Part shown: in pieces, positions 1 through 64,000 of the stretch
Position numbering within the stretch: the stretch's first letter is position 1
Layout: the number at the start of each line of letters is the position of its first letter
Assembly (NCBI GenBank): GCA_002709955.1
Contig: PAQY01000018.1
Location: 13,508-77,507 of the forward strand
Reading direction: 5' to 3'
Source of the DNA: Rhodospirillaceae bacterium
Lineage (GTDB): Bacteria; Pseudomonadota; Alphaproteobacteria; UBA8366; Aestuariispiraceae
Length of the DNA: 64,000 bases
Translations under genes and position numbers: made by a program
Notes under the pieces: model-generated
Databases searched by the model: none
What the model was told of the DNA's origin: nothing
What the model saw: the letters and a program-made list of their open reading frames with translations, nothing else

Positions 1-96
1 TCCAATCAATTTGGCGAGCTTTCGATCTGATCGCACAGAAAGCGCATCTTTAGCGTAATCCAAATAGCTGTCGATGGTTGGCAATGTCGATTTCAT
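1..96 (-). CDS. Phage repressor-like HTH protein, N-terminal 32 aa only (runs off window)
   Basis: Manual translation MKSTLPTIDSYLDYAKDALSVRSDRKLAKLIG; GGAGA RBS upstream; divergent from early genes; resembles Cro/CI-type HTH N-termini; absent from ORF track. Confidence 0.7.
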   Translation of the reverse strand, partial: MKSTLPTIDSYLDYAKDALSVRSDRKLAKLIG

Positions 97-120
97 GGCG
101 GTCTCCTTTGTTAAAAAAAC

Positions 121-139
121 TGTATCGCGTATCGAAACG
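121..139. promoter_or_regulatory. Putative operator O1 (imperfect palindrome)
   Basis: TGTATCG-CGTAT-CGAAACG; right arm 5/7 match to O2. Confidence 0.55.
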
Positions 140-166
140 CGCTTGCAATTGAAAACGAACCATGTA

Positions 167-185
167 TGTATCGTGTCTCGATACA
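167..185. promoter_or_regulatory. Putative operator O2 (perfect 7-5-7 palindrome)
   Basis: TGTATCG-TGTCT-CGATACA between divergent repressor and early genes. Confidence 0.65.
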
Positions 186-241
186 CCAAATACAGTGGTT
201 TCCACGATATGAGGTGTTTTGGCGTCGTTGGGGAAACAAGG

Positions 242-443
242 TTCTGTGTCGCGACAGAAAGAAGACGCTCCCCAGCGTCCGGGTTTTCGGTCATCCCAGC
301 CAGAAAAAACCGTCAAGTTACCCCTCTGAGTTCCTGGACAGTCTCACGGGGGGGATGGTGGCGGAAGCCATACGGCGGGGGAGTGAGGCACAAAACTTTC
401 TCCCCCGTCACCATACGCAAACTGTCCCCTGCGCGGAGCGCGC
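242..443 (+). other. Hairpin-dense non-coding segment (structured leader RNA or replication origin candidate)
   Basis: Stems 242-247/254-259, 264-269/274-279, 336-342/421-427, 355-360/409-414, 376-383/400-407; TGGC-GGAA-GCCA at 359-370. Confidence 0.45.
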
Positions 444-466
444 ATAACCGTTGGGGAGTAAAGAAA

Positions 467-853
467 ATGGCAATTGGTACGATTACACCTACTGAGAAAG
501 ACGGCGTTTTTCGGTTTCGGATCACAACGTTCCATCTCAATCTCTCGGGAATTCTTAAAGTCAATCCGGCCTATGTCGATGATGGGCGCATGAAAATGTC
601 CCATATCGGTCAAGCGCGCGGGTCGCATGGTGAAATTGTCGATGTGTTGGGCGCTGCTCGGTATCGCATTGAAAAGTCTGATGCGGAGTTTCGCGGGGAA
701 AACCTATTCAATCTTTGGTTCACTGATCCTGATTTTCCGACTTGGCGAATGGCTGCCTATCCCCGTCGCGATGATGCGGGCGTTATCTATTGGGATATTC
801 AGCGATCCCAGGACAAGCAGGAAGCAGGGCAGGCCGGGGGGGCGGAACAGTGA
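467..853 (+). CDS. DUF736-like protein, putative ssDNA-binding (128 aa)
   Basis: MAIGTIT start and LWFTDPDFP / YWDIQRS segments resemble DUF736; GGGGAG RBS at 453-458. Confidence 0.55.
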   Translation: MAIGTITPTEKDGVFRFRITTFHLNLSGILKVNPAYVDDGRMKMSHIGQARGSHGEIVDVLGAARYRIEKSDAEFRGENLFNLWFTDPDFPTWRMAAYPRRDDAGVIYWDIQRSQDKQEAGQAGGAEQ

Positions 854-1086
854 AAAACGATGCGGAAATTTTAAGGTTTCGCGTTCAGAAAGAGGGTGGA
901 GGGGTCAGGGTCTCGCCAGTCGGGGCCGATGGAGAATTTAATCCGACCAGCAACGACAACGCGCTTGCGGTTGCGGCTTGGGGCATCGGAGTTTTTCTGG
1001 ATGTCGGCCTTACGCCCGATGAAATCAAGGCAGTAGCCCAAGCAATGCAGCTCGACCAATTGGGCACAGACAATGCAACTGCCTAA
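850..1086 (+). CDS. Phage hypothetical protein (78 aa)
   Basis: GTG start overlapping upstream stop (GTGA). Confidence 0.6.
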   Translation: MKNDAEILRFRVQKEGGGVRVSPVGADGEFNPTSNDNALAVAAWGIGVFLDVGLTPDEIKAVAQAMQLDQLGTDNATA

Positions 1087-1471
1087 AGGACTGCTCACCG
1101 ACATTCCCTACGATCCTGTTGAATACGGGCGGCTGCTGTCCCGGTTCGGATCGTTTGAGGTTATCGACGTGCAGAAATTGGAAAAGATTGGGGAGGATCG
1201 TTTCGGCGATCCTCTCTATCGCTTGTGCCGATGGTACGAAATCCAATCCTCTTGCGGTGATCTGATCCTTGCCGGTGGATTTCCGACGCTGGGATTTGCC
1301 CAGACCGTCGCCAATTATTTCGCACAGTTGCGGGAAATGTATCTCACGCCATCGGCGCTAGAGTTCTGCGAAAGCTTCTGGAAAGAGCAAGAGGAAACCG
1401 GGGACTATTGGGGGCTGACCAAACGTGACGCGCCCGATTGGAACGATGCTTATTATGGGGTGCTGTCATGA
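1073..1471 (+). CDS. Phage hypothetical protein (132 aa)
   Basis: ORF overlapping both neighbours in the early operon. Confidence 0.65.
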   Translation: MQLPKGLLTDIPYDPVEYGRLLSRFGSFEVIDVQKLEKIGEDRFGDPLYRLCRWYEIQSSCGDLILAGGFPTLGFAQTVANYFAQLREMYLTPSALEFCESFWKEQEETGDYWGLTKRDAPDWNDAYYGVLS

Positions 1472-1776
1472 CAACGCCCAAGAGGGGGAAAACCTGCGGA
1501 ACCTGTTATTATTTTGATCCGCAATGCTGGTCTGGATTAGGCGATTGCCATAGAGCGCCGCCCCTCCCGTTTATGCAAATGCTGGATTATTTGACCAAGG
1601 CTTCACTAAAGACAATTGACCCTCAGGAAGCGGCTGCAATCAAAGGGGAAGAATGGGCCCTTTTTTGGCCTGAAGTCAATTTGCACCATGACGGATGCGG
1701 CGAGTACAAGCGGGCCGGTTTGTTCGATTATGGATGGAATTGGGCGCAAGGTTGGCGGTGGCGGTGGAAAAAATGA
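1468..1776 (+). CDS. Cys-motif (metal-binding) phage protein (102 aa)
   Basis: ATGA coupling; CGTC...GDCHRAPP...GCGEY motif. Confidence 0.65.
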   Translation: MTTPKRGKTCGTCYYFDPQCWSGLGDCHRAPPLPFMQMLDYLTKASLKTIDPQEAAAIKGEEWALFWPEVNLHHDGCGEYKRAGLFDYGWNWAQGWRWRWKK

Positions 1777-2963
1777 GCGCCGAAACCCTTGTCAATACGC
1801 AAGCAGAGTTTCCCCCCCCCTCCGAAGGCACAAGGGACCGCCGATATCGTCTCAGGGCGGCTGCGGCAAAGGTAGGATATGGCCGGGTGCGCCGATGCGG
1901 GCGCAAGCGCGTCTCTCTGACAGTCCAGATACGCAATCATGACGGCGTTTGCTCTGCCTCAGGCTTTGAGACGTGCGGGTCTATCTGGTCTTGTCCAGTG
2001 TGTGCCGCAAAAATCTCTGAGGTTCGGCGGCAAGAGGTCCGAAAAGCGATGCTGGGATGCTCTGAGGCGGGCGGGGCGGTCTACATGATGGCGTTTACCG
2101 CCCCCCATTACCGTGGGCAGGGCCTCAGGGGGCTTAAGGACCGAATGGGCCTTGCATGGCGCAAGATGCTATCAGGCGCGCCATGGGGGCGTCTCAGGGG
2201 CGATATGGGCCTTATTGGCTACATCAAGGGGCTAGAAGTCACTCACGGGATTAAAAACGGCTGGCATCCGCATTTTCATATCCTGTTTTTCCTGGAAAAG
2301 CCGCTGACAGAGCAGGAACGGGAAAAATTTGAATGGAAGCTGTTTAATCGATGGGATCAGATTGTCTGTGAGGCTGGGTCTGATCCGTGTAATTTCGCTG
2401 TTTTTAAATTGGAACAGGCGCACACGCCGGAAGCCGCTGGCGATTATGTCGCTAAATTCGGTTCTGATTATGAAATCACTCACTTGCATACCAAGGCGGC
2501 AAAGGGCGGCGGGCGATCACCTTGGGCGCTTCTGGACCTGTCGGCAAAGGGATATCAAGAAGCGGGTAAACGGTTTGGGGAATATTCGCGGGCGATGTTT
2601 GGCGCACGTCAATTGACGTGGAGCAAGGGCCTAAAGGATCTGTACCGCGTCTCTGATCCCTCGGATGAGGACGTAGCGGAAACCAATCACGGTGACGTGG
2701 TTATCACCCTTGACGGCAAGGAAGTGGATGAAGTCCAGCGGGCCGGATACCGCTGTTTTCTTGCCATGCTACGGGCTGCGGAAACTGGCGGGGCGGTGGC
2801 AGTGCGGGCTTTCCTGCGCGATTTCGGGCTTGGGCGACGGTCTGATGATCTTAGGGCTTTTCGGTCGCAATACTACGGAGAAACAGACAATGACGACAAA
2901 GGCGAATTCGCTGGTCGTGCGCCTGCATCCAAGCGGGACATGGCGGTACATGGGGTTCACTGA
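1773..2963 (+). CDS. rep: HUH rolling-circle replication initiator (Rep_1-like, 396 aa)
   Basis: CGSIWSCPVC, motif I MAFTAPH, motif II GWHPHFHIL, motif III DYVAK with catalytic Tyr; ATGA coupling. Confidence 0.92.
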   Translation: MSAETLVNTQAEFPPPSEGTRDRRYRLRAAAAKVGYGRVRRCGRKRVSLTVQIRNHDGVCSASGFETCGSIWSCPVCAAKISEVRRQEVRKAMLGCSEAGGAVYMMAFTAPHYRGQGLRGLKDRMGLAWRKMLSGAPWGRLRGDMGLIGYIKGLEVTHGIKNGWHPHFHILFFLEKPLTEQEREKFEWKLFNRWDQIVCEAGSDPCNFAVFKLEQAHTPEAAGDYVAKFGSDYEITHLHTKAAKGGGRSPWALLDLSAKGYQEAGKRFGEYSRAMFGARQLTWSKGLKDLYRVSDPSDEDVAETNHGDVVITLDGKEVDEVQRAGYRCFLAMLRAAETGGAVAVRAFLRDFGLGRRSDDLRAFRSQYYGETDNDDKGEFAGRAPASKRDMAVHGVH

Positions 2964-3087
2964 GCAAGGCGCTATTGCTTGGTATCAGGACGCGAAACAG
3001 GCTGAGGCGTATTTCGCTGATGATGCTCACAAACTCGCAAATCTGTACAGCAAGCGCGGCTGGGATATGCACGTAAGGACGGTGTGA
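2890..3087 (+). CDS. Small hypothetical protein overlapping the rep 3' end (65 aa)
   Basis: GGAG RBS at 2877-2880; stop 1 nt before the next ATG. Confidence 0.55.
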   Translation: MTTKANSLVVRLHPSGTWRYMGFTEQGAIAWYQDAKQAEAYFADDAHKLANLYSKRGWDMHVRTV

Positions 3088-3088
3088 T

Positions 3089-3442
3089 ATGGCTAAACAG
3101 GACGTGATCGGATATGCGCCGTGTCCCGATCCAAACTGCAAAAACATGGCGGAAATTCGGGTTCGCAGAACGAAAAGCGGGCCGGGGAATATTTATATCA
3201 TTCATGACTATTCCCCGCCTCAGCGCGGCTGTGGATCGAGCCAAAATTTGACCAATTGGGACCAGCATACCGCGCCTGATTGGCCGGGGTTTGTGCCACT
3301 GGCTAAGAAACCAGAGCCTAAGGCTTCAATTCCTAAGGAAACAAAGCCTCAGGAACCGGAATCTAATGCAGCCAATCCTAAGGAAACGAAACCGAAGGTG
3401 AGCCTTGCGCGGCGCATCTGGGACGGGGGCGATGATGACTGA
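3089..3442 (+). CDS. Zn-ribbon putative transcription regulator (PM2 P14-like position) with PKxxx repeat tail
   Basis: CPDPNC...H...GCG motif; located between rep and ATPase, as PM2 gene XIV. Confidence 0.6.
   Translation: MAKQDVIGYAPCPDPNCKNMAEIRVRRTKSGPGNIYIIHDYSPPQRGCGSSQNLTNWDQHTAPDWPGFVPLAKKPEPKASIPKETKPQEPESNAANPKETKPKVSLARRIWDGGDDD
3302..3398. repeat. 15-bp-period array of CCTNAGG-like heptamers
   Basis: GCTAAGA 3302, CCTAAGG 3317, CCTAAGG 3332, CCTCAGG 3347, TCTAATG 3362, CCTAAGG 3377, CCGAAGG 3392. Confidence 0.8.
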
Positions 3443-3950
3443 GGAAAAAGACCCTTACATCGGGGACCTGGACGATGTGACCTGGGATGCTGCCAAAGAT
3501 GATTTCAGCTATGGGCAGCAAGAAATCCCTAAAGAGGTTCGGGACGAATTCCCGGAAATCGGCGCGCAACAAGGCGGCATGGAACGGGAGGAATTCGACC
3601 GGATTGTCGGGACAGATCGATTTTCGGCTCACGTCGCCAAGCTGCTGAATTGGAACGCCAAAATTCAGGGCGTACCGGAGGCCCGCATAGATGCAAGCGA
3701 TCAAGGTTTTAATGCTGCTATGGAGGTCGTTTATCGCCGCCTCTTGGATGGGCCGGGGCGCTATTTGCTGCCTTACCTTACTAACCGCGATCTTATCGAT
3801 CTATGGATGGTTTCAACGTGGGCTGTCCCGTATGCGATCCGGTTTCGCAAGGCGATTGCGGCGCGGAAAAAGGCGGCGCGCGCACAGGCGATGGCACAAC
3901 ACAAGGCGAAAGAGCCTGAGCAAAAAGGGGCTGATGAAAATGTCAACTGA
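3432..3950 (+). CDS. Phage hypothetical protein preceding the ATPase (172 aa)
   Basis: Overlaps both neighbours; acidic N-terminus, hydrophobic segment and basic tail. Confidence 0.7.
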   Translation: MMTEEKDPYIGDLDDVTWDAAKDDFSYGQQEIPKEVRDEFPEIGAQQGGMEREEFDRIVGTDRFSAHVAKLLNWNAKIQGVPEARIDASDQGFNAAMEVVYRRLLDGPGRYLLPYLTNRDLIDLWMVSTWAVPYAIRFRKAIAARKKAARAQAMAQHKAKEPEQKGADENVN

Positions 3951-4587
3951 TGGCAAGCGGATTTTTATTGCAGGATCGGCGGGGTCCGGCAAATCAGTGT
4001 TAGCGCGGTCGCTGGTCGCGGATCGGCCAAGGGTTATAATCTTTGACCCAAAAAATGAAGTGCATTGGCAGGACGGCGCGGAACGCATTCACCACATGGC
4101 ACAGTTTAAGACCTTCCTGGGAGATATGCGCGATGGCGCTTTCCGGGTCTATTATCAGCCTGAAACAGGGCGCGAAATCGAGCGACTGTCGAGCCTGTCA
4201 ACCCTGCTGATGAAGTTCCAGGCGGGGCACAATGCAGGCAAGATTGAACGCCCGATCACATTGATTGTGGAGGAAATGGCGGCGGCTGCGCCTTTGTCCA
4301 TCCCGCCAAAACATACGGGCTTCCCACAACTGATCCGAATGGGCCGGTCCTATGGGATATCAGTGGTCGGGATTGCGCAACGTCCAGCCGAAGTGTCGCC
4401 AACATTCCGGGGTAATCTGAATGCGGCTTTTGCATTCCGGTTCTCATTCAAGAATGACCGTCAAGCCATCGCCTATGCGATGCAAGATGAAGCCGTTGAA
4501 CAGGCTGTCCAGGACTTGCCGGAATTTCATTATCTCGCCTTTGACGGTCGCAGTTGGTCAAAATGCGATCCGGTTCCGCTGACATAA
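3940..4587 (+). CDS. FtsK/HerA-family genome packaging ATPase (PM2 P9-like, 215 aa)
   Basis: Walker A GSAGSGKS, Walker B TLIVEE, Arg-finger and sensor GRSYGISVVGIAQRP. Confidence 0.92.
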   Translation: MSTDGKRIFIAGSAGSGKSVLARSLVADRPRVIIFDPKNEVHWQDGAERIHHMAQFKTFLGDMRDGAFRVYYQPETGREIERLSSLSTLLMKFQAGHNAGKIERPITLIVEEMAAAAPLSIPPKHTGFPQLIRMGRSYGISVVGIAQRPAEVSPTFRGNLNAAFAFRFSFKNDRQAIAYAMQDEAVEQAVQDLPEFHYLAFDGRSWSKCDPVPLT

Positions 4588-4597
4588 ACCGCCCGAT

Positions 4598-4621
4598 TTC
4601 CTAAGGCTTTGTTTCCTTAGG
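4598..4621. promoter_or_regulatory. CCTAAGG-N8-CCTTAGG palindromic site upstream of the capsid operon
   Basis: Reverse complement is 23/24 identical to 3332-3355. Confidence 0.6.
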
Positions 4622-4721
4622 GTCGATAGACGATTTAAGCAAAGTGCCCTTGTCCTGATCCCATACAGGCGGGGGCATTTTGCTGCCCGTCACGTTTCTA
4701 ATCTCAAACGTGGGTAGGGCG

Positions 4722-4868
4722 ATGAAATTCACTCTTAAAAATCTGGGCGTGATTGCCCTGGGCGTAGCTCTCGGCATGATTGGCCTGAATTACGTTACAA
4801 AATTGGTGCCGGGGGCCGAAGAGTTGGCCTCGGGTGAAAGTTCCTTCTGGGCACGGCTGTTCGGCTAA
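4722..4868 (+). CDS. Small membrane protein preceding MCP (PM2 P7-like position, 48 aa)
   Basis: Single hydrophobic helix LGVIALGVALGMIGLNYV. Confidence 0.7.
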   Translation: MKFTLKNLGVIALGVALGMIGLNYVTKLVPGAEELASGESSFWARLFG

Positions 4869-4881
4869 GGGGAGGCTTTCA

Positions 4882-5751
4882 ATGCCAAAATTTCTGAAAC
4901 GCATGCAGTCTTTCAGTAACGTCGCGCCGTCGTCCATCGCCGTCGCCACGTTGCCGGTCACGAAAAAGTATCACAAGGTCTTGCTGCGGCTGCGGCATGA
5001 TACCAGCGGTTCGGGCGGGGCGGCTGGAACGCTGATGACCCAAGCGAACATGCTGACGCACATTGCCGAAATCCGGTTGCGCGTCACATCGCTATCGTTT
5101 GGCACTCAAACGCTGTGGGAATTGTCGGGCGCTGATTTCATCAAGTGCATCAACAATTTCTACAATATCGACAGTGCGGCGGGCGTTCTGCCTTTGATCT
5201 TTGGTTGTCCGTATTGGAACAACCCGGCGATTGAAGACTATTTCAGCCTGGGCACGCTGGACCTGACCAATGTGGAAATCGAAGTCAAATTCGATAGCAC
5301 CGTTGTCGGGCCGGAATTGGTCGGGTTCGCCTATGAATACAGCGGGCCGAATGAGCCGCTGGGCCGGTTCCTCAAGTACCAGTACACGAACCTGTCAAAC
5401 ACAGCGACGGGCTGGATTGAAGAACCTGACTTGCCTGTTGTCGGTAACGGCATCGGCTTGAAGGCGCTGCACCTATCGACCAATGCAATCGACGAAGTTG
5501 AATTGCGGTCCAATGGTGAAGTGGTTCACGAAGACCTGGCCGAATTCCGGCCTGTCCTTCTGGACCTGAATGCTTTCCGCACCGATGGCCGGACGGAAGA
5601 CGCCAACTATACCCACCTTGACCTTGCCGGGAACAACGCGGCGGACGTGTTCAACATGTCCAATGTTCGGGATTTCCGGGCCAAGTTCAATCGGACGGGA
5701 ACCGGCGCTTTCCGTTGCATCACGGAAACCGTGATCGGCAACGCGGCGTAA
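4882..5751 (+). CDS. Double jelly-roll major capsid protein (PM2 P2-like, 289 aa)
   Basis: FSLGTLDLTNVEIEVKFD, DLPVVGNGIGLKALHL and VRDFRAKF match recalled PM2 P2 segments (FALGTVGLTTCEIKFD, DLPRPVGYRIAAIHI, IQDLRLKI); GGGAGG RBS. Confidence 0.9.
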   Translation: MPKFLKRMQSFSNVAPSSIAVATLPVTKKYHKVLLRLRHDTSGSGGAAGTLMTQANMLTHIAEIRLRVTSLSFGTQTLWELSGADFIKCINNFYNIDSAAGVLPLIFGCPYWNNPAIEDYFSLGTLDLTNVEIEVKFDSTVVGPELVGFAYEYSGPNEPLGRFLKYQYTNLSNTATGWIEEPDLPVVGNGIGLKALHLSTNAIDEVELRSNGEVVHEDLAEFRPVLLDLNAFRTDGRTEDANYTHLDLAGNNAADVFNMSNVRDFRAKFNRTGTGAFRCITETVIGNAA

Positions 5752-5766
5752 CTGCGCATGATTCGA

Positions 5767-5794
5767 AGGGTGGCGGGCTACGGCCTGCCACCCT
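5767..5794 (+). other. 12-bp stem with C(UACG)G tetraloop after MCP, no U-tract
   Basis: AGGGTGGCGGGC-TACG-GCCTGCCACCCT. Confidence 0.7.
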
Positions 5795-5809
5795 ATGAGG
5801 AGAAAGATT

Positions 5810-6181
5810 ATGCCTGCTTACAATCCAGGTGGCATTGAAGGGACTTCAACGTCTCAGTCTGCTTTGAACACGGGCACGGGCGGCATTGGTAGCCTGTTTT
5901 CAGACGGGGCCGATTGGCTTTCCAATCAGGTTGACGACATCCTGAACAGTGCCGGGAAAATCTGGACCACGATTTCAACGTACAAACTCTCTGAGGCGCA
6001 ATTGCAGGCGCAACGCGACAAGCTGCGGATGAACCAGGAAGCGTATCAGCCTGTCTCGGCGTCTTCGGCTATCCCGAATATGGGGTCGTTCTTTGGCGGT
6101 CAAAGCCAGATCGGTACGTACCTGATGATCGGCGGGGCAATCTTGCTGGCAATTTGGGGCATCCCAAAGCTTCTGAAATAG
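5810..6181 (+). CDS. Virion membrane protein (PM2 P3-like, 123 aa)
   Basis: First gene after MCP; amphipathic N-half and C-terminal TM helix; GAGGAG RBS. Confidence 0.7.
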   Translation: MPAYNPGGIEGTSTSQSALNTGTGGIGSLFSDGADWLSNQVDDILNSAGKIWTTISTYKLSEAQLQAQRDKLRMNQEAYQPVSASSAIPNMGSFFGGQSQIGTYLMIGGAILLAIWGIPKLLK

Positions 6182-6190
6182 GGGGCGGGC

Positions 6191-6442
6191 ATGGCGGCTC
6201 AAGCTGGCATTAACGTCGATGTACGGGACGCCCTTAAGGGCGGTCCTGCCTATTCCGGGGCTGATGGCTATCAGGGGTCTTACCTGGGGCAAAATTACCA
6301 GGGCGGCTTTGGTGGCTACTACGCGCCGTTTTCCCCTGGGGGATCGGGCGCGTTTGCCAGTGCATCGGGGGAAAGTTCGATCTGGAAATGGTTGATTTTT
6401 GGCGGTGTGGCTTTGTTCGCCTATCGCGTTTGGAAGGGGTGA
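6191..6442 (+). CDS. Gly-rich virion membrane protein (PM2 P8-like, tentative)
   Basis: Gly/Tyr-rich body and C-terminal TM ending WKG. Confidence 0.6.
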   Translation: MAAQAGINVDVRDALKGGPAYSGADGYQGSYLGQNYQGGFGGYYAPFSPGGSGAFASASGESSIWKWLIFGGVALFAYRVWKG

Positions 6443-6445
6443 TCC

Positions 6446-6868
6446 ATGCAACACGATATCCGTTTTTTCCCTGCTGAGTGGTCGCCACAAGTCCAGGCCG
6501 TCATGAATGCCGCAAGCGGCCTGAATGCGGCTTACACGGTCGAAGACTTGCGCCGTGAAGTGTCGCGCGGGGCGTCAAAGCTTATGCAGGTTGTCCAGGT
6601 CATGCAGGACGGTTCGCCGATGCTGTTGGGCTATCTGTGCTTCTGGAAAGAGCCGCAAGGCCAGGGCCAGGAATTGGTGATCCATGCCGGGGCCGCGCTG
6701 ACCGATGAGCGAACGACCTTTGCCAAGGTTGCGCCGCATATCAAACGGCTTGCACTGGAAAACGGGTGCCAGTCGATCCGGGCGCATACGGCATCGTCAA
6801 AGCGGTTGGCGATGTTCAAGGCGAATGGCTATCAGATGGTTGAATTTGTTGTCCGGCAATGGGTGTAG
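6446..6868 (+). CDS. GNAT-fold acyltransferase-like protein
   Basis: LALENGCQSIRAHT...MFKANGY resembles the GNAT C-terminal motif. Confidence 0.6.
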   Translation: MQHDIRFFPAEWSPQVQAVMNAASGLNAAYTVEDLRREVSRGASKLMQVVQVMQDGSPMLLGYLCFWKEPQGQGQELVIHAGAALTDERTTFAKVAPHIKRLALENGCQSIRAHTASSKRLAMFKANGYQMVEFVVRQWV

Positions 6869-6871
6869 GTC

Positions 6872-7273
6872 ATGGGCGGCAGTTCATCCAGTTCATCCAG
6901 CCAGACCCAGACGACGGACAACAGTCAGAAAACGTATATCGATGATACGCGGGCGGCTGTTTATGACCAGGGCGTAGCGATCACGGGGACAACGGGCGCG
7001 ATCACCTATTCCGATTTGTCGCCTGAGGTCGCAGCCGAATTGCGTAAGGCGGGGGAGGCGGGTTTTGACCTGTCGGCGGATGTTCTGAAACTCGGTTTCG
7101 ATTTCGCCAATCAGGCGAATAAGTCCGTCCAGGAATTGGCGGGCACGGTGTCGGCGGTCGCGAAAGAGGCGACGGAGGAAGACGCCAAGCAATTCCTGAC
7201 CGATTTTGTCAAGTGGGGGCTGTTAGCCTCGGTGTCGGTTGCGGCGCTGTTTTTCTGGTCTAAGAAAGGCTGA
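6872..7273 (+). CDS. Virion membrane protein with MGGSSSS N-terminus (PM2 P10-like, tentative)
   Basis: Ser/Thr-rich N-terminus, helical middle, C-terminal TM ending KKG. Confidence 0.65.
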   Translation: MGGSSSSSSSQTQTTDNSQKTYIDDTRAAVYDQGVAITGTTGAITYSDLSPEVAAELRKAGEAGFDLSADVLKLGFDFANQANKSVQELAGTVSAVAKEATEEDAKQFLTDFVKWGLLASVSVAALFFWSKKG

Positions 7274-7277
7274 TCGA

Positions 7278-7970
7278 ATGCCAAACACGGTGATCTATGA
7301 GGTTCGGGAATATGTCCTGGACGCGAACGGCGAAACGAAAGAATACATCCCGGCAACGCGCTTCCGGGTACTGAGCGCGACGGGGCCTCTTGCCATAGCG
7401 TTTGGTCCTACCGATGGTTTCCAGCGCATTGAAAGCGGCCTTGGTATCAGCACGATTGAGCCATTTAAGATGGTTCGCATTAAGGATATTTCCGGGGCGC
7501 AAAACACGATCCTTGTTGCCTACGCGGGGTCTGATGTAGCCGATAGCCGTTTAACCATCACGGGCGGTCAATTGGGTGTGCTTGATCCGGTGGGCGGCGA
7601 AAGCTTTTCCGACATCGTGACTGCGCTTCAGGCGGTAACGGCGGCAATGCGTGAGGATCAGCAATTACGTGCTCCGCTGACCACGTTTGACGGCGCAAGC
7701 TATTACCAGGCGGTCAATACCACGACAACAGTTATTTCCGCCGCCGCAAATACAGGCGGTTTTATAATCCGATGGGCCGGGGTGCAGGTTCAAAGCGGCA
7801 ATGGTGTGGCGGCGGTGCGGCTTGATGACGATGAGGTCTTGTACGCGCTGTCAAACAACACGGACATGATTGCTAATTGCGGGAATATCTATGTTCCCGC
7901 TGGGGTGAAGGTCGATCTTTATTCGGCGGCTGCGGCCAATAAGGCGTGGCTGTGGGGGGAGGCGCTGTAA
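7278..7970 (+). CDS. Penton/spike receptor-binding protein (PM2 P1-like, 230 aa)
   Basis: N-terminal FRVLSATGPLAIAF...ESGLGI...FKMVRI resembles the recalled PM2 P1 jelly-roll domain; beta-rich C-terminal domain. Confidence 0.75.
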   Translation: MPNTVIYEVREYVLDANGETKEYIPATRFRVLSATGPLAIAFGPTDGFQRIESGLGISTIEPFKMVRIKDISGAQNTILVAYAGSDVADSRLTITGGQLGVLDPVGGESFSDIVTALQAVTAAMREDQQLRAPLTTFDGASYYQAVNTTTTVISAAANTGGFIIRWAGVQVQSGNGVAAVRLDDDEVLYALSNNTDMIANCGNIYVPAGVKVDLYSAAAANKAWLWGEAL

Positions 7971-8164
7971 TGAGCAATCCAACGGCAAATAATTCCTTTG
8001 AGGGAATGTCCGATGCTGAAAAAGCTTCGCTGGCCGTCGATCCGGTAACGAGCCTTAAAATCGTCGCAAGCGCAAAGCGTGGCGGTGTCGAATGGTTGTC
8101 TTTTGAAGACGGAACGGAGGCGGTACGCGACCAGGACGGCAACGCGGCTGTATGGCCTGAATAA
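7970..8164 (+). CDS. Small acidic protein coupled to spike (64 aa)
   Basis: TAATG overlaps at both ends. Confidence 0.6.
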   Translation: MSNPTANNSFEGMSDAEKASLAVDPVTSLKIVASAKRGGVEWLSFEDGTEAVRDQDGNAAVWPE

Positions 8165-8628
8165 TGCGCGCGATCCTGCTGGTCGCGCTGTCATTGATCC
8201 TATGGGGGTACAATAAAATGAAGTTGAACGAGGCTCAGTTGACAATGGCGCGCACCATGTATGGCGAAGCGCGAGGCGAGGGCGCGACGGGCATGCAGGC
8301 GGTCGGCAACGTCATCATGAACCGCGCACTGTTGGGCGGATGGTGGGGCAATAGCATCGTGTCCGTTGCTCTGAAACCGTGGCAATTTTCGGCCTGGAAC
8401 CAGAATGATCCGAACCGCGATGTTATCGCCAATCTTATGCCGGGCGACAATCAGACCTTTGATCTTGCTTATGAGATTGCGGGCAAGCTGATCGACGGGG
8501 ACTTGCCCGATATAACGGGCGGCGCAACGCACTACTACGCCGATACGATTTCGGAACCGGGATGGGCGCGCGGGGCCAATCAGACGGCCTATATCGGCCA
8601 TCATAAATTCTTTAATGAGGTCGCGTAA
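8164..8628 (+). CDS. SleB/Hydrolase_2 cell-wall hydrolase with N-terminal hydrophobic segment
   Basis: TMYGEARGE catalytic motif, VGNVIMNR, QFSAWN, GGATHYY, IGHHKF. Confidence 0.9.
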   Translation: MRAILLVALSLILWGYNKMKLNEAQLTMARTMYGEARGEGATGMQAVGNVIMNRALLGGWWGNSIVSVALKPWQFSAWNQNDPNRDVIANLMPGDNQTFDLAYEIAGKLIDGDLPDITGGATHYYADTISEPGWARGANQTAYIGHHKFFNEVA

Positions 8629-8807
8629 TGCAGTTCGTTCCTATCGTCATCTGGTCGCTGGCCGGGTCCATCGCGACACTTTGGGCAACCCGTCAAGAGG
8701 GGGAAGCCGAAACGGTAACAGAGCGGATCACAACCAATCTAGGCGCGGTCTTCATTGCAGTGGCCGGGGCTGTTGCGACTGCTTGGGTTTGGAAAAAGGT
8801 GCGGTAA
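8628..8807 (+). CDS. Two-TM small membrane protein (59 aa)
   Basis: Manual translation MQFVPIVIWSLAGSIATLW...LGAVFIAVAGAVATAWVWKKVR; TAATG coupling on both sides; below ORF-track cutoff. Confidence 0.7.
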   Translation: MQFVPIVIWSLAGSIATLWATRQEGEAETVTERITTNLGAVFIAVAGAVATAWVWKKVR

Positions 8808-8956
8808 TGCAAGCGCTGTTTGACATCATTAGGGAGGCGCTAGGCGTCGGATCGGATGCGGCGATCATCGGGTTCGCGTTGATCCTGTGGCGGATCGAGC
8901 GGCGCTTGTACCGGGTTGAATTGCACCTGTGGCCGAAAGAGGGAGGGCGGTTATGA
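8807..8956 (+). CDS. Small membrane protein (49 aa)
   Basis: TAATG coupling; one TM followed by a basic stretch. Confidence 0.65.
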   Translation: MQALFDIIREALGVGSDAAIIGFALILWRIERRLYRVELHLWPKEGGRL

Positions 8957-9372
8957 TCTCGGAAGTCGTCAAGGGCATTGCGGGGCCGCTGTTCGGGTTG
9001 GTCGATAGTCTTTTCACGTCCGATGAAGAACGGGCCGCTGCAAAATTGAAATTGTTGGAAATGGAACAGCGCGGCGAATTGGAAACCATGCGGGTCCAGA
9101 TGAGCGCCATTCTGGCAGAAGCGAACAGCAAAGACCCCTGGACAAGTCGCGCGCGTCCGGCCTTTTTGTATGTGATTTACATCATCATCTTGGCAGCTTT
9201 GCCTATGGGCATTCTGAGCGCGTTTCGGCCTGATGTTGCGACGGAAATCACCCTTGGCGTAAACGCATGGCTATCTGCTATCCCGGATGCGCTCTGGACA
9301 CTGTTTGGGGCCGGTTATCTCGGATATGCCGGGGCGCGCACGGTCGATAAGCTGAAAGGCGGTCAAAAATGA
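8953..9372 (+). CDS. 3TM holin family protein (139 aa)
   Basis: FTSDEERAAAKL, WTSRARPAFLY and GYAGARTVDK motifs of the GTA/phage 3TM holin family. Confidence 0.85.
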   Translation: MISEVVKGIAGPLFGLVDSLFTSDEERAAAKLKLLEMEQRGELETMRVQMSAILAEANSKDPWTSRARPAFLYVIYIIILAALPMGILSAFRPDVATEITLGVNAWLSAIPDALWTLFGAGYLGYAGARTVDKLKGGQK

Positions 9373-9557
9373 AGCTGCGCAAAATGCTGGTAAGGGCGGC
9401 AATCCTGGGCGGTGCATCGGCCTTGGCGGCGTGGGTGTCCAGGGCGGTTGTGCCAGGGGAGGCTGACCCGTTTGCACCGACTGGGGAAGCCAAAACGCAA
9501 GTGATCCGCGCGGGATTGGCCGGCGCGGTTTTTGGCCTGGTTTCAGGCATCATTTAG
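9369..9557 (+). CDS. Small two-helix membrane protein (62 aa)
   Basis: ATGA coupling to holin; hydrophobic ends. Confidence 0.65.
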   Translation: MKLRKMLVRAAILGGASALAAWVSRAVVPGEADPFAPTGEAKTQVIRAGLAGAVFGLVSGII

Positions 9558-9569
9558 GGAGGGCCGGTC

Positions 9570-9680
9570 ATGGCACGTAAATCAGTATCGAAAAAGGCGG
9601 CAACCAAGGGCAAGGGACGCCTGAAAAAGGGCTATCGCTACGCGAAAGGCGGGCGGATCGTGAAGGCGAAAAAGCGGTGA
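9570..9680 (+). CDS. Highly basic 36-aa peptide (putative DNA-condensing protein)
   Basis: MARKSVSKKAATKGKGRLKKGYRYAKGGRIVKAKKR; GGGAGG RBS; 16 K/R and no D/E. Confidence 0.7.
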   Translation: MARKSVSKKAATKGKGRLKKGYRYAKGGRIVKAKKR

Positions 9681-9682
9681 CG

Positions 9683-10090
9683 CTATCGGCGGCTGTTTGG
9701 CGTCTTGTTCGGGGCTGGCTTTAGGCGATCCGCCAGGGTGGATTTCGGAATTCTGAAATCATTTTCAATTGTTCTCAGGGACGCGCCTTTGCGGCGTTTG
9801 ATTTCTGCACCTTGGAGGCGGGCCGAAAGGTCCGCCTTTTCTCTGCGCTGGATCTCTAACTGCACCGGGGTCACGGGCAGGCAAAATTGCGCGGCGGCGC
9901 TGGAAATAGCTGCATCGGACGCAACGTCATTTTTTATCATCATGCGATCGGCAAGGTCTGCGGCGCGACGGATTACAGAGAGGCGCGACGATTGCGCCTC
10001 TCTTTCGGAAATATCCGTTGCCTCTCTGATAAGTAATTTTTCAATCTCGCCAAAGATACCGGCAAGTCTATAGAGCGTGTCCGAATTCAT
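9683..10090 (-). CDS. Protein with C-terminal helix-turn-helix
   Basis: GASLRTIENDFRIPKSTLADRL HTH pattern; GGGGA RBS. Confidence 0.7.
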   Translation of the reverse strand: MNSDTLYRLAGIFGEIEKLLIREATDISEREAQSSRLSVIRRAADLADRMMIKNDVASDAAISSAAAQFCLPVTPVQLEIQRREKADLSARLQGAEIKRRKGASLRTIENDFRIPKSTLADRLKPAPNKTPNSRR

Positions 10091-10175
10091 CGCTTTCCCC
10101 GACTATTGTTATGCCATATTCAAGCGGGGGAATGCGTGAATGACAAGGGAAACCGCCTTACGAGCCATTTTCTTA

Positions 10176-10203
10176 ATTTTCCATAATATACATTATCACG
10201 ATT
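10176..10203 (-). other. dif: dif-like XerC/XerD recombination site (prophage right junction)
   Basis: Minus strand AATCGTGATAA-TGTATA-TTATGGAAAAT versus E. coli dif GGTGCGCATAA-TGTATA-TTATGTTAAAT: spacer identical, XerD arm 9/11. Confidence 0.85.
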
Positions 10204-10322
10204 GAAATAGAGAGAAAGACGAGGATAAAGGGGCCTGTTCCCTGGCGCACTCTTGCCATCCGACCAGAAACCAATTACGCCCGATCAACGCCTTAAATCT
10301 ACCGTCATCAGAAACGAATTTC

Positions 10323-11267
10323 ATGACCGACACAACAACCGCATCATCGGATCGAAACGCCTCTGATCGGCAGATGTTGGGTATCACGTTGATCCTGGCG
10401 TCGAATGTGATCATGGCGCTGGGCGATGCGTTGATCAAATATGTCAGCGCGGATCTGACGATCTGGCAGATATTCGTCGTCCGGTCCGTCTTTGCGCTGT
10501 GCTGTCTGGGTGCCTATGCCTATTGGAAACGCGGCCCGATTGCCCCCCGACAGTATGGCTGGGTCCTGGTGCGCAGCCTGTTCCTGGTTCTGACATGGTT
10601 GTCATTCTACGCCTCCCTTCCCGTTCTCAATCTCTCCCTGGCCGCCGTGGTGATTTACACCAATGTGATCTTCACGACGCTTTTGTCTGCGGTGCTGTTT
10701 AAAGAGCGCGTTTCAGTCAAACAATGGCTGGGCGTTCTGTCTGGATTTATTGGCGTTGCGATCATCCTGCGGCCCGGCACGGACAGTTTTTCCTGGTTTG
10801 TCCTGATGCCCTTGGCGGGCGCCCTTTGCTATTCCTTGGCCAGCCTAGTGACGCGCCATAAATGTCAGGGCGAACGCGCCCTCACCCTTGCCGCATCGCT
10901 GCATGTCTCCTTCATCATCACAGGAGCATTGGCGACGCTGCTTATCGCGGGGATTGGTGTCACCGACACGGTTCGGGACTTCTCCTATTTCCTGTTTGGC
11001 AGTTGGACACCCCTGACCTTGAACGCCTGGGGTATCATGGCGCTGTTGGGACTATTATCAGCGTCGTTCTCTTTGGGCGTCGCGCGGGCCTATCAGATCG
11101 CCCCCTCCCAGATCATCGCGACATTTGACTATAGCTATCTGGTTTTTGCCGCCGTCTGGGGGTTCCTGTTCTTTGCAGAGATCCCGTCTGTTACGACCGT
11201 GATAGGCATGGCGGTTATAACCCTGGCTGGCATTCTGGTATCCGGTCGAACCAAGCCCCGTGCCTGA
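10323..11267 (+). CDS. DMT/EamA family transporter
   Basis: Two repeats of about five TM helices. Confidence 0.9.
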   Translation: MTDTTTASSDRNASDRQMLGITLILASNVIMALGDALIKYVSADLTIWQIFVVRSVFALCCLGAYAYWKRGPIAPRQYGWVLVRSLFLVLTWLSFYASLPVLNLSLAAVVIYTNVIFTTLLSAVLFKERVSVKQWLGVLSGFIGVAIILRPGTDSFSWFVLMPLAGALCYSLASLVTRHKCQGERALTLAASLHVSFIITGALATLLIAGIGVTDTVRDFSYFLFGSWTPLTLNAWGIMALLGLLSASFSLGVARAYQIAPSQIIATFDYSYLVFAAVWGFLFFAEIPSVTTVIGMAVITLAGILVSGRTKPRA

Positions 11268-11370
11268 AGACAGCACGCAAAAGCCAAGCAATTCCGGACT
11301 AGGCCTCGACGGGTAAGGTCATTCTCCCTAAACTGTGTGCACATCCGACATATTAAATGGATAAGTCCAC

Positions 11371-12738
11371 ATGCCAAAGCCTTCGAATAATAGCGAAATT
11401 GCCACCTTCCTGGCCGCCCATCCCGACACGAAATACATCGATGCGTTTATCTTTGATCTGTGCGGATTTCCCCTGGGAAAGCGCTATCCGATCCAGGACA
11501 TTGACAAGCTGTATGCGGATGGACTGACAATGTGTGCGGCGGTGTCGCTGTTGGATGCGACGGGCAATACCAGTGATCCGATGGGGCTTGGCGTGTCGGA
11601 TGGCGATCCGGATGCGCTGGCCCTGCCGATCCCTGGCACTCTTGCACCTGTTACCTGGGCATCGGAACCCACAGCACAGGTGCTGCTGGAAATGCGCCTC
11701 CCCCAGACCGGTGACATTGTCCCGTTCGAGCCGCGTCAGGTTCTGCGCCGTGTTGTGGACCGTTTTGCAGACCTGAACATCACACCGGTGGTCGCGCTGG
11801 AACTGGAATTTTATCTGATCGACATGGACCGGACACAGGATGGTGGGCCCCTGCCCGTTAAATCTCCGCTGACCGGTCGCACGGCCCGCGCCAATCAGGT
11901 CTACAGTATTGAGGCGCTGGAAGAATATGCCCCGATCCTGACGGCGATTACCGATGCCTGTGCGGCCCAAGGTGTCCCGGCCTCCATCGCGTCGGGTGAA
12001 TTTGCGCCGGGACAGTTTGAATTGAACCTGACCCATGTGGCCGATGCCATGGCAGCAGCGGATCATGCCTGCCTGCTGCGGCGCACCGTGCGCGCCGTCG
12101 CACGGACCTTTGGCATGGAAGCGACCTTCCTGTCCAAACCCTTCCTGGAAGAATCCGGGTCCGGCCTGCATGTCCATATGAGCTTCTGCGACAAAGATGG
12201 GCATAACATCTTCCATGAAGAAACGGACACGGATGAAGTCCAGATGCGCCGGGCCATGGCGGGGTTGCAGGCAGCCATGCCGGAATCCATGGCGATCTTT
12301 GCGCCCAATCTGAATGCGTTCCGAAGGTTCGCGCCCAACCTGTTTGTGCCGGTCACACTGGATTGGGGCTATGACAACCGATCTGTCGCCTTCCGCATTC
12401 CATCCGGGCGGGGACAGGCCAAAAGGATTGAACACCGGGTCGCGGGCGCGGATGCCAATCCCTATCTGGCCTTGGCCAGCGTTCTGGCAGGCGTTCATCA
12501 TGGCCTGTCGAACAAGTTGGAGCCGATGAGTGAGGCGCGCGCGGGCAATGCCGGCGAAGAGGTCGACCCGCGCCTGCCCCTGACGATCTGGCACGCGCTG
12601 GAGCGATTGCAGGATGCCCCGATCCTCAGCGACTATCTGGGGGCGGATTATGTACAGATGTACAAGACCGTGAAAGAGAATGAATTCAAGGACCTGCTGT
12701 CTGCCGCCCTGCCCCGTGAATATGACTGGTATCTGTAA
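11371..12738 (+). CDS. Glutamine synthetase family protein (PuuA-like gamma-glutamylamide synthetase)
   Basis: LELEFYL, EFAPGQFE, GSGLHVH, WGYDNR and RIEHR motifs. Confidence 0.9.
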   Translation: MPKPSNNSEIATFLAAHPDTKYIDAFIFDLCGFPLGKRYPIQDIDKLYADGLTMCAAVSLLDATGNTSDPMGLGVSDGDPDALALPIPGTLAPVTWASEPTAQVLLEMRLPQTGDIVPFEPRQVLRRVVDRFADLNITPVVALELEFYLIDMDRTQDGGPLPVKSPLTGRTARANQVYSIEALEEYAPILTAITDACAAQGVPASIASGEFAPGQFELNLTHVADAMAAADHACLLRRTVRAVARTFGMEATFLSKPFLEESGSGLHVHMSFCDKDGHNIFHEETDTDEVQMRRAMAGLQAAMPESMAIFAPNLNAFRRFAPNLFVPVTLDWGYDNRSVAFRIPSGRGQAKRIEHRVAGADANPYLALASVLAGVHHGLSNKLEPMSEARAGNAGEEVDPRLPLTIWHALERLQDAPILSDYLGADYVQMYKTVKENEFKDLLSAALPREYDWYL

Positions 12739-12746
12739 GGAACCCC

Positions 12747-13544
12747 ATGACCGACACTTCCAATATTGATCGCCTGCTGGCGGTCATGGCCAGATTGCGC
12801 GATCCCAATGGCGGCTGTCCCTGGGATCTGCAACAGGATTTCAGCACCATCGCCCCCTATACGATCGAAGAAGCTTATGAGGTCGCAGACGCGATCGAGC
12901 GCGGCGACCGTAACGATCTGAAGGACGAGCTGGGCGATCTGTTGCTGCAGGTCGTGTTCCATGCCCGCATGGCACAGGAGGAAGGCAGCTTCGACTTTGA
13001 TGCGGTCGCAGGCGCGATCACGGACAAGATGATCCGCCGTCACCCCCATGTCTTTGGAACAGATGGCGCGGATACACCTGACAAGGTCAAGGCAAGCTGG
13101 GAAGAAACCAAGGCCGCTGAACGGGCGCAAAAGGGTCAGGATGACAGCGCCCTGTCCGGGGTGGCGCGCGCCCTTCCCGCCCTGATCCGGGCTGAGAAAC
13201 TCTCCAAACGCGCGGCAAGAGTTGGCTTCACCTGGTCGGAACCCAGCGAAGTCTTCCGCGACTTGGAAGAAGAAGTCGAAGAATTAAAGGAAGTCATCGC
13301 GGAAGGCGGCGACCCGGACCGGTTGGAAGACGAAATGGGCGATATTCTCTTTGTCGCCGCCAATCTGGCCCGCATGCTGAAAGTCGATCCTGAAAAAGCC
13401 CTGGCCCGCACCAACCGGAAATTTGAGATGCGGTTCCGCGCCATTGAAGCGGCCGTCGCGGCCGAAGGAAAACGCATCGAGGATGTGCCCCTGGCCGAGT
13501 TGGACCGACACTGGAACGCTGCCAAAGGGGTGGAGAAGCAATAG
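12747..13544 (+). CDS. mazG: Nucleoside triphosphate pyrophosphohydrolase MazG
   Basis: GCPWD, EEAYEV, DELGDLL and EMGDILF motifs. Confidence 0.95.
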   Translation: MTDTSNIDRLLAVMARLRDPNGGCPWDLQQDFSTIAPYTIEEAYEVADAIERGDRNDLKDELGDLLLQVVFHARMAQEEGSFDFDAVAGAITDKMIRRHPHVFGTDGADTPDKVKASWEETKAAERAQKGQDDSALSGVARALPALIRAEKLSKRAARVGFTWSEPSEVFRDLEEEVEELKEVIAEGGDPDRLEDEMGDILFVAANLARMLKVDPEKALARTNRKFEMRFRAIEAAVAAEGKRIEDVPLAELDRHWNAAKGVEKQ

Positions 13545-13593
13545 CGGAGCGCTGAGAACAAGTGCACAGCGAACTTTGTTGGCGGCCCCAAAT

Positions 13594-13626
13594 CCCCTAA
13601 CTGCCCCCTAACTGCCCCCTAACTGC
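13594..13626. repeat. Tandem repeat (CCCCTAACTGC) x3
   Basis: Three exact 11-bp units overlapping the stop of the convergent gene. Confidence 0.95.
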
Positions 13627-14857
13627 GCGGTGAGCCTTGTTGCAGGCGTATTATGGTTGAAACCGGGACCAGTTGAAATCCCTGCGCACGCGCGGTCTTC
13701 ATCCATTCCGACACGACCGCCAGTGTTTCTGGATGCGGGTGACCGATGGCGATGGCATAGCCCTGGCGTCTGGCGGTGTCTTCAACCCGGCTCAATTGCT
13801 TACGGATTGCATCGGGATCAATCGTATTATCCAGAAAAACATCCCGCACGGCGTAGGGCATCCCCAGTGCGGCGGCGGTGCTGTATCCTTTAGAGCCCGA
13901 GGTCGTAACCGAATCGACGAAAATCAAACCGCGTCGCTTTAATTCGCTCAGGACAAGGCGCATACCCTCTGAGTCCGCCGTGAAACGGCTGCCCATATGA
14001 TTGTTGATCCCGATATAGCCGGAAAACTGGGACAGCCCCCAATCCAGGCGCCGCAGGATTTCCTGGGGCCCCAATTCCCTTTGCAGCGCATTGGGGCCGG
14101 GATCAACGCTAAGGTCCAGCGGGGCCATGGGAAAATGAACCAAAATCTCATGGCCCCTTTGGCGCGCAGCGGTTACCATTTCCTGCAAATGATGACCATA
14201 GGTCAGAAACGCCAGGGTCAGCGGTGCTGGCAGATTAATTGCCTGGCGGCTGTGGGCCTGATCAATGCCCAGATCATCAAAAATCAGCGCTATCATGGGC
14301 ATGCCAGGATCGGGCGTCAGTGGCACCGCATTGGCAAGCCAGGTATTCGGATCGGCCATGGGGCCAGGATCGACCACAGCGGGCGCGTCCGAAATTCCGG
14401 TTTCCGGTTTTGAGTTCTCTGGGGTCGCTGGTTCTGGGTCTGGCAATGCCAGGGGGGCGGGAAGTGCTGCGATCAGGTCAGGTTTCGCCGCCTGCGCTGG
14501 GGCTTCATTCGGATTCGGGCGCAGCGCTTCTGGTTGATTTGCCAGGCTTTCTTCATACAGGCGTTTTGCGGTTTCAGATCCCTGTACGATGACCGGTAAA
14601 GGCGGACCTTTCGGCAGGGTCACGTCGTCGATATCACTCTGACGGATCGGAACCGTAGACTGGGGGGACGTCCCCGTTCCAGAGGGCGACAGCCATAAAC
14701 CAAGCCCAGTCCCTACCACTATCCCTATAACCAGAACCCCACCAACGACCGCACTGTACAGAAACCGGGTGGTCCGGAACCATGGCAAAGGATGGGCCGC
14801 GTGACGAATGCGCGCCCCAGACGTTCCCTTGCCTTTTTTTTGTGATGCTTTCGCCAT
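13619..14857 (-). CDS. Divergent polysaccharide deacetylase (YibQ/DUF610) with TM and Pro-rich linker
   Basis: IALIFDDLG, GINNHMGS, RDVFLDN and AIGHPH motifs. Confidence 0.9.
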   Translation of the reverse strand: MAKASQKKGKGTSGARIRHAAHPLPWFRTTRFLYSAVVGGVLVIGIVVGTGLGLWLSPSGTGTSPQSTVPIRQSDIDDVTLPKGPPLPVIVQGSETAKRLYEESLANQPEALRPNPNEAPAQAAKPDLIAALPAPLALPDPEPATPENSKPETGISDAPAVVDPGPMADPNTWLANAVPLTPDPGMPMIALIFDDLGIDQAHSRQAINLPAPLTLAFLTYGHHLQEMVTAARQRGHEILVHFPMAPLDLSVDPGPNALQRELGPQEILRRLDWGLSQFSGYIGINNHMGSRFTADSEGMRLVLSELKRRGLIFVDSVTTSGSKGYSTAAALGMPYAVRDVFLDNTIDPDAIRKQLSRVEDTARRQGYAIAIGHPHPETLAVVSEWMKTARAQGFQLVPVSTIIRLQQGSPRS

Positions 14858-15031
14858 AAGGCATATCCAAAATCTGGGCCTGACCGCAAATGCCAGACGC
14901 TGTTGGTGGTGAGTCTAAAGCCGTCGGACAGACAAAGGCAAGGGACTGGCATGTGATGCTGTCTGACCATGAGGTCAAGCCTGTTGAGTCCTATCCACAC
15001 AGGCGGACATCCCCGCCCCACTGCACCTGCC

Positions 15032-15400
15032 GCCCTGGATCCCGGATCAAGTCCGGGGGTGACGACAGTGGGGAACGCAGAGGGCGCGGAGGAACGCAGA
15101 GGGCGCGAAGGCAAATGCAAGCTCGTCTCTCCCGCGAAGGCGGGAGTCCAGGGCAGCACGCACCAATCGCGCTTTTTGCCCTGAATCCCGGATCAAGTCC
15201 GGGATGACGGTATTGCGAGCCCCCCCTCACCCTGAGGAGCGCAGCGTCTCGAAGGGTGAGCCCTCTGTAAGCACCGAACTTACAGCGCATCCTTCGAGAC
15301 GGCGCGTATGCGCCTCCTCAGGATGAGAGGGGTGCTGAAGGTGGAAAGCGGAATACCAGCTTCTCAGCGTCCTTCGCGTCTTCTCTGGGCTCTCTGCGGT
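15032..15400. repeat. Mosaic of REP-like palindromic elements
   Basis: CCCGGATCAAGTCCGGG units at 15032-15063 and 15178-15208; CTCCCGCGAAGGCGGGAG unit at 15125-15153; inverted pair 15226-15256/15291-15327; 17-bp direct repeat at 15072 and 15091. Confidence 0.85.
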
Positions 15401-15536
15401 TATTCTTTAGTAGCCCAGGCAGTGCGTCGGGGCCGATCCTTTGCCAGATGTCTTTTCCCACGCCGGAACGCTTGCTATAACGCGAACATCTTATCACTTT
15501 TGGGCCGACAGGTCCTTACCCGCTTGGATTGGGCCC

Positions 15537-16112
15537 ATGTATCTCTTGATCGATAACTATGACAGCTTCACCTATAACCTGGTCCATTTTTTGGGGGATT
15601 TGGGGGCGGAATGTGTGGTTCATCGCAATGACAGAATTGATGTTGAAACGGCGATGAGCCTGAAACCGCAAGGCATTGTCATTTCACCCGGTCCCTGCGA
15701 CCCGCCAAAGGCTGGCATCTGTCTGGACCTGATCAAGGCTGCGGCAGAAAATAATGTGCCCCTGATGGGGGTCTGTCTGGGGCATCAATCCATCGGATAT
15801 GCCTATGGGGCAACGGTTGAGCGCGGCCCTGCGCCCATGCATGGCAAGGTCTCTGAAGTCTCACATACCGGGCAAGGTTTGTTTGAAGGTCTGCCGGATC
15901 GGCTGAAGGCGACGCGCTATCATAGTCTGGTGGTGGCGGAACGGGATCTGCCGGACTGTTTCACCGTGACCGCGCGCACCGATGATGGCGTGATCATGGG
16001 CATGGAGCATAAAACCTATCCATTGCACGGCGTGCAATTTCATCCAGAAAGCATAGCGTCGGAACATGGTCATGAAATCTTGGCCAATTTCTTAAAAAGA
16101 ACGCGGAATTAG
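15537..16112 (+). CDS. trpG: Anthranilate synthase component II
   Basis: IDNYDSFTYN, GVCLGHQ and QFHPES motifs. Confidence 0.95.
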   Translation: MYLLIDNYDSFTYNLVHFLGDLGAECVVHRNDRIDVETAMSLKPQGIVISPGPCDPPKAGICLDLIKAAAENNVPLMGVCLGHQSIGYAYGATVERGPAPMHGKVSEVSHTGQGLFEGLPDRLKATRYHSLVVAERDLPDCFTVTARTDDGVIMGMEHKTYPLHGVQFHPESIASEHGHEILANFLKRTRN

Positions 16113-16123
16113 GGGGATTTGGC

Positions 16124-17173
16124 ATGGCAGCCGACCTGCAGGATATGAAACAACTGATCGGGAAAGTCGTTGGCGGCGAAACCCTGAGCGTGCCAGAGGC
16201 GGAACGCGCCTTCGATATCATCATGTCCGGCGATGCGACCCCGTCCCAGATGGGCGGATTCCTGGCAGCCCTGCGCCTGCGCGGTGAAACTGTGGAGGAA
16301 ATCACCGGAGCGGCACGGACGATGCGCGCCAAGGTGTCCCGCATTTATGCACCAGACAATGCCATGGATATTGTTGGGACCGGCGGTGACAAGCTGGGAA
16401 CCCTGAATGTATCGACTGCCGCCGCCCTGGTTGTCGCGGGCTGTGGTGTGCCCATCGCCAAACACGGCAATCGCGCGGCGTCGTCCAGGTCCGGCACGGC
16501 GGATGCGTTGGGACAGTTGGGGGTCGATCTGGATTGTCCCTTCCCCAATATCGAACGATCCATCAAAGAAGCCGGCATCGGCTTTATGATCGCACCACGC
16601 CACCATGGGGCGATGCGCAATGTCATGCCAACCCGGGTGGAGCTGGGCGTTCCCACAATTTTCAATATTTTGGGACCCCTATCCAATCCGGCCTTGGTGA
16701 AGCGCTATCTGATTGGCTGTTTCCGCCCTGAATTCATCGAGAAAATGGCAGAAACCCTGGGCGATCTGGGGGCAGAGCGCGCCTGGGTCGTGCATGGGCA
16801 CAGCGGCATGGATGAAATCAGCACGACCGGGCCAACCCGTGTCGCATCGTTGGAGAATGGCACGGTTACCACATTTGAAATCTCCCCGGCTGACATTGGT
16901 CTGCCTGTTGCCGATTTGACGGATCTGCTGGGCGGTACACCAGAGTTCAATGCCAAAGCCATCATGGCGCTGCTGGACGGGACGCCGTCTGCCTATCGTG
17001 ATATTGTGGTATTCAATGCTGCGGCCGCGCTGTTGATTGCGGGGAAGGCGGCAGACCTGAAAGACGGTGCCAAACAAGCGGGCGACAGCATCGATTCAGG
17101 CCGCGCGAAACAGACGCTAACCACATTGGTGGCCATCACCAATGACTATCCAAAAGAGGGAAAAGCCGGATGA
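16124..17173 (+). CDS. trpD: Anthranilate phosphoribosyltransferase
   Basis: [13 protein letters not shown] and FNILGPL motifs. Confidence 0.97.
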
Positions 17174-17973
17174 GCGACGTCCTGGCCAAAATCTGTGCTG
17201 ATAAGCGCAACCATATCAAGGCCTGCAAGAAAACTGTGCCGGAATCGGATATTCGGGCCCAGGCTGAAACCGCCCCTGCCCCGCGTGGCTTTGCCGATGC
17301 ATTGAGCAGAAAGGTCGCGGCGGGTGACTATGCGCTGATTGCTGAAATTAAGAAGGCCTCCCCGTCCAAAGGGTTGATTCGAGCCGATTTTGCGCCAGCC
17401 GCCCTGGCCAGGGCCTATCAGAAAGGCGGCGCGGCCTGTCTGTCCATCCTGACGGATGAGCCTTATTTCCAGGGCAAGGATCAATATCTCAGTGCGGCCC
17501 GCATGGCCGTGACCCTGCCGGTTCTGCGCAAGGACTTCATGCTGGACCCCTATCAGGTTTATGAGGCCCGCGCCCTGGGGGCGGATTGCATCCTGCTGAT
17601 TATGGCGGCCCTGACGGACAAGGTTGCGATTGAGTTGGAAACCCTGGCCCATGAACTGGGTATGGATGTCCTGATCGAAGTCCATAATGAGGAAGAAATG
17701 CAGCGTGCCTTGCAGTTAAAGTCCCCTCTTATCGGCATAAATAATCGCAATCTCAAAACCTTAGAGGTTGATCTTAAGGTTACTGAGGAACTGTCAAAAA
17801 TGGTGCCAAAGGACAAGGTACTTGTGGCCGAAAGCGGTCTGTATGGGCCTGCAGATCTGGCGCGGATGGAGAAAGTCGGCGCGATGCGTTTCCTTGTTGG
17901 CGAATCCCTAATGCGTCAGGAAGATGTGACCGCTGCCACGCAGGCCCTTTTGACCCGGGCACAGGCGGCCTGA
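17170..17973 (+). CDS. trpC: Indole-3-glycerol phosphate synthase
   Basis: [17 protein letters not shown] and GINNRNL motifs. Confidence 0.97.
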
Positions 17974-17976
17974 CCC

Positions 17977-18465
17977 ATGGCGGAACTGACCCATTTTGAC
18001 GCGAACGGCAATGCGGTGATGGTCGATGTCTCCGACAAGGGGGAGACGGAACGCACCGCAACGGCCCGTGGTTTGGTGCGTATGACGCCAGAAACCCTGG
18101 CGACAATCAAAGAAGGCCGCGTAAAAAAGGGTGACCCCCTGACGGTCGCGCAATTGGCCGGCATTATGGGGGCAAAGCGCACGCCGGACTTAATCCCGCT
18201 ATGTCATCCCCTGGCCCTGACATCGGTAAAGGTCTTCCTGAGCCTGGATGAGGAGAGTTCTGCGGTCAGGATTGAAGCGACGGCCAAGCTGAAAGGCCGA
18301 ACCGGTGTCGAGATGGAAGCCCTGACTGCGGTTTCCGTGGCGGCACTGACCGTCTATGACATGGTGAAGGCCATCGATAAATCGATGCAGATTACCGATA
18401 TCCATCTGGTCCATAAAGCGGGCGGCAAATCAGGGGAATATCGGGTTGCGGAGACAAATTCCTGA
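17977..18465 (+). CDS. moaC: Cyclic pyranopterin monophosphate synthase
   Basis: LIPLCH and TGVEMEAL motifs. Confidence 0.97.
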
Positions 18466-19685
18466 TGATTTCTGTTGCTGAGGCCCGTGAACGCATTCGG
18501 TCAGCCCTGACGCCGGTTGGGATTGAAACCGTATCGCTGGATCAGGCACTCGGCCGGGTCACGGCCACCCCTTTGCTGGCGCGCCGCACACAGCCGCCAA
18601 AGGATGTATCTGCCATGGATGGCTATGCCGTGCGCGGTGCGGATGTCCAGACGGTGCCGGTCACCCTGACAGTCGTTGCGGAGGTTGCAGCAGGCGCATC
18701 TTATGAGACAGAGGTGCCTGCGGGTCATTGTGTGCGGATTTTTACCGGTGCCCCCCTGCCCGTCGGGACCGATACGATCGTCATTCAGGAAGACGCGGAT
18801 GCGGACGAACAGACCGGCACGGTTACCATCCGGGAATGCGCGCGCACCGGCACCTATGTGCGCAAGGCCGGTTTGGATTTTGCCGAAGGCGATGAATTAA
18901 TCCCCGCAGGCTATCGCCTGACCGCGCGGGATATTGGCACAATCGCCGGAATGAATATTCCCTGGCTGTCGGTATATCGAAAACCCCGCATCGCGATCCT
19001 GTCCACAGGCAATGAAATTGCCATGCCTGGCGATCCGCTGGGGCCCAATCAGATTGTCAGTTCCAATGGGCCCGCCCTGGCGGCCGCGATTACCGCAGCG
19101 GGGGGCGTGCCAACGCTGCTGCCCATTGCGGCGGATGACCCGGACGCGCTGAAAGCCCTGGCGCATCATGCTGCGGGCCATGACCTGTTGTTGACGACGG
19201 GCGGCGCGTCGGTCGGCAAGCATGATCTGGTCGGCAGTGTGTTGCAGGATGTCGGCCTGAAACTGGATTTCTGGAAAATTGCCATGCGACCGGGCAAGCC
19301 CCTGATGTTTGGCCTGTTAAACGACATGCCGATGTTGGGGTTACCGGGCAATCCGGTTTCTGCGCTGGTCTGCTTTCTGTTGTTTGGACAGTCTGCCCTG
19401 GCGCGCCTTGGCGGCTTGTCGGATACAGACCCGGTATTCGAAACAGCACGCCTGGGCACTAACCTTGCTCAGAATGATCAGCGGGAAGACTATATGCGCG
19501 CTACCCTGCGCCGCGATTCGGATGGTTTTCTGGTCGCAGAGCCGTTTCAGCGTCAGGACAGTTCCATGATGCGGCGTCTGGCGGCAGCAGACTGCCTGGT
19601 TCGGCGCCTACCGCATGCCCCAGCCGCAGTTGCGGGGCAACCTGTTGAAATCATGCTGTTTTCTGGCGGGTATTTGAGCTTTTAG
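18465..19685 (+). CDS. moeA: Molybdopterin molybdenumtransferase
   Basis: SAMDGYAV, IFTGAP and GLPGNPVS motifs. Confidence 0.96.
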   Translation: MISVAEARERIRSALTPVGIETVSLDQALGRVTATPLLARRTQPPKDVSAMDGYAVRGADVQTVPVTLTVVAEVAAGASYETEVPAGHCVRIFTGAPLPVGTDTIVIQEDADADEQTGTVTIRECARTGTYVRKAGLDFAEGDELIPAGYRLTARDIGTIAGMNIPWLSVYRKPRIAILSTGNEIAMPGDPLGPNQIVSSNGPALAAAITAAGGVPTLLPIAADDPDALKALAHHAAGHDLLLTTGGASVGKHDLVGSVLQDVGLKLDFWKIAMRPGKPLMFGLLNDMPMLGLPGNPVSALVCFLLFGQSALARLGGLSDTDPVFETARLGTNLAQNDQREDYMRATLRRDSDGFLVAEPFQRQDSSMMRRLAAADCLVRRLPHAPAAVAGQPVEIMLFSGGYLSF

Positions 19686-19731
19686 GGGAACATATACCCG
19701 CTAAAGAGAACATTTGTTCTAATTTTACCCC

Positions 19732-19760
19732 TTGACACAGAGCGCGAACAAAATTAGTCC
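19732..19760 (+). promoter_or_regulatory. Putative sigma70 promoter of lexA
   Basis: TTGACA-N17-TAGTCC. Confidence 0.5.
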
Positions 19761-19801
19761 ATAGACCAGTCAATCACGGTCAGAGCGCCGCTGCGCCCCA
19801 T

Positions 19802-19816
19802 GAACAGGAGAAGAAC
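19802..19816 (+). promoter_or_regulatory. Alphaproteobacterial LexA box overlapping the lexA RBS
   Basis: GAAC-AGGAGAA-GAAC (GAAC-N7-GAAC). Confidence 0.85.
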
Positions 19817-19819
19817 AAG

Positions 19820-20515
19820 ATGTTGACCCGGAAACAATATGAACTCCTGATGTTCATTCATGACAAGCTTCAGGATTCGGGGGTATCCCCTTCTTTTGAG
19901 GAAATGAAAGAAGCATTGGACCTGAAGTCAAAGTCTGGGATTCACCGCCTGATCACGGGGCTGGAAGAGCGCGGGTTCCTGCGACGCCTGCCCAACCGCG
20001 CCCGGGCCCTGGAAGTTGTGCGCCTGCCAGAAAATTCGACGCCGGAGCAATTGCCGATCCGCAATCGCCGCGTCGAAATGCTGCGCCAGAAGGAAATTGG
20101 CAGCAAACGGTCCATGATGCGTGGCGGCGGAAACACCGTTCAACTGTCCCTGTATGGCCGGATCGCCGCCGGAACGCCGATTGAGGCGCTGCGCGATCAT
20201 TCCATGCTGGTTGATGTGCCCGCCACCCTGTTGGGGCGCGGCGATCACTATGCGCTGGAGGTCGAGGGGGATTCGATGATCGATGCCGGAATCCTGGACG
20301 GGGATACTGTAATCATTGAGCGCACGGAACATGCCAGCAATGGCGATATCGTCGTTGCCTTGGTTGAAGGGATGGAAGTCACCCTGAAACGCCTGCGCCG
20401 CAAGGGGGAAAGTGTTGCCCTGGAACCCGCCAACCAGAATTACGAAACCCGTATTTATCGCCCGGATCAGGTAAATGTTCAGGGCCGGCTGGTCGGTTTG
20501 TTGCGGAAATATTAA
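19820..20515 (+). CDS. lexA: SOS repressor LexA
   Basis: PSFEEM wHTH, IAAG cleavage site, GDSM and VTLKR catalytic motifs. Confidence 0.98.
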
Positions 20516-22701
20516 TCCACAAACTGTTGGCTGATTAATCCGGATTTGGTCCAGGGTCTGTGTCCCCGGGCGGCCTCTACCGTTTTTATGGCAACATGTG
20601 GCTTGCCGTCATAGATCACATGCACGCCTTCGCGGTATAGGTCAGCCGGGGTAATCGCCGCACGTTCCCGGCACAGGCTGGGATGGGGAACAATGGGCAG
20701 CCGCGTCACATCGGCCTGTAGGCAATCTTCGGCAACCGCCCTTGGGTCCTGTGTGAAGGCAAACACCCCTGCCCGACCGTCTGAGAGGGAAATGTATAGG
20801 CTGCATCCCAAAGGGTCGCATTTCAGGGGCGTTTCCCTTAAGGTCATCAGGTCCTGCCAATCGCCCCCCAATGGCAGCGCCGTCTTTTCCTGCCATACGG
20901 ACAGGGTGAATTTATCGCGCCGTGTGGATTCAACCCACAATCTGCCCTGCCAGACAATGCCCGCCTGATCCGTGGTTTCATGGAACAGCACCAAGGGCAT
21001 GGGCTGTGACAGGGGGGAGGCCAGCCCGACAATCACGAAAGGCACCCCCAGATATCGCCATCGTTGCCGCCAGATTGCAGCCCATAACCCGCCCAAAGTG
21101 ACGCAGGCCAGCCCCCAGCCGGTCATGGGCGGCAAGTGTCCGGTGGCACCGGGGAGTGTCGCGACCCAATGGGCAATGGTCAGCACCGCCCCAATCCCCC
21201 ATCCCGCCGCCGCTAGAGGCCATGCTTCCAGTCCGAAGGGCATCACCAACAGACTCAGCAACCCCATTGGCATGACCCAAAAGGTGACGATTGGCACGGC
21301 AATGAGATTGGCCAGGACCGAATAATGCGCAATCCGGCCAAAATGATGGATCGCAAACGGGGCCGTTGCCGCCCCCGCGATCACCGTGGTCAGGCACACC
21401 GCCGCCATATAGAAGATGAATTTTCTGCCCCATCCGCGCGCCCCATCCTGTTTCCCACCCCCAAATCGATAGCTTTCATAAACTGCGACCAGGGCGATCA
21501 CGGCGGCAAAGGACAATTGGAAGCTGGGGCCGCTCAGGCCCTGTGGCGCGATCAACAGCACGACCATGGCGGCAAAGGCAACCAATCGCATGGAAATCGC
21601 CTGTCGATCGGTTAAGATCGCCACCAGAACCAGTCCGGTCATCAGAAAGGCCCGTTGGGTCGGAACCGTCGCGCCAGAAAGCAAAAGATAGCCAAAGGAT
21701 TCGACCAAGGCCCCGAATGCTGCCCATTTTTTAATCGGGAGATCCCGTGCCCAGGATTCCCGCAGGGCAAAAAGGAACCGCAGGGTCGCGAAAACGATCA
21801 GCGCGATCATGCCGATATGCAGTCCTGAAATGGCCAGCAAATGGGCCAGGCCTGACTGGCGCAGGTCTTCCAGAACTGGTTCCGGCACGGCGGCGCGATC
21901 CCCGGTCAACAGGGCGGCCATGACCCCGCCCCGTATGCCAGGCAGCGCAGCCTGCAACCCGGCGGAAACATTCATCCTGGTTTGCTGTATCGCGATATGG
22001 GCAATTTCCGAGACATCTGGTTCTGAAAGGCGCGGAACTTTTTCCCAATCCGACAGGCTGAACCCAACAGCCCCCAATCGATCAAACCAGGCCACACGGG
22101 CGAAATCATAGGCACCTGGATAAGATGGTCTGGGCGGCGGCGACAGTCGGGCCATCAGGCGGACCCGATCCCCAATTTCAGGATACGCCCCGGCCCGAAG
22201 CTTGATGCGCACCACATCCGGCGATGGATTACGCCGCCCACGCCAGCCAAAGTCCAGGTCCTGCAACCGAATGCGGGCACCATCGGGGAATGTCTCCACA
22301 GCGGTGACACGACCGCTCATCCCCGGAAAGACCTGCGCGCGCTCCAGAACTGGGGCGGCCACGGATTGTGTTTTCCATACGCTATAGGTCAGCCCGAATA
22401 GGGCAAACAGCAGCAGGATCAGAATTCCAGAAAGGCGCGGTGCCCCCATCCAATGCGCGACGCCCGTCATCAGGCCCGCCAGAACGCTGCAGAGCATAAG
22501 GGGCAAAAGGGGTGGCTCTATGGGCAAGGAGAAGTATGCGGCAATGCCAACTCCAAAGAAAACCGGGCACCACAAAGCCCACCGATCCCGCTCCCCTGCC
22601 AGAGTTGCAGCAAGGGCGTTCTGCCAGAAACGAGCGGAAAGGGTTTTATCCCGCCGCATAAACGACGCTGCGTTTTGGCCTTTGAAATGACCGCTGTTCA
22701 T
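20512..22701 (-). CDS. comEC: ComEC/Rec2 competence channel (start uncertain)
   Basis: [13 protein letters not shown] and SFQLSF motifs. Confidence 0.92.
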
Positions 22702-22841
22702 GGTGTCCCCCCGCCAGAATGCCACCATAGAGCGATAGATCATGGCTGGCGAGATACTTTTCCAGGCTTTGCCCAACGGGTGGCTGCTGTGCTAAAGGAC
22801 ACACGCATTTGCTATATCACGATCTCATTTTAGGAGTGACC

Positions 22842-24245
22842 ATGACTGTTGTTACGCGCTTTGCCCCCTCTCCGACCGGGTTTCTGCATATTGGCGGCGC
22901 GCGCACGGCCTTGTTCAACTATTTATATGCCCGGCATCATGGCGGCCAATACAAGCTGCGCATTGAAGATACCGATCAGAAACGATCCAGCCAGGAAGCG
23001 ATAGACGCGATCAAGGACGGCCTGTCGTGGCTTGGCCTGGAAGGCGATGGCGACATTCTGATGCAATCCAGCCAGGCCGCGCGCCATGCCCAGGTTGCGC
23101 GTGATCTGTTGGCTAAAGGACATGCCTATTATTGTTATTGCACACCAGATGAACTGGTCGCGATGCGCGAGAGAATGAAGGACGAAGGCCGCAAAACGCC
23201 CTATGACGGGACCTGGCGGGACCGGGACCCGGCGACGGCACCGGCGGGCGTTGATCCGGTAATCCGCATCAAAATGCCCCGCGATGGTGGCAGCACGACC
23301 ATCCATGACCTGGTTCAGGGTGATGTGACGATTGAAAATGATCAGTTGGATGATTTCATCCTGCTGCGGGGCGATGGCACGCCGACCTATATGCTGTCTG
23401 TTGTCGTGGATGATCACGATATGGGGGTGACCCATGTGATCCGGGGGGATGACCATCTGGTCAATGCCTTCCGCCAGCATCACCTGTTCGTTGCAGCGGG
23501 TTGGGACGTTCCAGCCTTTGCCCATATCCCCCTGATCCATGGCCCGGATGGGGCGAAGCTGTCCAAGCGGCATGGCGCTTTGGGGGTGGAGCAGTATCGG
23601 GAAATGGGCTATCTGCCGGAGACCCTGAAGAATTATCTGCTGCGCCTGGGTTGGTCCCATGGCGACGAGGAAATCATCTCCGAAGAACAGGCAATTGCCT
23701 GGTTTGATATGGATTCTGTGGGGCGGTCCCCGTCCCGCATGGATTTTCAGCGTATGCAGAATTTGAATGCGCATTATCTGCGACAGGCCGATCCTGTGCG
23801 ATTGGCCAAAATGATCGCACCCGCCCTGGATGTCGCCGATAATGCGGACATGATTGAACGCCTGGCCGCCGGTATGCCTGGCCTGACACAGCGGGCCAGC
23901 ACCCTGCCCGAATTGGCCGATGCGGCGCGATTTTATGTTCAACGCCCCCGCTTCCCCTTGGAAAATCCGAAGGCGGCAAAACTGGTTTCGGGCGATGGCC
24001 CGGCAATCGCCAAGGATTTTGCCGATCAGGTCCTGTCCACCCTGTCGCCCTGGACAACAGAGTCCCTGCATGATGCGATGCAGGCCTATTGCGACGCGAA
24101 AGGCCTTGGTTTTGGCAAGGTTGCCCAACCGATCCGGGGGGCTGTGACAGGCAGCAATGCCTCTCCTGACCTAATGGAAGTGCTGTTTGTCCTGGGACGT
24201 GATGAATGTTTGGCCCGGATTGCTGCGGTTCCAGTAGAGTCATAA
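22842..24245 (+). CDS. gltX: Glutamate--tRNA ligase
   Basis: RFAPSPTG, HIGG and KLSKR motifs. Confidence 0.97.
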   Translation: MTVVTRFAPSPTGFLHIGGARTALFNYLYARHHGGQYKLRIEDTDQKRSSQEAIDAIKDGLSWLGLEGDGDILMQSSQAARHAQVARDLLAKGHAYYCYCTPDELVAMRERMKDEGRKTPYDGTWRDRDPATAPAGVDPVIRIKMPRDGGSTTIHDLVQGDVTIENDQLDDFILLRGDGTPTYMLSVVVDDHDMGVTHVIRGDDHLVNAFRQHHLFVAAGWDVPAFAHIPLIHGPDGAKLSKRHGALGVEQYREMGYLPETLKNYLLRLGWSHGDEEIISEEQAIAWFDMDSVGRSPSRMDFQRMQNLNAHYLRQADPVRLAKMIAPALDVADNADMIERLAAGMPGLTQRASTLPELADAARFYVQRPRFPLENPKAAKLVSGDGPAIAKDFADQVLSTLSPWTTESLHDAMQAYCDAKGLGFGKVAQPIRGAVTGSNASPDLMEVLFVLGRDECLARIAAVPVES

Positions 24246-24398
24246 ATCTGTAGGCAACTTCGCCATATTGTGCGCTGCGTCATTACCTTGTAGTGTTCCG
24301 CACCAAAGCGACGATAATGCTCATTTATAGCCCTGCCCTATCCTGATGGGGCCAACGGCAATACAGATTGGGCACATTGATAATTAGGAGGTTCCAGC

Positions 24399-25700
24399 AT
24401 GAGCGATAAAAAACAGCATACAATGACCCTGACCGATAATGCGACGGGCAAGAGCTGGGAATTGCCTGTGATGAGCGGGTCTGTTGGCCCGAAAGTGATC
24501 GATATCAGAAAGCTTTATGGTCAGACCGGCTATTTCACCTATGATCCAGGCTTCACCTCTACCGCCTCTTGCGACAGCGCAATTACCTATATTGATGGCG
24601 ACGAAGGTGTTCTGCTGCACCGCGGCTATTCAATCGAAGATCTGGCGGAAAACTGTGAATTCATGGAAGTCTGCTATTTGCTGTTGCACGGCGAATTGCC
24701 CAATAAGAAAGAAAACGAGACGTTCAAGCACACCATCACCTATCACACGATGGTGCATGAACAATTGCTGTATTTCTATCGCGGTTTCCGACGCGATGCC
24801 CACCCGATGGCGATTATGGTCGGCGTGGTTGGTGCCTTAAGCGCGTTCTATCATGACTCCACGGATATCAACGATCCAGCACAGCGCATGATCGCCTCTC
24901 ACCGGCTGATCGCAAAAATGCCGACCATTGCGGCGATGGCGTATAAATATCCAATCGGCCAGCCGTTCATGTATCCCGATAACAGCCTGAGCTATACCGC
25001 GAATTTCATGCGCATGACCTTTGGCGTGCCTGCGGAAGAATATATCCTGTCCCCGGCTGTTGAACGGGCGATGGACCGCATTTTCATCCTGCATGCAGAC
25101 CATGAACAGAATGCGTCGACATCAACGGTGCGCATCGCAGGCTCTTCCGGGGCGAACCCCTTTGCCTGTATTTCTGCTGGTATCTCGTCCCTGTGGGGCC
25201 CGGCCCATGGCGGCGCAAACGAAGCCGTCTTGAACATGCTGGAACAGATTGGCGATGTGAAGAACATCCCCAAATTCATTGAGCGTGCCAAGGACAAGGA
25301 TGATCCGTTCCGCCTGATGGGCTTTGGTCACCGTGTCTATAAGAATTATGACCCGCGTGCGGGCGTTTTGAAAAAGAGCTGTGATGAAGTTCTGGCGGAA
25401 CTGGGTGTGAATGACCCGCTGTTGGAAATCGCTCAGGAATTGGAGCGTATCGCGCTGGAAGATGAGTATTTCGTCAGCCGCAAGCTGTTCCCGAATGTGG
25501 ATTTCTATTCAGGCATCATTCTGAAGGCAATCGGCTTCCCAACCAGCATGTTTACGGTTCTGTTCGCCCTGGCCCGCACCACTGGCTGGGTCGCCCAATG
25601 GAATGAAATGATCGCAGATCCGCATCAAAAGATCGGGCGTCCGCGTCAGTTGTTCCTGGGGTCGGACCGTCGCGACTTTATCGAAATAGATAAGCGTTAA
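24399..25700 (+). CDS. gltA: Citrate synthase
   Basis: [15 protein letters not shown] and PNVDFYSG motifs. Confidence 0.98.
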
Positions 25701-25722
25701 TACGCAATTATCTGACATTAAG

Positions 25723-25758
25723 AACGCGGCTCAACTTATTGTTGGGCCGCGTTTTTTA
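25723..25758. terminator. Intrinsic terminator between convergent gltA and lpxB
   Basis: AACGCGGCTCAAC-TTATT-GTTGGGCCGCGTT followed by a T-run. Confidence 0.8.
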
Positions 25759-26914
25759 TGGTCGGACTGGCAAGGACCATGCGGGCGGCCGCCACACTTG
25801 GCGCATCCTCTCCCGGTGGTTTCAACTGGTCCAGATACGGTGCCAGCAGTGCCGCCTGTTGCGTGCCAGACGGGCCGAAAAGGGCATCAATATCCTGGGC
25901 CAATTGTCCTGGCTGACAGTCGCTTTGAATGCGCTCTGGCACGATTTCGCGTTGCGCCAGAATGTTCAGCAAATGGGCATAGTTCGTTTTGATTAAGCGC
26001 CGCACCAGAAAATGGGTCAGTCCATTGATCTTATAGGCTATGACCGTTGGTACCCGCGCCAAGGCCAGCTCCAGGGCGACGGTACCAGAGGCCGCCAGTG
26101 CCGCATTTGACGCCGCCATGGCATCATATTTCTGTGTCTGGTCCTCCAGAACCGTCACAGTAACCGGCCAGCCTGCTATATGCGCCTTGATCGCTTGTGC
26201 CAGATGCGGCACGGCCGGGATAATCACATGCAAGCCTGGATGCTTCACCTGTGTTTTCGCGACAGCATCCTTAAACACGGGCAGTAATCGCTCCATTTCG
26301 CCGCGTCTGGAACCGGGCAGCACACACAGAACCGATGCATCCGGGGCAATGCCAAACCGTTGCCTGAATCCGGCACCATCCCCTTTGTCAGCGCCACTTT
26401 CCAGAATGGAGTGACCAACAAAATCTGCCTTCAGGTCAACGGCCTGAAAATAAGGGGGCTCAAACGGCAACAGGCACAGCAAGCGGTCGAACAAGGCCTT
26501 GAAGGCATGAACCCGCTTGGGCCGCCAGGCCCAGACCGTGGGCGCGACATAGTGGATTTTGGGCCATGTGGTGTCCCCACAGGCGCGCGCCAGGCGCTTG
26601 TTGAAGCCAGGCGCATCAATCGTCACCATGACATCTGGATCAAATTGGATCGCCGCCTCAGCCGCCTGGGCAATCCTGCGCTTTAGTTTCGGGATATGCG
26701 GCAGGATCTCAATCACCCCCATGATCGCCAGATCGGATAGGGGAAACAGGCTGTGCAACCCCTCCCGTTCCATTTCCGGTCCGCCAATCCCCTGCAGTTC
26801 AACACCATGGGGCGACAAGGCTTTCAGGGCGGCAATCAACCGCCCCCCCAGAATGTCACCGGAAACTTCCCCTGCGGAAATGAAAACCTTTAAGGGGCGC
26901 GACGGCATCGTCAC
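25736..26914 (-). CDS. lpxB: Lipid-A-disaccharide synthase
   Basis: SAGEVSGD, IDAPGF, HYVAP and PGSR motifs. Confidence 0.96.
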   Translation of the reverse strand: MTMPSRPLKVFISAGEVSGDILGGRLIAALKALSPHGVELQGIGGPEMEREGLHSLFPLSDLAIMGVIEILPHIPKLKRRIAQAAEAAIQFDPDVMVTIDAPGFNKRLARACGDTTWPKIHYVAPTVWAWRPKRVHAFKALFDRLLCLLPFEPPYFQAVDLKADFVGHSILESGADKGDGAGFRQRFGIAPDASVLCVLPGSRRGEMERLLPVFKDAVAKTQVKHPGLHVIIPAVPHLAQAIKAHIAGWPVTVTVLEDQTQKYDAMAASNAALAASGTVALELALARVPTVIAYKINGLTHFLVRRLIKTNYAHLLNILAQREIVPERIQSDCQPGQLAQDIDALFGPSGTQQAALLAPYLDQLKPPGEDAPSVAAARMVLASPTIKNAAQQ

Positions 26915-27762
26915 TGTGTGTCGTTCCCATCCGTCACGGCCAATAGAAACAGACCAGCAGCATCCGCGGCTGCGATCGTTTCGGCCTTGGACACCAACAG
27001 GCTGCGACCCGCCTGGATGACTACGCCGGAAAACCCTGCCCTGGCGGCGGCGCTGATTGTATTCGGACCAATGGTCGGCAAATCCGCGCGCTCTGTCTGT
27101 TGTCTTTTGCTCAGTTTGACCAGAACGGGTCCGGGTCCGCCTTCCCGTCCTGCGCGCTTTAAATGGCCACAGCGTTCAATCAGGGAATCCGTCCCTTCCG
27201 CTGCTTCGACACCCAGTATAACGCCATTCTGAACCACAACCGCCTGGCCGATATCCAGTCCAGCCATGGCATTCAGGACGGCGCAGCCCTTATCGATATC
27301 CGCCTGTACTTCTGATGGCACCGCAAGCGCGCCCAATTGTCCGGTTTCCGGCATGATATCATCCAGGATGGTGTGGATCGGATGAACGATCAGCCCCTCT
27401 TTCTCTTCCAGATAGGATATCACGGAGCGTAAAAGCCCGTCATCACCCAGTTTCATAAGGCTGCTGCCCACAATGGTCAGGGCCTTTTTATCTGGGCGCA
27501 GTTCAAACAGAGAGGGGCGATTAACCGCGCCAACAAAGACCAGATCACGAATGCCAAGACTGCGGACCAGATCGATGGAGGCCTGGGCGGCGCCCATACG
27601 AATAATGTGACAGGCATATTGGTCCTGATACAGGGTCGGGTCGGCCTGATCCTTCAAGATCAGGACCGTGACACCCACCCCCATGCTGCTGGCACGTTGA
27701 GCGACCTTTAGCGGCAGATCCCCGCGTCCCGCCACTATTCCCAGTTTTTCAAAGGGCACCAT
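26911..27762 (-). CDS. lpxI: UDP-2,3-diacylglucosamine pyrophosphatase LpxI
   Basis: DIGQAVVV, EAAEGTD and DLPTIGP motifs; between lpxA and lpxB. Confidence 0.92.
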   Translation of the reverse strand: MVPFEKLGIVAGRGDLPLKVAQRASSMGVGVTVLILKDQADPTLYQDQYACHIIRMGAAQASIDLVRSLGIRDLVFVGAVNRPSLFELRPDKKALTIVGSSLMKLGDDGLLRSVISYLEEKEGLIVHPIHTILDDIMPETGQLGALAVPSEVQADIDKGCAVLNAMAGLDIGQAVVVQNGVILGVEAAEGTDSLIERCGHLKRAGREGGPGPVLVKLSKRQQTERADLPTIGPNTISAAARAGFSGVVIQAGRSLLVSKAETIAAADAAGLFLLAVTDGNDTQ

Positions 27763-27787
27763 GGCGAAGTCCAATCCTGTTATTCGG

Positions 27788-28591
27788 CTAGTCCGCCTGC
27801 CCAAGGGAACGCGGTTGCGTCAGTCCACGGCTGGATTGCGCCTGCACAAAATCCACGATCTGTTTCACAGCCTCGTCCGTGCCAAAGATTTCAGCGACAT
27901 CTGCGACACGTTCCTTGATCGTGCCTTCATCCGCGAACAGCATGCGATAGGCAGACCGCATCCTGTGGATGGTTTCTTTATCAAAGCCGCGTCGCTTCAG
28001 GCCAACCACATTCAATCCGCACAGGCTGGCCCGATCGCCCATTACGGAACCATAGGGAATGACATCATTTTCAACGCCAGACATGCCGCCAATCATGGCA
28101 TGGGGGCCGATACGGACGAATTGATGGACCGCTGACAAGCCGCCGATAATGGCAAAATCCCCAACCGTGACATGTCCTGCCAGGGTCGCATTATTGGCCA
28201 GAATGACATTATTTCCGACCAGGCAGTCATGGGCGACATGCGCGCCCACCATGAACAGGCAATCATCCCCGACCCGGGTCAGCAATCCGCCGCCCTCAGT
28301 TCCAGGATTCATCGTCACATATTCACGGATCTTATTCCGCTTCCCGATTTCCAGGAAAGACTCCTCCCCACGATACTTCAAATCCTGTGGGGCCATACCG
28401 ATGCTGGCGAAGGGGAAGATTTCCGACCCCTCCCCTATCTTCGTGCGACCATCGATCACGACGTGTGAATGCAAATGGACGTTTGCCTCCAACACGACAT
28501 TCGGGCCGATGCTGCAAAATGGTCCCACATGGACGCTGTCGGCCAAGGTTGCCAAAGGATCAACAATGGCGCTGGGATGGATATTGGTCAT
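27788..28591 (-). CDS. lpxA: UDP-N-acetylglucosamine acyltransferase
   Basis: Hexapeptide repeats; PQDLKY, HVAHDC and HQFVRIG motifs. Confidence 0.97.
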   Translation of the reverse strand: MTNIHPSAIVDPLATLADSVHVGPFCSIGPNVVLEANVHLHSHVVIDGRTKIGEGSEIFPFASIGMAPQDLKYRGEESFLEIGKRNKIREYVTMNPGTEGGGLLTRVGDDCLFMVGAHVAHDCLVGNNVILANNATLAGHVTVGDFAIIGGLSAVHQFVRIGPHAMIGGMSGVENDVIPYGSVMGDRASLCGLNVVGLKRRGFDKETIHRMRSAYRMLFADEGTIKERVADVAEIFGTDEAVKQIVDFVQAQSSRGLTQPRSLGQAD

Positions 28592-28607
28592 TAAATGGGT
28601 CCTGACC

Positions 28608-29075
28608 CTAGGGTTTATCCCGTATCATGGCGGAAAATGTAGCTTCTGCGACGACCTTGCCATCGACACGGGCTTCCCCACGGAACTTCCACACCTGGCC
28701 CCTGTTCTGCTTTTTGACGACATGAACTTCCATTCGGTCGCCGGGAACAACGGGGCGACGGAATTTCGCCTCTTCGATAGACATGAAATAGACCAGCTTC
28801 CCCTCAGATTCCGGGCCCAGGCTGGTTACGACCATGACGCCGGCAGTCTGTGCCATGCTTTCAATGATCAAAACGCCTGGCATTACAGGCTTTCCTGGGA
28901 AATGTCCTTGAAAATGGGGTTCCCCGATGGACACACATTTGATACCGACGGCGCTTTCGTAAGGCACGACATTATCAATTCGGTCAATCATCAGAAATGG
29001 ATAGCGATGGGGAATACGCTCCATCACCTTTAATACATCAATGTCATCCAAGTAATCTGTTTTTATGTCATCCAT
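28608..29075 (-). CDS. fabZ: 3-hydroxyacyl-ACP dehydratase
   Basis: PHRYPFLMID and GHFPGKPVMPGV motifs. Confidence 0.97.
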   Translation of the reverse strand: MDDIKTDYLDDIDVLKVMERIPHRYPFLMIDRIDNVVPYESAVGIKCVSIGEPHFQGHFPGKPVMPGVLIIESMAQTAGVMVVTSLGPESEGKLVYFMSIEEAKFRRPVVPGDRMEVHVVKKQNRGQVWKFRGEARVDGKVVAEATFSAMIRDKP

Positions 29076-29089
29076 GATTCGCTCATCTC

Positions 29090-30118
29090 TTATTTATTAT
29101 TCTGCCCCTTACGCATCAACGCCGTTACAAATGCATGCTGTTTCAGCCATTGGCGCATTGATGTTGCGGGATAGCCGCCCACCTTCTCCCCAGGCTCAAC
29201 ATTGCCGATCACGCCGCTCTTTGCCGCCACTTGTGCGCCGTCGCCGATTGTAAGGTGCCCAGCAATGCCAGATTGCGCGCCACAGGCCACAAAATCGCCC
29301 AGCTTTGTGCTGCCTGCAATACCGGATTGCCCCGCCAGAACACAGCCGCGTCCTAAGACAACGTTGTGCCCGATTTGGACAAGGTTATCAATCTTGCAGC
29401 CATCACCAATTACGGTGTCTGGGCCCATGCCACGGTCGATGGCCGTATTGGCACCAATTTCAACATAGTTTCCGATTCTAACGCTGCCGGTCTGGGGGAT
29501 ATCCAGATGCCCGCGACCGCTCATCGCGAAACCAAATCCGCGCGTACCGATGCGCGCACCAGGTAGAATCTGGCACCCCTCCCCAATATCGGCATAGCCA
29601 ATATAGACATTGGGGCCAATTCGGCTGTGCGCGCCTATGGTAACACCTGTATCGATAACGGAATTGGCACCGATCACAACGCCCGCCCCCAGCACGACAT
29701 GCGCCGCGATACTGGCCCCGGCTTCTAATCGGACGCTGGGATCAATGGTGGCAGTTTCATCTATATGGGCCGTTGGATGCAAAAAGGGCTCAACAGGCGG
29801 AAGTGGATAGAACAGTTGGGAAATGCGTGCAAAATCGTAATAAGGATCTTTGGAAATCAGGGCAATTGTCTCGGATGGCAGGAGTGTAGCATCCTGCCTG
29901 GTCACCAAAACAGCGACCGCTTTGGTTTTCCCAAGTGCGGACTTATAGCGCCGATTGAAAAAGAAACTTAATGTATCCGGTCCGGCCCCATCCAGAGTCG
30001 CAACATCGTTTATGGAAATATGCGTTTGCGCGTTATCCGCAACGGCGCAGCCGACGGTATCGACCAATTCTTTCAGCAAAAACGGGCCGGCTTTCTGGAA
30101 GAATCGTTTGTCCGCCAT
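29090..30118 (-). CDS. lpxD: UDP-3-O-acylglucosamine N-acyltransferase
   Basis: Hexapeptide repeats; GANTAIDRG and [11 protein letters not shown] motifs. Confidence 0.96.
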
Positions 30119-30132
30119 ATAAACCGTCGATG

Positions 30133-30729
30133 CTATTGGGCGGGAGGGACGGTGAATTCGATTGTCTGAACGCGTTTATCCAGCCGTTCAATCACGATAT
30201 CGGTGATTTCGATATCATCGGTCGCCAATACGATGGTTGGATCCCCCAGGGAGCGATCCAGGATCAAGTTGATGCCATTACTTGTAGCGATTTCACCAAC
30301 AATTTCGCGATAGTAAGTTACGATTTGGCCTTTTGCTTCTGCCAACGCTTTTTCCATCGCCTGCTTGCGTTCCGCAGCCTTTTTGTTGGACTGCTGCAGT
30401 CGTTCTTCAAATTCCTTACGCTTTGCGGCAAAAGCGTCTGCGGAAAGAATGGCTTGCTGTTGCTGCAAGGCCTTTCCGTCCTCTTCCAGACTGGCCTGCA
30501 TTTGGCGCAATTCGGTCAGCGTCGCTTCATTTGCTTGCTTGAATTTGGCGCGCAAATCCTGCCAAACAAGGGCCCGCCGCTCAATTTCCGGGACATCCAG
30601 CACAGCGATTTTGGGGGCGGCAACATCTTGCGCATACGAAATAACAGGGGTGACGGCACTGTATCCAACGGTGATCAGCCCCATAATCAGGGCCAATCCA
30701 GCCGCTGATAGCGGCATAAAGCGGATCAT
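30133..30729 (-). CDS. skp: Periplasmic chaperone Skp/OmpH
   Basis: Signal peptide, KIAVLD and coiled coil; between bamA and lpxD. Confidence 0.88.
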
Positions 30730-30730
30730 G

Positions 30731-33208
30731 TTAGAACCTCGTTCCGAAGTTGAAGCGGAAAATTTCAGTATCATCGAAATCTTCCTTTAACACGGCCTGG
30801 GAGAAATCAACCCGTATAGGGCCAAATGGTGAGATCCATTTGATTCCGGTCCCCACTGACGCGCGTATTGATCCCGTATCCTGAATGCTCGCTCCACCGG
30901 AATCAACCCCGGAAAGATAACCAGCATCGGTAAAGACGGCACCAGAGATACCGAATTCATCCGGAAGTCCAAGCGGGAATACCAATTCAAGTGACCCATT
31001 CGCCATGCGTTCCCCCCCAAGGGAGTCACCGCTGATTGAGTCGCGTGGGCCAGCCCCGCCATTTGCGAAACCGCGCAGATTGTCCCCACCCAACAGGAAG
31101 CGGTCGTTCAAGCGGATATCATCGCCCAAGCCAATCAATGACCCGACTTCAGCGCGGGTCACCAAACGCATTTCATCGGTAATCGGCAGATAATGGGATC
31201 CCGACAGGGTGGATTTAAGAAAACGCACAGACCCGCCAAAACCGGCAAGATCAGTTCCCAGCGCGATAAGGTACCCATCTGTCGGGTCCAAACGGCTGTT
31301 CAGCTTATCATAGGTAAGTGTCTGCCCAAAGGTTGATACAAGATCATCCCCAGCAGACGCCTTCACGAATGTACTGGCATTGGGATCAACGTTTTCAATG
31401 GTTTCCTGGGACAGGCGATAGCGAACCTGTTGCCGCCAGTCTTCATTGAAATCATATCCAAGGCGAACGCCCGCGCCGGTTTCCTGACTGTCATAGGAGG
31501 CAATATCCTGCCGGTCGATCACTGTATGGAACAGGTCAAATCCGGCGGCCAGTTCCCGATCCAGGAAATAGGGTTCGGTGAAGGAGAAATCGATGGTCGT
31601 GCGGCGCTGTGACAGTGTTGTCCCCAAGCGAAGATCTTGACCCCGACCCAGCAGATTGCGTTCCCGCATCTGGATTTCACCCAAGGCACCATCGGCGGTC
31701 GAGAACCCTGCCCCGATGGACAGTTCCCCGGTTGACTGTTCTTCAACATCAACCATCACAACGGTCTTGTCAGGGTCAGAACCAGGAACGTTGGTCACTT
31801 CAACATTAGAGAAGAAATTCAGATCCTCAATACGCTGGCGAGAGCGGCGCAATTTGGTGGCGTTAAAGGCATCGCCTTCCACCAGCAGGAATTCGCGACG
31901 AACGACCTCGTCCAGGGTGCGCACATTGCCGCGCACTTCAATACGCTCCACAAAAACGCGCGGGGCTTCCTGAATTTCAAAGGTGATATCAATTGTGAGT
32001 ACTTCATTATCGCGGTTTACGTTGGGCCGGACATCCACAAACGCATAGCCCAAATCGCCCACGGCGTTTGTAATGGCGACGATTGTGTCATCCACGGCAT
32101 CAGCATTGTACCAATCGCCGGTTTCCAACTCGATCACGGGCTTAAGGGTTTCCGGATCAATATCAGGAATCTTGGACGTCAGATCAAATTCACCAAACTT
32201 ATACCGCTGCCCCTCATCAACCGTGAAGGTGATGAAAAAGTTTTCCTGGTCTTCCGAAAGTTCGGCCACTGCGGAGGAGACACGAAAATCAGCAAATCCA
32301 TTGGCCAGATAGTGACGACGCAGCAATTCACGATCAAAGGTCAGCTTGTCTGGGTCATAGGTGTCTGAACTGGACAGGAAGCGATACCAACGGGATTCCT
32401 TGGTGACCAACACTTCCCGCAAGGCGCTGTCAGAGAAATACCGATTCCCAACGAACCCGATATTTTCAATACCCGTTAATGCGCCCTCACGAATTTCGAA
32501 GACCAGATCGACACGGTTCTGCTCCAATTGGATAACCTTGGGCTCCACCATTGCCGCGAAACGACCATTGCGCCGATACAGATCAATGATTCGCTGAACA
32601 TCCGTTTGAACCCGGGTGCGCGTATAGACAACACGCGGACGCAATTGGGTTTCCGTCTGCAGCGTTTCATCATCCAGACGCTGGTTCCCCTCAAACGCAA
32701 TGCGGTTGATGATGGGGTTTTCCACCACGCGAATGGCCAAGGTGCTGCCGCTCATCTGCATGCTGACATCGGCAAACAAGCCAGTGGCGAACAGGGTTTT
32801 CAAGGCGTTGTTCACACCGCGAGAATCGATCTGATCGCCTTCCCGCACGCCGATATAGGACAGAACGGTTTCACGCTCGATCCGCTGTGTGCCTTCAACT
32901 TCTATGCGCGTGATCGTCGGGGATCCGGGCTGAACCGTGTTTGAGCCTGACCCAGAGACACCCGGTGCTGTCCCCTGCGGCTGCGGGGCAACAATTGGGG
33001 GCACGGTTTGTGCCATGGCGTGATCAATTGAAACTGTCAGCGGCAGAAGAAACGCGACAAATCCACAGGCCAGCCGGAACACACCACGCGACCCGGCGTG
33101 ACCCTTTAGCGGAGCCTTATAAGGTCCGTCAGTCACACCTAATCTCGCAAGGTCCGCTTGCGCAATCTCAAGGCCGAAACCGTTGTTGGAATTGTTCCTC
33201 ACCCACAC
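30731..33208 (-). CDS. bamA: Outer membrane protein assembly factor BamA (start uncertain)
   Basis: POTRA repeats, LRGF loop, C-terminal FRFNFGTRF. Confidence 0.96.
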   Translation of the reverse strand: MWVRNNSNNGFGLEIAQADLARLGVTDGPYKAPLKGHAGSRGVFRLACGFVAFLLPLTVSIDHAMAQTVPPIVAPQPQGTAPGVSGSGSNTVQPGSPTITRIEVEGTQRIERETVLSYIGVREGDQIDSRGVNNALKTLFATGLFADVSMQMSGSTLAIRVVENPIINRIAFEGNQRLDDETLQTETQLRPRVVYTRTRVQTDVQRIIDLYRRNGRFAAMVEPKVIQLEQNRVDLVFEIREGALTGIENIGFVGNRYFSDSALREVLVTKESRWYRFLSSSDTYDPDKLTFDRELLRRHYLANGFADFRVSSAVAELSEDQENFFITFTVDEGQRYKFGEFDLTSKIPDIDPETLKPVIELETGDWYNADAVDDTIVAITNAVGDLGYAFVDVRPNVNRDNEVLTIDITFEIQEAPRVFVERIEVRGNVRTLDEVVRREFLLVEGDAFNATKLRRSRQRIEDLNFFSNVEVTNVPGSDPDKTVVMVDVEEQSTGELSIGAGFSTADGALGEIQMRERNLLGRGQDLRLGTTLSQRRTTIDFSFTEPYFLDRELAAGFDLFHTVIDRQDIASYDSQETGAGVRLGYDFNEDWRQQVRYRLSQETIENVDPNASTFVKASAGDDLVSTFGQTLTYDKLNSRLDPTDGYLIALGTDLAGFGGSVRFLKSTLSGSHYLPITDEMRLVTRAEVGSLIGLGDDIRLNDRFLLGGDNLRGFANGGAGPRDSISGDSLGGERMANGSLELVFPLGLPDEFGISGAVFTDAGYLSGVDSGGASIQDTGSIRASVGTGIKWISPFGPIRVDFSQAVLKEDFDDTEIFRFNFGTRF

Positions 33209-33375
33209 GCCCTTTTTTCAAGCAACCGCACACAAAACGAGACTCACCTGATTCAGCTTACACTGATCAATGCACTGTTCATACCCTATACTGAGTCCAG
33301 ATTAAACCGGAAAATGCGCTATGAATCAAATTGCTTAGCCCGGATTCGTTATGTTCTCAAAAAGTCAGAGGACCG

Positions 33376-34482
33376 CTATCCAGAGAAGCCCAGCAAAGCG
33401 GGGAGTTTCAGATCATTCAGGGTCACAAGGATCATGACGCCCAACAACAAGGCCAGGCCAGCGCGTAACATATATTCCTGCATACGCTCGTTCATCGGTT
33501 TTCCGCGCACGGCCTCGATCAGATAGAACATCAGGTGCCCCCCATCCAGCATCGGGATAGGCAACAGGTTCAACAGCCCCAAATTGATAGACAGAACCGC
33601 CATGAAGACAACCAGATCCAAGGCACCACGCTGGGCCACCTGATTGGACATATCGACGATTTTCACAGGCCCGCCCATATCATCCAAACTGCGATCGCCG
33701 GTAATAATCTCCCCAATCGCAGACAGGGTCAGGATGCTGTAGTCCCAAGTTCGCTCTGCTGCCATGCCAACAGATTGCAGAGGGCCAAAGGTCACGACCT
33801 GAAACGGGGCATGGATGCCAATCAGATAGGTTGACGAAGCCTCGTTAAAATTAGGCTGTAATCTTTTGGTCAGCACCAGTCCGTCCCGGTCGACTTTCAG
33901 CAGAAGCTCCCGCCCCTCGCTGGCCTGGACGGCTTCGACCAGACTTGACCAGTCTGGAATATCACGGCCATCGATGGAAAGAATGCGATCCCCTTCCATC
34001 AATCCGGCCTGCTCGGCGGGGCTGTCGGCAACAATTGCGCCGATGCCATAGGTCGCGACATCTCTGGATTCCCGAACGCCAGCACCACCAAACAGCAACG
34101 CCAAAACCGCGATTGCGAATATGAAATTGGCCATCGGGCCCGCCAGGACAATCGCGAAGCGTTGGGCTAAGGTCTTATGATCAAAGGATACCGCGCGCTC
34201 TTCCTGAGACATCGCCATGCCGGTTTCACCCTGGACGGATTCCATGCTGTGTTCGCCATACATGCGCACATAGCCCCCCAAGGGAACAATGCTGAATTTC
34301 CATCGGGTGCCATGGCTGTCGGTCCAGCCGAACAATTCTTTGCCAAATCCGATTGAGAAGACCTCAATACGAACACCGCACCACCGTGCGACCAGATAAT
34401 GCCCCATTTCATGAACAAAGACCAAAATACAAAAAACAATCACGGCATTGAAATAACCGATGCCACCAATAAAAGAGTCCAT
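33376..34482 (-). CDS. rseP: RIP metalloprotease RseP
   Basis: HEMGH, PDZ domain and NLLPIPMLDGG motif. Confidence 0.96.
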   Translation of the reverse strand: MDSFIGGIGYFNAVIVFCILVFVHEMGHYLVARWCGVRIEVFSIGFGKELFGWTDSHGTRWKFSIVPLGGYVRMYGEHSMESVQGETGMAMSQEERAVSFDHKTLAQRFAIVLAGPMANFIFAIAVLALLFGGAGVRESRDVATYGIGAIVADSPAEQAGLMEGDRILSIDGRDIPDWSSLVEAVQASEGRELLLKVDRDGLVLTKRLQPNFNEASSTYLIGIHAPFQVVTFGPLQSVGMAAERTWDYSILTLSAIGEIITGDRSLDDMGGPVKIVDMSNQVAQRGALDLVVFMAVLSINLGLLNLLPIPMLDGGHLMFYLIEAVRGKPMNERMQEYMLRAGLALLLGVMILVTLNDLKLPALLGFSG

Positions 34483-34497
34483 GTTGGGTCCTTACCT

Positions 34498-35664
34498 TTA
34501 TTCCGCCGCCTGCGCGGTTAATTCCAATGCCCTTGCCCGGGCTTCTTCATCCAGGGCGAAAACATCGTCCAAACTGTTTAATGCGCGCGCTGGAATTGCA
34601 TCAATTACACGTTCGACAGTGTCCCAGATATCACAGAAACGTCCCGTCCCTTTCAGGAACGCCGCAACCGCAACCTCGTTCGCCGCATTCATGATACATG
34701 GGGCATGCGGCCCCGCGATCAAGGCATCCCTGGCCAATCGCAAAGAGGGAAACCGTTCAGGATCAGGCGCTTCGAAATCCAATCGACAGGTTTCCAGAAA
34801 ATTCAGTCTGGCAGACGGGCTTTCCATCCGATTTGGCCAGGCCAGGGTATTGGCAATGGGCGTTCGCATATCGGGGCTGCCCAGCTGGGCCAGAACCGAC
34901 CCATCGGCATATTCAACCATGGAATGGATGACCGATTGCGGGTGTACCACGATCTCAATTTTATCTTCCGGCATATCGAAAAGATAATGTGCTTCAATCA
35001 GTTCCAGCCCTTTATTCATCATACTGGCGGAATCAATGGAGATTTTCGCCCCCATCGCCCAGTTGGGATGGGCAACGGCCTGCTCTGGCGTTGCTGCCGC
35101 CATCTCCACGGCGCTCCAGGTCCGGAACGGGCCACCAGACGCGGTCAGAATCAATCGTGAAATCGCAGCCCTGTTATGCGCTTCGAAGACCTGAAATATC
35201 GCATTATGCTCTGAATCCACCGGCAACAGGGTCGCGCCATGGGTTGCGACCTCCTGCATCATCAAAGGACCGGCTGACACCAGACATTCCTTATTGGCGA
35301 AGGCAACGCAGGTGCCGGTCCGAACCGCCGCCAATGTCGGCTTCAGACCCACGGCACCAACAATGGCGGCCATGACATAGTCCACCGGCTGTGACGCCAG
35401 CTCTATGACCGCCGATTCGCCTGCAACCGCCGTGCAGTCGCTGCCCGCCAATGCCGCCTTCAGGTCATCATACAATGCCTCATCGGCAATGGCGGCAACC
35501 TTTGCCCCAAATGCTCTGGCATCCCGCGCCAGGGCTGCAACATTGCGATGGGCGCTTAATCCATAGACATCAAACTGATCGGGCGCGCGGCGAATAAGGT
35601 CCAGGGTGCTTTGCCCGACAGAGCCGGTTGCGCCCAGAATGGTGACGCGGCGTTTTCCCGTCAT
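34498..35664 (-). CDS. dxr: 1-deoxy-D-xylulose-5-phosphate reductoisomerase
   Basis: GATGSVG, ANKE, PVDSEH and MMNKGLE motifs. Confidence 0.97.
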   Translation of the reverse strand: MTGKRRVTILGATGSVGQSTLDLIRRAPDQFDVYGLSAHRNVAALARDARAFGAKVAAIADEALYDDLKAALAGSDCTAVAGESAVIELASQPVDYVMAAIVGAVGLKPTLAAVRTGTCVAFANKECLVSAGPLMMQEVATHGATLLPVDSEHNAIFQVFEAHNRAAISRLILTASGGPFRTWSAVEMAAATPEQAVAHPNWAMGAKISIDSASMMNKGLELIEAHYLFDMPEDKIEIVVHPQSVIHSMVEYADGSVLAQLGSPDMRTPIANTLAWPNRMESPSARLNFLETCRLDFEAPDPERFPSLRLARDALIAGPHAPCIMNAANEVAVAAFLKGTGRFCDIWDTVERVIDAIPARALNSLDDVFALDEEARARALELTAQAAE

Positions 35665-36524
35665 GGAACCATGCCCCCGAACTCCTGATACAACAACCAC
35701 GGTCCCAGCCCCAGCAAGGACGCGCCCAGAAACCCGTCAAATCGATCCAACAAACCACCATGACCAGGGATCAGGTTCCCGGAATCCTTTCGCCCCGCAC
35801 GGCGCTTCAACCAGGATTCCACCAGATCCCCAATTTGGGAACACACGGACAATCCCGCCAGCATCAGAACCATTTCAAATTCAGAATGCGGCACCAGATC
35901 CCCATGGAACAGATAAATCGTCACCAAGCCCAGAATAATGGCGGAAACCACGCCCCCAATTGCGCCTGACCATGTTTTGTTGGGGCTGACCCTGGGGGCC
36001 AGCTTCGGCCCACCAACAAGGCGTCCTGTGAAATAAGCCCCGATATCGGTTCCAATAACTGCGGGCACCAATAGCAGCAGCGGCGGGATTGTATAAAAAT
36101 CAGCCCGCAATTCAGACAAAACCATTGTCAGACAGGCCAGACAGACCGACGCCGCAGCGACCATTCCCATGGGAAAGGCCCGCTTGCGCGTTGATGCGCC
36201 CCAAGCAACCAGCAGGGTCCCTGCCATCAGCAATAAGGCAACCCACACCGGAAATCCCTGATTTGGCAGGGCCGGTATCATCGCCAACAGACCAAGCGCG
36301 CATAAGCCCATGGCAAGCAAACGGGGGGCAACGCGCTGAACCCCGGTCAGGTCCAGGGCCTCCCAAATCATGCCCGCCGCCATAGCAGCGACAAAGATGA
36401 CAAAGAACGTTCCCCCCATATACAGCTCAACCGCGGCGATCAGAATCAGCACGAATCCAGAAATGGCCCGAACCTTCAGATCAGACGCAAGCTTGGGAGA
36501 AAGTGTGGGGGCCGGATCGGTCAT
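35661..36524 (-). CDS. cdsA: Phosphatidate cytidylyltransferase
   Basis: SPNKTWSG, KDSGNLIPGHGGLLDRFD motifs. Confidence 0.95.
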   Translation of the reverse strand: MTDPAPTLSPKLASDLKVRAISGFVLILIAAVELYMGGTFFVIFVAAMAAGMIWEALDLTGVQRVAPRLLAMGLCALGLLAMIPALPNQGFPVWVALLLMAGTLLVAWGASTRKRAFPMGMVAAASVCLACLTMVLSELRADFYTIPPLLLLVPAVIGTDIGAYFTGRLVGGPKLAPRVSPNKTWSGAIGGVVSAIILGLVTIYLFHGDLVPHSEFEMVLMLAGLSVCSQIGDLVESWLKRRAGRKDSGNLIPGHGGLLDRFDGFLGASLLGLGPWLLYQEFGGMVP

Positions 36525-37273
36525 GCGTAATGCGCGGTCGTGCCATAGCGTCGATCACGGCGGCGGAAATCATCGACCGCCTGCTGAAACGCCGCCTTAT
36601 CAAAATCAGGCCAATAAACATCCGTAAAGAACAGTTCGGCATAGGCACATTGCCACAGCAGGAAATTACTGATCCGCTTTTCACCACTGGTGCGAATAAT
36701 CAGGTCCGGATCGGGTAATCCAACGGACCAGAGGTAATTTTCAAACAGGGCCTCATTCACCGCATCGGGTTCCAGTAGTCCCAATTTTACAGATTGCGCA
36801 ATCCGCCGGGCAGCATCGGTGATTTCTGAGCGACCGCCATAGGACAGCGCAAGCGTCAGGGTCTGGCGTGAATTGTGCTCTGTGGTGCGCTCCGCCTCCT
36901 CAACCAGTTTCTGGATATCAGGGGCCAGGCGTTTACGCTCCCCAATCACCCGAAAGCGGATATTCTTGCCATGCAATTCTGCTATTTCAGACTTCAGATA
37001 GCGACGCAAAAGCCCCATCAGATCACTGATTTCCGTTTCCGGTCGACGCCAGTTTTCGGACGAAAAACTAAACAGGGTCAGATACTCAATCCCCATATCG
37101 CCCGCGGCCTCAACGGCGGATCGCACGGCCTCTGCGCCCTTGCGATGCCCGGCCAGCCGGGGAAGGCCCCGCTGTTTCGCCCAACGACCATTGCCATCCA
37201 TGATGATTGCAACATGTTTTGGCGTGGGTTTCGTGTCGTGATCTGCATTCATGCTAAAGACCATATTGTGCAA
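36521..37273 (-). CDS. uppS: Undecaprenyl diphosphate synthase
   Basis: IIMDGNGRWA, FSSENW and RTSGEKRISNF motifs. Confidence 0.97.
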   Translation of the reverse strand: MHNMVFSMNADHDTKPTPKHVAIIMDGNGRWAKQRGLPRLAGHRKGAEAVRSAVEAAGDMGIEYLTLFSFSSENWRRPETEISDLMGLLRRYLKSEIAELHGKNIRFRVIGERKRLAPDIQKLVEEAERTTEHNSRQTLTLALSYGGRSEITDAARRIAQSVKLGLLEPDAVNEALFENYLWSVGLPDPDLIIRTSGEKRISNFLLWQCAYAELFFTDVYWPDFDKAAFQQAVDDFRRRDRRYGTTAHYA

Positions 37274-37291
37274 AGGTGTATGCGTGCCCCG

Positions 37292-37846
37292 TCAGACCTG
37301 CATGATGTCCTTTTCTTTTTCAGCCAGGGCAGCATCTACCTTGGCGACGAATTCATCGGTCAATTTCTGAATATCATCCTGGCCCTTATGCAATTCGTCC
37401 TGACCGATATCACCGTCTTTTTCTTCGCGTTTCAGGGTATCAATACCGTCACGACGAATATTGCGAATAGCGATTCGGGCCTGTTCCGCATATTTCCCGG
37501 CAACCTTTGTCAATTCGGCCCGGCGTTCCTGGTTCAATTCCGGCAAGGGAATACGCATTACCGTGCCTTCGGTCATGGGGTTCAGGCCCAGATCTGATTC
37601 CCGAATGGCCTTTTCAACAGCCTTTACCATGCTGTTATCCCAGACCGTGACCATCAACATGCGGGGTTCAGGGGCGGAAATGCTGGCCACCTGATTAAGC
37701 GGCATTGACGCACCATAGGCGTCGACATGGATCGGCGTCAGCAGGTCCGTAGAAGCGCGGCCCGTCCGCAAGCCCTGGAATTCCGTCGCCAATGCGTCAA
37801 GTGCCCCATCCATACGACGGCGCAGATCTTTAATTTTTGCAGACAT
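37292..37846 (-). CDS. frr: Ribosome recycling factor
   Basis: LRTGRAS, DLGLNP and IRNIRRD motifs. Confidence 0.97.
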
Positions 37847-37944
37847 TTCGTTCTTTCCCACTAATCTGGATCCCCTTGGGATCTCTTTGAATGCTTAAAC
37901 CGTGACCCTTTTAACTGGTTTGGCCGGTTGGGTCCAACCGATCA

Positions 37945-38679
37945 TCACACAGCGTCCGTAACAATGGTAAAGCGCCCTTGACCGCACACAACCTTCGCAA
38001 ACGCACCTGGATCATAAAGCGAGAAAACCAGGATCGGAATATTGCGCTCGCGTGACAAAGTTATGGCGGAGGCATCCATGACCTGCAAATCATCCGTTAA
38101 AACCTGATGATAGCTTAACCGGTCATAGCGTTTGGCAGTGCTGTCTTTCATCGGGTCGGCGGAATAAACCCCGTCTACCTTTGTCGCCTTCAACATTGCA
38201 TCGCAATCCATTTCGGATGCGCGCAGGGCAGCTGCTGTATCTGTGGTAAAGAATGGATTTCCGGTGCCAGCGGCGAAAATAACGATGCGGCCCTTTTCCA
38301 TGTGGCGCGTCGCGCGGCGGCGGATATAAGGCTCGCACACTGTTGCCATGGGAATGGCCGATTGAACACGGGTCGGGACGCCCTTGGCCTCAAGCGCCGC
38401 CTGCATTGCCAGGGCATTCATAACCGTGGCCAGCATCCCCATATAGTCGGCTGTCGTGCGCTCCATCCCCTTGGCGGCGCCAGACACGCCCCGAAAAATG
38501 TTACCGCCCCCGATCACCAGACAGATTTCGCATCCCATGGCGCGAACGCTGATAATCTCGTCAGCGATGCGCCCCACTATTTCCGGATCTAAGCCAAATT
38601 CTCTGTCGCCCATCAGGGCCTCGCCGGAGATTTTCAACAAAACACGTTTGTAGACAAGGGTGCCGGTTTCGTTGGGCAT
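37945..38679 (-). CDS. pyrH: UMP kinase
   Basis: [17 protein letters not shown] and [11 protein letters not shown] motifs. Confidence 0.98.
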
Positions 38680-38771
38680 GCATATTCTCCACGGGTCAGG
38701 TCTTTGGGGCGGGATTATTCCAGCGGGCGCATTGTGGCCTGAGCCCCCGATTCAGGCAAAACAAAAGCAAC

Positions 38772-38808
38772 AAAAAAGGGCCGCCCCAATCTGGAAGCGG
38801 CCCCTTTT
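38772..38808 (-). terminator. Intrinsic terminator after tsf
   Basis: GC stem GGGCCGC/GCGGCCC flanked by an A-run (U-tract on minus strand). Confidence 0.75.
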
Positions 38809-38822
38809 AAAGGCGGTCAGGA

Positions 38823-39749
38823 TCAGCCTTTGACGGCGGCTGCGACTTCTGCTGCGAAGTCTTCTTCTTTCTTTTCGATGCCTTCACCCAGGACATAGCG
38901 CGTGAAAGCGCTCAATTTCACAGGGGCACCAACATCCGCTGCGGCGTTTTCCACCACTTTACGAACTCTGGTTTCACCATCGATGACGAAAACCTGTTCC
39001 AGCAGCACCACTTCTTCGTAGTATTTGCGGATACGGCCTTCGACCATTTTTTCGATGATGCTTTCAGGCTTGCCGGATTCGCGGGCCTGTTCGACCAGCA
39101 CGGCGCGTTCCCGTTCCAGATTGCTGGAATCGACATCTTCAATATTCAGGGCTTCCGGCTTAGCCGCTGCAATGTGCATCGCGATCTGTTTGCCCAAAGC
39201 TTCAAGTTTCGCCTTGTCGCCGGTTGATTCCAGGGCGACCAGAACACCGATCTTGCCCAGGCCCGGTGCAACCGCGCTGTGAATATAACCAGCAACCACG
39301 CCATCATTGACCGACAGCGCCGTGCAGCGACGGAAGCTCATATTCTCGCCAATGGTTGCGATGTTATGGGTCAACTGTTCCTGCACCGTGCGTCCGGTTT
39401 CGGGATAGGCTGCGGCCAGAACTTTTTCCGCATTGCCGTTTTCCGCCAATGCGATGCTGGCAACGTCGCTTACAAATGTCTGGAAGCCTTCGTTACGGGC
39501 AACAAAGTCGGTTTCCGCATTGATTTCCAACAGCGCACCACGGGTGCCATCGGTTACGACGGATACCAAGCCATCAGCTGCAATGCGCCCGGCTTTCTTG
39601 GCAGCAGCGGCCAGGCCCTTGGTGCGCAGCCAATCAACTGCGGCATCCATATCGCCATCGGTTTCCGCCAATGCTTTCTTACAATCCATCATGCCTGCGC
39701 CGGTCGTATCGCGCAGTTCCTTCACCATGCTTGCCGAAATCTGGCCCAT
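38823..39749 (-). CDS. tsf: Elongation factor Ts
   Basis: [12 protein letters not shown] and ETDFVA motifs. Confidence 0.98.
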
Positions 39750-39876
39750 GGAATTGCTCCTCTCGTCTCTCGGTTCAAAATGTTAGGCTACGGGAACAAC
39801 TGTTCGCCGCGCGTCCCGTCGCTGTGCCACAAAATTGTGACAAAGTGACGGTCGCGACAAATATTCCCGACGATCC

Positions 39877-40722
39877 TTAGACTTTTGCGTCGTCTTCTGC
39901 TGCGGCTTCTTCAGCAGCAACAGGGGCTGCCGCTTCTTCAGCAACAGGAGCCTCAGCCGCTTCTGCTTCCAGGACAGGCTCGACAGCAGGCTCTGCAACC
40001 GCACCCAGATCAACACCAGACGCAACCATCGACTGCTGCAATCCACCCAGAACAGCACCAGCAACCAGATCACAATACAGGTTGATGGCGCGCATGGCGT
40101 CATCATTGCCAGGAACTGGGAAGGTCACGCCATCTGGATCAGAATTGGAGTCCAGGATCGCGATAACCGGGATGTTCAGGTTGTTGGCTTCCTTGATCGC
40201 AATCGATTCCTTGTTGGTATCGACGATGAAAATCACGTCTGGGACATTGCTCATGTCCTTGATACCGCCCAGGGCGCGATCCAGCTTTTCCTTTTCGCGT
40301 TCCAGACCCAGGCGCTCGCGCTTGGTCAGGCCTTGCAGGTTTGCTTCGTCTTCGAACTGGGATTCCAGGGTCTTCAGACGCTTGATCGAATTTGCGATTG
40401 TCTTCCAGTTGGTCAGCATGCCGCCCAACCAACGGTGATTGACATAATACTGACCGCATTTCAGGGCGTTTTCAGCGACAATCGACTGTGCCTGACGCTT
40501 GGTGCCGACGAACAGCACACGACCGCCAGCAGCGGCGACACGGCCGACTTCTTCCAGCGCGCGGGTCAACATTGGAACGGACTGTTCCAGGTCAATGATA
40601 TGAATGCCATTGCGTTCACCAAAGATGAAGGGCTTCATCTTTGGGTTCCAGCGACGGGTTGTGTGTCCGAAATGGACGCCAGCTTCAAGCAACTGACGCA
40701 TGGTAAAAGTTGGCACGGCCAT
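39877..40722 (-). CDS. rpsB: 30S ribosomal protein S2
   Basis: [15 protein letters not shown] and PGNDDA motifs; Ala/Glu-rich tail. Confidence 0.98.
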
Positions 40723-40883
40723 AAAATGGCTCCTTTGCTTCTCCGGTTGATCCTCCACGAAGCCTTGGTTAGCCAGGATTTTATCCCCTGGCACCGGACG
40801 GAACGGACCCTATGACGGCCACATCCCGGAAGCTCCGTGTGTGTGTTGTGCGCGGCTATAAACCGCCACCCCTTAGAATGCAA
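40723..40883 (-). promoter_or_regulatory. rpsB promoter and structured 5' leader
   Basis: TTGCAT-N17-TATAGC (40883-40855) followed by a ~125-nt leader; rpsB leaders are known S2 autoregulation sites. Confidence 0.6.
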
Positions 40884-40898
40884 GCATCCTTGTGACGA

Positions 40899-42752
40899 TT
40901 ATGCGTCGTCTGTGCTTTCCTGTTGGCGTCGCCACATGGCCGCGTAAATCCCGTCCGACGTCAAAAGATTTGCGTGGGTGCCTCGCTCCACCACCCTGCC
41001 CGCGTCCAGGACCAGAATTTCATCTGCATCCACCACGGTCGACAGGCGGTGCGCGATCACCAGGGTCGTGCGGCCCTGGCTGACTTCGCGCAGGGATTTC
41101 TGAATCTCCCGTTCGGTCGCGGTGTCCAGGGCGGATGTCGCCTCATCAAACAACAGGATGCGCGGTGCCTTCAGGATCGCCCGCGCGATTGCGACACGTT
41201 GTTTCTCGCCACCGGATAATTTCAGGCCACGTTCCCCCACCATACTGTGATAGCCATCCGGCAGGCTTTCAATGAATTCATCAATGCGGGCCAACTTCGC
41301 CGCCGCCCGAACCTCTTCGCGGCTGGCGCTTGGGCGACCATAGGCGATGTTGTATTCAATGGTATCGTTAAACAGAACCGTATCTTGCGGCACGATCCCG
41401 ATGGCGGCGCGCACGCTGTGCTGGGTCGCGTCGCGCACATCAACACCATCCAGTGTGACGGATCCGGCGCTGGGGTCATAGAACCGGAACAGCAATCGGC
41501 TGATTGTTGATTTCCCCGCCCCGGACGGCCCGACAATCGCCAGGGTCTTGCCGGGTGTAACAGTAAAATCGACCCCTTTCAGGATCGGGCGGCGCGGATC
41601 ATAGCCGAAATCCACAGATTGAAACCGTAACACACCCTCTGGTGTTTTAAGCGCAACCGCATCTGGCCTGTCCACGACTTCGAATGGGACTCCCATCAAT
41701 TGGAACATATCTTCCATATCCGTCAGGCTTTGCCGGATCTGGCGATACACAAAGCCCAGGAAGTTCAGGGGCAGATACAGCTGAATCAGATAGGTGTTCA
41801 CCAGAACGAAGTCACCCAGGGTCAACTCCCCCGCTGCAACCCCGTTGGCGGCCATCAACATCAGGGCAACCAGCCCTACGGCAATGATGGCCCCCTGCCC
41901 GACATTCACCACGGCCAGACTGGTAATCGACCGCACAGCGGCATTTTCATAGCGCTGCAAGGCATGATCATAGCGACTGGCCTCATGCCCTTCATTGCCA
42001 AAATATTTGACGGTTTCATAATTCAGCAGGCTATCGATGGCCTTGGTATTGGCGACGGTATCGCTTTCATTCATCTGGCGGCGATACTTCAAGCGCCATT
42101 CCGTCACCAACAGCGTGTAGGCGATATAGCCGACAATTGTCACAAAGGTGACAAGCGCATAGCTGAAATCAAACAGTCCCCAAAGAATGCCACAGACCAT
42201 GCCGATTTCCAGCAGCGTCGGAATGATGTTGAACAACATGAACGACAGAACGAATTCGATGCCCTTGGTCCCTCGTTCTATCACCCGCGACAGCCCGCCG
42301 GTCTGACGTTCCAGATGAAAACGCAGGCTCAAGCCATGCAGATGTTCAAATGTCTTCAGCGCGACTGTGCGAATGGCATTCTGCGCGACACGGGAAAACA
42401 AGGCTTCCCGTAATTCCTGGAACAGAACCGCCATCAGGCGCATCAATCCATAGCCCAGCAGCAAGGCAACGGGAATGGCGGCAATGCCAGCCCCCGTTGC
42501 AACCGCCGCTGTCGTGGATGTGCTGGTATCCAATGTCTTGGAGAGCCGATCCAGCGCATCCACCGCATCGCGGTAAAACAGGGGCACCCAGACATTGGCG
42601 ACTTTTGCCAAAGCCAGGGCGACCATGGCTGCAATAACGCGCAGTTTGATTCCAGTGCGATCCTTCGGCCACAAATACGGGACAACCGTCAGCAGAGTCT
42701 TGAAATGAACACTGCGTTTCGCATTCTTGGGCTTGCTGTCGGATTGCATCAT
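40899..42752 (-). CDS. Atm1/HMT1-like ABC transporter (TMD-NBD fusion)
   Basis: GPSGAGKST, LSGGEKQR and DEATSALD motifs; RQTGGLSRVIERG. Confidence 0.92.
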   Translation of the reverse strand: MMQSDSKPKNAKRSVHFKTLLTVVPYLWPKDRTGIKLRVIAAMVALALAKVANVWVPLFYRDAVDALDRLSKTLDTSTSTTAAVATGAGIAAIPVALLLGYGLMRLMAVLFQELREALFSRVAQNAIRTVALKTFEHLHGLSLRFHLERQTGGLSRVIERGTKGIEFVLSFMLFNIIPTLLEIGMVCGILWGLFDFSYALVTFVTIVGYIAYTLLVTEWRLKYRRQMNESDTVANTKAIDSLLNYETVKYFGNEGHEASRYDHALQRYENAAVRSITSLAVVNVGQGAIIAVGLVALMLMAANGVAAGELTLGDFVLVNTYLIQLYLPLNFLGFVYRQIRQSLTDMEDMFQLMGVPFEVVDRPDAVALKTPEGVLRFQSVDFGYDPRRPILKGVDFTVTPGKTLAIVGPSGAGKSTISRLLFRFYDPSAGSVTLDGVDVRDATQHSVRAAIGIVPQDTVLFNDTIEYNIAYGRPSASREEVRAAAKLARIDEFIESLPDGYHSMVGERGLKLSGGEKQRVAIARAILKAPRILLFDEATSALDTATEREIQKSLREVSQGRTTLVIAHRLSTVVDADEILVLDAGRVVERGTHANLLTSDGIYAAMWRRQQESTDDA

Positions 42753-42890
42753 GTTCTTTCGATAAGGCGGCGTGGACAGTATAGCAAGTGGCATCGACAG
42801 GTTCGAAAGGCAATTGCCCGCATTGCAATGATACAGGCAGGGCAGTAGTTTTACGTCAGAAAACGCACAAGCCGCAAAGGGATGTTATTT

Positions 42891-43724
42891 ATGTCGATCA
42901 AGACACTGCTGGTTCACCTTGCACCCGACCCTGATCGCGAAACACGATTAAAGGCAGCGGTTGGAATCGCCAAGCAACTGGATGCCCATTTAATCGCCCT
43001 TTATGTCGCTATGCCGGTCCATATGCCAGCAGGGGCCGAAGGACGGGGGGCTTCTTCCCTTTATCTGCATGAAGCGCGAACTGCGGCAAAGGAAAAGGCT
43101 GGTGCGGTTGAAGCGCATGTCCGGGACGTCTGCGACGCCGCAGGGATATCCTGGGAATGGGTGTATGGAGAGGAAGATCATTTAGAACACTTGCTGGAAG
43201 AAGTGTATCACGCTGATCTGACGGTCCTGAATCAGGTCAGCTTTGATAATTTTGAGGATCGTCTGATTTATCAGTTACCGGAAAAGCTGGTGATGGGGGC
43301 CGGTGGTCCGGTACTGGTCCTGCCAAAGGGCATGGATCAGGTTGACCTGAAATCCTTCGATACTGTCCTGATCGCCTGGACTTACACAAAAGAGGCCATT
43401 CGGGCGCTGCGCGATTCCTTGCCGATGATCGAAAATGCCAAATCGGTGAAACTGTTCACCTGCGGCAAGGCCCCGAAAGTTGGCGAAGACCTGGCAAAGC
43501 CCGTTCTGGAATATCTGGCCCGCCGGGGAATAAAGGCAGACCATATCAACCATTCCAAATCAGGCCATGCCGGTGAGGAGATATTGGACCTGGCCGAAGA
43601 GGTGAAGGCCGACATGATCGTCATGGGGGCCTATGGTCACAGTTCTATGCTGGACAGGCTGTTTGGCTCTGCCAGTCGCTATGTCATCGGCCACGCAAAT
43701 GTTCCGTTACTGATGTCGCACTGA
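42891..43724 (+). CDS. Universal stress protein (tandem USP)
   Basis: IKTLLVHL start and MIVMGAYGHS motif. Confidence 0.9.
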   Translation: MSIKTLLVHLAPDPDRETRLKAAVGIAKQLDAHLIALYVAMPVHMPAGAEGRGASSLYLHEARTAAKEKAGAVEAHVRDVCDAAGISWEWVYGEEDHLEHLLEEVYHADLTVLNQVSFDNFEDRLIYQLPEKLVMGAGGPVLVLPKGMDQVDLKSFDTVLIAWTYTKEAIRALRDSLPMIENAKSVKLFTCGKAPKVGEDLAKPVLEYLARRGIKADHINHSKSGHAGEEILDLAEEVKADMIVMGAYGHSSMLDRLFGSASRYVIGHANVPLLMSH

Positions 43725-43747
43725 CAGTGAAACCATTCTGATCTTTT

Positions 43748-45211
43748 TTACGCAAAGAACAGAATGGTTATCAGCCCGAATATCGGCAGCAGGATCAGGC
43801 CGGACCACAGCATATATCCAAAGAAGCTGGGCATCGGGATGCCGCGCTCTTCCGCAATGGATCGGACCATGAAGTTCGGGGCATTCCCGATATAGGTATT
43901 GGCCCCCATGAACACAGCCCCGGCAGAAATCGCCAACAGAGTATTGGCCATCGGCCCCATCAAGGCCTGGGGGTCGCCGCCTGCCGTATTGAAGAACACA
44001 AGATAGGTCGGCGCATTATCCAGGAAGCTGGACAGAATGCCCGTGGCCCAGAAATACATCGTATTCACAGGTTCCCCGTTGTGGGAGACCAGCGACACGA
44101 CCGGTTCCAATGCGCCCGCCGTTCCGGCTTTCAAGATCGCAATTGCGGGAATGATTGTGATGAATATACCGGCAAACAGCTTTGCGACCTCCAGGATCGG
44201 GAACCAGCTGAATCCATTGGCTTCGCGGCTTTTTCTGGATGTCAGTATCCAGGATAATACAGCCAGGCCCAGCAAGGCGACGTCCCGCACAAGGCTCTGC
44301 AAATCAATGGTCACATGGTAGATTTCAAAACTGATGCCCGGCTTCCAAATTCCGGAAATCAGGACAGAGGCGACGACACCAGCCAATAGCAGTATGTTGA
44401 TCCCCCCTTCCAACCGGATCGGGTGGCGGTCTTCCTCCGCCGGGGTTTCCACATGCAGGCCTTCCTGCTGTTCCTTCCGGTACAGGAAACTATCAACAAT
44501 GAAATAGCCGACCAACAGAATGCTGGCCGCCACCACCATGGGCAGGAACATATGCACCGTCGGCCAGAAGAAGGAGACCCCTTTCAGGAAACCCAGAAAC
44601 AAAGGCGGGTCCCCCAAGGGCGTCAACGATCCACCGATATTGGCAACCAGAAAGATAAAGAAAACAATAGTATGGACCTGGTATTTGCGGTCTTCATTTG
44701 CCCGGATCAGCGGGCGGATCAACAGCATCGCCGCCCCGGTTGTCCCCATGATGCTGGCGATGAATGTGCCAATCAACAAGATCCCCACATTCACAATCGG
44801 GGCCCCTTGCAGGTACCCTTTTACCCGAACGCCACCCGCAACGGTAAACAGGGATAGCAGCAGTATAATGAAGGGGATGTATTCCAGGGACATGACATGT
44901 ACCAGTTCGAACAATGCCAGTTCATAGCCATAGAAAATTGTAAACGGCACCAGGAACAACAGTGCCCAAAAGGCGGAAATCTTGCCAAAATTATGATGCC
45001 AGATATTGGGTGCAACCAAGGGGAACAGAGCGATTGACAACAGAATCCCAACAAAGGGTACGATCCAGAGCAGTTGCAAATCCGCACCGTTTAAATGCGG
45101 TGCGCCCTCACCGGCTGCAAAGGCCGTACTGATACACGCTGTCAGAAGATAGAAGGCAGCGCCGCCAATCGTTGAAAGACCAATCCTGTTTGAAATCATC
45201 ACCGCGTTCAT
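43748..45211 (-). CDS. Putative sodium:proton antiporter (ion transporter superfamily)
   Basis: NIGGSLTPLGDPPLFLG and TYIGNAPNFMV motifs; multi-TM. Confidence 0.85.
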   Translation of the reverse strand: MNAVMISNRIGLSTIGGAAFYLLTACISTAFAAGEGAPHLNGADLQLLWIVPFVGILLSIALFPLVAPNIWHHNFGKISAFWALLFLVPFTIFYGYELALFELVHVMSLEYIPFIILLLSLFTVAGGVRVKGYLQGAPIVNVGILLIGTFIASIMGTTGAAMLLIRPLIRANEDRKYQVHTIVFFIFLVANIGGSLTPLGDPPLFLGFLKGVSFFWPTVHMFLPMVVAASILLVGYFIVDSFLYRKEQQEGLHVETPAEEDRHPIRLEGGINILLLAGVVASVLISGIWKPGISFEIYHVTIDLQSLVRDVALLGLAVLSWILTSRKSREANGFSWFPILEVAKLFAGIFITIIPAIAILKAGTAGALEPVVSLVSHNGEPVNTMYFWATGILSSFLDNAPTYLVFFNTAGGDPQALMGPMANTLLAISAGAVFMGANTYIGNAPNFMVRSIAEERGIPMPSFFGYMLWSGLILLPIFGLITILFFA

Positions 45212-45297
45212 ACCCTCTGGACCGTTGTTTGTGGTCACGCCCCCCTGTCAGGCGCTTTTGTGATGGGATTTGTGTCTAATACCCTTGTTGCAATAGA

Positions 45298-46572
45298 TCA
45301 AGATGGCCTGGATGCCGCTTCCCGCTCTGCATCTTCTTCTTCAAGACTGGGGGAGGAATCCGCGCGGGGATCCAGTTCAACGGCCGCAGGGGTTGATTTC
45401 GGCACCGGTTGAAAACCTTCGCCGGATGGTTTGATCCGCCCCGGACGCTGACGCATCCGAAACAGAATGTAAAAGCCCATTCCGCCATGCACCGCTGCCG
45501 TCCACCAGAACAGGGAATGATAGTCAAACATATCCATCAGGGTTGCCGCTGGCAGGGCCCCGATCAAGGCCCCAATCCCATACAGCAACAGCAAGCCGCC
45601 GCTGGTGGATACGAAATCTTCTGGTTCAGCCCGATCCCCGGCATGGGCGACCAGAATCGCATAAATCGATTGTGCGAAGGCACCATAAATAGCTGCGACC
45701 GCCAGGGTCAGAATGACGCCATTAATAAAGGACAGCGCAATTCCCAGTGCCGCCGCACCAAAAAAACAGATCAGGACGGGTATGCGTCGATCCAGCTTGT
45801 CCGACAGCCAGCCAATCGGCCATTGCAGGACCGCATTGCCAAGGATAACAGCGGTGATGAACATCCCCACGGTTTGGGTGGACAGACCGATTCCCTGGGC
45901 ATACAGCGGTGACAGGCTCCAGAAAGCACCATTGGCAAGCCCGACCCCCAAACACCCCAAAGTCGCAACCGGGGACGTTCGATACAGGGGAGCCAGTTTC
46001 AGCTTCGCAGTGCGCAAAGGGGCTGGCGTTTGTGATGTGGTCAGCGCGATGGGCACCAGCGACAGGCAGACCACAATCGATGCGACCATAAACAGCGTGG
46101 CCTCTTTCGCCGGGATAAACAGGAAGAGCTGCTGACTGGCAAGCTGTGCGCCGATATAGCACAGGGTATACATCGCCAGCACCCGACCGCGATTATTGGC
46201 CCCTGCCCGTTCGTTCAGCCAGCTTTCCACCACCATGATCAGACCGGCACCCACAACACCATATATGAATCGAAAACCGATCCAGGCGATGGGATCCAGG
46301 AACAATATGAAACAAAGAGTGCTGCTGGCAGCGATGGCGGCCATCGCCCCAAAGGCCCGGATATGCCCGACCCTGCGCACCAGCCAGGGCGTCAACTGAC
46401 ACCCCAGAATAAAGCCGACAAAATAGCCAGTCCCCATGCCACCGACAAAAATGGCGCTGAAGCCTTCCTGCCCTGCGCGCACTGGCAGCAATGTCCCCAT
46501 CAGGGTGTTGCCGCCATATAGAAGCGCTATGCTGGCCAAAAGCGCAAAGAAAGACCCGAAGACACCGGGCAT
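45298..46572 (-). CDS. MFS transporter (YcaD-like)
   Basis: RRVGHIRAF, ESWLNE and GWLSDKLDRR motifs. Confidence 0.9.
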   Translation of the reverse strand: MPGVFGSFFALLASIALLYGGNTLMGTLLPVRAGQEGFSAIFVGGMGTGYFVGFILGCQLTPWLVRRVGHIRAFGAMAAIAASSTLCFILFLDPIAWIGFRFIYGVVGAGLIMVVESWLNERAGANNRGRVLAMYTLCYIGAQLASQQLFLFIPAKEATLFMVASIVVCLSLVPIALTTSQTPAPLRTAKLKLAPLYRTSPVATLGCLGVGLANGAFWSLSPLYAQGIGLSTQTVGMFITAVILGNAVLQWPIGWLSDKLDRRIPVLICFFGAAALGIALSFINGVILTLAVAAIYGAFAQSIYAILVAHAGDRAEPEDFVSTSGGLLLLYGIGALIGALPAATLMDMFDYHSLFWWTAAVHGGMGFYILFRMRQRPGRIKPSGEGFQPVPKSTPAAVELDPRADSSPSLEEEDAEREAASRPS

Positions 46573-46674
46573 ACCAAACTCCTCAATGACAGGGCACACT
46601 CCAGAATGGATACCCGCGCGCACTGTAAACAATCAAATCGGGTCTGGGAAAGTCTTAGCTGATCGCCTGCGACA

Positions 46675-47190
46675 TTATCCCTGTCGCAGGGCCGGTTTTG
46701 CAGAGGGCATCCATTTCCGCAATATCCGACCGTCAGAGGTTTTAACCTGGGATTTAGGTTCCGGCTTCTGTGTAAAATGCTGTGCGATCCGCTCAAAGGG
46801 TATAACGGTCCCCGCTTCCTTGCGATAGGCACGGCGATAAACTTCGTTATGGGTCATCATGCGATTCAGATAATCGGCAGAATGATGACCATATTTCCGC
46901 CAGATGCGATTTAGAAAATTATCGGCAACCGGCACCAGCTTGCGCATCATGATGGGGGGGCGGCTGTCTTCAAAGGCATGAAAGACGGTAGGCTCTGTCG
47001 GGCCGGTTTCTTCCGCGACAAAGGTAGCGGGCATGAACATCCGCCCATGGTTTTCCGCCGCATAAAGGGCTTGGGTAATCCACAACAGACGCTGTAGCTT
47101 TTGCGCTGGCAAATGCAGATCATCGCGGCGCGATTGGTCAAAAAACCATAACGCCACGTCCAGCGCGGAAGAAACAATCGGTACTGTCAT
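46675..47190 (-). CDS. Panacea/SocA-like (DUF4065) protein with no adjacent toxin
   Basis: ALDVALWF, QKLQRLLW and GPTEPTVF resemble the DUF4065 pattern. Confidence 0.75.
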   Translation of the reverse strand: MTVPIVSSALDVALWFFDQSRRDDLHLPAQKLQRLLWITQALYAAENHGRMFMPATFVAEETGPTEPTVFHAFEDSRPPIMMRKLVPVADNFLNRIWRKYGHHSADYLNRMMTHNEVYRRAYRKEAGTVIPFERIAQHFTQKPEPKSQVKTSDGRILRKWMPSAKPALRQG

Positions 47191-47307
47191 GCCTTATTCG
47201 TCCCCTGATTTTCAAATCTGTTCTGAATTGGTATAGCAAATGGAGTGCCAAGTGGCGATATTGATCGCTGAAACGACTGAACGCGACGAAATGAAAGGGA
47301 TTATCTA

Positions 47308-48099
47308 ATGGAAATGACTGGCGAGTATCGCATTCCTGCGGCGCGTGAGACCGTTTGGGAAGCGCTGAACGATCCGGAAGTCCTGAAAGCCTGTATCGCG
47401 GGCTGCCAATCCCTGGACCGCACCGAAGATGGCGGCTTTGAAGCCACCGTCAAAGCAAAGGTTGGCCCGGTCAGCGCCACATTCAAAGGGGCGGTTCGCC
47501 TGGAGAATGTCAATGCCCCGGAAAGCTATACCATCGTTGGGGAAGGCAAAGGCGGCGCAGCCGGTTTCGCCAAGGGCGGCGCGGATGTCAATCTGGTCGA
47601 AGACGGCGCAGAGACGATTCTGACCTACAAGGTTAATGCTCAGGTTGGCGGAAAGCTGGCCCAGATCGGGGCGCGTCTGGTTGATTCAACGGCCAAGAAA
47701 TATGCGACCGATTTTTTTGACAAGTTCGTCGTCATTGCCCAGGAACGGGATTCTGGAACCGTGAATGCGGAACCAGCAGCCCCTGGCGCATCCGAAGAAA
47801 CTGCGGCAACCGCGCCGGAGGCCACAGCAGAACCGGCACAAACTGCCCCAGCACCGGAACCCGAAAAGCATCAACCAGAGGCCGAACAGCCCCCCCGCCC
47901 CGCGCAACCGGAAACGCCCGCAGATCGCGACGCGATCAAGGCACAGGCGAAACGCGCTGCCGTCGACGCGGTGCATAAACAAACCGCCAAACGCTGGGGC
48001 CTGACGCCGATGCAATGGATCATGATCCTGGTTCTGATTATGTTAGGCCTGTCCCTGGTTTTTGGTGGGGATGCCCCTATGCCGGGTACGGGGAATTGA
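47308..48099 (+). CDS. coxG: CoxG (SRPBCC) with Pro/Ala linker and C-terminal membrane anchor
   Basis: VWEALNDPEVL and VGGKLAQIGARL motifs. Confidence 0.9.
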   Translation: MEMTGEYRIPAARETVWEALNDPEVLKACIAGCQSLDRTEDGGFEATVKAKVGPVSATFKGAVRLENVNAPESYTIVGEGKGGAAGFAKGGADVNLVEDGAETILTYKVNAQVGGKLAQIGARLVDSTAKKYATDFFDKFVVIAQERDSGTVNAEPAAPGASEETAATAPEATAEPAQTAPAPEPEKHQPEAEQPPRPAQPETPADRDAIKAQAKRAAVDAVHKQTAKRWGLTPMQWIMILVLIMLGLSLVFGGDAPMPGTGN

Positions 48100-48289
48100 C
48101 ACTTCGGTGACGCCTTGTCTCACAGAAACGGCCTGTCATCATCAATTCACGGGATTGTGGGTGCGACCGGACTTGACCGCGCGCGCTGTCAGTTCCACAC
48201 TCAATGGTAAGACTATGGCGGTAAGAAGAAGCGGTAAGACCATGACCTATTATCGTCATGTATATCACGTCATAAGGGAGGAGTAATTT

Positions 48290-48778
48290 ATGCCATCCGT
48301 TTCAATGACGGTGAACGGAAAGCAGGTTTCTGGCACTGTTGAGCCCAGGACACTGCTTGTCCAATTCATCCGTGAAAATCTTCATCTGACCGGTACGCAT
48401 GTCGGTTGTGACACCAGCCAATGCGGTGCCTGTGTGGTTCATGTCGATGGGGCGTCGGTTAAGTCTTGCGCCATGTTGGCCGTGGAAGCCGATGGATCAA
48501 CCGTAACCACCATCGAAGGCCTGGCTGGAAATGCGGACGTTCTGCACCCGATGCAGGAAGCCTTCCGGGATAATCATGGCCTGCAATGCGGTTTCTGTAC
48601 CCCAGGCATGGTGATGAGCGCGATCGACCTTGTGAACAACAACCCGACCCCGACCGACCATGAAATCCGTGACTGGCTGGAAGGCAATATCTGTCGCTGT
48701 ACCGGCTATCATAACATCGTCAAATCCATCGCTGCCGGTGCGGCCGCGATGAAAGGTCAAAAGGCTGCCGCAGAGTAG
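48290..48778 (+). CDS. coxS: 2Fe-2S small subunit
   Basis: [18 protein letters not shown] and CRCTGY motifs. Confidence 0.95.
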
Positions 48779-48892
48779 CCGCAGAAGAAGGAGTGTCAGG
48801 ACTATACGCGCGCCAAAATAGAACCCCATAAGAGTTCCGGCGCAGCAAACAGGCAGTCCCGTATTGTCGGGATCACCCAAGGGAGAAACGTC

Positions 48893-51268
48893 ATGAGTGC
48901 TACTGGGATCGGCGCCTCTGTGAAGCGCAAAGAAGATTTCCGCTTTTTAACCGGACGCGGCAATTATACAGACGATATCAACCAACCCAATCAGACCTAT
49001 GCCTATATCCTGCGCAGCCCGCATGCCCATGCCAAGATCAAGGGCATCGATACGACAGCGGCAAAATCTGCCCCGGGCGTCGTCGCAGTTTTTACCGGCG
49101 AAGATATGCAGGTTGGATCCATCCCCTGTGGCTGGGGCGTGAATAATAAAGACGGCAGCCCGATGAACGAACCGTTCCACCCTGCCCTGGCCCAGGGCAA
49201 GGTCCGTCATGTCGGCGATCAGGTCGCTGTTATTATTGCGGAAACCTATTCCCAGGCGAAAGATGCTGCAGAGCTGATCGAGGTCGATTACGAAGAACTG
49301 CCCGCCGTTACCAATTCTGAAAAGGCCATCGCGCCCGGTGCGCCGCTGGTCCATGATGACGCCGCCCCGAACAATATGTGTTACGACTGGGAACTGGGTG
49401 ACGAGGCTGAGGTAGACGCGGAATTTAAAAATGCCGCCCATGTCGTCTCCATCGATCTGACCAATAACCGCCTTGTTCCAAACGCGATGGAACCCCGCGC
49501 GGCAATTGGGGATTATAACACCGGAACCGGCGAATATACCCTGTACACGACCAGCCAGAACCCGCATGTGATCCGGCTTTTGATGGGGGCATTCGTGCTG
49601 CAACTGCCGGAACATAAGCTGCGCGTTGTCGCACCTGATGTCGGCGGCGGTTTCGGCTCTAAGATTTATCATTATGCCGAAGAAGCGATTGTCACCTGGG
49701 CGGCTGGAAAAGTCCGTCGCCCGATCAAATGGACGGCGGAGCGGTCTGAAAGCTTCCTGTCAGACGCCCATGGTCGCGATCATATCTCCCATGCCGACCT
49801 GGCGCTGGATGCGGACGGCAAATTCCTGGGGCTGAAAGTCTATACAAAGGCGAATATGGGGGCGTATCTGTCCACATTTTCCACCTGCGTGCCGACATAT
49901 CTGTATGCGACACTGTTGGCAGGCGTCTACACGACCCCAAAAATCTATGTGAATGTGAAGGCGATTTTCACCAATACCGTGCCGGTTGATGCCTATCGTG
50001 GCGCAGGCCGTCCGGAAGCCACCTATCTGCTGGAGCGATTGGTGACCAAGGCCGCCAAGCAATTGGGCATGGATCAGGTTGCGATTCGCCAGAAGAATTT
50101 CATCCCTGCCGATGCCTTCCCCTATCAGACGCCGGTTGCCCTGCAATATGACAGTGGCGATTATGAAGCGACCCTGAAAAAGGCGATGGAATTGTCAAAA
50201 TGGACTGAATTTCCTAAACGCAAGGCAGAAGCGGCCTCTCGCGGTAAATTGCGTGGCATCGGCATTTCCACCTATGTTGAGGCCTGCGGGATTGCACCCT
50301 CAGCCGTTGTCGGCTCGCTGGGTGCCCGCGCTGGCCTGTTTGAATCGGCCAATGTCCGGGTCCATCCGACAGGATCGGTTTCAATCTATACCGGCTCTCA
50401 CAGCCATGGTCAGGGGCACGAAACGACCTTTGCACAATTGGTTTCGGAAACACTGGGTATCCCCTTAGAAAACATCAATATTGAACATGGGGACACGAAC
50501 CGCATCGCATTCGGCATGGGGACTTATGGATCCCGCTCCCTGGCGGTTGGCGGGGAAGCCATCATGAAAGCGCTGGGCAAGGTTGTGGACAAGGCCAGCA
50601 AGATCGCTGCCCATCTGATGGAAGCCTCCCCCGAGGATGTTGAATTCAAGGATGGCAAATTCACTGTTGCGGGCACGGATAAGGAAGTTGATTTCGGCAC
50701 AGTGGCCCTGACCGCCTATGTGCCCCACAACTATCCCCATGAAACGCTGGAGCCCGGTCTGGAAGAAAACGCCTTCTATGATCCGATGAACTTCACCTAT
50801 CCAGGCGGATGCCATATTTGCGAGGTGGAAATCGATCCTGATACCGGCACCACACAGGTGGTTGGCATGACGGCAGTCGATGATGTCGGGCGCGTCATCA
50901 ATCCGATGATTGTGGAAGGTCAGATCCATGGCGGTCTGGCGCAAGGTATAGGTCAGGCCCTGTTGGAAGCGTGCGAGTATGATGATAATGGCCAGCTCAC
51001 CTCTGGCTCTTATATGGATTACTGCATGCCACGGGCTGATAACCTGCCAGACTTTAAGGCGGCTACGGAAACCACGCTGTGCGCCCATAATTCCCTGGGT
51101 GTCAAAGGATGCGGTGAAGTGGGCGCGATTGGGTCCCCGCCTGCGGTTATCAATGCCGTTCTGGATGCGCTGCATGATGTCGGTGTCCAGGATATTTCAA
51201 TGCCCGCAACACCACAAAAAATCTGGCAGGCAATTCAGGCCGCCGCTGTGCTCGCCGCGGCTGAATAA
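48893..51268 (+). CDS. coxL: Molybdenum hydroxylase large subunit, form II CoxL-like
   Basis: GGGFGSK; active-site loop AYRGAGR (form II, not form I AYxCSFR). Confidence 0.93.
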
Positions 51269-51298
51269 GCCAGGCTGGGACAAGAAAGGAAGACTATC

Positions 51299-52087
51299 AT
51301 GTATGAATTTTCCTATCACAAACCAAGCTCAGTCGCAGATGCGGCACAAGCCATAGGAGCGGCGGATGATCCGAAGATCCTGGCGGGTGGCCAAACCCTG
51401 CTGCCAACAATGAAGCAACGGCTTGCCTCACCTTCCGATGTCATCTCCTTGCGGGGATGCCGGGACCTGGTTGGCATATCGTCAGACGGCTCAACGGTCA
51501 CCATCGGGGCAATGACGACCCATGCCGCCGTTGCAAGCTCAGCCGATGTGCAAAAGGCAATCCCGGCCCTGGCGGCATTGGCGGGCAATATCGGGGATGC
51601 CCAGGTGCGCAATCGGGGTACAATCGGGGGGTCATTGGCCAATAACGACCCGGCCGCAGATTATCCCGCCGCCACCCTGGCGCTTGGGGCTACGATTGTG
51701 ACGACCAAACGGGAATTGTCCGCAGATGCCTTCTTCACCGGCATGTTTGAAACCGCGCTTGAAGAAGATGAAATCATCACCGCCATCCGCTTCCCGGTTC
51801 CACACGCGGCCGCCTATGCCAAATTTGACAATCCAGCCTCTCGCTATGCCCTGGTTGGTGTGTTTTATGCCAAAACGTCGGACGGTCCCCGGATTGCAAT
51901 CACTGGTGCCGGACAGGGGGGCGTGTTCCGGTCAACAGAGATCGAAGATCAGATTGCCGCTGGCAAAACCCCTGACAGCAGCAGCATCAATGAAAGCGAC
52001 TTGAATGCTGACATCCATGCATCCGCGGCCTATCGCAAGCATTTGATTGGGGTTATGGCCAAACGCGCTGTTGCAGCGGCGGGTTAA
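51299..52087 (+). CDS. coxM: FAD-binding medium subunit
   Basis: LAGGQTL and RNRGTIGGS motifs. Confidence 0.93.
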   Translation: MYEFSYHKPSSVADAAQAIGAADDPKILAGGQTLLPTMKQRLASPSDVISLRGCRDLVGISSDGSTVTIGAMTTHAAVASSADVQKAIPALAALAGNIGDAQVRNRGTIGGSLANNDPAADYPAATLALGATIVTTKRELSADAFFTGMFETALEEDEIITAIRFPVPHAAAYAKFDNPASRYALVGVFYAKTSDGPRIAITGAGQGGVFRSTEIEDQIAAGKTPDSSSINESDLNADIHASAAYRKHLIGVMAKRAVAAAG

Positions 52088-52109
52088 TCCAATCAACAAT
52101 CTTGATAGA

Positions 52110-52152
52110 AAGCGGCCCTGCCTCGGTAATACGCGGCGGGGCCGTTTCTTTT
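52110..52152 (+). terminator. Intrinsic terminator after coxM
   Basis: AAGCGGCCCTGCC...GGCGGGGCCGTTT stem followed by CTTTT. Confidence 0.75.
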
Positions 52153-52220
52153 CCAACCCTTTCCTTTTTCAGCATTGGTCGGCAAAGTACCTGGATGGAC
52201 AAATCCACTGGATCCTTACC

Positions 52221-53075
52221 ATGCAGCCATACCGGTTCTTCCTTTCCTTCCTGACTGTATCGGTCATTGCCAGTACACAGGCGGTGGCTCAATCTGGTGC
52301 ACAATCCGTTACCCAACGGGAAGCCCTGTGCCGGGGAACAGATACCCCCGCAGAAACGCGCCTTAGTGCCTGTGGCAGCTTGATCGAAGGGTCCGTCTAT
52401 ACCAACCTTTCGGACTATGCGGTGACCCATTTAAACCGGGGAAAGGCCCTGGCACAGACCGGTGCTTTGGATGCCGCAATGACTGATTTGGATACGGCAC
52501 TGGATTATGACCCGTATTCCTATCCCGCCTATATTCAGCGCGGCACAGTGCTTTTATCCAGGGACGAGCCCTATCGTGCCATACTGGATTTCAGTGTTGC
52601 AGCCGGCCTGGAACCCCTGATAGCGGAACCTTATGCCAATCGCGCCCTGGCCCTGTTTGCGAATAAAGAATATGGGGCCGCAATCAAGGACCTGGAAACG
52701 GCCCTGAAGTTTGACCCCACCAGCGTGGCGGCGCGACGATCCCTGGCCTGGATGCTGTCGGTTGTCCCGGATACATCCCTGCGGGATGGTCCCCGCGCAA
52801 TCGGGTTGATCGATGGCGGCCAACAGGCAAAGACCGATCAGGTCGTCTATGCCGCAGCCCAGGCAGAATCCGGTGATATCGATGGGGCCATGCAAACCTA
52901 TCAGACGCTGGCGGGGCAAGACCCCCGTGCCGCGCAACGGTTTCAAAACTACCTGACGGCCGCTGGATATTATCAAGGGCCAGTGGACGGACAATTCTCC
53001 CCCAATCTGGAAGCCGCCTTGAAACAGTGCCTACAGGCGGGCTGCCGCATCGGTGGCCCCATGGTTCGTCCATGA
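52221..53075 (+). CDS. Exported TPR protein with C-terminal peptidoglycan-binding-like domain
   Basis: Signal peptide, TPR repeats, and FQNYLTAAGYYQGPVDGQFSP matching the PG_binding_1 pattern. Confidence 0.75.
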   Translation: MQPYRFFLSFLTVSVIASTQAVAQSGAQSVTQREALCRGTDTPAETRLSACGSLIEGSVYTNLSDYAVTHLNRGKALAQTGALDAAMTDLDTALDYDPYSYPAYIQRGTVLLSRDEPYRAILDFSVAAGLEPLIAEPYANRALALFANKEYGAAIKDLETALKFDPTSVAARRSLAWMLSVVPDTSLRDGPRAIGLIDGGQQAKTDQVVYAAAQAESGDIDGAMQTYQTLAGQDPRAAQRFQNYLTAAGYYQGPVDGQFSPNLEAALKQCLQAGCRIGGPMVRP

Positions 53076-56053
53076 CGACACCCCCCGAAGCGGAATTAAA
53101 AATTGGTGAACGGCTGGTGGAGGAAGAGCCGCCGCCGGGGCCAGGACTGTTGTACTGGCTGGCGCGGGGACTATGGGTGGCCCTGGTCGTGCTGACAGTC
53201 CTGGTCCTGATATTGGGATTGGGCTGGCTGTTTCGGGTGCCATTCGCAAATGCGGTTCTGCCAAAAGTCCTGGAATCGTATTTAGGTCAACCGGTTACAC
53301 TGGACATCACACAAATAGAATTATCATACGTAACAATTGAAAACATTGCTGTTCTGAATGGTCCCAGCATCGCGACCCTGAAAATGGCCCCGAATTTATC
53401 TATGTCCGATGGGGTTTATCTGAATTCCATATCCTTGGTCGATATCCGTGCCAATATTCACGTGACCGATACGGGCGGCACCGAAATACAGGGGCTGGAC
53501 GCCCTATTCAATGCCCAGTCATCCGCACAGTCTGATAGCACCCTGCCCCGGATTCCAATCCGGCGCATTGATGTTTCTGGCATACAAATTCAGGCAACGA
53601 CCCCGATTGGCCCGCAACTGTTAAGCGGCAGTCTGTCCATGGTGCTTGAGAATGCGCCATCCCTGATGCCAATGACCCTGGATGCCCGCCTGAATGCACC
53701 AGACAGCCAAAGTGCAATTCTGGCAACCGTTGCCGCCGGTCCGCGTGGATTGGTCGCCGAAGCGACATTGGATCTGTCACTGGGCCATTGGCTGCCCTTT
53801 CTGCCTGCCATTCAGGCTGCAACGGGTCGAACAACGGCCAGTCTGGCCCTTTCCAGTGGCCCCCTGGATAGGGTTCAGATTGAAGAGATGGGCCTGCCCG
53901 GTCTGATGGCGGCGCTGACGGGATCTGCGGAGTTTGCCTGGTCTGGTGCGACGGTCAAACCGGATGATTGGTCCGCCCTGGCGTTGGAAGATGGTCTTGC
54001 CCGTGTCGTGATTGAGGGGGGGCGTGCCCTGGTCCGCCTGCCCACCCCGATTGAGGTCGACAGTGGGCCAATTCCTGACCCCTTGCGTCAATTGCTGCCC
54101 GACAGCTTGAAGGTTTATGGGGATGGCAATCCACAAATCACCGTCACCCAGTTAGAAGAAACGCCCGCCTTGGTCCTAAGACCCAATGCGGGCGGCGGCT
54201 GGGCCACCGATTTTGCCCTGGATGCCAGTATCGCCCTGGGGCCAATTTCAGCCCAGGTCACACCGGAAAGCCTGAGCCTAAGCGACAGTTTCACCCCCGA
54301 CACGCTGACCGTGACAATGGCCAGTATCGATATGGTGCGCGGCCTTGATCTGCCGCGTCAGATTACCGGTCATATTGAAACCGGGCGCGTCACGGTCAGC
54401 CTGCCCGTTCTGCTGTCCGATCCCGCAAACCACCCCGCCATCGATATCCCTTATCAGGCGGATGTGACGGTATATGGCGATATCCTGCCGCCCCTATGGG
54501 CCCGGTCTGCTGTCTTGAAATCCACCGGCACAGCGCGGTTGCGCCAAGGCATAACGGGGTTGGACATGACCATAGATCGAAGCAGTCAATTGAAACTGGA
54601 TGGATTAACGGGAACGGGGGACATACGCTTATCGCCGCAATTGCGCCTGGATGTCGCAGGGCGCGATCCAATGATGGCGGGGATCAATTTTGCGGACCCC
54701 CTTAACAGCGTGTCGGTTCAGGGGGCGTTCCGCCTGGGCGCGCTCAGCCTTGCCATTCCCGGTGCCGACCCACCGATTTCCATAGCACTGGATCGACAGC
54801 CCGTCTCCCTGCGGTATCAGGATGGCGCGGCGACCCTGGCGCTGGGTCCGGTCGATGTCGATATCCCGGAACAGGATGCGGGACTCAGTCGCGCTGTTCT
54901 GCACATTGACTTCGGGGCACGACCAGATGGGATGCTGTCCGGGACGGCCACACTGTCGGCGGACGGGTTCGTGTATTCTGGACAACCCCTGCTGCCGGGA
55001 CGCCTGACCGCCAGCATGGCGATAAGTCAGACCAAAGAGGGGGTTTTTTCCATCGATGGCCCGATCTCTCTGGCAGAAGGCCGCGTCACGGCCAGCCTTT
55101 CCGCCATACAGGCCGCATCGGGGGATGGTTCTGTTTCCATGCAAATTGCGCCGATACAGTTTGGACCGGAAAACCTTTCACTTGGGGATATTCTGCCAGC
55201 GGCCTTCCTGGGCACAGATCAAGCGATGCCCAACGTCACCGGGCAGATCGACGCCGCGCTGGATCTAAAATACTCTCCTGCCGGACAATCAGGAACACTG
55301 GCGGTCAATCTGGCTGATATCGGCGTGATGGATGCAGAAATGGGGGCAAAAGCCGTCAATGGCTCGCTGCGGTTCGACATGGCGCATCCTGGCGCAACAC
55401 AGGGCCAACAAGTCCTGACCGGCACAGTTATCGCACCTGGATTGCCGGATATGCCCAGCACAATCACCTTTTCCGTGAATGATGCGCGCCTTGTTCATAT
55501 CACAGAAGCCACCTTGGATCTGTTTGGGGGGCAGTTTGCCCTGATTGATACCCAGATGGATCCGGCCCAGGTCAGCCTGAACGGCACCCTGCGCCTGCGC
55601 CGCGTCGACCTGTCCGCAGCCCTTGATCATCTGGAGATTGAGGGGGTCGAGGGAACAGGGAAAATTTCCGGCCTGATACCGGTGCGTGTCACAGGGGGGG
55701 ATGTCATCCTGAATGACGGCAGTCTTGCAGCGGAAGGCGGCGGCGTTCTGAAAATTGACAATGAAACCGTCAATCAGGCCCTGGCGAGCGATCAGGAACA
55801 GGTTCAACTGCTGACCCAAACCCTAAAAGACTTTCATTACGATGGGCTGACTGCGACAGTTGTGCTGCCTGCCGGACAGAATGGAACGATAGGCTTATCG
55901 CTAAGTGGTCGGAATCCTGAAGTTATGGACGGATACCCATTCGTTATAAATGTCAATTTAGAAAGCGATTTCAGGAACTTATTTCGTATACTTCTGGCAT
56001 TTATGGATGCTTATGGCTCTGTTCTTAATTCGGCACAGCTCCCATCGCCCTGA
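53072..56053 (+). CDS. ydbH: YdbH-like AsmA-family intermembrane bridge protein
   Basis: N-terminal TM, long beta-rich body, C-terminal LKDFHY...GRNPE...PFVINVN; followed by ynbE and ydbL. Confidence 0.85.
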   Translation: MTTPPEAELKIGERLVEEEPPPGPGLLYWLARGLWVALVVLTVLVLILGLGWLFRVPFANAVLPKVLESYLGQPVTLDITQIELSYVTIENIAVLNGPSIATLKMAPNLSMSDGVYLNSISLVDIRANIHVTDTGGTEIQGLDALFNAQSSAQSDSTLPRIPIRRIDVSGIQIQATTPIGPQLLSGSLSMVLENAPSLMPMTLDARLNAPDSQSAILATVAAGPRGLVAEATLDLSLGHWLPFLPAIQAATGRTTASLALSSGPLDRVQIEEMGLPGLMAALTGSAEFAWSGATVKPDDWSALALEDGLARVVIEGGRALVRLPTPIEVDSGPIPDPLRQLLPDSLKVYGDGNPQITVTQLEETPALVLRPNAGGGWATDFALDASIALGPISAQVTPESLSLSDSFTPDTLTVTMASIDMVRGLDLPRQITGHIETGRVTVSLPVLLSDPANHPAIDIPYQADVTVYGDILPPLWARSAVLKSTGTARLRQGITGLDMTIDRSSQLKLDGLTGTGDIRLSPQLRLDVAGRDPMMAGINFADPLNSVSVQGAFRLGALSLAIPGADPPISIALDRQPVSLRYQDGAATLALGPVDVDIPEQDAGLSRAVLHIDFGARPDGMLSGTATLSADGFVYSGQPLLPGRLTASMAISQTKEGVFSIDGPISLAEGRVTASLSAIQAASGDGSVSMQIAPIQFGPENLSLGDILPAAFLGTDQAMPNVTGQIDAALDLKYSPAGQSGTLAVNLADIGVMDAEMGAKAVNGSLRFDMAHPGATQGQQVLTGTVIAPGLPDMPSTITFSVNDARLVHITEATLDLFGGQFALIDTQMDPAQVSLNGTLRLRRVDLSAALDHLEIEGVEGTGKISGLIPVRVTGGDVILNDGSLAAEGGGVLKIDNETVNQALASDQEQVQLLTQTLKDFHYDGLTATVVLPAGQNGTIGLSLSGRNPEVMDGYPFVINVNLESDFRNLFRILLAFMDAYGSVLNSAQLPSP

Positions 56054-56133
56054 TCTTGCCCTTTTCTAATGTCATAAATCAGTTGTAGAGTCCCTTAACA
56101 GATTGTCACTGCATACGATCGGATAAAAACCCC

Positions 56134-56334
56134 GTGTTTATGGCCCCCGGAAAACTTGGCCTTGCCGCCGCCCTAATGAGCGTATCGCTGGCATCGGCCT
56201 GCACACCGACCGTCCAGTTGGAGGCTCCGCGAGAGCCAATCACTATCAATTTAAATGTAAAGCTGGACGCCGATGTCCGCTTACGGCTGATCAAAGAGGC
56301 GCAAGAAGATGTTAAGCAAAATCCGATATTCTAA
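56134..56334 (+). CDS. ynbE: YnbE-like lipoprotein
   Basis: Lipobox-like ASAC followed by TPTVQLEAPREPITINLNVKLD. Confidence 0.85.
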   Translation: MFMAPGKLGLAAALMSVSLASACTPTVQLEAPREPITINLNVKLDADVRLRLIKEAQEDVKQNPIF

Positions 56335-56704
56335 CGCTCAACCTGCTGCTCTCTGGTCTCGACGTCAGGGCATGTTCGCCCTGGTTGCGCTGATCCTCGC
56401 GCTTCCGGTTCTGTTTGCCCAAATGCCAAATGCGCTGGCCGCTGATTCGCTGGACGGCCCACGATCCGCCGGCACGGTGGGGGAACGCTATGATGGCTAT
56501 GCCGTTGTGCGCGAGGGCGCAGGCGGCGATGTCCAACAGCTTGTCGCCTCTATCAACGCCAAGCGCAAAGAATTCTATCAGTCCAAGGCAAATGAGCAGG
56601 GCGTGGACATCACGGCAATTCAGGTCATTTATGCCAAGGCCATCTATGACAAGGCCCCCGGTGGCTGGTGGTTCCTGACCGAAAGTGGCTGGGTTCAGAA
56701 ATAG
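56309..56704 (+). CDS. ydbL: YdbL/DUF1318 family protein (start may be 56372)
   Basis: GTVGERYDGY and INAKRKEFY motifs, terminal GWVQK. Confidence 0.85.
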   Translation: MLSKIRYSNAQPAALWSRRQGMFALVALILALPVLFAQMPNALAADSLDGPRSAGTVGERYDGYAVVREGAGGDVQQLVASINAKRKEFYQSKANEQGVDITAIQVIYAKAIYDKAPGGWWFLTESGWVQK

Positions 56705-56796
56705 CCCGCACGGCCACCTGGTACCATCAAATCGGTTGAGGCGTATGCCCGGAACCCTATATCGTAGGGTACTGGTTCTATATTACGTGAGGTTTT

Positions 56797-57726
56797 ATGT
56801 CTGGCACCCTTCCCCAATCTGTTGATGAAACACAGAAAATGCTGTCTGACGGGCGCTATGTCGCAGATCGGTCCCTGTCGACCGCGCTGTTTCTGTCGCT
56901 AAAGCTGCATCGGCCCCTTTTCCTGGAAGGCGAAGCTGGAACCGGAAAGACGGAGATTGCGAAGGTCTTGTCCGAAACATTGGACCGTCCCCTGATTCGC
57001 CTGCAATGCTATGAAGGGTTGGACATCGCCTCGGCCGTGTATGAATGGAATTATGCCCGCCAGATGATGGAAATCCGCCTGTCAGAGGCATCCGGCAGCG
57101 GGGATCGCGCCGCGTTGGAGGCGGACCTGTTTTCAGAGCGATTCCTGATCAAGCGCCCTATCCTGCAAGCCCTGGAATCCGCAAAGAAAGGCAAGGCCCC
57201 GGTTCTGCTGATTGATGAACTGGATCGTACCGATGAACCTTTCGAGGCATTCCTGTTGGAAGTCCTGTCCGATTTTCAGGTCACCGTCCCGGAATTTGGA
57301 ACGGTAAAAGCCGAAGAGCCGCCGCTGGTTGTCCTGACCTCTAACCGGACCCGTGAAATTCATGATGCGATCAAGCGGCGCTGTTTCTATTATTGGGTCG
57401 ATTATCCAGACGCCGCGCGGGAATTGGCTATCCTGGCCCTGAAAGCCCCGGAAGCGCCAGAGGCCCTGAGCCGCCAGATCGTCGCCTTTGTTCAGAAAAT
57501 CCGGACGCTGGACCTGTTCAAACTGCCCGGTGTTGCGGAAACCATCGACTGGGCCCAGGCACTGACACAGTTGGACCGTCTAGCGCTGGATCCAGACACG
57601 ATAAACGATACCCTGGGGGCGCTGTTGAAATATCAGGACGATATCGCCCGCCTGCGCGGGTCAGAAGCCGCCCGCATTCTGGAAGAGGCGAAGGTCGAAC
57701 TCGCCCAGGCGGGCTATGCGGCGTGA
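56797..57726 (+). CDS. coxD: MoxR-family AAA+ ATPase CoxD
   Basis: GEAGTGKT, LLIDELDR and DAIKRRC motifs. Confidence 0.92.
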   Translation: MSGTLPQSVDETQKMLSDGRYVADRSLSTALFLSLKLHRPLFLEGEAGTGKTEIAKVLSETLDRPLIRLQCYEGLDIASAVYEWNYARQMMEIRLSEASGSGDRAALEADLFSERFLIKRPILQALESAKKGKAPVLLIDELDRTDEPFEAFLLEVLSDFQVTVPEFGTVKAEEPPLVVLTSNRTREIHDAIKRRCFYYWVDYPDAARELAILALKAPEAPEALSRQIVAFVQKIRTLDLFKLPGVAETIDWAQALTQLDRLALDPDTINDTLGALLKYQDDIARLRGSEAARILEEAKVELAQAGYAA

Positions 57727-58982
57727 CGGATCAGGCGCATCAACCTGCTGCCAATCTGGTTCTGGGCCATGCCGATGGCGGTCGACTGGCTGAAAACATC
57801 ATGCATTTCGGGCGCGTGCTGCGGGCTGCGGGCCTGCCTGTGGGTCCTGGAAAAGTGCTGGACGCGATTGAAGCCGTCAGCACCGTTGGCGTCGACAGCA
57901 GGACAGATTTCTACTGGACCCTGCATGCCATATTCGTCAATCGCCGCGATCAGCGGGAAATCTTCGATCAGGCTTTTCACTTTTTCTGGAAGAACCCGAA
58001 CCTTTTGGAAAAGGCGATGGCAATGCTGTTGCCCGCCATGAAGGGCGAACAGCAACCGGAAAAGGCGGAAATGTCGACCCGTCTGGCAGAAGCCTTGTCA
58101 AAGGAACGCCCCCCCGCCCCGGAAAATGATACGGAAGAGGACGAGGATGAAGAATTCGACGTTGATGCCAGCCTGACATTCTCCCGCAAGGAAGTTCTGA
58201 CGGAAAAGGACTTTGAGAAAATGAACACGGCGGAGATGGAGGCCGCCCGCAAGGCGATCACCCGCATGCGATTGGCGTTTAATCCAGTGGCAACACGGCG
58301 GTTCTATGCGGACCCAAAGGGGCGGCGCACCGATTTGCGCGCCACTCTGCGCCGGGCCGCCCGAACCGGCGGAGACCTGGCGCAATTGAGCATGCGCAAG
58401 CGCCGCCGCCGGGTGCCGCCCCTGGTCATCCTGTGCGACATTTCTGGGTCGATGGACCGATATGCCCGCATGATGCTGCATTTCATCCATGCGCTGACTA
58501 ATGATCGGGACCGGGTTTCCAGCTTTCTATTTGGTACCAGACTGACCAATATCACCCGCACCATGCGCCGCAAGGATCCCGATGTCGCCATCGATCAATG
58601 CGCCGCGCAGGTGGAGGATTGGGCAGGCGGCACCCGCATCGGCGTCACCCTGGCGGAATTCAACCGCATCTGGTCCCGCCGGGTGATGACACAGGGCCCC
58701 ATCGTGCTGCTGATCACAGATGGCCTGGACAGAGATGGCGCAAAAGGCCTGGAAGCAGAAATGGAACGCCTGCATAAATCCTGTCGCCAGTTGATCTGGC
58801 TGAATCCGCTATTGCGCTGGGACGGCTATTCCCCCAAGGCAAGCGGGGCCAAGGCAATGATTCGAAATGTCGACAGCTTCCGCCCCATCCACAATCTGGA
58901 CTCCCTTGAAAAACTGGCAGATGCTTTAAGCAAGGAAACCCCGGCGCAAAACCTGGCGCGCTGGAAGGAGATGGCGGCATGA
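57723..58982 (+). CDS. coxE: VWA domain protein CoxE
   Basis: GTGA coupling; DISGSM MIDAS, GGTRIG and ITDGLD motifs. Confidence 0.9.
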   Translation: MTDQAHQPAANLVLGHADGGRLAENIMHFGRVLRAAGLPVGPGKVLDAIEAVSTVGVDSRTDFYWTLHAIFVNRRDQREIFDQAFHFFWKNPNLLEKAMAMLLPAMKGEQQPEKAEMSTRLAEALSKERPPAPENDTEEDEDEEFDVDASLTFSRKEVLTEKDFEKMNTAEMEAARKAITRMRLAFNPVATRRFYADPKGRRTDLRATLRRAARTGGDLAQLSMRKRRRRVPPLVILCDISGSMDRYARMMLHFIHALTNDRDRVSSFLFGTRLTNITRTMRRKDPDVAIDQCAAQVEDWAGGTRIGVTLAEFNRIWSRRVMTQGPIVLLITDGLDRDGAKGLEAEMERLHKSCRQLIWLNPLLRWDGYSPKASGAKAMIRNVDSFRPIHNLDSLEKLADALSKETPAQNLARWKEMAA

Positions 58983-59302
58983 GTGACCCAATCGACCCCT
59001 TAACCCAGGCCAAGGAATGGCAGGACCGGGGGCTTAAAGTGGCCCTGGCGACGGTTGTGGAGACCTGGGGCTCGTCCCCTCGCCCGGCTGGCAGTCAATT
59101 GGTGGTCAATGAAGACGCTGGCTTCGAAGGGTCCGTATCGGGTGGCTGTATCGAAGGGGCTGTGGTGACCGAAGCGCTGGATATCATGGATAGCGGCGTG
59201 CCGAAGCTGATGGAATTTGGCGTATCGGACGCTATGGCTTGGGAGGTTGGACTGGCCTGTGGCGGCACAGTGCGGGTTTTCGTCGAAAAGCTGGAGGCCT
59301 GA
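58979..59302 (+). CDS. XdhC/CoxF N-terminal domain protein
   Basis: TWGSSPRPAG, GSVSGGCIE and GLACGG motifs. Confidence 0.9.
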   Translation: MSDPIDPLTQAKEWQDRGLKVALATVVETWGSSPRPAGSQLVVNEDAGFEGSVSGGCIEGAVVTEALDIMDSGVPKLMEFGVSDAMAWEVGLACGGTVRVFVEKLEA

Positions 59303-59309
59303 CGCCGCC

Positions 59310-60002
59310 ATGAAGCGATCCGTCCTGGAACAGTTGCAAGCCGCCCGCGATGCCGTTCTGCCAACCGTGCTGATCACCGATCTGGCGAATGGTGCACAGG
59401 CTTTGATCGTCAAGGGGGAGGTCGTCGCCGGGGATCTGGTGCCCGACACCGCGCTGAAAGCCGCCGCCGATGATTGCCTGCGTCTGGATAAGTCCCGCAC
59501 GGTGGATGGATATTTCCTGCAAATCTTTAACCCGCCGCTGCGGCTGATCGTTGTTGGCGCGGTACATATTGCCCAGGCCCTGGTGCCCATGGCGACGCTG
59601 GCTGGTTATGCGGTGACCGTGATCGATCCGCGCGGTGCCTGGGCCAGTGAGGCCCGATTCCCCGGCGTCAACGTCATTCAGGACTGGCCGGAAGAGGTCA
59701 TGATCGCCCAAAAACCGGACCGCCGCACCGCCATCGTGGCCCTGACCCATGATCCGAAACTGGATGATCCGGCCCTGGCCGTCGCCTTGAAATCCGACGC
59801 CTTCTATATTGGCGCGTTGGGCAGCAAAAAGACCGCTGTCGCCCGCGCAGAACGACTGAAACAAGGCGGCAGCGATCCAGAAGCCATTGCCGCTATTGAT
59901 GGGCCGATCGGATTGAATATCGGTGCGGTTTCCCCCGCTGAGATCGCGGTTTCGATACTGGCGAAAATGACCCTGGCCCTGCGGGGGCCAAAGGGGGGCT
60001 GA
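59310..60002 (+). CDS. XdhC/CoxF C-terminal Rossmann domain protein
   Basis: VGAVHIAQAL, LTHDPKLD and PIGLNIGA motifs. Confidence 0.9.
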   Translation: MKRSVLEQLQAARDAVLPTVLITDLANGAQALIVKGEVVAGDLVPDTALKAAADDCLRLDKSRTVDGYFLQIFNPPLRLIVVGAVHIAQALVPMATLAGYAVTVIDPRGAWASEARFPGVNVIQDWPEEVMIAQKPDRRTAIVALTHDPKLDDPALAVALKSDAFYIGALGSKKTAVARAERLKQGGSDPEAIAAIDGPIGLNIGAVSPAEIAVSILAKMTLALRGPKGG

Positions 60003-61612
60003 TGGAATTTGGTCCGGTTCCTTCAGACTCAACCGCGGGCGCTATCCTGGCCCATTCCATTCGGCTGCCAGATAGAGCGCTGAAAAAAGGACATTTGCTG
60101 ACACAAAATGACGCAGACGCCCTGAAGTCTGCGGGCATTGCATCCGTAACCGTTTGTCGGCTTGGACCGGATGATGTCACCGAAGATGCGGCCGCAGACA
60201 GCCTGGCAAAGGCTGTGACAGGCAATGGCTTCACCCGCAGCGCCGCATTTACCGGGCGCGTGAACCTTATCGCCCAACAGGATGGCATATTGATTTACGA
60301 CCCCACACAGCTGGATGCCCTGAACCATGTGGATGAGGGAATAACCTTAGCAGCCCTGCCCCCTTTTAGCCGGGTGACCGCACGTCAGATGGTCGCCACC
60401 GCCAAGATCATTCCTTTTGGCGTCCCCAATACGGCGTTACAAAGGGCGTGCCCCGATTCCCCGATCTTTAATATTCAGCCGTTCCAACCCCTTTCCATCG
60501 GCCTTATTCAAACCGTCCTGCCCGGCGTGAAGCCCAGTGTTCTGGATAAGACCGATCAGATCATGGCGGCGCGGGCTGCAAGCCTTGGCGCCACGCAAAT
60601 CGCGCCGGCCCGCTGTGCCCATGATGAACAAGACCTGACGCTCGCCCTGACCGCGATGGTCGCGGAGAATGTTGCACTCATCACCATTGTCGGGGCATCG
60701 GCGATTGTTGACCGTCGCGATGTGATTCCCGCTGCGATCACGCGATGTGGCGGAAAGATTGAGCATTTCGGCATGCCCGTCGATCCGGGCAACCTGCTGC
60801 TGCTGGGGCGGATAGGAGATATTCCTGTTATCGGCGCGCCGGGCTGTGTCCGCTCCCCCAAGCCCAATGGTTATGATTGGGTTCTGGAACGATTGGTTGC
60901 GGGCGTTCCGGTCGATGGATCCGGTATCATGGCGATGGGATCTGGTGGGTTTCTGAAGGAAATCCCCGTGCGGCCCCTGCCCCGTGCCGAAGCTGGCGCA
61001 AAAAAACCCACCAGCCAAACGCCGCGCATTGCGGGTCTGATGCTGGCGGCCGGACAGTCCCGCCGCATGGGCAGCGCCAATAAACTGCTGGAAGACCTGG
61101 ATGGAAAGCCAATGCTGCGCCATTCCCTGGAAGCGCTGTCAGCATCACAGATCGACGGAATTACTGTAGTCACGGGCCATCAGGCTGATCGAGTTCGGGA
61201 GGCTGTTTCAGACCTTCCGGTATCCTTCGCCGACAGTCCCGCCTATGCCAATGGCCTGGCGGAAACCGTGAAACGCGGCATCGCGGCCCTGCCGGATTCA
61301 GCAGACGGGGTTTTGATCTGCTTGGGGGATATGCCCCGGGTGAAGACCGAAACCCTGAACCGCCTGATCGCCGCCTTTGACCCGACAGAAGGGCGCGCAA
61401 TCTGTGTCCCCGTGCATCAGGGTAAGCGCGGCAACCCGGTCCTTTTTGCAAGACGGTTTTTTACGGAAATCATGGACTTATCCGGCGATACCGGCGCAAA
61501 ATCGCTGATCGGTGCCTATGAAGATCAGGTTGCGGAAATCGCTGTCGATGACCCCGGCGTGTTGTTGGATTTGGACACGCCTGAAGCCCTCAAGATGGCG
61601 CAAAATCAATAG
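60002..61612 (+). CDS. mocA: Molybdopterin-binding domain fused to MoCo cytidylyltransferase
   Basis: N-terminal PVDPGNLL domain; C-terminal LAAGQSRRMG, LGDMP and GKRGNPV motifs. Confidence 0.85.
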   Translation: MEFGPVPSDSTAGAILAHSIRLPDRALKKGHLLTQNDADALKSAGIASVTVCRLGPDDVTEDAAADSLAKAVTGNGFTRSAAFTGRVNLIAQQDGILIYDPTQLDALNHVDEGITLAALPPFSRVTARQMVATAKIIPFGVPNTALQRACPDSPIFNIQPFQPLSIGLIQTVLPGVKPSVLDKTDQIMAARAASLGATQIAPARCAHDEQDLTLALTAMVAENVALITIVGASAIVDRRDVIPAAITRCGGKIEHFGMPVDPGNLLLLGRIGDIPVIGAPGCVRSPKPNGYDWVLERLVAGVPVDGSGIMAMGSGGFLKEIPVRPLPRAEAGAKKPTSQTPRIAGLMLAAGQSRRMGSANKLLEDLDGKPMLRHSLEALSASQIDGITVVTGHQADRVREAVSDLPVSFADSPAYANGLAETVKRGIAALPDSADGVLICLGDMPRVKTETLNRLIAAFDPTEGRAICVPVHQGKRGNPVLFARRFFTEIMDLSGDTGAKSLIGAYEDQVAEIAVDDPGVLLDLDTPEALKMAQNQ

Positions 61613-61689
61613 AAAAGTCGCTTGAGACGGTCCCCTTGCCGGTGTCATAGTCGCGCATCTTAAAATCTTCTAGCGAGAATGGGTGCAGT

Positions 61690-62994
61690 ATGGCTGAGCA
61701 ATTTGATGCGATTGTAATTGGGGCGGGCGTTATCGGGGCCGCTGTTGGATTGGAACTGACCCGCAAGGGATACAAGACCATCAATATCGATAAACTGCCT
61801 GCGGCAGGATATGGATCAACCTCTGGCTCTTGCGCCATTATTCGCACCTATTATTCCACCGTTGATGGCTCTGCCCTGGCCTATGAGGGGTATTATTACT
61901 GGAAGAACTGGCAGGCCTATCTGGGCCTGGATGATGGCGAAGATCTGGCCTATTTCCATGAGACCGGCACCATGGTGATGAAGGTCGAAGAAAACGGCTT
62001 CATGAAAAAAGCCATGAGCATCGCCGATCAAATTGGCGTTCCTTATGAGGAATGGACCAATGACGACATCCGCAAGAAAATGCCCCATTACGACCTGAAC
62101 TGCTTCCATCCGCCCAAGCGACCCGACCAGGATGGTTTCGGGGAACCGACAGGCGGCGACGTCGGTGGGGCGGTCTTCTTCCCCAAGGGCGGCTATATCA
62201 ACGATCCGCAATTGTCTGCGCAGAACATCCGCAAAGCCGCTGAAAAGCTGGGGGGTAGCTTTAGGTTCAATGCGGAACTCACTGAAATCAGGAAGAAATC
62301 AGACGGTTCGATTGCCGGGGTTACCTTAAAGGATGGCAGCCAGATTAATGCGCCAATCCTGGTCAACGTCGCTGGTCCCCATTCTGCCAAGGTCAATGCC
62401 CTGGCCGGTGCGCTGGATGATATGAATGTGAAAACCCGCGCCCTGAAACAGGAAGTCACCCATGTCCCAATGCCCGTCGAAGGCTGGTACGAGAATGGGT
62501 TCGTCACCTCAGACAGCGACATCGCCTGTTACACCCGCCCGGAAAAAGGCAATTTCCTGCTGATTGGGTCGGAAGATCCGCCCTGTGACACCCAGATTGA
62601 GGTTGACCCGGACAATTGGGACCGCAATTTCAGCGAACAATGGCGCATTCAGGCCTTGCGGGTCGCACAGCGCATCCCCTCGCTGGGCATTCCAAGCGTT
62701 ATGAAAGGGATTACAGAGCTCTATGACGTCTCTGATGACTGGATTCCAATCTATGACAAATCCCAGGTTCCTGGCTTCTATATGGCGATTGGATCATCGG
62801 GCAATCAGTACAAGAACGCGCCCGTTGCCGGGAAAATGATGGCGGAACTGATCCACAAGGATCAGAACGGTCAGGATCATGACAAGGACCCCGTGATTTT
62901 CCACATGGACTATACCAATCGCGATCTCAATCTGGGGTTCTTCTCCCGGCGTCGGGAAATCAACAAAGACAGCACCTTCTCTGTGCTGGGGTAA
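61690..62994 (+). CDS. FAD-dependent oxidoreductase (DAO / sarcosine oxidase beta-like)
   Basis: IGAGVIG FAD motif; YDVSDDWIPIYD and GSSGNQYK segments. Confidence 0.85.
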   Translation: MAEQFDAIVIGAGVIGAAVGLELTRKGYKTINIDKLPAAGYGSTSGSCAIIRTYYSTVDGSALAYEGYYYWKNWQAYLGLDDGEDLAYFHETGTMVMKVEENGFMKKAMSIADQIGVPYEEWTNDDIRKKMPHYDLNCFHPPKRPDQDGFGEPTGGDVGGAVFFPKGGYINDPQLSAQNIRKAAEKLGGSFRFNAELTEIRKKSDGSIAGVTLKDGSQINAPILVNVAGPHSAKVNALAGALDDMNVKTRALKQEVTHVPMPVEGWYENGFVTSDSDIACYTRPEKGNFLLIGSEDPPCDTQIEVDPDNWDRNFSEQWRIQALRVAQRIPSLGIPSVMKGITELYDVSDDWIPIYDKSQVPGFYMAIGSSGNQYKNAPVAGKMMAELIHKDQNGQDHDKDPVIFHMDYTNRDLNLGFFSRRREINKDSTFSVLG

Positions 62995-63002
62995 GGGTAA
63001 AA

Positions 63003-63602
63003 ATGGCGCGGATGGTAGAGCTGATCCTGCGGGAAATCCCCTTCAAGGGCTATTTCCAGGTCAGTCGCTATCATCTGCGCCACACTCAATTCAACGGTGG
63101 CATGGGCCCCCAGATCAGCCGCGAAGTCTTTGAGCGGGGTCACGCCGTCTGTGTTGTCCCCTATGATCCCAGACGCGATGAAATAGCCTTGATTGAGCAG
63201 TTCCGTCCGGGTGCCTATGCGGCAGGAGATCCTGATCCCTGGCTGATCGAAGTCGTGGCGGGCATTATTGATGAAAATGAGACCCTGGAAGATGTCGCGC
63301 AACGGGAATCAATGGAAGAAACCGGCCTGACAATCAGCGCATTGGACTATCTGGGCAAACATTACATGACGCCCGGCGGCAGTTCCGAATCCATTGCCAT
63401 GTATGCCGGTTGTGCGGATTTCACGCAGTTAGGCGGCCTTCACGGCATGGCAGATGAAGGCGAAGATATCCGGGTTTTCGCCGTCCCAGCCCATGAAGCA
63501 ATCGCCATGGTCCATGATAATCGTATCCGGAACGCCATGACGGCGTTGGCGCTTTTGCTGTTTGAATCGCGGCGTCAGGTCTTGCGTCAAGACTGGCAGT
63601 AA
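63003..63602 (+). CDS. nudF: ADP-ribose pyrophosphatase (Nudix)
   Basis: Nudix box GIIDENETLEDVAQRESMEETG; GEDIRV motif. Confidence 0.88.
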   Translation: MARMVELILREIPFKGYFQVSRYHLRHTQFNGGMGPQISREVFERGHAVCVVPYDPRRDEIALIEQFRPGAYAAGDPDPWLIEVVAGIIDENETLEDVAQRESMEETGLTISALDYLGKHYMTPGGSSESIAMYAGCADFTQLGGLHGMADEGEDIRVFAVPAHEAIAMVHDNRIRNAMTALALLLFESRRQVLRQDWQ

Positions 63603-63658
63603 CCTATTTACCATTCTTCTGAGAGGGTATTTAGGAATTCACACAAAGGAACCGGATA

Positions 63659-64000
63659 ATGACATTCCGCAACGATTTCACCGATGCTGTGGGCAATACA
63701 CCGCTGATCAAACTGAAGCGTGCGTCTGAAGAAACAGGCTGCACCATTCTGGGTAAGGCGGAATTTCTCAATCCCGGTGGATCGGTCAAAGATCGCGCCG
63801 CAAAATACATCATCCTGGATGCGGAAGAGCGGGGCGAACTGGAACCAGGCGGGCTGATTGTCGAAGGAACCGCGGGTAACACGGGCATCGGCCTGGCCAG
63901 TGTTGGCAATTCCCGTGGATATCGCACCCTGATCGTCATTCCGGAAACCCAATCCCAGGAAAAGAAAGACGCCCTGCGTCTGCTGGGCGCAGAACTGGTT
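63659..64000 (+). CDS. cysK: Cysteine synthase, 5' part (runs off window)
   Basis: Manual translation: [23 protein letters not shown] and [12 protein letters not shown] motifs. Confidence 0.92.

Follow-up and report, generated by a model that had tools for sequence, protein, structure and literature searches.

The first 10,192 nt of the window, together with the 405 nt to its left, very probably constitute a 10.6-kb temperate virus of the Vinavirales, integrated into the chromosome of a marine, Hwanghaeella-like alphaproteobacterium (Rhodospirillales) at its dif site, probably by means of host XerCD. By window we mean the whole 64,000-nt stretch that was analysed, positions 13,508-77,507 of the forward strand of contig PAQY01000018.1 (GCA_002709955.1). 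The element, known here from its genes and a model of its capsid protein, is in all likelihood PM2-like: tailless and icosahedral, with a double jelly-roll capsid enclosing a membrane. A sequence-only reading had proposed a PM2-like double jelly-roll prophage in an alphaproteobacterium, and this proposal stands, as the capsid product models on PM2 P2.

That reading had also called the prophage apparently intact. Position 1 of the window falls inside the minus-strand gene of an HTH repressor-like protein, with attL outside at the above distance to the left, and since the window start cuts the element, intactness is not judgeable from the window alone. The element does look complete on a longer metagenome contig (L003), where two copies of a 20-nt core enclose 10,578 bp. 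The right end had been placed at 10186, within attR (core 10173-10192), and is therefore accurate.

Gene content and capsid

The element holds a complete gene set collinear with that of PM2, in the order Rep, small regulators, gp h-like, ATPase, P7-like, capsid, P3-like, P8-like, P10-like, P1-like and lysis genes. All the gene classes named in the sequence-only reading were recovered on the plus strand where it had placed them, and the translational coupling it described is seen in stop/start overlaps of 1 or 4 nt at 853/850, 1471/1468, 7970, 8164, 8628, 8807, 8956/8953 and 9372/9369. Gene lengths equal those of three sibling prophages and thus give no sign of frameshifts, as had been claimed, and the reported lack of tail and terminase genes likewise holds, with no tail, portal, terminase or integrase protein among the Pfam and PHROG matches of the element's ORFs. 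Coordinates below refer to the plus strand unless marked (-).

The double jelly-roll major capsid protein, of the P2 type, is encoded at 4882-5751. It matches Pfam P2_N (35.2 bits) and P2_C (43.2 bits), both above the cut-off of 25, and the best PDB match of its AlphaFold2 model (pLDDT 96.2) in a Foldseek search is 2vvf_A, PM2 P2 (E 6.6e-21, TM 0.80/0.86, rmsd 2.4 Å), followed by the capsid proteins of PBCV-1, STIV and PRD1. The P9-type genome-packaging ATPase of the FtsK/HerA superfamily (3934-4587) has the Walker A motif GSAGSGKS, matches AAA_10/HerA-type, DUF87 and FtsK-like families as well as PHROG 2666 (E 2e-25), and resembles P9 of NO16, Jorvik and PM2 (phmmer E 9e-13, 1e-10 and 4e-10). 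The gap that follows the ATPase gene, ahead of the structural operon, contains a perfect palindrome with a 7-bp stem, CCTAAGG-N8-CCTTAGG (4600-4621), which could be an operator or terminator; it is a single copy in the window (0 expected by chance), is 96% complementary to 3332-3355, and is kept in the prophage of Hwanghaeella sp. LZ110 (L014) and missing from another sibling (L012).

Most other structural genes are placed by their position in the operon. A 117-aa protein, Cys-rich at the N-terminus and ending in Pro-Lys-rich repeats (3089-3442; 15-nt periodic repeat at 3303-3392), lacking a family match in Pfam and PHROG, is located as PM2 P13/P14, and a 172-aa protein (3432-3950; dN/dS 0.24 against L012) corresponds, by position alone, to the assembly factor PM2 gp h/Jorvik gp6. 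A 48-aa membrane protein (4722-4868; hydrophobic helix at residues 4-22) lies at the position of PM2 P7 and Jorvik gp8, a 123-aa protein with a C-terminal membrane helix (5810-6181) at that of PM2 P3, and an 83-aa Gly-rich protein with a hydrophobic C-terminus (6191-6442; 81% identical to its L012 copy) at that of PM2 P8. They are followed by a 140-aa soluble protein (6446-6868), matched to Jorvik gp12 ('putative N-acetyltransferase') by position alone and with no family match or PDB sequence match, and by a 133-aa protein with a C-terminal hydrophobic anchor at the position of P10/gp j (6872-7273; dN/dS 0.07 against L012). The spike announced by the sequence-only reading is retained as a 230-aa candidate vertex or receptor-binding protein (7278-7970) on the position and size of Jorvik gp14 (P1), a positional assignment: its model has two beta-sandwich domains at a mediocre pLDDT of 69.8, and the structure search returned generic beta-sandwich matches with no specific P1 match. 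A 64-aa protein (7970-8164) leads into the late genes.

The endolysin is a SleB-type cell-wall hydrolase with an N-terminal signal or anchor (8164-8628), which matches Pfam Hydrolase_2 (E 8.4e-19), PHROG endolysin families and the spore cortex-lytic enzyme 4f55 in the PDB (E 1.6e-5). Downstream are membrane proteins of 59 aa (two hydrophobic helices; 8628-8807) and 49 aa (one helix; 8807-8956), a holin of a 3-TM family first described for gene transfer agents (8953-9372; Pfam GTA_holin_3TM, E 6.1e-24, 85.3 bits against a cut-off of 24.8), a 62-aa membrane protein with a hydrophobic helix (9369-9557) and, called after it within 9369-9680, a highly basic 36-aa peptide.

The replication initiator is a 396-aa rolling-circle Rep of the Rep_1 family with the HUH motif HPHFH (1773-2963; Pfam E 3.5e-12, 46.8 bits against a cut-off of 33.2; PHROG 11698, E 3e-78), whose frame is open from 1695, making its start position uncertain. 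Its best phage relatives come from small filamentous-type phages, namely blackswan219-6 (36%), PMBT54 and Propionibacterium B5. A doubtful 65-aa ORF over the Rep 3' end (2890-3087) has a GGAG ribosome-binding site and is called inconsistently by gene callers. Upstream of Rep are early proteins of 128 aa (467-853; GGAG ribosome-binding site, identical call on 8 contigs), 78 aa (850-1086; called on L003 and L004, start overlapping the preceding stop) and 132 aa (1073-1471), the first and last without a Pfam or PHROG match, and a Cys-rich accessory ORF of 102 aa (1468-1776) seen in the present variant only: in the variants of runs X12 and X14, position 1471 is followed immediately by 1770, and the LZ110 sibling is also without it.

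Two leftward genes make up the putative regulatory pair. The window holds the N-terminal 32 codons (1-97(-)) of the 178-aa HTH repressor-like gene, which is complete at 9094-9630(-) of L003, where its 3' end spans the attL core; the protein matches PHROG 638 'transcriptional regulator' (E 6e-14) and, weakly, HTH_3 and Phage_CI_repr, and has one hydrophobic helix (residues 123-141). The intergenic region that divides it from the rightward operon (98-466), with no convincing ORF, is presumably a regulatory switch, and a consensus scan of it found promoter sites no more numerous than chance. The second gene encodes a 135-aa protein with an HTH-like C-terminus (9683-10090(-)), with no family or PDB match, that is 96% identical to its L012 copy while the structural genes there reach only 52-91%. 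Its gene lies next to attP and the repressor gene once the map is closed into a circle, which makes the protein a candidate for a second lysogeny factor or a Xer helper. No resemblance to PM2 P15/P16 or to the XafT domain was detected in either of these two proteins.

Integration at the chromosomal dif site

The right junction (10176-10203) reads as a canonical alphaproteobacterial dif. A XerD arm, ATTTTCCATAA (10176-10186), the central hexamer TATACA (10187-10192) and a XerC arm, TTATCACGATT (10193-10203), make up a regenerated 28-bp chromosomal site whose reverse complement, AATCGTGATAA-TGTATA-TTATGGAAAAT, agrees with the dif sites that PMC2731167 lists for alphaproteobacteria. The attR copy of the 20-nt core TTAATTTTCCATAATATACA (10173-10192) is a perfect direct repeat of the one at attL, the two copies lying at 9129-9148 and 19707-19726 of L003. 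In four genomes dif occurs once per matching contig, and two complete chromosomes among them have a single copy each. The cumulative GC skew, which peaks at ~25 kb in the window against a dif at 10.2 kb, counts against this reading.

The same site is empty in the congeneric Hwanghaeella sp. 1Z406 (L010) and, with syntenic flanks, in two further genera, and it is occupied by a sibling prophage in the cultured LZ110. The empty-site flanks of 1Z406 equal the prophage flanks of LZ110 letter for letter over the 26-30 nt shown per side, so that the two strains together give a full attB/attL/attR set. The stretch common to attP and attB is exactly 17 nt, and it is precisely the XerD arm plus the central hexamer. 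The XerC arm at attL is non-canonical, and only 2 of 11 positions agree between the XerC-side arm of attP, CTGATCCCCGA, and the XerC arm of the host, a point against the host-XerCD reading as regards the positioning of XerC. No XerC or XerD gene is present in the window, and no element ORF matches a recombinase family in Pfam or PHROG. Given the lack of an integrase, the dif location and the 17-nt identity, we conclude that the element is an integrase-less dif-type double jelly-roll prophage, and that it probably uses host XerCD.

Variants, activity and competing explanations

In comparison with the L012 sibling, dS exceeds 1 and dN/dS lies at 0.07-0.35 for the phage genes, while the flanking host genes have dS of 0.02-0.10; by this measure all phage genes are under purifying selection. 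Near-identical hosts carry different virus variants in the same site, and modules are swapped among variants of the lineage: a region that overlaps the intergenic switch (364-830) is replaced, variants X6 and X7 carry replaced segments, and the 3' part of the spike candidate (7696-7968) is swapped in X7. The L012 sibling has a different Rep type and identical attP arms.

It is conceivable, if unlikely, that the prophage is cryptic, structurally complete yet having lost induction or excision and locked in by Xer recombination as in CTX-type integration. No circular attP junction was present in any assembly examined, including four runs checked at the junction, and prophage depth never exceeded host depth in any run (9.4 versus 10.5; 6.4 versus 9.2), giving no indication of replication in those samples; the non-canonical XerC arm at attL could also make excision inefficient. 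Yet every ORF is intact and under purifying selection, and the very different variants in near-identical hosts, along with the empty sites in congeners, point to repeated and recent integration by the lineage. The lysogen junctions of runs X2 and X4, moreover, are accompanied by a 40-nt unitig that is specific to the empty site.

Integration by a phage-encoded enzyme, either the HUH Rep endonuclease or an unrecognised recombinase, would reduce the likeness to dif to a matter of target choice. We regard this as improbable, even though attP has no recognisable XerC arm and ~10 ORFs have no family assignment. A segment shared over exactly the XerD arm and the 6-bp central region has the geometry that Xer strand exchange predicts, one of the junctions restores a perfect dif, as known IMEXs do, and the combination of another Rep family with the same attP arms in L012 uncouples Rep from integration. 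Still harder to sustain is a domesticated, host-serving derivative producing GTA-like or bacteriocin-like particles in place of an autonomous virus, a reading that the holin family might bring to mind. The element has kept a replication initiator, a repressor and an attachment site of its own, and its borders are exact where congeners differ in carrying or lacking it. It also changes much more quickly than the host genes around it and shares its site with divergent siblings. All of this is what one expects of a mobile virus and would not expect of a locus fixed in the host.

If the element is indeed a dif-type virus, its circular genome would carry an attP made of the XerD arm, the central hexamer and the non-canonical XerC-side arm, which host XerC and XerD would recombine with dif, as in an IMEX. 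The two leftward HTH genes (178 and 135 aa) flanking attP in the circular map would form the lysogeny module. Upon induction, the Rep_1 protein may begin rolling-circle replication, the capsid may assemble on a membrane vesicle bearing the small membrane proteins, and the P9 ATPase may package the DNA, before the holin and SleB-type hydrolase lyse the cell.

Relationship to known viruses

The element and PM2 (a Pseudoalteromonas phage, Corticoviridae, Vinavirales) share a genome size of ~10 kb, the collinear order of Rep, small regulators, gp h-like, P9 ATPase, P7, P2 capsid, P3, P8, P10, P1 and late genes, the capsid fold, a homologous ATPase and a leftward regulatory operon. They differ in that the two capsid sequences score just 24 bits by phmmer and are 20% identical when aligned by structure, the PM2 Rep is the 634-aa P12, the lysis genes are other than the hydrolase and holin found here, and PM2 is lytic. 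TLC-phi, CTX-phi and VGJ-phi, IMEXs of Vibrio cholerae, also use host XerCD at dif without an integrase; these are filamentous ssDNA phages or satellites, and the element's own Rep resembles those of filamentous-type phages. TLC-phi is like the element in having an attP whose central region equals that of dif and one of whose arms is degenerate, but in TLC-phi this is the XerD arm, where the element has a degenerate XerC arm, and TLC-phi has a known activator of its own (XafT, DUF3653), whereas no XafT-like domain was detected in the element.

Jorvik (a Rhodobacter phage, Mestraviridae, Anticleavirus jorvik) also has an alphaproteobacterial host and no integrase, and host XerCD was proposed to act at its dif-like att site (PMC10589892). 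It shares the structural operon order, including a ~135-140-aa protein between the P8-like and P10-like genes, and of the cultured viruses compared it is the one with the best-matching capsid (41 bits, with 28.6% identity across 48% of the protein). Only 2 of ~25 proteins are detectably similar, however, and Jorvik has its ATPase module on the opposite strand, a short P1-RepL-like replicase, M15 and SLT hydrolases, an 8.8-kb genome and a site in the RuBisCO operon, which is not a true dif. Its 16-bp identity (L001 1-16), when set beside the Rhodobacter sphaeroides dif (PMC2731167), looks like the XerC-side arm plus the central region, a reading of ours that is absent from the Jorvik paper and that would put the identity on the opposite side from the element's XerD arm and central region. 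Also comparable are the Vibrio dif-type prophages and NO16 (Asemoviridae), integrase-less double jelly-roll prophages that target chromosomal dif with a 28-bp or one-armed 17-bp attP (Ma & Zhang 2025, PMC12715192). In these, too, one junction regenerates dif and a repressor and second regulator adjoin attP, and NO16 has the closest ATPase by sequence (29% identity); their hosts, however, are gammaproteobacteria, their genomes, at 12.9 ± 1.0 kb, are larger than the element's 10.6 kb, the NO16 capsid is just 23% identical, and similarity to P15/XafT or P16/RstR is undetectable in the element.

The sequence-only reading had considered alphaproteobacterial members rare, which is true of cultured isolates (Jorvik) but overstated for prophages, already reported as abundant in the Alphaproteobacteria with 849 hits in 436 species (PMC10589892). 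Its suggestion of an unclassified lineage is plausible: as only the capsid and ATPase are detectably similar to cultured viruses, at 23-30% identity, the element probably represents an unclassified family-level lineage. Its most informative feature, overlooked in that reading, is the absence of an integrase together with a location in the chromosomal dif site, and in this the element is a further example of the integrase-less dif-type double jelly-roll prophages already described among Jorvik-like and Vibrio viruses.

Borders and gene content of the element

Judged from its sequence, the element is a genuine, complete-looking PM2-like double jelly-roll (DJR) prophage of ~10.6 kb, which sits at the chromosomal dif site (the XerC/XerD dimer-resolution site) of a Hwanghaeella-like alphaproteobacterium and has no integrase. 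Its borders can be read from L003, a 35-kb JGI metagenome contig that carries the same element with one mismatch to the window across 10,853 nt, and on which a position minus 9534 gives the window position. Two perfect copies of a 20-nt direct repeat, TTAATTTTCCATAATATACA, lie 10,578 bp apart on L003 (9129-9148 and 19707-19726), and the right copy is window 10173-10192; the prophage therefore starts 405 nt before window position 1. The sequence-only reading had described an apparently intact element at 1-10186. Its right end stands, as 10186 lies within the right prophage junction (attR), but its left end has to be moved outward, and the element that looks complete on L003, at ~10.6 kb, is cut by the start of the window. 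The window's first 97 nt hold just the 5' end of a leftward gene, which runs past the window start; the full-length copy on L003 specifies an HTH repressor-like protein of 178 aa (PHROG 638, E 6e-14). Outside the repeats are host genes, namely an MMPL transporter and a 464-aa protein on the left, and an EamA transporter, a glutamine synthetase-like gene and MazG on the right.

The dif core overlaps the 3' end of the repressor-like gene (L003 9094-9148), where it encodes ...VYYGKL. Integration therefore alters the tail of this protein, which reads ...GKLIIIQKGTLILY in the prophage form (178 aa) and ...GKLRKWLVRRFPLSFTHSPA in the predicted circular form (184 aa).

Genes in window 1-10,192 are densely packed and form a single rightward series, bounded at either end by one short leftward gene. 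On the plus strand are a rolling-circle replication initiator, Rep (1773-2963; Pfam Rep_1, 46.8 bits against a cut-off of 33.2; PHROG 11698, E 3e-78), an FtsK/HerA-type ATPase recognized by family searches and bearing the Walker A motif GSAGSGKS (3934-4587), a capsid protein (4882-5751) that matches the Pfam models built on PM2 P2 (P2_N 35.2 bits, P2_C 43.2 bits, cut-off 25 each), a SleB-type cell-wall hydrolase (8164-8628; Pfam Hydrolase_2, E 8e-19), and a three-helix holin (8953-9372; Pfam GTA_holin_3TM, E 6e-24). A simple hydropathy scan adds small proteins with membrane helices, also on the plus strand, at 4722-4868, 5810-6181, 8628-8807, 8807-8956 and 9369-9557. At many gene boundaries the stop codon overlaps the next start by 1 or 4 nt. 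Pfam and PHROG family searches matched no ORF of the element to tail, portal or terminase proteins, and family searches gave no recombinase or integrase match for any ORF between the left prophage junction (attL) and attR. Given the family matches, the lack of tail-type genes and the overlapping stops and starts, the gene series that had been noticed from sequence alone, with its small membrane proteins, was therefore correctly observed. The spike within that series is a more qualified assignment: the 230-aa candidate (7278-7970) is placed by position and size only, since its model (pLDDT 69.8) and fold matches are unspecific, all Foldseek matches being to beta-sandwich proteins of the cupin, vicilin and cNMP-binding kinds at TM < 0.3.

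Scans for regulatory and replication signals gave little. A single pC194-type nick motif, CTTGATA, lies within the Rep gene on its minus strand (window 2553-2559) and gives no evidence of an origin. The CtrA box proposed for Jorvik, TTAA-N7-TTAA, is absent throughout the 64-kb window, and scans for sigma-70 promoters and intrinsic terminators gave counts no higher than in shuffled sequence. A perfect palindrome, CCTAAGG-N8-CCTTAGG, lies between the ATPase gene and the structural operon (window 4600-4621). The half-site motif CCTAAGGAAAC is found three times in the window, all within the prophage, where 0.4 are expected by chance, and the copies at 3332-3342 and 3377-3387 lie inside a Pro-Lys repeat of a 117-aa gene. 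This motif is kept in the sibling prophage of Hwanghaeella sp. LZ110 and missing from another sibling, on contig L012; the motif may serve as operator or terminator, or may simply result from the codon repeat.

The remainder of the window, 10323-64000, is ordinary chromosome, in which no second mobile element was seen. Its genes include EamA, the glutamine synthetase-like gene, MazG, polysaccharide deacetylase, TrpD, MoeA, ComEC and GltX, citrate synthase, LpxB/LpxD, BamA, RseP, Dxr, EF-Ts and an ABC exporter, as well as citrate and MFS transporters, a molybdopterin dehydrogenase with CoxE and MobA-like genes, and YdbH.

Relationship to known DJR phages

The capsid is the firmest link to known viruses. 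An exhaustive HMMER search with the 4882-5751 product gave 245 representative clusters at E<=1e-3, the nearest being 50% identical, and 70 relatives found in this way were aligned with the product. The AlphaFold2 model is of high quality (mean pLDDT 96.2, pTM 0.92), and among PDB entries it matches the PM2 P2 crystal structure best (2vvf_A; E 6.6e-21, TM 0.80/0.86, rmsd 2.4 Å, 20% identity), followed by the DJR capsid proteins of PBCV-1, STIV and PRD1/PR772. The predicted fold is that of a PM2-type double jelly roll, and the earlier proposal of such a fold for this protein thus passed its Foldseek comparison with PM2 P2.

Other traits of the Vinavirales accompany this P2-type vertical DJR major capsid protein, which is itself recognized by Pfam, AlphaFold2 and PDB match. 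The ATPase is homologous to P9 (phmmer E 4e-10 to 9e-13 against PM2, Jorvik and NO16), and the operon follows the order P7-P2-P3-P8-P10-P1 by size, order and hydrophobic helices, a match that is positional for the small structural proteins, whose sequence similarity to their PM2-type counterparts is undetectable. Vinavirales genomes are circular dsDNA of about 9-15 kb; the element spans 10,578 bp with no tail or terminase matches, and its circular junction was not observed. The gene order of PM2 and the structural operon of Jorvik are collinear with the element. Detectable similarity to cultured viruses is confined to the capsid and ATPase, with tblastn identities of 23% to 30%. Jorvik gives the highest phmmer score for the capsid (41 bits, against 29 for NO16 and 24 for PM2), and NO16 for the ATPase (40 bits, against 33 for Jorvik and 31 for PM2). 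Judged from pairwise phmmer scores among the retrieved relatives, the PM2 and NO16 capsids group together (132 bits), and the best matches of the Jorvik capsid beyond its own cluster are the capsids of this element and its siblings.

These comparisons place the element outside the Corticoviridae, Mestraviridae and Asemoviridae. It shares only two similar proteins with PM2 of the Corticoviridae, and its Rep, of the Rep_1 type, is unrelated to P12 by phmmer. Of the Mestraviridae (Jorvik, YY), only the capsid and ATPase match, whereas Jorvik's ATPase strand, replicase and hydrolases differ. The Asemoviridae were compared through NO16 only, whose capsid is 23% and ATPase 29% identical, with no other similar protein. 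No autolykivirus appears among the capsid tblastn matches at E<=1e-3, a nucleotide search with the whole element against 50,697 phage records gave no match, and a scan of IMG/VR with the capsid protein found nothing. The ICTV recognizes five families in the Vinavirales (PMC12451628), and by that yardstick the lineage of this element is probably a further family, perhaps nearest to the Mestraviridae. The suggestion of an unclassified lineage is plausible, given the small number of proteins with detectable similarity to cultured viruses; the placement is one of pairwise scores.

The replication gene points elsewhere. The nearest relatives of Rep are in the small filamentous-type phages blackswan219-6 (36%), Pseudomonas PMBT54 and Propionibacterium B5, which fits earlier reports of replicase exchange, in which the replicase is the most exchangeable module of such viruses.

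Integration at dif

The right junction reads ATTTTCCATAA-TATACA-TTATCACGATT, and its reverse complement, AATCGTGATAA-TGTATA-TTATGGAAAAT, is a regenerated canonical 28-bp dif at attR. Its architecture and arms are those of alphaproteobacterial dif sites in the table of Carnoy and Roten (PMC2731167); against that table, its XerD arm is identical to those of Rickettsia and Ehrlichia, and its XerC arm resembles that of Agrobacterium. An exact search with 23 nt of the site, using one genome per species, matched four genomes (two of them complete chromosomes), with one copy on each matching contig. In Hwanghaeella sp. 1Z406 the left host flank (92% identical) is joined directly to the right (84% identical) at the site, so dif is empty there, and a Pacificispira MAG has the same 28-mer flanked by homologues of the same neighbouring genes. 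In the cultured Hwanghaeella sp. LZ110, a sibling prophage occupies the dif site, and over the 26-30 nt shown per side its host flanks equal the empty 1Z406 site letter for letter. GC skew over the 64 kb is ambiguous as a marker of the terminus: host skew does not become negative until about 26 kb, which puts the cumulative peak near 25 kb, ~15 kb from dif. Skew within the prophage is uniformly positive on the coding strand (+0.04 to +0.18).

This alphaproteobacterial-type dif 28-mer is also carried by the chromosome CP051228.1, labelled 'MAG: Mesoflavibacter sp. isolate ih5', whose dif flank is 68% nucleotide-identical to the Hwanghaeella-side guanylate cyclase region. Because Mesoflavibacter is a genus of Bacteroidota, this taxonomic label may be wrong.

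Comparison of the empty site (attB), attL and attR in the LZ110/1Z406 pair puts the sequence common to virus and host at exactly 17 nt, comprising the 11-nt XerD arm and the 6-nt central region; the 2 nt outside the XerD arm each stay with the flank to which they belong. Against the host XerC arm, the phage-side arm CTGATCCCCGA agrees at only 2 of 11 positions, but all four sibling prophages carry it unchanged. The predicted junction of the circular element (attP), …GCCATTTTCT-TAATTTTCCATAATATACA-CTGATCCCCG…, is a reconstruction with one non-canonical arm.

Precedents for such a site exist. Jorvik lacks an integrase and has dif-like att sites, for which its authors proposed use of the host XerCD; the same study found prophages encoding P9 and P2 to be abundant (849 hits), the 436 species concerned being mainly aquatic Alpha-, Beta- and Gammaproteobacteria (PMC10589892). 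Among 258 curated DJR prophages in Vibrio, Ma and Zhang described a 'dif-type' attP that mimics dif either over 28 bp or over 17 bp with only the left or only the right arm, with the repressor P16/RstR and the regulator P15/XafT beside it (PMC12715192). Our element fits this description, with a 17-bp attP of the XerD-arm type. On the circular map its attP is flanked by two leftward genes, encoding the 135-aa protein (9683-10090) and the 178-aa HTH repressor-like protein. Neither is similar to PM2 gp a/b/c (P15/P16) or carries an XafT-type (DUF3653) domain by phmmer and Pfam, and the parallel to the Vibrio lysogeny module is therefore positional only.

With no recombinase-like ORF between attL and attR, the simplest and most likely reading is integration by host XerC/XerD, which would make the virus an integrase-less element exploiting host Xer (IMEX). 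The weak point of this reading is that XerC would have to act on an attP that has no recognizable XerC arm. On a more elaborate reading, a one-armed attP, made of the XerD arm and central region without a XerC arm, would belong to a new, Rhodospirillales-specific family of Vinavirales with a new Xer helper. The candidate helper would be the conserved 135-aa HTH-like protein beside attP, which might recruit or bypass XerC as a mirror image of XafT in TLC-phi. We consider this combination improbable. Dif-type DJR prophages and IMEXs are a kind already described, of which this element is a new member, probably at the family level; no new kind of system is revealed here.

Variation, activity and significance

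The sibling prophage on contig L012, with a capsid 64% identical, occupies the same dif in a nearly identical host. Synonymous divergence is low in the flanking host genes (dS 0.02 for EamA, 0.10 for the glutamine synthetase-like gene) and exceeds 1 in most phage genes, where dN/dS is 0.07-0.35. The hosts are thus very close and the prophages are old relatives under purifying selection, a pattern that argues for independent acquisition or replacement and not vertical decay. The attP arms and late genes are conserved in L012 despite a different early module (1457-4319), in which Rep_1 gives way to a 388-aa protein weakly matching Rep_trans, and an extra DUF736 gene is present. A suspected DUF736 domain in the 128-aa protein of our element (467-853), like the L012 counterpart, was unsupported by family search.

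Exchange is also apparent among closer relatives. In a variant from run X7, ~93-95% identical, the segments 364-830, 1132-1328, 2896-3054, 4795-4878 and 7696-7968 are swapped for unrelated sequence of similar length. The last of these, the 3' third of the candidate spike gene, points to exchange of a receptor-binding domain. A 102-aa Cys-rich ORF (window 1472-1769) is an insertion specific to the variant in the window: position 1471 is joined to 1770 in contigs from runs X12 and X14, and the LZ110 sibling has no such ORF. By these comparisons, 1472-1769 is a small hypervariable or accessory slot directly upstream of Rep.

Sequencing runs also bear on the state of the prophage. In X2, a run labelled with an organism name and totalling about 4 Mb of contigs, and in X4, a marine metagenome, a 40-nt empty-site (attB) unitig (TGAATTATAA + core + TTATCACGAT) spanning the window 10173-10202 site occurs at a depth of 5-6 alongside the lysogen junctions. 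Prophage depth is slightly lower than host depth, at 9.4 vs 10.5 in X2 and 6.4 vs 9.2 in X4. This shows that prophage-free cells are present in the same samples; they could be cured or never infected. No attP-specific end was seen in the runs examined at the junction, and no run had excess phage coverage. An RNA-seq run labelled with another organism (X20) yielded three short phage contigs (850-1036, 6181-6419 and 7157-7303) at 98-99% identity and a depth of about 3, with none from the host flank. These may be low-level transcripts or DNA carry-over, and are too weak to count as evidence of expression. A 24-mer common to attL and attP had no match in IMG/VR viral contigs, which is uninformative for attP. 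JGI metagenome contigs gave 0 matches to the attP junction and to this 24-mer; the 24-mer is known on L003, yet the collection misses that integrated copy too, and the negative attP result is therefore uninformative and does not indicate absence.

Tailless membrane-containing phages are abundant in aquatic bacteria, and very few can be studied in culture; to our knowledge, Jorvik is their only characterized alphaproteobacterial isolate. The borders of one relative that looks complete are now defined exactly, and an experimental pair is on hand in the cultured lysogen Hwanghaeella sp. LZ110 and its cultured empty-site congener sp. 1Z406. In these borders and this lysogen/non-lysogen pair lies the practical value of the finding, as the virus could become experimentally accessible. 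The element also documents the swapping of replication-gene modules, including a Rep common to filamentous-type phages, and it extends the dif-type, Xer-exploiting lifestyle of DJR prophages from Vibrio and Rhodobacter to the Rhodospirillales.

What the first reader, a model, noticed from the sequence alone, without database searches (positions are those of the whole stretch)
3302..4621. 15-bp-period CCTNAGG array inside a coding region, mirrored upstream of the capsid operon
Seen: seven heptamers at exact 15-bp spacing (3302-3398) within the Zn-ribbon gene, encoding its PKxxx tail. The intergenic 4598-4621 carries CCTAAGG-N8-CCTTAGG, and its reverse complement matches 3332-3355 at 23/24 nt. 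A protein repeat alone cannot explain the non-coding inverted copy. The array sits just upstream of the ATPase unit and the copy just upstream of the capsid unit. Inference: dual-coding DNA sites for a phage factor (late activator or repressor), or a packaging or looping signal. PM2 late transcription is known to need phage-encoded activators.
Basis: partly seen in the sequence, partly recalled or inferred. Interest (0 to 1): 0.72.

Follow-up and report, generated by a model that had tools for sequence, protein, structure and literature searches.

The report
Paired palindromic control sites in prophage
A small PM2-like prophage carries the same short palindromic DNA motif just ahead of its capsid genes and, written into the protein code, inside the gene for its probable late-gene activator; related prophages repeat this pairing with their own motif versions, so it is probably a regulatory site rather than a side effect of a protein repeat.

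Summary
Heptamers sit every 15 bp from 3302 to 3398, but only four of the seven fit CCTNAGG. The intergenic dyad at 4598-4621 matches 3332-3355 in reverse complement at 23/24.

Window 1 to about 10,200 is a corticovirus (PM2-like) prophage with PM2 gene order. The Zn-ribbon gene is the homologue of PM2 P14, a late-transcription activator. The intergenic region corresponds by position to PM2's late-promoter region.

A palindrome with CCTA...TAGG-type arms opens this region in about 13 lineages, usually just before a terminator-like hairpin. Where an extra gene separates the ATPase from the capsid genes, the palindrome stays with the capsid genes.

In five lineages, each genome's own version of the element recurs inside its own P14-like linker. 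That match beats every other stretch of the locus. Synonymous codons there favour T-AAG-G (9/12 against 17/115 elsewhere).

Best reading (about 0.45): these are double-stranded DNA sites for a phage late regulator, dual-coded in a disordered linker. No binding factor is shown.

The strict 15-bp period comes from a pentapeptide repeat and tandem duplication, and relatives do not share it. RNA-level elements, neutral copying and replication or packaging roles remain open.

The parts
2890..3087 (+). Small ORF (65 aa) overlapping the 3' end of the Rep gene, in the position of PM2 gene XIII (P13)
   Evidence: The translation is conserved in L002 in the same position. It is not similar to PM2 P13 and its function is unknown.
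3089..3442 (+). P14-like gene: N-terminal Zn ribbon, PK/PE-rich linker, C-terminal RRIWDGGDDD motif
   Evidence: It is syntenic with PM2 gene XIV. The clade profile against a profile containing PM2 P14 gives hhalign probability 95%, E 3e-8. The family profile hits the TFIIS-type ribbon of RPB9, E 1.5e-4. The AF2 model is of low confidence, with three N-terminal strands and no structure after about residue 70.
3302..3398 (+). Array of seven heptamers at 15-bp spacing inside the linker-coding region (exact CCTAAGG at 3317, 3332, 3377; CCTCAGG at 3347)
   Evidence: (D1). The relatives L001, X6 and X7 read CCTAAGG at 3392 as well.
3332..3355 (+). Coding copy A of the intergenic element (23/24 in reverse complement, spacer included)
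   Evidence: (I1).
3377..3398 (+). Coding copy B (18/22 to the intergenic element), 37 nt upstream of the orf h-like start
   Evidence: I9. It is positionally equivalent to the L002 copy at 4782-4808.
3435..3950 (+). orf h-like gene (171 aa), first gene downstream of the array
   Evidence: Synteny with PM2 orf h. It is 40-62% identical within clade A.
3934..4587 (+). P9-like packaging ATPase
   Evidence: Pfam AAA_10/DUF87 and PHROG terminase-like hits; homologues.
4598..4621 (+). Intergenic dyad TTCCTAAGG-CTTTGTTT-CCTTAGG, 11 nt after the ATPase stop
   Evidence: It is identical in L001 and L011. Homologous palindromes occupy the same position in 13 lineages.
4638..4684 (+). Long GC-rich hairpin flanked by an A-tract and a U-tract (terminator-like)
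   Evidence: RNA fold, z = -5.6 for the whole intergenic region. There are compensatory changes against L002. Clearer T-runs occur in 9 other lineages. The simple terminator scan did not call it, because it has only 4 T.
4691..4712 (+). CACGTTT-N8-AAACGTG hairpin directly upstream of the ribosome site of the P7-like gene
   Evidence: It is kept in L002 with a U-G wobble on the + strand.
4722..4868 (+). P7-like small membrane protein, first gene of the structural (late) block
   Evidence: Synteny with PM2 gene VII.
4882..5751 (+). Major capsid protein (PM2 P2 type)
   Evidence: Pfam P2_N and P2_C above their cut-offs.

Best explanation
Window 1 to about 10,200 is a PM2-like (corticovirus) prophage. 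The dyad at 4598-4621 belongs to a family of palindromic cis-elements. These share a [C/T]TAAGG-type core and CCTA...TAGG outer arms, and they mark the upstream edge of the leader of the structural (late) operon.

In the window's clade the same element is also written, as synonymous codon choices, into the disordered linker of the P14-like late-activator gene. There it lies 16-130 nt upstream of the orf h-ATPase pair.

I infer that these are recognition sites on double-stranded DNA for one phage-encoded regulator. That regulator would coordinate the two units needed late: orf h-ATPase and the capsid operon. The most likely binder is the P14-like Zn-ribbon protein itself, possibly with a small partner.

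Shown: homology, synteny, positional conservation, within-genome matching of the two sites, and the codon bias. Inferred: binding, the identity of the binder, and the sign of regulation. The site would be upstream of the core promoter only if the late promoter overlaps the terminator-like hairpin.
For: 1. Identity of the element. Pfam finds the P2 capsid domains, Rep_1 and a cell-wall hydrolase. The gene order equals PM2's XII-XIII-XIV-h-IX-VII-II. [quoted passage not shown]

2. P14 homology. hhalign gives probability 95%, E 3e-8. The family profile matches a TFIIS/RPB9-type ribbon.

3. Positional conservation. A palindrome starts the intergenic region in the window, L002, L003, L004, L005, L006, L012, L014, L025-L029 and PM2. 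In L028 an inserted gene separates the ATPase from the late genes, and the palindrome stays with the late genes.

4. Within-genome matching. The intergenic element aligns to its own P14-like gene better than to any other same-size stretch of the locus:
- window: score 21 against a maximum of 9 (0 of 220 stretches)
- L002: 12 against 10 (0 of 318)
- L003: 19 against 9 (0 of 309)
- L012: 13 against 11 (0 of 65)
- L025: 14 against 10 (0 of 192)
The sequences differ between lineages.

5. Codon test. The context x-Lys-G is written T-AAG-G in 9 of 12 cases in P14-like genes, against 17 of 115 in other genes of the same elements (Fisher p = 2.6e-5). None of the 7 PK dipeptides outside the array is CCTAAG.

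6. Double-stranded DNA symmetry. Several elements are perfect palindromes through their centre: L003 at 16 bp, L012 at 18 bp, L025 at 20 bp with 9 of 10 pairs, and PM2. An RNA loop would not select for that.

7. Copy orientation. The two copies share sequence in either orientation: inverted in the window, direct in L002 and L003.

8. No sigma-70 consensus promoter is found in 2800-5000, as expected for an activator-dependent unit.

9. The motif is absent from the early regulatory region.
Against: - There is no binding, transcript or start-site data. No RNA runs hold the region.
- The P14 ribbon is of the TFIIS/RPB9 type, which is known for binding RNA polymerase rather than DNA.
- The distance between the conserved arms ranges from 0 to 13 nt or more between lineages. 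That is awkward for a rigid dimer.
- Clade B (L006, L014, L026-L029) and PM2 show no significant copy in the P14-like gene.
- A terminator-like hairpin lies between the dyad and the late genes in about 10 of 13 lineages. In L005 and L006 it leaves almost no room for a promoter after it.
- Internal tandem duplication makes the codon counts partly non-independent.
- The window itself has lost one site (CCGAAGG at 3392) that its close relatives keep.
- TAAGG also resembles a ribosome-binding site.
Confidence: 0.45

Rival explanations
1. RNA-level element. The palindromes act as hairpins in the rightward early transcript, one inside the P14 message and one just before the terminator. They would serve as processing or stability signals, or as loading sites for an antitermination factor that lets transcription read through into the late genes.
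For: - Both copies lie on the same strand of one operon.
- The intergenic copy sits directly upstream of a terminator-like hairpin in about 10 of 13 lineages. In L005 and L006 there is almost no room for a promoter after it.
- The whole intergenic region folds far better than shuffles, z = -5.6.
- The neighbouring hairpins show compensatory changes and + strand U-G changes.
- The P14 ribbon is of a type that contacts RNA polymerase.
Against: - Several elements are perfect palindromes through the centre, which RNA loops do not require.
- The window's coding copy has an A-C clash on the + strand, and the L002 intergenic copy has an A-A clash.
- The non-palindromic flanks and spacers are shared as the same sequence, in either orientation, rather than as complements.
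- Mismatches in the dyads show no bias towards G-U.
Confidence: 0.2
2. No function. A low-complexity PK linker expanded by tandem duplication, and palindrome-prone sequence was copied between the linker and the intergenic region by template switching or gene conversion.
For: - The 15/45-nt tandem duplication (D1).
- The identical 8-nt spacer in the window suggests recent copying.
- The spacer is flipped relative to L002, as happens between inverted arms.
- The linker tolerates almost any sequence (alignments).
- Clade B lacks coding copies.
- The overall CCTWAGG count is at chance level.
Against: - The pairing recurs in five lineages with different sequences.
- The intergenic palindrome is fixed in position across about 13 lineages and follows the late genes in L028.
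- Codon choice is biased in four of the five P14-like genes tested (L002 scored 0 of 2), p = 2.6e-5.
- The intergenic region is more conserved than the flanking genes between the window and L001.
Confidence: 0.12
3. DNA-structure signal for replication, packaging or genome anchoring. The palindromes would extrude as cruciforms or hairpins in the supercoiled or single-stranded genome. They could act as a lagging-strand origin or as a site where the genome is captured for assembly next to the ATPase gene.
For: - The element encodes a rolling-circle Rep_1 initiator.
- The palindromes are long, perfect and sometimes AT-rich, for example 27 bp of TA repeats in L027.
- The variable arm spacing fits a stem-loop better than a rigid protein dimer.
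- The dyad abuts or overlaps the ATPase stop codon in several lineages.
Against: - The mapped Rep cleavage site of PM2 lies inside gene XII and is unlike these motifs.
- L028 appears to carry a different, HTH-type replication module yet keeps the palindrome, and there it sits beside the late genes and not beside the ATPase.
- This model gives no reason for a second copy in the P14 linker.
Confidence: 0.1
4. Recombination sites. The two copies flank orf h-ATPase and allow inversion or excision of that 1.2-kb segment. In the window, inversion would end P14 at PKETKP-stop.
For: - In the window the repeats are inverted, and the reverse complement of the intergenic copy reads in frame P K E T K P stop.
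Against: - No recombinase was seen among the ORFs of the element.
- The repeats are direct in L002 and L003.
- Contigs from eight public runs show no inverted or deleted form, although contigs hide rare variants.
- The minus-strand ORF 4601-4777 is broken by a 1-nt indel in L001 and X7.
Confidence: 0.03

Closest known systems
Late transcription control of bacteriophage PM2 (late promoter between genes IX and VII, activated by P13 and P14)
   Same: The gene order is the same. There is a homologous P14-type Zn-ribbon protein and an intergenic region in the same place. PM2 also has a near-palindrome, CTTTAACGTTTAAG, at the end of gene IX and another, AAACCGTTAAACGGT, in gene XIV.
   Different: I found no described cis-element for P13/P14 in the papers held here, and the primary PM2 transcription paper could not be read. 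In PM2 the two palindromes share only a 7-mer, which is not significant. The window has no P13-like coiled-coil gene, only an unrelated small ORF in that position.
Ogr/Delta late activators of P2-like phages (Zn-finger protein binding a dyad upstream of each late promoter)
   Same: It works alike on paper: a small Zn-binding phage protein and repeated dyad sites ahead of late units that lack a consensus promoter.
   Different: There is no sequence relationship. Pfam Ogr_Delta matched 1 of 16 members at E 0.75. Here one set of sites lies inside the activator's own coding sequence.
Lambda-type antitermination (nut/boxB with N; qut with Q ahead of a terminator)
   Same: The two copies per genome match each other while differing between lineages. 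One lies just upstream of a terminator that separates early from late genes.
   Different: The palindromes are symmetric at DNA level and not conserved as + strand hairpins. Pfam Antiterm matched one member at E 0.085 only.
Operators embedded in coding sequence (dual-coding regulatory sites)
   Same: The DNA motif is imposed on codons of a tolerant protein segment, and a synonymous-site bias is detectable.
   Different: Here the sites form an array in a disordered linker of the presumed regulator gene itself, and they change together with a site at another promoter.

Membership tests
Corticoviridae-like (PM2-like) prophage | Double jelly-roll major capsid protein of the PM2 P2 type | tested here: met
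   Pfam P2_N (35.2 bits) and P2_C (43.2 bits), both above the cut-off of 25.
Corticoviridae-like (PM2-like) prophage | Core block of ATPase, small membrane protein and capsid protein, with an intergenic region after the ATPase | tested here: met
   3934-4587, 4722-4868 and 4882-5751. The order matches PM2 and the description in PMC1950889.
Corticoviridae-like (PM2-like) prophage | Genome of about 10 kb with a rolling-circle initiator | tested here: met
   Rep_1 scores 46.5 bits against a cut-off of 33.2. Phage genes span about 10.2 kb. Public runs hold the region on contigs of 10,618 and 11,222 nt.
PM2 P14 family (late transcription factor) | N-terminal Zn ribbon homologous to PM2 P14 | tested here: met
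   Profile-profile probability 95%, E 3e-8 over the ribbon. The family profile hits the RPB9 C-terminal ribbon at E 1.5e-4. The window's own ligands read C12, C17, (H39), C48, so the fourth ligand is uncertain.
PM2 P14 family (late transcription factor) | Gene lies between the replication gene and orf h-ATPase; protein has a disordered linker and a short acidic/aromatic C-terminus | tested here: met
PM2 P14 family (late transcription factor) | Activates the late promoter | not testable with these tools
   This needs reporter or in vitro transcription assays.
Activator or operator site of a late promoter | Conserved position relative to the regulated operon | tested here: met
   Thirteen lineages have it, and it follows the late genes in L028.
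Activator or operator site of a late promoter | Fixed distance to a mapped transcription start, and bound by a regulator | not testable with these tools
   No RNA runs hold the region and no consensus promoter is found.
Intrinsic terminator (hairpin 4638-4684) | GC-rich stem followed by a T-run | tested here: inconclusive
   The scan, which needs 5 T in 8 bases, did not call it. The fold shows a 19-bp stem followed by UUUU. Relatives have 6-8 T.
Host repetitive extragenic palindromes or miniature mobile elements | Many copies spread through the host genome | tested here: not met
   There is no CCTWAGG site in the 54 kb of host DNA in the window.
Ogr/Delta family | Sequence match to the Ogr_Delta Zn finger | tested here: not met
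   One of 16 members matched, at E 0.75.

The most novel reading that the evidence does not exclude
The late genes of these viruses are switched on by read-through of the terminator-like hairpin that lies between the palindrome and the first late gene. The palindromes would be loading sites for the TFIIS-type P14 factor. The copies inside the P14 gene would load the factor, or feed back on it, earlier on the same unit. This would be a Q-like antitermination switch in membrane-containing tailless phages, with its sites dual-coded in the regulator's own gene.
Probability: 0.15. Interest if true: 0.8.

Novelty: new variant of a known kind. Interest (0 to 1): 0.55.

Why it matters
Corticoviruses and their prophages are common in marine bacteria. 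Their early-to-late switch is known only from PM2 genetics, and I found no defined DNA target for it. This finding gives a concrete candidate target that recurs across lineages and can be tested. It also shows regulatory sites being carried in the codons of a disordered linker and changing together with a distant partner site. If confirmed, late promoters could be predicted in uncultured members, and the role of the TFIIS-like P14 protein (on DNA, or on RNA polymerase at a terminator) could be tested directly.

Tried and rejected
- Minus-strand gene 4601-4777 ending in PKETKP: rejected. A 1-nt indel in L001 and indels in X7 break the frame.
- Host repeat family: rejected. No copies occur in the 54 kb of host DNA.
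- Operator of the 135-aa minus-strand HTH protein (9683-10090): unlikely. The motif is absent from the early regulatory region in the window and in L003.
- Rolling-circle nick site: rejected. The PM2 cleavage site is elsewhere and unlike these motifs, and there is no CTTGATA in the element.
- Exact-pattern scans of viral contigs for CCCTTAGCTAAGGG and TTCCTAAGG-N8-CCTTAGG gave 25 and 5 hits. None encodes corticoviral proteins, so these are chance hits.
- Searches of viral contigs with the ATPase and orf h profiles found no close relatives.
- RNA-seq: no runs hold the region.
- Inversion or deletion between the two copies: no such junction appears in contigs of eight runs. Contigs cannot exclude rare forms.
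- Matching dyad type to a binder by protein similarity: ATPase, capsid, orf h and P14 identities simply follow phylogeny, so the test is uninformative.
- AF2 single-sequence model of the P14-like protein: confidence was too low (pLDDT 53.5) to search folds.
- The primary PM2 transcription paper (PMC155381) is not held. My recollection that the PM2 late start lies about 50 nt after gene IX could therefore not be checked and is not used as evidence.
Full report
**1. The observation**

The sequence is as described. Heptamers lie at 3302, 3317, 3332, 3347, 3362, 3377 and 3392, exactly 15 bp apart. Three are CCTAAGG and one is CCTCAGG. The other three are degenerate: GCTAAGA, TCTAATG and CCGAAGG.

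The heptamers encode Pro-Lys or Pro-Gln at every fifth residue in the tail of ORF 3089-3442. The intergenic stretch 4600-4621 reads CCTAAGG-CTTTGTTT-CCTTAGG.

The pair 3332-3355 / 4598-4621 is the longest inverted repeat found in the first 11 kb, at 24 nt and 96%. The 24-mer with up to three mismatches occurs twice, against none in 100 shuffles. A second coding copy, 3377-3398, matches at 82%.

The number of CCTWAGG sites is not above chance, at 5 against 3.45 expected. What stands out is that all five sites lie in these two short spots. The array is a degenerate 15/45-nt tandem duplication (family D1). The strict period therefore comes from a pentapeptide repeat.

**2. What surrounds it**

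Window 1 to about 10,200 is a corticovirus-like prophage. It encodes:
- a Rep_1 initiator (1695-2963)
- a packaging-type ATPase (3934-4587)
- a PM2 P2-type capsid protein (4882-5751)
- a cell-wall hydrolase (8164-8628)

The order matches the PM2 record, which runs XII, XIII, XIV, orf h, IX, intergenic region, VII, II.

[quoted passage not shown] They also state that P13 and P14, encoded in the rightward early operon, activate the late operon.

The Zn-ribbon ORF occupies the place of gene XIV and has the same build as P14: a ribbon, a long featureless linker and a short acidic/aromatic end. A profile of the window's clade matches a profile containing PM2 P14 with probability 95%, E 3e-8. The family profile matches the TFIIS-type ribbon of RPB9 at E 1.5e-4.

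The finding therefore concerns the P14 homologue and the counterpart of the late-promoter region.

**3. Relatives**

- A near-identical prophage sits at the same chromosomal site in Hwanghaeella sp. LZ110. It is locus L001, about 93% identical.
- ATPase homologues led to more distant elements: L002, L003, L004, L005, L012 and L025-L029, among others.
- By ATPase and orf h identity, the window, L002, L003, L005 and L025 form clade A.
- L006, L014 and L026-L029 form clade B. L012 stands apart.

**4. The intergenic element is conserved in place but not in sequence**

Directly after, or overlapping, the ATPase stop codon, each lineage has a palindrome:

| Lineage | Element |
|---|---|
| window | TTTCCTAAGG-N8-CCTTAGGG |
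| L002 | TTTCCTAAGAAACGGCGTCTCTAAGG |
| L003 | CCCTTAGCTAAGGG |
| L004 | CCCTTAGCTAAGG |
| L025 | CTAACGTTAACGTTAAGG |
| L026 | CCCTAAGGGTTAGG |
| L027 | TTTTCCTATATATATAGATTATATATATAGG |
| L028 | TTTTCCTACCTAACGTTAACGTTAAACGTAAGGG |
| L029 | TTTTCCTATGTAACGTAACATAACGTTACCTAG |
| L006 | CCCCTATAAGAA-N13-TTCTATAGGG |
| L012 | CCTACGTAACGTAACG |

The outer arms (CCTA...TAGG, often preceded by a run of T) recur across lineages. The inside varies.

In L028 an extra minus-strand gene lies between the ATPase and the late genes. There the palindrome is found next to the late genes and not next to the ATPase. The element therefore belongs to the late block.

In about 10 of 13 lineages the palindrome is followed by a GC-rich hairpin with a U-run, and then within 17-60 nt by the P7-like gene. 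In the window the whole intergenic region folds into three hairpins with z = -5.6. The middle hairpin shows compensatory changes against L002.

Between the window and L001 the intergenic region has one substitution and one indel in 134 nt. The adjacent P7-like gene is much more diverged.

**5. The coding copy recurs, each time in the lineage's own version**

- L003 has AAACCCTTAGCTAAGGGTG both in its P14-like linker (4620-4638) and after its ATPase (5797-5815), identical over 19 nt.
- L002 has CCTAAGAAAC three times in 14 kb: twice in the linker and once in the intergenic element. The similarity extends over about 27 nt.
- L012 has an 18-bp perfect palindrome, CTACGTTACGTAACGTAG, in its linker. 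It has a related site 27 nt before the ATPase start and CCTACGTAACGTAACG at the ATPase stop.
- L025 has GATCCTTAACGTTAACGATC in the linker and CTAACGTTAACGTTAAGG in the intergenic region. Of its seven CGTTAAGG copies in 8.6 kb, four lie within the full P14-like ORF.
- L005 shares two 8-9-mers between its linker and its intergenic element. This is weak evidence.

I tested this formally. The local alignment of the intergenic element to its own P14-like gene exceeded every other same-size stretch of the locus in the window, L002, L003, L012 and L025. It did not in L005, clade B or PM2. The pairing is therefore a property of clade A plus L012.

**6. Synonymous-site test**

In the P14-like genes of clade A, the context any-residue, Lys, codon-starting-with-G is written T-AAG-G in 9 of 12 cases. 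In the other genes of the same elements the figure is 17 of 115 (Fisher p = 2.6e-5).

In the window, CCT makes up 29% of Pro codons and AAG 46% of Lys codons. None of the seven PK dipeptides outside the array is CCTAAG. Internal duplication weakens the independence of these counts, but four of the five genes tested show the bias (L002 scored 0 of 2).

Close relatives (L001, X6, X7) carry CCTAAGG at 3392, where the window has CCGAAGG.

**7. DNA or RNA?**

Several points favour recognition of double-stranded DNA:
- Several elements are perfect palindromes through their centre (L003, L004, L012, L025, PM2). A hairpin loop would not require this.
- The two copies share non-palindromic spacers and flanks as the same sequence. 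They are inverted in the window and direct in L002 and L003.
- The window's intergenic spacer is flipped relative to L002.
- The window's coding copy has an A-C clash on the + strand.

Against a simple rigid dimer, the arm spacing varies widely between lineages. A binder with a small DNA-reading domain on a long flexible linker, as P14 has, would tolerate that. This point is inference only.

**8. Where the promoter is**

No sigma-70 consensus promoter exists in 2800-5000, and no RNA data are available. In L005 and L006 the terminator-like hairpin ends only 17-25 nt before the first late gene.

The late promoter must therefore overlap the hairpin, or late transcription must read through it. I cannot decide between the two. 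The second option is the most novel reading left open.

**9. Rejected alternatives**

- The minus-strand ORF 4601-4777 is not conserved.
- The motif is not a host repeat.
- It is absent from the early control region beside the 135-aa HTH gene.
- It is unlike the PM2 Rep cleavage site.
- No inversion or deletion junction is seen in contigs of eight runs.

**10. Verdict**

The core inference, that the DNA sites are dual-coded in the tail of the Zn-ribbon gene and mirrored ahead of the capsid operon, gains real comparative support. The binder, the sign of regulation and the mechanism are still inferred.

I found no description of these elements in the papers held here. I rate it a new variant of a known kind: phage late-gene control sites, here embedded in the regulator's own coding sequence and changing together with the promoter-side site.

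Noticed in passing
window 3319-3355 (public runs X6, X7, X11, X12): All four runs hold a separate, unrelated contig that matches this 37-nt stretch with 5 differences. Its flanks read ...TAAGGAAGGGTCGTCTAAAGGGTCGTTTCT and ATATCCCCTAAGGAAACGCCCTCTATAGGG. It is another array of CCTAAGGAAAC-like and CTATAGGG-like motifs of unknown origin.
   Followed up: no
window 4638-4684 and 4691-4712: There are two further conserved hairpins in the intergenic region. The first is a 19-bp GC stem with an A-tract before it and a U-tract after it, so it could terminate in both directions. The second is CACGTTT-N8-AAACGTG, directly before the ribosome site of the P7-like gene. Both show compensatory or wobble changes against L002.
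   Followed up: partly
window 2890-3087: A 65-aa ORF overlaps the end of the Rep gene in another frame. Its protein sequence is conserved in L002. It sits where PM2 has P13 but does not resemble it.
   Followed up: partly
window 1-10300: No integrase or other recombinase was seen among the prophage ORFs. A bioRxiv paper on a PM2-like prophage proposes integration through the host Xer system. The ends of this prophage were not mapped.
   Followed up: no
window 2900-5000 (runs X1-X3): The region lies on contigs of 10,618 nt (X1, X2) and 11,222 nt (X3). That is about the size of the whole phage, so the element may also exist excised or may break assemblies at its ends.
   Followed up: no
L024 (PM2) 1239-1513 and 5221-5398: CTAAAG/CTTTAG hexamers occur 16 times in PM2. 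They cluster in both regulatory regions: four in the early divergent promoter region and five around the late intergenic region.
   Followed up: partly
L028 4304-4966: A 220-aa minus-strand gene of unknown function is inserted between the ATPase and the late genes in this relative only.
   Followed up: no
L026 1825-1860 and 4600-4615; L027 3365-3425: Clade B relatives carry extra copies of their own motif in other places. L026 has them at the start of the replication gene and in the 3' end of the ATPase gene. L027 has them in the 3' end of the ATPase gene.
   Followed up: partly
window 3317-3398, 4600-4621, 4865: The shared core TAAGG(A/G) resembles a ribosome-binding sequence. The true ribosome site of the capsid gene (TAAGGGGAGG at 4865) contains it. 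I found no start codon at a suitable distance from the array or the dyad.
   Followed up: partly
L025 3117-3476; L002 about 4470-4834: The gene calls in the source data truncate the P14-like genes. Read from an upstream start, both have the Zn-ribbon cysteines.
   Followed up: yes
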